Shown: positions 1 to 64,000 of the stretch, piece by piece
How the letters are laid out: every line of letters begins with the position of its first letter
How positions within the stretch are numbered: the first letter of the stretch is position 1
Assembly (NCBI GenBank): GCA_019058315.1
Contig: JAHPZH010000003.1
Coordinates: forward strand, 332,451-396,450
DNA length: 64,000 bases
Direction: 5' to 3'
From: Candidatus Helarchaeota archaeon
GTDB taxonomy: Archaea; Asgardarchaeota; Lokiarchaeia; Helarchaeales; RDOG01
Program-made: the position numbers and the translations under genes
Notes under the pieces: generated by a model
The model's database searches: none
Seen by the model: the letters and a program-made list of their open reading frames with translations, nothing else
What the model was told of the DNA's origin: nothing

Positions 1-48966: not shown

Positions 48967-50130
48967 ATGAGTAGATCAGAAATAGAACGTGGGATGGCTA
49001 AGGCTGAAAATTATGAACGGAGAGCTTTGACTTTAATTAATAAAGGAGATTATCCAGCTGCATTAGGAGAATTAATTAAGGCAATAGAGAAATATAAAAC
49101 ATTAGCAGCTCGTTTTCAAAGATCTGTTCTTTATGATCGATGGCTTGAAAAGGCTGATGAATTATTAGTTTTAGCTAAAAAGATAAAAGGTAAAGCTAAA
49201 ACTACTCCAGAAATGGTAAAAGAAGGGGCTCCAATTTCAATCAAAGATTGTGATGAAGTTGGTGAAAGAGTAGATCCAGAGACAAACAAATTAGATTTTT
49301 CTAAATTAGCAGGAATGGATAAAATCAAAAAAATTCTAAGGCGAACAATAGAATGGTCATTAAAAGAGAAAGAAAAAATGGAGGAACATGGATTAGAACC
49401 TACGAAAGGAATACTCTTGGTAGGTCCTCCTGGATGTGGAAAAACATATTTAGTTAAATGTGCTGCTGGTGAATTTAAAATTAGACTTTTAATCGCTTCT
49501 CCAGCCTCAACTTTCAATAAATATGTGGGAGAAACCCCAAAAGCTGTTCGTAAAGTATTTCAATGCGGAGAAAAAATGACCCCCTCAATTATTTTTGTTG
49601 ATGAAATTGATAAATTGCTTCCTGATCCTTCAAGATCAAGCGATTCATCTGGAGTAACTGGTCAAGCTTTATCAACTTTCCAACAAGAGATGGATGGTGC
49701 TCAATCAGGAACGGGTTTTATTGTTATGATGGCAACGAATGACCCTGAACTCCTCCACCCAGCCCTTTCGCGTACCGGAAGAGTATCATATCGACTCTAT
49801 ATTCCTCCTCCTGATAAACCTACTAGAGCTGCTGTATTTAGAATTAATTTAGAAGCACCAAAACTTATCCTTGAACCGGAAGTACAAAATTTTGATTTAT
49901 TAGCAGATTTAACTGCCCCTCAAGATGGTTGGTATTATGCATCTTCTGATATTGAGGAAATGTGTCGCCGAGCAAAGGAAAAGAGATTTGAGATTATAAT
50001 AGAATCTGGTAATGAAGAAATTCCTTTAACTTTAGATATGTTAAAAGAAGCGATCAACTCATTAAAGCCATCAATCTCGCCCAAACAAATACATAGATAT
50101 GAAAAATGGGCAGATGAGTTTAGTGGCTAA
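48967..50130 (+). CDS. MIT-domain AAA+ ATPase, Vps4/CdvC-like
   Basis: N-terminal three-helix MIT-like region, GPPGCGKT, IIFVDEID, ATN.P, C-terminal YEKWADEF. Confidence 0.8.
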   Translation: MSRSEIERGMAKAENYERRALTLINKGDYPAALGELIKAIEKYKTLAARFQRSVLYDRWLEKADELLVLAKKIKGKAKTTPEMVKEGAPISIKDCDEVGERVDPETNKLDFSKLAGMDKIKKILRRTIEWSLKEKEKMEEHGLEPTKGILLVGPPGCGKTYLVKCAAGEFKIRLLIASPASTFNKYVGETPKAVRKVFQCGEKMTPSIIFVDEIDKLLPDPSRSSDSSGVTGQALSTFQQEMDGAQSGTGFIVMMATNDPELLHPALSRTGRVSYRLYIPPPDKPTRAAVFRINLEAPKLILEPEVQNFDLLADLTAPQDGWYYASSDIEEMCRRAKEKRFEIIIESGNEEIPLTLDMLKEAINSLKPSISPKQIHRYEKWADEFSG

Positions 50131-50200
50131 ATAAATTTAAATTTTTTTAAAAAATAAGAATAAAACGATTTAATTTGTTGAAAGAGAATTAAATAGGAAC

Positions 50201-50746
50201 TTACTCGTTAAGATTTTTAAAATATTCTACTGATGCATTTGTTAATTTTGTAAATGCTTCATCTACACCATTACCTGTTTTTGCTGATGTCTCGAAGCAA
50301 TCAACGGCTCCAATTTCTTTAGCTTTTTTTTCCATTTCTTCTTTAGAGATTTTTCTCTTATCTTTTAAATCATTTTTATTGCCAATTATAATGAATGGGA
50401 TATCACCAGCAAACTTTTTCAGCTCGGTAAGCCAATTTTCAAGATGTTCATAAGTTTCTTTATCTGTTAAATCAAATACAATAAAACAGCAATGGGAACC
50501 TTCTAAATAACTTTCTCGAATGTCCTTGAAAATTGCTTGGCCTCCAATGTCCCATAATAAAAGTTCAGCTTTAGCTTCCTCAACTGGAACTGTTTTTAGC
50601 GAAATATCGAATCCTAAGGTGGGTTTATATTCTTGATCAAACTTCTTATCTACATGTCGAACAATTAATGAGGTCTTCCCTACTCCGCCGTCTCCAATTA
50701 CAACTGCTTTAAGAAATATCTTTCTATCTGAAATCAAAAACATCAC
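50201..50746 (-). CDS. Rab-like small GTPase
   Basis: GDGGVGKT, YKPTLG, WDIGGQ, GNKND, ETSAK; no C-terminal prenylation Cys. Confidence 0.93.
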   Translation of the reverse strand: MMFLISDRKIFLKAVVIGDGGVGKTSLIVRHVDKKFDQEYKPTLGFDISLKTVPVEEAKAELLLWDIGGQAIFKDIRESYLEGSHCCFIVFDLTDKETYEHLENWLTELKKFAGDIPFIIIGNKNDLKDKRKISKEEMEKKAKEIGAVDCFETSAKTGNGVDEAFTKLTNASVEYFKNLNE

Positions 50747-51215
50747 TTTTTTATTTTAAATTCAAATATCTGGTTTTATTATCCACAAATAAAAATTCTA
50801 GTATAATTTCATATTTGTTTCTTTATTTTTAATATTTCACTTAAATATTGAGCTAATTAATTCAACATAAATCTAATTGAAATCATTTTTATATCACTCA
50901 TTTAGTGTGTAGACTTATTTCTTAAAAAATAATTTCAATATTTTGACCGAAAAATAAATACAATAAACTTCAAATCTATATTTGGATTAGTGGTTGATAG
51001 ATTTTTATTTATATAAGAATATTAATTTAAAATTTATTTCTCCATTCTGATTTCTGAAGAATCCAGAGCTCCGAATTTTAAGATAAATTCTCCAGAAACT
51101 TTAATAAAATAAGAATTTTTAAATTAATTGTTTAAATATAAAATTAAATACATAATATTCTAAATAACATCTAATTAAAATTTCAATTCTTAGCTATGTT
51201 TCTGGAGTAGTCAAG

Positions 51216-51749
51216 GTGGAAAAGAAACAACATTACGTCTTCAAGATTCTATTACTTGGAGATGGTGGAGTGGGAAAGACTAGCTTATTACGCCGCTTTA
51301 TTGATAACACTTTTACTCCAGATTACAAAAGTACGATTGGCGTCCAATTTATGACTAGGACGGTTGATTTAAACGACGAAAAATCGATTAAATTAGTAAT
51401 TTGGGATGTTGCAGGTCAGTCAAAATTTACCTCATATCGACATTTGTATTATAAGGACGCAGAAGGTATTATTTTAGTCTATGACATAACTCGACCAGAT
51501 AGTTTCGATAATCTTGAAATGTGGATCTCGGATGCTGTAAAGCATACAGCTAGAAATGCACATATTGCAATTCTAGGAAATAAAGTGGATTTAGAAGATA
51601 AAAGATCCATTTCAAAAAGTAAAGGTCGAGAATATTCAACTGAAAAGAAAGCGGTTTTATTTTCAGAAACTTCAGCTAAAACAGGTTTTAATGTTGATAA
51701 TGCCTTTTTAGAGCTTACTAAAAATATTTTATCAAGGGGATTTATCTAG
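51216..51749 (+). CDS. Rab-like small GTPase
   Basis: GDGGVGKT, YKSTIGVQF, WDVAGQ, GNKVD, ETSAK. Confidence 0.93.
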   Translation: MEKKQHYVFKILLLGDGGVGKTSLLRRFIDNTFTPDYKSTIGVQFMTRTVDLNDEKSIKLVIWDVAGQSKFTSYRHLYYKDAEGIILVYDITRPDSFDNLEMWISDAVKHTARNAHIAILGNKVDLEDKRSISKSKGREYSTEKKAVLFSETSAKTGFNVDNAFLELTKNILSRGFI

Positions 51750-51752
51750 CTT

Positions 51753-52511
51753 ATGTCTAGTGTAGAAGTTATAAAAGCAATTTTTATATTTGACAAAAAA
51801 TCGGGACGGCCTTTTATTCGTTACAGGCCTTCTAGAGATTTTCAGATAGAACCATTTTTAGTTATTGGATTTTTAACTGCAATTATGAAATTTTCAAAAG
51901 AAGTTGGTCGTTCTGATTTAAAAATGATTGACATGGAAAATTTAAGGTTTGTTTTTACAGAAAAAGATGGTATAATTTTCAATGCAATAACCACAAAATT
52001 GGTTAAGCCAATTGATTTGATGTTTAAATTAAATACGATTTCAACTATTTTTCTGAATGAATATACAATGGAAGAATTGTTAGATCCCAAAATTGCATTA
52101 GAATATTATGATGGCTTTAAAAATACAATACATGAAATTATCCATGGGACTGTTCGTGGTTTAGAAAGTGAAAAAGAATTAAAAATTAAAGAAATTTTAT
52201 CTAAATTCAATAAGAATAATGAAATTTGTGGTTCCGGAATTATCTCATTTACGGGAGATTTCCTTGTAACCGCTTTTGAAAGAGTAGAGGATGAAGATAT
52301 TGTTCATAATATTTTCAACTCAATTTTTGAAACTAAAATTTTTGGTATAAATAACTTCACGATTACAATATTAAAACAACATATTATTATAACAAGAATA
52401 GAAGAGGAAAGTTTATTAGTAATTATAATGAGAGAAGATCAAGTATGTTCAGCTATAGAGGATAATATTGATAAAATAAAGAAGAGAATAAGAAAAATAT
52501 TGAGAGCATAG
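51753..52511 (+). CDS. Longin-like + roadblock-like two-domain protein
   Basis: N-half IFIFDKKSG...LVIGFLTAIMKF...F..EY; C-half ICGSGIISFTG.FLV. Confidence 0.65.
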   Translation: MSSVEVIKAIFIFDKKSGRPFIRYRPSRDFQIEPFLVIGFLTAIMKFSKEVGRSDLKMIDMENLRFVFTEKDGIIFNAITTKLVKPIDLMFKLNTISTIFLNEYTMEELLDPKIALEYYDGFKNTIHEIIHGTVRGLESEKELKIKEILSKFNKNNEICGSGIISFTGDFLVTAFERVEDEDIVHNIFNSIFETKIFGINNFTITILKQHIIITRIEEESLLVIIMREDQVCSAIEDNIDKIKKRIRKILRA

Positions 52512-52572
52512 TGATAATTTAAATATATGTTATAAATTATTTAGATAAAACATTAAAATTGAGGTTTTTAAG

Positions 52573-53109
52573 ATAGAACATCAAGAGCATTACGTCTTCA
52601 AGATTTTACTGTTGGGGGATGGTGCTGTTGGAAAAACTAGTCTACTAAAGAGATTCATTGAAAATACCTTTGATCCTGACTATAAAGGGACGATTGGCGT
52701 CCAATTCATGACTAAAAAAGTTGAACTTGAAAATCAATTTGTTAAATTAGTAATTTGGGATGTTGCAGGGCAATCTCGTTTTACATCTTATCGTCATTTG
52801 TACCTTAAAGATGCAGATGGAGTAATATTAGTTTATGATATAACTCGCTACCCAACATTTGAGAATTTAGAGAAGTGGGTTGAAGACGCAGTTAAATATA
52901 CAGAACAAGATATTCAAATTGCTGTATTAGCTAATAAGAAAGATTTAAGTGGCAATAGGAATGTTACTGAAGAAGAGGGGAGACTTTATTCTGCACTTAG
53001 AGAAGCAGTTCTATTTAGCGAGACCTCAGCAAAAACCGGAGAAAATGTAGAGAAAGCCTTTTTAGAACTAGCAAAAAATATGATCAAAGTCTCAAGACAG
53101 AATAAATAG
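52573..53109 (+). CDS. Rab-like small GTPase, tandem paralog of 51216..51749; probable ATA start at 52573
   Basis: Frame upstream of the track start reads IEHQEHYVFKILLLGDGAVGKT, colinear with the paralog MEKKQHYVFKILLLGDG; GAGGT RBS 7 nt before ATA. Confidence 0.88.
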   Translation: MEHQEHYVFKILLLGDGAVGKTSLLKRFIENTFDPDYKGTIGVQFMTKKVELENQFVKLVIWDVAGQSRFTSYRHLYLKDADGVILVYDITRYPTFENLEKWVEDAVKYTEQDIQIAVLANKKDLSGNRNVTEEEGRLYSALREAVLFSETSAKTGENVEKAFLELAKNMIKVSRQNK

Positions 53110-53125
53110 GAGATTAATATCGCAT

Positions 53126-53881
53126 ATGACTAAAGAGAAAATTATTGAATCCTTATTAATAGTTGATAAAAAAACAGGTAATATTTTTATTAATTATGTT
53201 CCTGCTAAAGATTTTGATAAAGATCCCAACTTAATTATAGGCTTATTAACTTCTTTTTTAAAATATACAAAAGATCTTGAACAAAAAAATTTAAAAATGT
53301 TGGATTTGGAAAGTTTTCGACTAATTTTTACGGAAAAATATGATATTATCTTTGTTGCAATTAGCAACCGATTAGTAAATCCGATGAATTTATTATTTAA
53401 GTTGAATACTATTCAGACTTTATTTCTAAACGAATTTACAGAAGATGAATTGTCTAATCCAAATATTCCTCCAAATTATTTTGATGACTTTATTGAGAAG
53501 ATACGTGAAATAATGAATGGTGATTTAAGAGTTCTAGAGAATAAACAGAGCGTTAAGAAAATTTTAGAGAGATTCAGTAAAGATAAAATCGTTATTGGCT
53601 CAGCAGTTTTATCATTTGCTGGAAATTTTCTTGTAAGTACTTTCACTAAAGATGAAACTAATCTAATTCAAGCTTTATTTAACACCAATTTTGAATTGAT
53701 AATCTCTGGTATAAAAAAGGCATTTATTGAGTTTCTAAATAGGACTTTTTATATTAGAAAAATTGATGATCAAACATTATTTGTAGTCATTATTAAAAAT
53801 GTTGAAGATTTTGAAAAAATACAGATAAAAATAGAGAAAGTTGAAAAAGAAATTATTAATGTGGTTAAGAAAACTAAATAA
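53126..53881 (+). CDS. Longin-like + roadblock-like two-domain protein; paralog of 51753..52511
   Basis: Shared DKK.G..FI.Y.P..DF, LKM.D.E..R..FTEK, FKLNTI...FLNE, SF.G.FLV. Confidence 0.65.
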   Translation: MTKEKIIESLLIVDKKTGNIFINYVPAKDFDKDPNLIIGLLTSFLKYTKDLEQKNLKMLDLESFRLIFTEKYDIIFVAISNRLVNPMNLLFKLNTIQTLFLNEFTEDELSNPNIPPNYFDDFIEKIREIMNGDLRVLENKQSVKKILERFSKDKIVIGSAVLSFAGNFLVSTFTKDETNLIQALFNTNFELIISGIKKAFIEFLNRTFYIRKIDDQTLFVVIIKNVEDFEKIQIKIEKVEKEIINVVKKTK

Positions 53882-53901
53882 TTCTTGCAATTAATATGAA
53901 A

Positions 53902-55464
53902 TTATGGAGGTTTTGATGTAGATTTTTTTTCTTCTTCTTTTTCCATAAAATTTTTCATTGATAGATAATAAGAAGTATCAGATTTTAGCTTTTCTTGAAG
54001 AACTTGCTTTTGAAGTGATTTTAAATTTCTAGATCTTTTCCCATTAGATAATTTCTTTAATAATTTTATACCAAATGGCTTTTCTTTTTCAATTTCTTTG
54101 GTAATAATATAACCTTCCTTGATTGCATTTTGAAAGAGTTCTTCACCAATTTTTGTTCTAGTTATTACTGTATTCCAACCTCCAGGTGATCCAATGGACC
54201 CGGATGATATATCAGAGAGCTCATTTGTTAGGTCCACACATAAATGGCATGCGTGGCGAGCATATTTTGTTACATCTTTGATTGGTACCTGAACTGGTTC
54301 TCCCTCACCGCGATGGACAAAGAATTTTCCCTTATCAATATTCATTTTTGTAGCTTCGGTAAGAGAAGTTTGACAATTCTCTTCTACTATTTTAATTAAA
54401 TTTGGATAGGGAAAACTTTCCATACAAAAAATCCCAATAATATATTTAACATTTCCCCATATTTCTGACATTATATTAGATGTGACTTGATATTTTCGCA
54501 TTGCTTGAACTTGGCAGGGAGTTCCTACAAAGGCAATAGATTTTAGTCCAGAGACTTTTATTAGATCTAGTGCTGATAAGTTTGCTGCGACTGAATATAT
54601 TGTACCTGCGGCTTTAATTGCCTCATCTTTATTTCTAATTAAAATTGGTTGTGTATTCCAAGGTTCACCTTCTTTTTGAACTACTCCAATAGCCCCATCA
54701 ATAAGATTCTTATCAAACAGATAAGTCAAAAGTGTTGTTACTATCCCTCCATCTTGGGCTACTTTTTTAATTTTTTGATCTTTGGTTTGAGCAGAAACTA
54801 CAGTTATATTCAAACCAACTGGATCAGCTTTAAGTTCTTTAATAAAATCAACTTTTTTATCATTCATATATCCTTTTAATACATTTATATGTAGAAAAGT
54901 CCTCGGACAACTCGCCCAACAGAGCCCGCAATGAATACATTTATTTTCATCAACAGTGGGTGTTTCTCCCATTGTGATTGCTTTTACTGGGCAAATACTA
55001 AAGCATGCCCCACAACCACAACATAATTCCTTTTCAACAATAGGAGTTATCGGCTCTAATGGCACTTTATATGTTGTGGCAGAAGTTAATTTTAAAAAAA
55101 TATTACCATTTTCTTCAGACATTATAATTTTTGGTTTAAAACTTAATTCAGAGGTCCCTTGTTTTATATCTATTAAATTATCACCAATTAATTCAGCAAG
55201 GGCTTTGTAAACTTCAAATTCTGTAAATTCAGTATTTTCAATAATTTCTGGAACGGTTAAAAATCCATTTTTTTTAATTAATAATAGAATCCTATGTTTA
55301 ATCAACTCAATATCATAAATTTTATCAATTATTGCATCTAATTCTAAAGGAGAAATACGTCCACTATTCAATATTACCTTCTGGTTTTCCAATAAATTTT
55401 TTATCTTAAAACTTATTGCTGCTTCACAAACTGCATTGAATGTTTCTTTATCTACTTTTTCCAT
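53902..55464 (-). CDS. Coenzyme F420 hydrogenase/dehydrogenase beta subunit (FrhB/FdhB family) with N-terminal winged-helix-like and 2x[4Fe-4S] domains
   Basis: CCGCGACFSICP, CIHCGLCWASCP, AQDGGIVT, VGTPCQ, GIFCMESF, CHLC.D...SDIS.GSIGS; AGGTGA RBS favours ATG 55464. Confidence 0.9.
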   Translation of the reverse strand: MEKVDKETFNAVCEAAISFKIKNLLENQKVILNSGRISPLELDAIIDKIYDIELIKHRILLLIKKNGFLTVPEIIENTEFTEFEVYKALAELIGDNLIDIKQGTSELSFKPKIIMSEENGNIFLKLTSATTYKVPLEPITPIVEKELCCGCGACFSICPVKAITMGETPTVDENKCIHCGLCWASCPRTFLHINVLKGYMNDKKVDFIKELKADPVGLNITVVSAQTKDQKIKKVAQDGGIVTTLLTYLFDKNLIDGAIGVVQKEGEPWNTQPILIRNKDEAIKAAGTIYSVAANLSALDLIKVSGLKSIAFVGTPCQVQAMRKYQVTSNIMSEIWGNVKYIIGIFCMESFPYPNLIKIVEENCQTSLTEATKMNIDKGKFFVHRGEGEPVQVPIKDVTKYARHACHLCVDLTNELSDISSGSIGSPGGWNTVITRTKIGEELFQNAIKEGYIITKEIEKEKPFGIKLLKKLSNGKRSRNLKSLQKQVLQEKLKSDTSYYLSMKNFMEKEEEKKSTSKPP

Positions 55465-55487
55465 GGGATTCACCTAATTTTTTTTAT

Positions 55488-55553
55488 ACCCCTTTGGTTG
55501 CATTCCAAAGAATTTCTGTTAGACTCTAAGTTTTTTTCTAACAGATTTTGGGT
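55488..55553 (-). promoter_or_regulatory. Structured 3'-UTR element after mvhD (candidate SECIS, copy 2)
   Basis: mRNA: ACCC AAAA UCUGUUAGA AAAAAACUUAGAG UCUAACAGA AAUU CUUUGG AAUGCAA CCAAAG GGGU; begins 1 nt after the stop; near-copy at 56011..56078. Confidence 0.75.
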
Positions 55554-55554
55554 T

Positions 55555-55971
55555 TTAAACATTAACAGAACGAATAGGATTAGGACCTAATTTTTGCAGG
55601 TGACCAATCGTATCTTCAACCGCTTGCACAAACCTATTTACTTCAGCCGCACTACATTGGTAAAGGTTGACTCTACCTCCACCTAAACCGGACTTATCGA
55701 GGACTCTTTTGATAAATAGAATTCTTTCGTTAGCCCTGATATTACCATCTTTGAAATCACACTCGCCAAAGTGTCATCCAACAACCATAACAGCATCTGC
55801 ACCAGCTCGAATTGCATGCATTATATGGGCAATATCAATACGTCCAGTGCATCTAAGACGAATTATTTTAACACCAGTATTATATTTCATTCGGCAAGTT
55901 CCAGTTAAATCAGCAGCAGAATAACCTCATTTATCACATGCAAATAGGACCACATTAAATTTGGGATCCAT
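55555..55971 (-). CDS. mvhD: Hydrogenase iron-sulfur subunit MvhD/VhuD/FlpD, selenoprotein with 2 Sec (U15, U66); missed by ORF track
   Basis: MDPKFNVVLFACDKUGYSAADLTG...RLRCTGRID...GADAVMVVGUHFGECDFKDGN...LGPNP (138 aa); TGA at 55927-55929 and 55774-55776 replace conserved Cys. Confidence 0.93.
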
Positions 55972-56010
55972 ATAAATACCTTCTTTTTCATCACCTTTTA
56001 TAAATTTTTA

Positions 56011-56078
56011 ACCCCCTTTGGTTGCATTCCAAAGGATTTTCTATTAGATTAAATCTTTTTCTCTAATAGAATTTGGGT
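56011..56078 (-). promoter_or_regulatory. Structured 3'-UTR element after hdrA (candidate SECIS, copy 1)
   Basis: mRNA: ACCC AAAU UCUAUUAGA GAAAAAGAUUUAA UCUAAUAGA AAAU CCUUUGG AAUGCAA CCAAAGG GGGU; begins 2 nt after the stop. Confidence 0.75.
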
Positions 56079-56080
56079 GT

Positions 56081-58072
56081 TTAAGTTTGAATTTCTTCTT
56101 CTAACATAGCTTCAACTTGGTTATCAATTGTCTCGTCCCTATAGTATCTAAGACTTAAGGCACGTGCAGGACAACTCGCAACACAAATTCCACAGCCTTT
56201 ACAAAGCATCTCATCTACTTCAGCGATACCATTTTCATTAATAGTAATTGCACCATAAGGGCAATTTCTTTCGCACGTTCCACAACCAACACATAATTCT
56301 TCGATAACGCTTGGATTAATAAGCTCCAATAGAAACCTTTCAGCTAATACAAAGTCAGTAGCTGCAATAGCTGCGGCTTTAGCAGTTGATACTGAGTATG
56401 GCACATTCTTTGGACCATGAGCAGCACCGCATATATATACTCCGCTGACTTTAGTTTCTTGTGGGCTCAAACATCCATGTATTTCTTTTAGAAAACCACT
56501 AGGTGCTTTATCAAGTCCTAAAATATCCATTATTTTCTTTGTAGAACTTGCAGGAACCATCGCCACCGATAAAACCACAAGGTCAAATTCTTCTTTAATT
56601 ACTTTTCCTTGAAGTGTATCCTCGCCTCGTAATATAAGATTCTTTGTCTCTGGATCTTCTTTAACTACTCCAATTTTTCCACGAATGAACCGTATATCGG
56701 GATTTTGTCCGCGTATTCTTGAATAATATTCTTCTTGATCTTTGTCAGCAGTTCTTATATCAATGTAGAAGATTGAAAGGTCCATATTATCAAATTCTTG
56801 CATTAGTAATTGAGCATTTTTAATTGCAACCATACAGCAGACACCACCTGAACAATAAGCGTTATCTTTTAGATTTCGTGATCCAACACATTGTATCATT
56901 GCTACTTTTTTTGGAACCTTACCATCACTCGGTCTTGTTATATGCCCACCAGTAGGCCCTGTCGGGCTTAACATGCGCTCAAGTTCAATTTGGGTAACAA
57001 CATTTAGATATTTACCATATCCATATTCGCCAGTTGGATCATATATATCAAATCCCGTAGCTATTATAATTGCGCCGACGTCCAATTCAATTTCTTCAGG
57101 CTCTTGTTCGTATTTTATTGCTCCTGCGAGACAATTTTTTTCACATTGTTTACAATTAATACAGTATTCTTTTGAAATATATGCAACTTTTGGGACTGCT
57201 TGGGGAAATAATATGTTGATTGCCTTTCTAGTACCTAAACCATAATTAAATTCGTTTGGGATATTTATCGGACAAACTTCCATACATCTACCACAGCCCG
57301 TGCAGACATTTTCATCAACGAATTTGGCATTTTTCTTAATTTTAACCTTAAATTGTCCTGCAGTTCCTGAAATATCCTCAACTTCAGAATAAGTAAGTAT
57401 TTGAACATTAGGATGTTTTGCTACTTCGACCATTTTAGGGGCCAATATTCAGATTGCACAATCATCTGTAGGAAATACTCGATCTAATTGTGCCATTTTT
57501 CCTCCAATACTTGGGGATGACTCAATAAGATAAACGGGAGTTCCAGTATTAGCAACACCTAAAGCGGCTGAGATACCACCAATTCCACCACCAATGACCA
57601 TCACCGATTTATATACATCCATTTCTTTTATTGGAACATCTTCCATTTGATTTGCTCTTGCAATACCGCCTTTCATTAATTGGATAGCTTTTTCAGTAGC
57701 AGCTTTAGGATCCTTCGAATGAACAAATGATACTTGTTCTCGTAAGTTAACCATTTCAAAGAAGTATTTACTTATACCAGCAGATTCAAGAAGGGCTCTA
57801 TAAGTCGGTTCATGAATTTTTGGGGTTCATGCACCAACAACAACTCGGTTAAGTCCGAGTTTTTCAATATCTTCCTTAATCATATTTTGTGGAGTAGAAC
57901 TACACATAAATGCGGCTGTTTTAGATAGAACTACGTTTGGTTCGTTTTCTAAAGCTTTAGCGACTTTCTCAACGTCCACCACACCACCGATGTTTACGCC
58001 TCAAAAGCAGACATAAACACCTATCTTTATCGAACTTTCAATATTTTTTCCAATGCTGTTTTCATCTTGCAT
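56081..58072 (-). CDS. hdrA: Heterodisulfide reductase subunit A, selenoprotein with 3 Sec (U24, U82, U208), 663 aa
   Basis: One frame from ATG 58072: IGVYVCFUGVNIGGVVD...FMCS...RVVVGAUTPKIHEPTYR...VNLREQ...VIGGGIGG...FPTDDCAIUILAPKM...; TGA at 58001-3, 57827-9 and 57449-51, all at Cys positions of HdrA motifs. Confidence 0.95.
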
Positions 58073-58128
58073 TTTACACACCTTTCTTTACATCACTCCT
58101 AAAAAGGATTTTGAAATAATAATAATTC

Positions 58129-64000: not shown

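Follow-up and report, generated by a model that had tools for sequence, protein, structure and literature searches.

Can three in-frame UGA codons in a single archaeal hdrA gene all be read as selenocysteine (Sec), and which RNA elements would direct that reading? The question is raised by a 64-kb stretch of DNA (the window), for which the original prediction had proposed a three-Sec HdrA served by a single downstream element. The genes and elements concerned are collected in Table 1.

Table 1. Features of the hdrA locus in window coordinates.
Feature	Position	Strand	Description	Basis
hdrA	58072->56081	minus	663 codons, TAA stop	translation
hdrA UGA codon 24 (predicted Sec)	58001..58003	minus	VCFUG, C-x-U motif, N-terminal domain	
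hdrA UGA codon 82 (predicted Sec)	57827..57829	minus	VGAUTP, AA[C/U]TP motif, N-terminal domain	
hdrA UGA codon 208 (predicted Sec)	57449..57451	minus	DDCAIUIL; canonical HdrA Sec position, DDCxxU	
hdrA-proximal SECIS-like element	56011..56078	minus	three-way junction, 2 nt past hdrA stop	
vhuD/mvhD homolog	55555..55971	minus	138 codons, TAA stop	PF02662 3e-40; VhuD NF045873 2e-48
vhuD UGA codon 15	55929-55927	minus	paralogs Cys	
vhuD UGA codon 66	55776-55774	minus	paralogs Cys	
vhuD-proximal SECIS-like element	55488..55553	minus	same architecture as hdrA copy, just past vhuD stop	
FrhB/FdhB-family (F420-binding) iron-sulfur protein gene	53902..55473	minus		PF04432, PF04422; PRK09325 299 bits

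The gene and its three TGA triplets lie at the predicted coordinates, but on the minus strand; a plus-strand reading of 56081-58072 gives no frame. Across the 663 translated codons the frame contains exactly three TGA and is otherwise stop-free and without frameshift. Pfam matches (Fer4, Pyr_redox/FAD) place an N-terminal Fe-S domain, an FAD/thioredoxin-reductase-like domain, an inserted ferredoxin and a C-terminal ferredoxin, and alignment to solved HdrAs (residues 14-657 to 9sfi_A, E 6e-214; also 5odc_A and 8rvu_a) recovers the full-length four-domain architecture. The best NCBIfam match is HdrA2, at 811 bits under an equivalog cut-off of 1100, and the methanogen HdrA equivalog is matched at 612 bits under a cut-off of 1400 (methanogen models NF041778 / NF040770, NCBIfam curated cut-offs). 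By these scores the protein belongs to the family without counting as a methanogen-type equivalog, and CoM-S-S-CoB as a substrate is therefore not implied.

Alignment with Cys-containing orthologs, one of the checks proposed for the gene, puts all three TGA on conserved Cys columns. The solved HdrAs have Cys, Cys and Sec/Cys in the columns of codons 24, 82 and 208 (9sfi_A has X in the last), and every one of the ~18 paralogous HdrAs in this genome carries Cys or TGA at these columns. Codon 208 corresponds to the Cys197/Sec197/Cys205 position of methanogen HdrA (PMC4989117; PMC13518236; PMC13580544). As had been claimed, UGA is a normal stop elsewhere: the ORF at 19594-20007 (plus strand) ends in TGA where its paralog at 440-853 (minus strand) ends in TAG, and 5 of the 42 long frames in the window terminate in TGA.

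Downstream of hdrA lie a vhuD/mvhD homolog with two in-frame UGA codons and a gene for an FrhB/FdhB-family protein, which keeps its synteny in the related loci L056-L060 and is probably the third gene of the module. The three would form a selenoprotein operon encoding an HdrA2-like flavin-based electron-bifurcating module, with Sec at positions 24, 82 and 208 of HdrA and 15 and 66 of VhuD, its transcript structure being predicted from the DNA sequence. A known system close to this arrangement is Methanosarcina HdrA2 (HdrA fused to MvhD, F420H2-dependent), the best NCBIfam match of the window HdrA, whose profile is covered over 1-644 by HdrA and over 649-774 by VhuD. An FrhB-like F420 subunit is likewise encoded next door in the window, but the module is split over two genes here and five Cys would be replaced by Sec.

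The host genome (5.8 Mb) belongs to an Asgard archaeon of the class Lokiarchaeia and is probably Helarchaeales-like. The methanococcal frame of reference initially adopted for the locus does not apply, since the gene neighbors (RagA/Arf-like GTPase) and the relatives are Asgard. The Sec machinery that the prediction called for is present, complete and of archaeal/eukaryotic type. It comprises a tRNA-SeC(TCA) (63.5 bits) beside SepSecS and EFSec, the latter short (469-aa frame), together with PSTK and a SelD gene that itself has one in-frame TGA (Sec-SelD). Elsewhere in this genome, the elements of other selenoprotein genes have AUGA/UUGA..GA cores.

Each of the two UGA-containing genes is followed, 2-3 nt past its stop codon, by a SECIS-like element of about 66 nt and three helices. 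In the hdrA-proximal element (MFE -22.1, z -4.3) the outer stem pairs ACCC (56078-75) with GGGU (56014-11), and junctions J1 (56074-71) and J2 (56039-36) both read AAAU. Hairpin 1 consists of a 9-bp stem (56070-62 / 56048-40) with a 13-nt A-rich loop, and hairpin 2 reads CCUUUGG-AAUGCAA-CCAAAGG (56035-15). The vhuD-proximal element (z -4.0) has the same ACCC/GGGU outer stem, with AAAA in J1 and AAUU in J2. Its hairpin 1, UCUGUUAGA/UCUAACAGA with the 13-nt loop AAAAAACUUAGAG, has, compared with the hdrA copy, one compensatory exchange of A-U for G-C, and its hairpin 2 (CUUUGG-AAUGCAA-CCAAAG) is identical to that copy in the loop and in all 6 base pairs that the two have in common. Downstream of each element there are TATA-like boxes. 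In sequence, and against the canonical model, AUGA is absent from both, the cores reading AAAU/AAAA ... AA.

The single shared element thus gives way to two near-identical ones, and with one behind each gene, no element has to be shared along a polycistronic mRNA. Of the original idea of decoding at a distance, the distance survives, since 1.4-1.9 kb must be bridged, and the notion of one element serving all UGAs does not. The 65 nt that follow each UGA of the operon, five in all, contain no bacterial-type hairpin (z -1.6 to +1.0). A genome-wide search with the hairpin-2 sequence and model R1 returned only the two window copies; on the genomes of 100 relatives, R1 gave no match in those searched, under strict filters that weak matches may escape. 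An exact-pattern scan for the core-less hairpin found none in the genome contigs and one chance match, without hdrA/vhuD, in the metagenome contigs. Rfam gave no match in the 64-kb window at the gathering threshold, and only chance matches on five loci at E<=10; as Rfam also misses canonical lokiSECIS, this null result is uninformative.

The relation of the two elements to the canonical form was examined with model R2, which rests on 25 canonical vhuD SECIS of relatives. Within these canonical elements compensatory change is seen in 15 of 19 pairs, covariation extends to all three helices, and AUGA is invariant in all 25 aligned. R2 aligns end to end with both window elements, leaving a 6-7 nt gap exactly over UAGAAUGA. 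Its matches to them are weak (E 0.002-0.08), at 17.5 bits for the hdrA element and 23.5 bits for the vhuD element, the best R2 match in the whole window, where canonical elements from this genome and from L058 reach 50-61 bits. Run on the host's own genome, R2 scored 150 of ~10,000 candidates and missed known canonical elements. In the 64-kb window R2 detects no canonical SECIS, and there is no ATGA-type match near the operon.

Judged against the published description of lokiSECIS, the window elements have the 9-bp stem and the position just past the stop, and the apical loops across the core-less set measure 11-13 nt and start with A4-6; [A/G]UGA 5' of the main stem is absent from the window copies, where J1 reads AAAU or AAAA. 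On the 3' side of that stem both window copies have AA, and L056 and L058 have AG; AA is an allowed variant of GA (PMC4989117, PMC11227280). The apical loop, which in the published form ends in (A)G, ends in AG in the vhuD copy, L056 and L058, and in AA in the hdrA copy. The second hairpin (loop nnnGCnn) and the closing stem of the three-way junction are also present, a criterion derived here from the 25 relatives and lying outside the published definition.

The core-less form recurs in closer metagenomic relatives from independent assemblies, namely L055 (ENA), L056/57 (JGI) and L058-60 (Logan). The alignment of core-less elements has 95% paired cells, with compensatory change at 4 pairs. L056/57 resembles the window in having core-less elements only, and L058 retains a canonical one after vhuD; the window and L056/57 are the only two lineages without any canonical element in the operon. 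Sister families within the order have a deviant core (AUGC..AA or AUGA..AG) in the hdrA-proximal element and a canonical one in the vhuD-proximal element. Such a pattern also fits a spacer element that is not a SECIS. An element behind each of the two genes is found throughout the order, so that a single SECIS shared by hdrA and vhuD is not a general rule.

Multi-Sec HdrA beside two-Sec VhuD has been described in Asgard archaea since 2016 (PMC4989117, PMC11227280), and three Sec residues are therefore not new in kind. The Lokiarchaeota HdrA/VhuD tandem with lokiSECIS (Mariotti et al. 2016, PMC4989117; Huang et al. 2024, PMC11227280) shares with the window the gene pair and its order, the Sec columns (canonical ~200 and N-terminal Cys columns), an hdrA stop that is UAA and never UGA, an element close behind the stop whose 9-bp stem carries an A-rich apical loop, and UGA decoding over distances of up to ~2 kb without SBP2. 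By contrast, there is a single SECIS in the published cases, placed behind vhuD, and the window has one element per gene; the published hdrA-vhuD spacer is very short, and that of the window measures 109 nt. The published core is an invariant AUGA...GA/AA (or [A/G]UGA), replaced here by AAAU/AAAA...AA, and the apical loop has 11 nt in the published cases and 13 here.

The HdrA and VhuD of Methanococcales/Methanopyrus are orthologous enzymes, with the canonical HdrA Sec position, a two-Sec VhuD and one 3'-UTR element per gene. However, these hosts are methanogens and not Asgard archaea, their HdrA has one Sec where the window HdrA has three, and their SECIS, with a GAA_A internal loop and a G-C-rich upper stem, is a different structure. 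Eukaryotic SECIS, as in SelenoP, also act from the 3' side on several UGAs at a distance and have an A-rich apical motif. The multi-Sec SelenoP mRNA has two SECIS, and the window locus likewise has more than one element, although the SelenoP elements lie on one mRNA and those of the window flank two separate ORFs. Eukaryotic SECIS depend on their AUGA/GA kink-turn, to which SBP2 binds, whereas the window elements are without this core; to our knowledge, no SBP2 is known in archaea.

Taken as a whole, the locus is read, with moderate confidence, as a selenoprotein operon in which two core-less, lokiSECIS-derived elements direct Sec insertion. Both would descend from a Lokiarchaeial lokiSECIS, keeping the closing stem, the 9-bp stem with its A-rich apical loop and the second hairpin, and losing the 6-7 nt of 5' junction strand that carry AUGA, with AA/AG in place of GA on the 3' side. 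The UGAs would be decoded via tRNA-Sec, PSTK, SepSecS, SelD and the short EFSec, directed by each gene's own 3' element. In this lineage the AUGA/GA kink-turn core is most likely dispensable for Sec insertion at as many as three UGAs lying 1.4-1.9 kb upstream; if a kink-turn binder were required, loss of AUGA would be expected to abolish function.

A rather unlikely alternative is that this is an ordinary Asgard multi-Sec HdrA whose Sec signal is a distal, trans-acting or unknown motif, the core-less hairpins not being SECIS at all. They would instead serve transcript ending or processing or mRNA stability, or be degenerate relics of an ancestral hdrA SECIS. The invariance of AUGA in canonical elements (the 25 aligned here; PMC4989117) agrees with this, as do the relaxed hdrA-proximal cores beside canonical vhuD ones across the order, as if only the vhuD SECIS mattered, and the TATA-like boxes, which may mark transcript ends. 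However, the vhuD element is itself core-less in the window and L056/57, the 64-kb window offers no canonical element in its stead, and no hairpins follow the UGAs. Also at odds with it are the preserved lokiSECIS apical-loop signatures (5' A-run, 9-bp stem, place right after the stop), a loop ending in AG in 5 of the 7 elements aligned (4 of the 6 distinct ones), and the restriction of the element to two genome sites, unlike a general terminator.

That the UGAs themselves are translated is supported by their distribution and by selection. Sec-HdrA with 1-5 TGA is found in 61 of 61 class relatives. Among 29 orthologous loci of relatives U24 and U208 are the norm, codon 24 being TGA in 26 of them and also in L055-L060. 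Codon 82 is a less common Sec site, with TGA in three other lineages (L047, L053 and L056/57) and Cys elsewhere, including TGT in L055 and L058. The ENA, JGI and Logan contigs all keep TGA at codons 24 and 208, and the TGA sites are covered by contigs from three other studies, with no change at them among the differences listed. Assembly error, which the original prediction had asked to exclude, is argued against by this recurrence. Base-level agreement over the elements rests on the ENA, JGI and Logan contigs, and the sequencing runs listed for the locus comprise DNA contigs and no RNA run. Relative to relatives, dN/dS is 0.03-0.06 for hdrA (computed from codon 11, dS 0.8-2.5), 0.05-0.07 for vhuD and 0.008-0.055 for the inter-UGA segments 25-81 and 83-207, so that UGA24 and UGA82 must be read through. 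Strong purifying selection acts on the five UGAs of the operon and on the stretches between them. With in-frame UGA on Cys/Sec columns, an intact frame and such selection, hdrA is, on comparative grounds, a genuine multi-Sec HdrA gene.

It is improbable that the UGAs are decoded as something other than Sec, or not as Sec only, for example by near-cognate read-through as Cys or Trp with the SECIS dispensable. The canonical core is indeed gone from both elements, and all sites are Cys columns, which suggests that Cys is tolerated; but UGA works as a stop elsewhere, the genome holds the full Sec machinery, the structured 3' elements are maintained with covariation, and UGA is retained at the exact known Sec positions across dS > 2, with no drift to UGU/UGC. 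A decaying gene with UGAs as stops, or TGAs produced by sequencing or assembly error, has the absence of a canonical SECIS in its favor and nothing further, and is effectively refuted by 663 codons without other stops or frameshifts, by dN/dS of 0.008-0.06 in every segment, inter-UGA ones included, and by the same TGAs in the independent assemblies and the contigs of other studies.

What is new here is an element of its own for each gene, both without AUGA; multi-Sec HdrA was already known, and a three-Sec HdrA alone adds little when Asgard HdrAs with up to four UGAs are on record and up to five are seen here. The AUGA/GA core is the main argument for Asgard SECIS as forerunners of eukaryotic SECIS, and we know of no archaeal factor that reads it. 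The stronger claim, of a natural functional SECIS without the AUGA/GA kink-turn core that serves five UGAs (with the corollary that one or two selenolates would ligate the HA3 cluster of this HdrA), is evenly poised between true and false. If true, the Asgard SECIS reader does not need a kink-turn, and the 'eukaryote-like core' is dispensable in the very group regarded as the bridge between the Sec systems of archaea and eukaryotes. The operon is a natural deletion mutant with built-in controls, as the other selenoprotein genes of the genome keep the core. Canonical and core-less elements of one organism can thus be compared for EFSec/protein binding, structure and read-through, and AUGA-based searches will miss such genes.

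The placement of Sec in HdrA bears on the electron route among MvhD/VhuD, FAD and cluster HA3. All three residues had been described as Fe-S ligand motifs, which holds in part. The N-terminal cluster (HA3) domain contains no more than four Cys/Sec (C22, U24, C57 and U82), so that at least one of U24 and U82 would have to ligate the cluster, an assignment made by counting Cys and not from coordinates. The role of U208 differs between structures: the crystal structure, as summarized in PMC9012536, shows the equivalent Cys as a ligand of the N-terminal cluster, and recent cryo-EM work assigns the position to a redox-active CxxC/CxxU pair that binds an unknown ligand or forms a selenosulfide (PMC13580544, PMC13518236). 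The three HdrA Sec would gather around one site, with U24 and U82 in the N-terminal 'shuttle' [4Fe-4S] (HA3) domain and U208 as the mobile CxxU residue between the HA3 cluster, the VhuD [2Fe-2S] and FAD.

The plus-strand reading of 56081-58072 was rejected, as no frame exists there. On the minus strand translation yields, as originally predicted, an intact 663-residue frame that ends at TAA and contains exactly three in-frame TGA codons, 24 (VCFUG), 82 (VGAUTP) and 208 (DDCAIUIL). The product is a full-length HdrA with ferredoxin and FAD/pyridine-nucleotide-disulfide domains (Pfam), of which residues 14-657 align with the solved HdrA chains 9sfi_A (E 6e-214), 5odc_A and 8rvu_a. These chains contain Cys at columns 24 and 82, and Cys or, in 9sfi_A, X (Sec) at column 208; each of the ~18 HdrA paralogs in the genome shows Cys or TGA at the three columns. 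UGA also serves as a normal stop, ending 5 of the 42 long frames in the window; as had been claimed, 19594-20007 (plus strand) stops with TGA where its paralog 440-853 (minus strand) stops with TAG. The two paralogs (~137 aa each, MR.I.EIWII...GITLFN...) are not MvhD homologs, and VhuD as a tblastn query gives no match to them.

The source genome (5.79 Mb, 12 contigs, ~30% G+C; the window is C11:332451-396450) encodes the Sec machinery. A tRNA-SeC with anticodon TCA (63.5 bits) adjoins SepSecS and a short EFSec/SelB, and a candidate PSTK gene and a SelD gene, itself with one in-frame TGA, are also present. The Gtr1/RagA-Arf-like GTPase neighbour and the submitter names of protein relatives (Helarchaeota or Promethearchaeota) indicate an Asgard archaeon, not a methanococcus, with class-level relatives in Lokiarchaeia and an order that is probably Helarchaeales. 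Eukaryote-signature genes flank the operon on both sides, an arrangement that is syntenic in all close relatives.

Features of the hdrA-vhuD region in the window
Feature	Position	Strand	Remarks
Gtr1/RagA-Arf-like GTPase	59599-60510	-	upstream of operon
hdrA-proximal element	56011-56078	-	begins 2 nt past hdrA stop
vhuD/MvhD homolog			3' of hdrA; TGA at codons 15 and 66
vhuD-proximal element	55488-55553	-	near-identical to hdrA-proximal copy
251-aa ORF	53126-53881	+	L056 counterparts of this and the next ORF annotated Arf/Ras-family and faint Fuz_longin
Small ORF	52612-53109	+	see 251-aa ORF

Three closer lineages were retrieved from independent data sets with the 454-residue C-terminal ORF of hdrA: L055 (ENA, 90% identity), L056/57 (two JGI metagenomes, 87%) and L058-60 (three Logan runs, 85%). 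All share the gene order GTPase - 388 aa - 56 aa - hdrA - vhuD - frhB-like and keep TGA at codons 24 and 208, which argues against assembly error; at codon 82 the window and L056/57 have TGA, L055 and L058 TGT. Three further studies supplied contigs that span the TGA sites, and none of the differences listed falls on these sites. The dN/dS ratio is 0.03-0.06 for hdrA (dS 0.8-2.5), 0.05-0.07 for vhuD and 0.008-0.055 for the segments between UGAs (codons 25-81 and 83-207), the last of which requires translation through UGA24 and UGA82. The three doubts attached to the original prediction thus fall away: the machinery is present, orthologs carry Cys or Sec, and the TGAs recur in independent assemblies.

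Three Sec residues in HdrA are not unusual for this group, and the kind is already known. Earlier surveys describe Lokiarchaeota HdrA with up to four Sec spread over five possible sites and an invariable tandem arrangement with a two-Sec VhuD (Mariotti et al., 2016, PMC4989117), and catalogue 1439 Asgard selenoproteins (Huang et al., 2024, PMC11227280). Sec-HdrA genes, with 1-5 TGA each, occur in 61 of the 61 genomes of the class searched. Relatives supplied 29 orthologous loci (55-66% identity), in which codons 24 and 208 are as a rule TGA; TGA recurs at 82 in L047 and L053 and occurs at 310 in L041 and L048.

The single downstream element proposed for hdrA is replaced by two, one for each gene (see table), the first lying in the 109-nt hdrA-vhuD spacer. 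Both fold as a three-way junction in which MFE and centroid agree (z -4.3 for the hdrA copy, -4.0 for the vhuD copy), comprising a closing stem ACCC/GGGU, a hairpin 1 whose 9-bp stem carries an A-rich loop of 13 nt, and a hairpin 2, CUUUGG-AAUGCAA-CCAAAG; hairpin 1 differs between the copies by a compensatory A-U to G-C change. Each of the order's five orthologous loci has the same junction directly past the hdrA stop, in a spacer of 107-207 nt, making one element per gene an order-level trait. The large sister family (24 loci), whose spacer leaves no room for an element, has a single SECIS 3' of vhuD, as published. The UGAs are located about 1.93, 1.76 and 1.38 kb 5' of the hdrA-proximal element, and no hairpins were found directly 3' of them. 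Thus multi-Sec HdrA, its machinery and the ~1.9 kb decoding distance stand, whereas the single shared element does not, and since hdrA has its own element, sharing through a polycistronic mRNA is no longer needed. TATA-like boxes, TTTATAAAA (55992-56000) and GTATAAAAAAAA (about 55471-55482), occur on the minus strand in the interval from each element to the following start codon, some 25-40 nt 5' of ATG. They may mean that hdrA, vhuD and the frhB-like gene are transcribed as separate units, each carrying an element of its own in the 3' UTR, although such boxes could arise by chance at 30% G+C. Independent-study contigs (X2) show T>A on the gene strand at 56026, which turns the hairpin-2 loop AAUGCAA into AAAGCAA and leaves its conserved GC intact.

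As a reference, 25 canonical vhuD-proximal SECIS of relatives (L026-L054, L058; alignment A3) were aligned. The 5' G-AUGA and 3' AC are invariant, and compensatory changes affect 15 of 19 pairs. This element is not a lone hairpin: a closing stem, UCCGA/UCGGA, encloses hairpin 1 and a second hairpin of 4-6 bp, whose loop (nnnGCnn) always contains GC; all of the helices in the resulting three-way junction show covariation. The accessible part of the published descriptions gives only a main stem-loop and a 'lower stem' (PMC4989117, PMC11227280). A covariance model of the alignment (R2) scores 46-62 bits on relatives' canonical elements. In the source genome it gives 58 bits at C5:666163, the single SECIS (core UUGA..GA, not AUGA..GA) of a second, short-spacer Sec hdrA-vhuD pair (C5:663781-666240; U24, U208; U15, U66), and 50 bits at C3:41488, 3' of a third Sec-hdrA. 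The latter locus (C3:41573-43934; U24, U208) has reversed gene order, with a Cys-type vhuD upstream and a canonical AUGA..GA SECIS directly past the hdrA stop, and likewise departs from the pattern of an invariably downstream vhuD and one SECIS shared by both genes. Canonical AUGA..GA hairpins also lie 3' of four small TGA-bearing ORFs, candidate selenoprotein genes, at C2:186051-186386 (...ERFSUC...), C3:786452-786865 (...SIGUGG...), C2:355636-356118 (...DAGCUU...) and C10:42143-42442 (...GIILUU...).

Both window elements are matched by R2 across the full length of the model, with the three helices in register and a 6-7-nt gap exactly over UAGAAUGA; they score only 17.5 and 23.5 bits. AAAU or AAAA makes up the junction strand, with AA on the 3' side. 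Among R2 matches of this kind the two rank highest in the 64-kb window, in which R2 detects no canonical SECIS; an ATGA-anchored pattern scan gave no match near the operon. The core-less form is no private error, as it recurs 3' of hdrA in L055, L056/57 and L058-60 as ACACCC AAAU UCUAUUAGA ... UCUAAUAGA A[A/G][A/U]U hairpin-2 GGGUGU. Across seven aligned core-less elements (six distinct) 95% of cells are paired, with compensatory change in four pairs. A model of these elements (R1) has no match in the source genome other than the two copies in the window, and none in the 100 relatives' genomes searched.

The simplest reading, and a fairly probable one, is that the core-less elements would be functional SECIS whose action does not need the AUGA/GA kink-turn core. 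Other lokiSECIS features are retained: the place just past the stop, the 9-bp stem, the 5' A-run of the loop and, in five of seven (four of six distinct), a loop-terminal AG. The main rival, that the hairpins have another role while Sec insertion depends on a signal that escaped recognition, is unlikely; it could draw on the relaxed hdrA-proximal cores across the order, which are intermediate in other families (AUGA..AG in one, AUGC..AA in another). The situation at vhuD tells against it: L058-60 keep a canonical AUGA...GA SECIS there (60.6 bits), but L056/57 and the window, separated by dS > 2, have a core-less copy in its place, so that two lineages retain all five UGAs with core-less elements only. 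Published surveys give Asgard cores as [A/G]UGA_[G/A]A, allow for further patterns and report ~15% of Asgard selenoprotein genes without an eSECIS-like structure; no description of AUGA-less SECIS or of one element per gene was found in the accessible Asgard selenoprotein literature. The dual, core-less elements appear to be new, and conservation and selection suggest their function.

The Fe-S-ligand role originally proposed for the Sec residues holds in part. In this HdrA the N-terminal domain contains exactly four Cys/Sec (C22, U24, C57, U82), three or four of which have to serve as cluster ligands; U24, U82 or both are thus presumably among them. For U208, which is the Cys197/Sec197/Cys205 position of HdrA, the cited studies differ. 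In the crystal structure, as summarised in PMC9012536, its equivalent comes from the partner protomer and completes the N-terminal [4Fe-4S] as fourth ligand. Cryo-EM work (PMC13580544, PMC13518236) instead describes a Cys-Sec feature that may be a selenosulfide, or a CxxC pair holding an unknown ligand, and places this pair between the [2Fe-2S] of MvhD/VhuD, FAD and HA3/A3, the N-terminal 'shuttle' cluster. MvhD Cys16, also named in the cryo-EM studies, is U15 of VhuD. Together with cluster ligation, these positions would concentrate Sec at one electron-gating site. The hdrA-vhuD pair looks like HdrA2 (an HdrA-MvhD fusion) divided over two genes, with the FrhB-like gene next, which suggests an F420-linked bifurcating module; the NCBIfam scores are below equivalog cut-offs. 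Large tandem arrays of HdrA-like genes, each with Cys-type MvhD genes, lie at C3:4382-35068 and C5:1377712-1391915; their HdrA comes in two parts, one with the FAD domain and one N-terminal/ferredoxin, and recalls the heterodimers described for ANME, in which HdrA forms complementary 'Cys197 / N-terminal domain' pairs (PMC9012536).

Follow-up and report, generated by a model that had tools for sequence, protein, structure and literature searches.

An hdrA frame with three in-frame TGA codons

The DNA analysed here (the window, 64,000 nt) belongs to a metagenome-assembled genome of 30% G+C and 6.6% estimated contamination, and its host is a Lokiarchaeia (Helarchaeales-like) Asgard archaeon. The hdrA gene runs from 58072 to 56081 on the minus strand as a frame of 663 codons, which opens with ATG behind a GGTG ribosome-binding motif, closes with TAA and has three TGA codons as its sole interruptions. 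A sequence-only reading had described TGA at codons 24, 82 and 208 of an otherwise intact 663-aa HdrA frame, and translation of the minus strand bore this out; its orientation had to be corrected, the plus strand of 56081-58072 being riddled with stops. ORF calling with table 11 broke the gene into fragments of 51, 101 and 454 aa.

Phmmer analyses indicated that the product matches the HdrA chains 9sfi_A, 5odc_A and 8rvu_a of the PDB (E-values 6e-214 to 6e-206, residues 14-659), the alignment with 9sfi_A covering residues 14-657 at E 6e-214. Fer4, FAD_oxidored and Pyr_redox_2 were found as Pfam domains, and the four-domain architecture of HdrA is present: an N-terminal Fe-S domain, an FAD/thioredoxin-reductase-like domain, an inserted ferredoxin and a C-terminal ferredoxin.

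Two genes follow on the same strand. After a spacer of 109 nt comes a vhuD/mvhD-like gene of the FlpD family (55555-55971, minus; 138 codons; Pfam FlpD, E 3e-40), which itself contains two UGA codons, at codon 15 (55929-55927) and codon 66 (55776-55774). Both are retained as U at the same positions in 29 of the 29 relatives that have the gene. HdrA's N-terminal domain showed no similarity to VhuD by BLASTP or hhalign, and a mirroring of VhuD's U15/U66 by U24/U82 therefore forms no part of the argument. The next gene encodes an FrhB/FdhB-like protein with a ferredoxin domain (53902-55464, minus; 520 codons; Pfam FrhB_FdhB_N/C and Fer4). The gene order is the same in the related loci L063-L067.

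The three UGA codons lie at selenocysteine or cysteine positions of HdrA

Codon 24 (58001-58003, minus) sits in the sequence VCFUG, at a CxC motif of the N-terminal Fe-S domain; 28 of 30 orthologues have U in this column, and the solved HdrA structures show Cys there. Codon 82 (57827-57829, minus; VGAUTP) is more variable, with U in five orthologues, Cys in the other 25 and Cys again in the solved structures. Among metagenomic relatives, this position is U in L063 and L064 and Cys in L062 and L065. Codon 208 (57449-57451, minus; DDCAIUIL, with the motif C-A-I-U) corresponds to the canonical HdrA Sec position, Cys197/Sec197: its column is U in 30/30 orthologues and aligns with X197 (Sec) of 9sfi_A. 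All three TGAs thus stand opposite Cys or Sec in the 30 orthologues and the solved structures, in agreement with the sequence-only reading, and a chance origin is ruled out because their columns are U or C in the 30 orthologues. The alignment indicates that this is a genuine HdrA and that its three TGAs mark Sec/Cys positions. Across the class, HdrA genes carry 2-5 in-frame TGAs; five other organisms, represented by four genomes and one metagenomic lineage, have orthologues with TGA at exactly 24, 82 and 208.

The earlier reading was also right that methanogen HdrA has Sec at the last position only, Sec197 (PMC4989117, PMC13518236). It had further assigned all three sites to Fe-S-ligand motifs, a claim that holds as likely for U24 and U82 and is too simple for U208, the equivalent of Cys197 in the FAD-adjacent CxxC pair. 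That position was described as a ligand of the partner subunit's N-terminal cluster in a crystal structure (PMC9012536), and as part of a Cys-Sec bridge or ligand-binding pair by cryo-EM. As judged by cysteine counting and the literature, U24 and U82 are likely to ligate the N-terminal [4Fe-4S] cluster, since they are two of only four Cys/Sec residues in this domain.

The gene pair is intact and under purifying selection

One explanation for three stops in one frame would be sequencing or assembly error, with TGA read in place of TGT or TGC. A metagenome-assembled genome with 6.6% estimated contamination lends this idea something; otherwise it has its prior possibility alone. The data argue strongly against it: a 63.7-kb contig from the probable source run was identical at a depth of 18, and a contig from an independent sediment study covered the three codons and left every TGA unchanged despite 14 differences. 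TGA also recurs at codons 24 and 208 in three metagenomic relatives and in 28-30 of the 30 orthologues. We therefore regard error as practically dismissed.

Alternatively, hdrA and vhuD could be decaying pseudogenes in which the TGAs are real stops, as three stops in one frame and a degenerate decoding signal (described below) would suggest. The long segments between the UGAs are nonetheless under strong purifying selection. Compared with relatives, hdrA has a dN/dS of 0.03-0.06, and wherever the ratio could be computed for codons 25-81, 83-207 and 209-663 it was 0.008-0.062, so that constraint persists after each TGA; vhuD has an overall dN/dS of 0.06-0.07. Neither a frameshift nor another stop was found in the frame, and the match to solved HdrA is full-length. 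The same TGAs are kept in lineages between which dS is saturated (0.8-2.5 in the hdrA and vhuD comparisons). In three closer metagenomic relatives (85-91% identity), the Sec/Cys columns are likewise kept. Pseudogene decay is therefore scarcely credible, if not quite as remote as error.

The genome encodes a complete selenocysteine pathway

The components that the sequence-only reading named for verification, tRNA-Sec, SelB, SelD, PSTK and SepSecS, were all recovered from the genome. The tRNA-Sec scored 63.5 bits and has the anticodon TCA; SepSecS scored 482 bits, SelB 287 bits and SelD 235 bits, the selD gene having an in-frame TGA of its own (Sec-containing). PSTK was the clear best match at 170 bits, though under the NCBIfam cut-off of 290 bits.

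UGA remains an ordinary stop elsewhere, as had been proposed: the frame at 19594-20007 (plus) terminates in TGA at 20005-20007, its 137-aa paralogue at 440-853 (minus) has TAG at the same final residue, and TGA closes five of the 42 long frames in the window. These observations bear on another rival, in which the three UGAs are read as Cys or Trp by a near-cognate tRNA or through a local change of the code. The missing SECIS core (see below) would be in keeping with it. Other genes in the window, however, terminate at TGA, the homologues have Cys and never Trp or Gly at these sites, the Sec pathway is complete including tRNA-Sec(UCA), and the same sites are Sec codons beside a canonical SECIS in 29 relatives. 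We consider such a reassignment very improbable.

Twin three-way-junction elements follow hdrA and vhuD

A structured RNA element that immediately follows hdrA and lies ~1.9 kb from the first UGA had been proposed and was found again; the idea that it is the single downstream element did not hold up, because a twin follows vhuD, itself a two-UGA gene. The hdrA-proximal element (56002-56080, minus) begins directly after the TAA and folds into a three-way junction (RNAfold -22.1 kcal/mol, z -4.9). P1 pairs 56078-56075 with 56014-56011 and is followed by the junction J12, AAA (56074-56072); P2 pairs 56071-56062 with 56048-56039 and encloses a 13-nt A-rich loop, after which comes J23, AAU; P3 pairs 56035-56029 with 56021-56015 around the loop AAUGCAA. 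The vhuD-distal twin (55479-55555, minus) starts at the last base of the vhuD TAA and has the same fold (-19.3 kcal/mol, z -4.8), with P1 at 55553-55550/55491-55488, J12 AAAA, P2 at 55545-55537/55523-55515, J23 AAUU, and P3 at 55510-55505/55497-55492 with the loop AAUGCAA. Its P2 differs from that of the hdrA copy by one compensatory change, A-U to G-C. A TATA-like sequence, UUUAUAAAA, lies after the hdrA element.

Both elements keep the SECIS stem, the A-rich loop and the second hairpin. Over seven sequences P2 has 9-10 bp, is 98.5% paired and contains two G-C pairs; the apical loop is 12-13 nt long with an invariant AAAAA. P1 and P3 are present and covary, with a G-C clamp (CCC/GGG) on the lower side only. 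In all, 95.5% of the cells are paired and four pairs show a compensatory change; none of the slid registers approaches this. With the AAA-type variant in four lineages only, support from covariation is thin.

The quartet core 5'-(A/G)UGA ... (G/A)A-3' is absent from both elements. Their junctions read AAA(U)/AAAA on the 5' side and AAU or AAAU/AAUU on the 3' side, so that AAA/RWU stands where the AUGA/GA quartet would be; the 5' AAA is invariant and one 3' position is A or G. The canonical covariance model R1 gave 12.7 bits for the hdrA element, with the AUGA segment deleted, and 15.2 bits for its twin. These scores are at noise level for the region, and canonical elements of the same genome score 40-44 bits. 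With R2, the elements scored 92.5 and 78.5 bits, respectively. R1 nevertheless aligned P1, P2 and P3 of the twins, with a deletion of 5-6 nt exactly at UAGAAUGA; the twins are therefore homologous to real lokiSECIS elements. As neither element has the AUGA/GA core, we regard both as putative SECIS.

A search of the whole window at the Rfam gathering thresholds returned nothing, and an Rfam search of 55300-56300 by E-value returned only SNORD79 and DM_SisR1 at E ~8-9, which is meaningless. A genome-wide regular expression for AUGA-stem-loop-GA gave 630 matches, too many to be informative in a genome of 30% G+C, and was replaced by covariance models. An R1 match of 21 bits at 63134-63195 (minus) lies inside a 554-aa CBS-domain ORF and has neither AUGA nor P3; we attribute it to chance.

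The AUGA/GA quartet is retained in relatives and elsewhere in the genome

In relatives, lokiSECIS elements occupy the same positions as the twins. The three-way-junction architecture is found in 29 relatives, with compensatory changes in both P1 and P3. The AUGA/GA quartet, which defines lokiSECIS and eukaryotic SECIS and is their most strongly conserved feature, occurs in 29 of 29 vhuD elements from relatives and in five or more other SECIS of this genome, so the local machinery is presumably tuned to the quartet. Across the order, the hdrA-proximal elements show a graded decay of the core: AUGA_AGA, AUGC_AAAG and AAA_RWU. A search of 150 other genomes of the class did not recover the AAA-type variant. 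Element identity between lineages is 79-93%, compared with 42-59% at fourfold sites, and the sequence comparison indicates that in three metagenomic relatives conservation of the AAA-type variant is well above the synonymous-site level. L065-67 keep a canonical vhuD element, so an AAA-type copy replaced it in the other lineages; the canonical SECIS that follows vhuD there also means that the hdrA-proximal element could be dispensable in L065-67.

Around hdrA-vhuD, no AUGA-type element was found in the sequence searched from this genome, L063 and L064, and all five UGAs are kept there across saturated synonymous divergence. From these two observations, a SECIS function of the twins may be inferred. 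A loose scan for GA_[G/A]A at 52.5-58.4 kb on the minus strand gave five weak matches, all in coding sequence; the best of them (54867) is not conserved in L063. Other candidates were also set aside: an R2 match of 31 bits in genome G005 (L074) proved to be a canonical AUGA_AA element whose stem sequence is similar, five metagenome contigs (L057-L061) sharing an exact 20-mer of the second hairpin have unrelated contexts and match by chance, and a related-locus search of genome contigs with the HdrA protein alone returned L024-L026, which are distant or irrelevant.

The most serious alternative is that the proteins are true selenoproteins while the twins are leftover SECIS or have another role, for instance in mRNA stability, processing or termination; Sec decoding would then depend on some other unrecognised signal. 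The absent quartet and the noise-level score under R1 would fit, as would the canonical cores used by other genes of the genome and the graded core decay of hdrA-proximal elements across the order; UUUAUAAAA after the first element may mark a transcript end. On the other side, the minus strand of 52.5-58.4 kb offers no other candidate, the elements are conserved far above the neutral level, and there is no variation in the apical-loop A-run, which is a SECIS hallmark. Moreover, an AAA-type copy displaced the canonical vhuD SECIS in two lineages and no UGA was lost. On balance we judge this alternative unlikely, yet well ahead of the other rivals.

Comparison with known selenocysteine systems

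A 2016 study of Lokiarchaeota described HdrA with as many as four Sec, encoded in tandem with a two-Sec VhuD and decoded over ~2 kb (PMC4989117), so a three-Sec HdrA as such is already known. Like the pairs reported for Lokiarchaeota (Mariotti et al. 2016, PMC4989117; Huang et al. 2024, PMC11227280), the present pair comes from the same class and has the order hdrA-vhuD, several HdrA Sec residues including the canonical one, two VhuD Sec residues and an hdrA stop of the TAA/TAG type. The elements resemble lokiSECIS in their 9-bp stem, the A-run opening the apical loop and the UGAs up to ~2 kb away. In contrast, the genes of each published pair are separated by a very short spacer and share one element after vhuD, its core being AUGA_GA or AUGA_AA, whereas here a 109-nt spacer separates the genes, each gene has an element, and AUGA and GA are absent from both. 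What differs from the described relatives is the decoding signal and not the three-Sec HdrA. The search model of Huang et al. requires GA_[G/A]A (PMC11227280) and would therefore miss the twins. In that 2024 survey, roughly 15% of Asgard selenoprotein genes had no predicted SECIS.

The VhuD-associated HdrA of Methanococcales (9sfi, 5odc) has the same domain architecture, U208 being equivalent to its Sec197/Cys197. It differs by Cys at the U24 and U82 positions, a euryarchaeal GAA_A SECIS and an HdrBC partner in methanogenesis; here vhuD and the frhB-like gene are the neighbours and hdrBC is not adjacent.

With an AAA/A purine loop, Sec insertion in Methanococcus proceeds at roughly half efficiency (PMC11881835). 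The twins appear to share with this natural fwuB variant of the kink-turn-like methanogen motif (Peiter et al. 2025, PMC11881835) a purine-only asymmetric junction beside a G-C clamp, with three 5' adenines and a 3' purine, and the two 3'-most adenines of the triplet are invariant in both. Methanogen SECIS have a G-C upper stem of 3-6 bp, a short loop and no second hairpin, whereas the twins have an A/U-rich upper stem of 9-10 bp, a loop of 12-13 nt and a hairpin in the 3' strand. They thus lack the short (3-6 bp) G-C upper stem of euryarchaeal SECIS, and compared with the GAA_A loop their 3' junction is longer by two nucleotides and an entire hairpin. In M. maripaludis, a lokiarchaeal SECIS was not functional (PMC11881835).

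As in eukaryotic SECIS and SelenoP, a 3' element would act at a distance on several UGAs, and apical-loop adenines are shared. SelenoP has two SECIS in one 3' UTR, in contrast to one per cistron here, with the quartet missing. Eukaryotic SECIS need the GA quartet, which is bound by SBP2, in order to function. We know of no SBP2 in Asgard archaea and, to our knowledge, no archaeal SECIS-binding factor has been identified.

Proposed model and implications

We propose that hdrA, vhuD and the frhB-like gene form one functional operon from which HdrA would be made full-length as a selenoprotein, with decoding by variant 3' elements; taken as a whole, we think this reading probably correct. Based on knowledge of the family, U208 would correspond to Cys197/Sec197, in the CxxC pair adjoining the bifurcating FAD, and U24 and U82 would be two of the four Cys/Sec residues of the N-terminal domain, which holds the [4Fe-4S] 'shuttle' cluster HA3; three seleniums would then surround one redox site. 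A 3' RNA element belonging to the lokiSECIS lineage may direct decoding, with one copy per gene; in it the AUGA/GA quartet would have been replaced by an all-adenine junction (5' AAA; 3' A/G, A/U, U), and it would act on UGAs up to 1.9 kb upstream. How such an element recruits SelB and Sec-tRNA can only be guessed; the features it has retained might suffice. A narrower claim, that the twins are full SECIS lacking the G.A quartet, hybrids of a lokiSECIS body and a methanogen-like AAA/purine loop, is put forward tentatively, and we give it somewhat less than even weight.

The three-Sec HdrA is one further example of a pattern published in 2016. It would show that three seleniums can sit around one electron-bifurcation site, with the 'shuttle' cluster HA3 and the pair at Cys197, whose role was posed as a question in two 2026 cryo-EM papers. 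The twins flag a blind spot of pattern-based SECIS and selenoprotein annotation, and the current evolutionary model of SECIS takes the AUGA/GA core as constant. A conserved element that is duplicated and has lost its core, beside canonical elements in use in the same genome, amounts to a natural mutagenesis experiment, and two element types in one organism make it testable what the Asgard machinery reads. If the quartet-free elements are indeed SECIS, the Asgard Sec machinery would read features beyond the kink-turn core, surveys that demand GA_[G/A]A would undercount selenoprotein genes, and a living intermediate, or a reversal, would be added to the proposed archaea-to-eukaryote SECIS roadmap.

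A full-length hdrA gene with three in-frame UGA codons

Translation of the minus strand from 58072 to 56081 gave one 663-codon frame, with an ATG start behind a GGTG motif and a TAA stop, in which TGA at codons 24, 82 and 208 is the sole interruption; the plus strand of 56081-58072 contains many stops. Standard ORF calling returned hdrA in pieces. Residues 14-659 align with HdrA chains of solved structure (E 6e-214 to 6e-206), which carry Cys opposite U24 (CxCG) and U82 (AACTPK); 9sfi_A has X (selenocysteine) opposite U208. Judged from these alignments, the predicted product is HdrA over its whole length. The sequence-only reading had proposed an HdrA with three in-frame UGA codons: its coordinates and codon numbers were right, and the strand is to be read as minus. 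It was also correct that TGA serves as a normal stop at 20005-20007, the paralogue at 440-853 ending with TAG.

The alignment with orthologs suggested along with that reading bore it out. In an alignment of the best 30 orthologous loci, drawn from 40 related genomes, only U or C occurs in the three TGA columns, save in two loci with gene-model problems: column 24 is U in 28/30 loci, column 82 is U in 5/30 and C in 25/30, and column 208 is U in 30/30. Three closer metagenomic relatives, retrieved via the C-terminal HdrA fragment that gene callers do predict, encode proteins 85-91% identical to the window's HdrA, with U,C,U; U,U,U; and U,C,U at codons 24/82/208. Comparison with these relatives gave dN/dS values of 0.008-0.062 for codons 25-81, 83-207 and 209-663 (dS 0.8-2.5; two values failed, with saturated dS), indicating that all sequence downstream of each TGA is translated and selected. 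Assembly error was checked at the contig level: in an independent sediment study, one contig covers the three TGA codons with 14 differences, 0 of them in a TGA, and an identical 63.7-kb contig is present at depth 18 in the probable source run. Error, pseudogene and chance are excluded as origins of the three TGAs.

Sec machinery and selenoprotein genes of the genome

The genome holding the window (5.79 Mb, 12 contigs, ~30% G+C) encodes the Sec machinery that the sequence-only reading called for, namely tRNA-Sec (anticodon TCA), SepSecS, PSTK, SelB and SelD, the last with its own in-frame TGA. Outside the window, SelB, SepSecS and tRNA-Sec (TCA) are clustered with an adjoining SelD-like gene at C5:124363-128115; the Sec-containing SelD proper is at C11:696903-697751, on the same contig as the window.

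The names carried by the nearest annotated proteins (Helarchaeota, Promethearchaeota), together with genome kinship, assign the organism to Lokiarchaeia, within a small order in which the labelled members are Helarchaeota. Multi-Sec HdrA was described in Lokiarchaeota by Mariotti et al. (2016), always with a two-Sec VhuD downstream, and one 'lokiSECIS' after vhuD was suggested to act on as many as six UGAs across ~2 kb (PMC4989117). Huang et al. (2024) extended the pattern to >400 Asgard genomes (PMC11227280). HdrA homologues were found in 41/41 genomes of the class searched, most listed copies having 1-5 in-frame TGAs, and the 24/82/208 triple also occurs in four other genomes and in the metagenomic loci L063 and L064. 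A three-Sec HdrA is therefore an already published pattern; the earlier interpretation is partly supported and largely published before.

The genome contains at least seven full-length HdrA paralogues and many split or fused forms on contigs C3, C5 and C11. Two further HdrA have two Sec each (C3:43516-41573 and C5:663781-665700); at the C3 copy, the order is vhuD, hdrA and then the SECIS. A canonical SECIS elsewhere on C3 (40.5 bits; C3:786867-786947), also outside the window, follows a ~130-codon ORF, ~400 nt upstream, whose in-frame TGA lies in the motif R-R-S-I-G-U-G-G; this candidate may be an additional selenoprotein.

Positions of the three predicted Sec residues in HdrA

U208 occupies what we take to be the Cys197/Sec197 position, in the CxxC pair adjoining the bifurcating FAD. 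In the HdrA crystal structure, the residue at this position is a ligand to HA3, the N-terminal [4Fe-4S] cluster, in the partner protomer (PMC9012536). In two cryo-EM studies from 2026 the pair instead forms a Cys-Sec bridge or binds an unknown ligand, and both studies call its role unresolved. The HdrA N-terminal domain has exactly four Cys/Sec residues, C22, U24, C57 and U82. Because these are the only four in the domain and all four positions are conserved in the solved methanogen enzymes, this count together with the literature makes it very likely that U24 and U82 ligate HA3, the 'shuttle' cluster receiving the low-potential electron. The proposal that all three UGAs lie in Fe-S ligand motifs thus holds roughly for 24 and 82; for 208 it is conditional, agreeing with the crystal structure as against the bridge or held ligand seen by cryo-EM. 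No sequence similarity was demonstrable between the HdrA N-terminal domain and VhuD.

vhuD and neighbouring genes

The next gene after hdrA is vhuD (FlpD/MvhD family; 55971-55555, minus strand), whose codons 15 and 66 are TGA. The same two TGAs were found in 29/29 relatives carrying the gene, and the presumed operon has a total of five Sec codons (three in hdrA, two in vhuD), not three. A frhB-like gene follows vhuD. Upstream of hdrA, also on the minus strand, are a protein of 386 aa that matches arrestin-C faintly (58411-59571), a RagA/Arf-like small GTPase typical of Asgard genomes (59599-60510) and a second FrhB-like protein (60578-62059). The 386-aa ORF, the GTPase and a 56-aa ORF (58129-58299) have syntenic counterparts in the metagenomic loci L063-L066; for the 386-aa and 56-aa ORFs the correspondence was assessed from size and position only. 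The gap that separates the vhuD start from the hdrA-proximal element (~55975-56010, minus strand) contains a TATA-like UUUAUAAAA; it also contains the sequence AGGUGAUGAA(A/U)AAGAAGG, which L062, L063 and L065 share in part. A separate promoter and a double Shine-Dalgarno-like leader are possible for vhuD.

Twin elements following hdrA and vhuD

A single downstream element had been proposed to serve hdrA. Instead, there is one per gene: a 77-79-nt element directly after the hdrA stop (56002-56080, minus strand) and a twin directly after the vhuD stop (55479-55555, minus strand), 79% identical and with an identical 20-nt stretch in common. The hdrA-proximal element folds as a three-way junction (-22.1 kcal/mol, z -4.9), the corresponding values for the vhuD-distal element being -19.3 kcal/mol and z -4.8. 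In both, the lower helix P1 comprises 4 G-C bp, hairpin P2 has 9-10 bp and a 13-nt loop that is adenine-rich near its start, and the second hairpin P3 has 6-7 bp and the loop AAUGCAA. Across seven copies from four lineages, 95.5% of alignment cells are paired, with compensatory changes at four pairs; none of the slid registers came near this pairing. The hdrA-proximal core in the window and three close relatives consists of no more than 5' AAA and 3' A/G-A/U-U. As read from the sequence, both window elements lack the AUGA/GA core, an unexpected feature.

Canonical HdrA/VhuD lokiSECIS (vhuD 3' regions of the orthologous loci L028-L056; C5:666160-666241 and C3:41486-41569 in the same genome) are three-way junctions, whereas the main text of the 2016 paper gives a 9-bp stem and 11-nt loop only. 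In the 24 more distant loci (L033-L056), a single element is placed after vhuD, in the order lower helix, AUGA, 9-bp stem, 10-12-nt A-rich loop, (G/A)A, second hairpin, lower helix. Covariation was found in the lower helix and likewise in the small second hairpin, in whose loop a ..GC.. dinucleotide is retained. AUGA is present in 29/29 vhuD elements (these loci plus five of the window's order). Of the 23 distant loci carrying vhuD, 20 have an hdrA-vhuD spacer of 9-22 nt and three have one of 38-77 nt without a structured element; in the five genomes of the window's own order this spacer is 107-207 nt long, with a second element inside. Within this order, hdrA-proximal cores are graded from AUGA_AGA and AUGC_AAAG (L028, L030 and L032 versus L029 and L031) to AAA_RWU in the window clade, and vhuD-distal elements beyond that clade are all AUGA.

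A covariance model of the AUGA-type elements gave three strong matches elsewhere in the genome (40-44 bits), two of them adjoining other Sec-containing vhuD/hdrA genes. It scored the hdrA-proximal window element at 12.7 bits and the vhuD-distal one at 15.2 bits, aligning P1, P2 and P3 with the AUGA-bearing 5-6 nt deleted. A model of the AAA-type elements matched the genome in the two window places only (92.5 bits after hdrA and 78.5 bits after vhuD), and at E 0.001 found no match in 150 other genomes of the class. A 21-bit match of the AUGA-type model at 63134-63195 (minus strand), inside a 554-aa CBS-domain ORF, has AAUCA not AAUGA and lacks the second hairpin, and is probably due to chance.

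A putative SECIS with an AAA-type core

We lean, with some reserve, towards the AAA-type element functioning as a SECIS. It is homologous to the canonical elements, with the same place, stem length, invariant A-run and second hairpin kept, and is 79-93% identical between lineages versus 42-59% at fourfold-degenerate sites. The vhuD element is canonical in L065-L067; in L063/L064 and the window, an AAA-type copy replaced it. No AUGA-type element was found around the hdrA-vhuD pair in the sequence searched for these two lineages, and all five UGAs are kept there under strong selection. Against SECIS function, the quartet defines the lokiSECIS family and is in use elsewhere in this genome, whose other SECIS elements, SelD's included, have AUGA or UUGA cores; the AAA-type covariation also comes from few sequences (seven copies, four lineages). 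For a SECIS role speaks the AAA/A purine loop of Methanococcus, a functional, naturally occurring SECIS variant in which two invariant adenines are essential contacts (PMC11881835). The search pattern of Huang et al. (2024) requires GA_[G/A]A and would therefore miss AAA-type elements; as that study itself states, further SECIS patterns may exist (PMC11227280).
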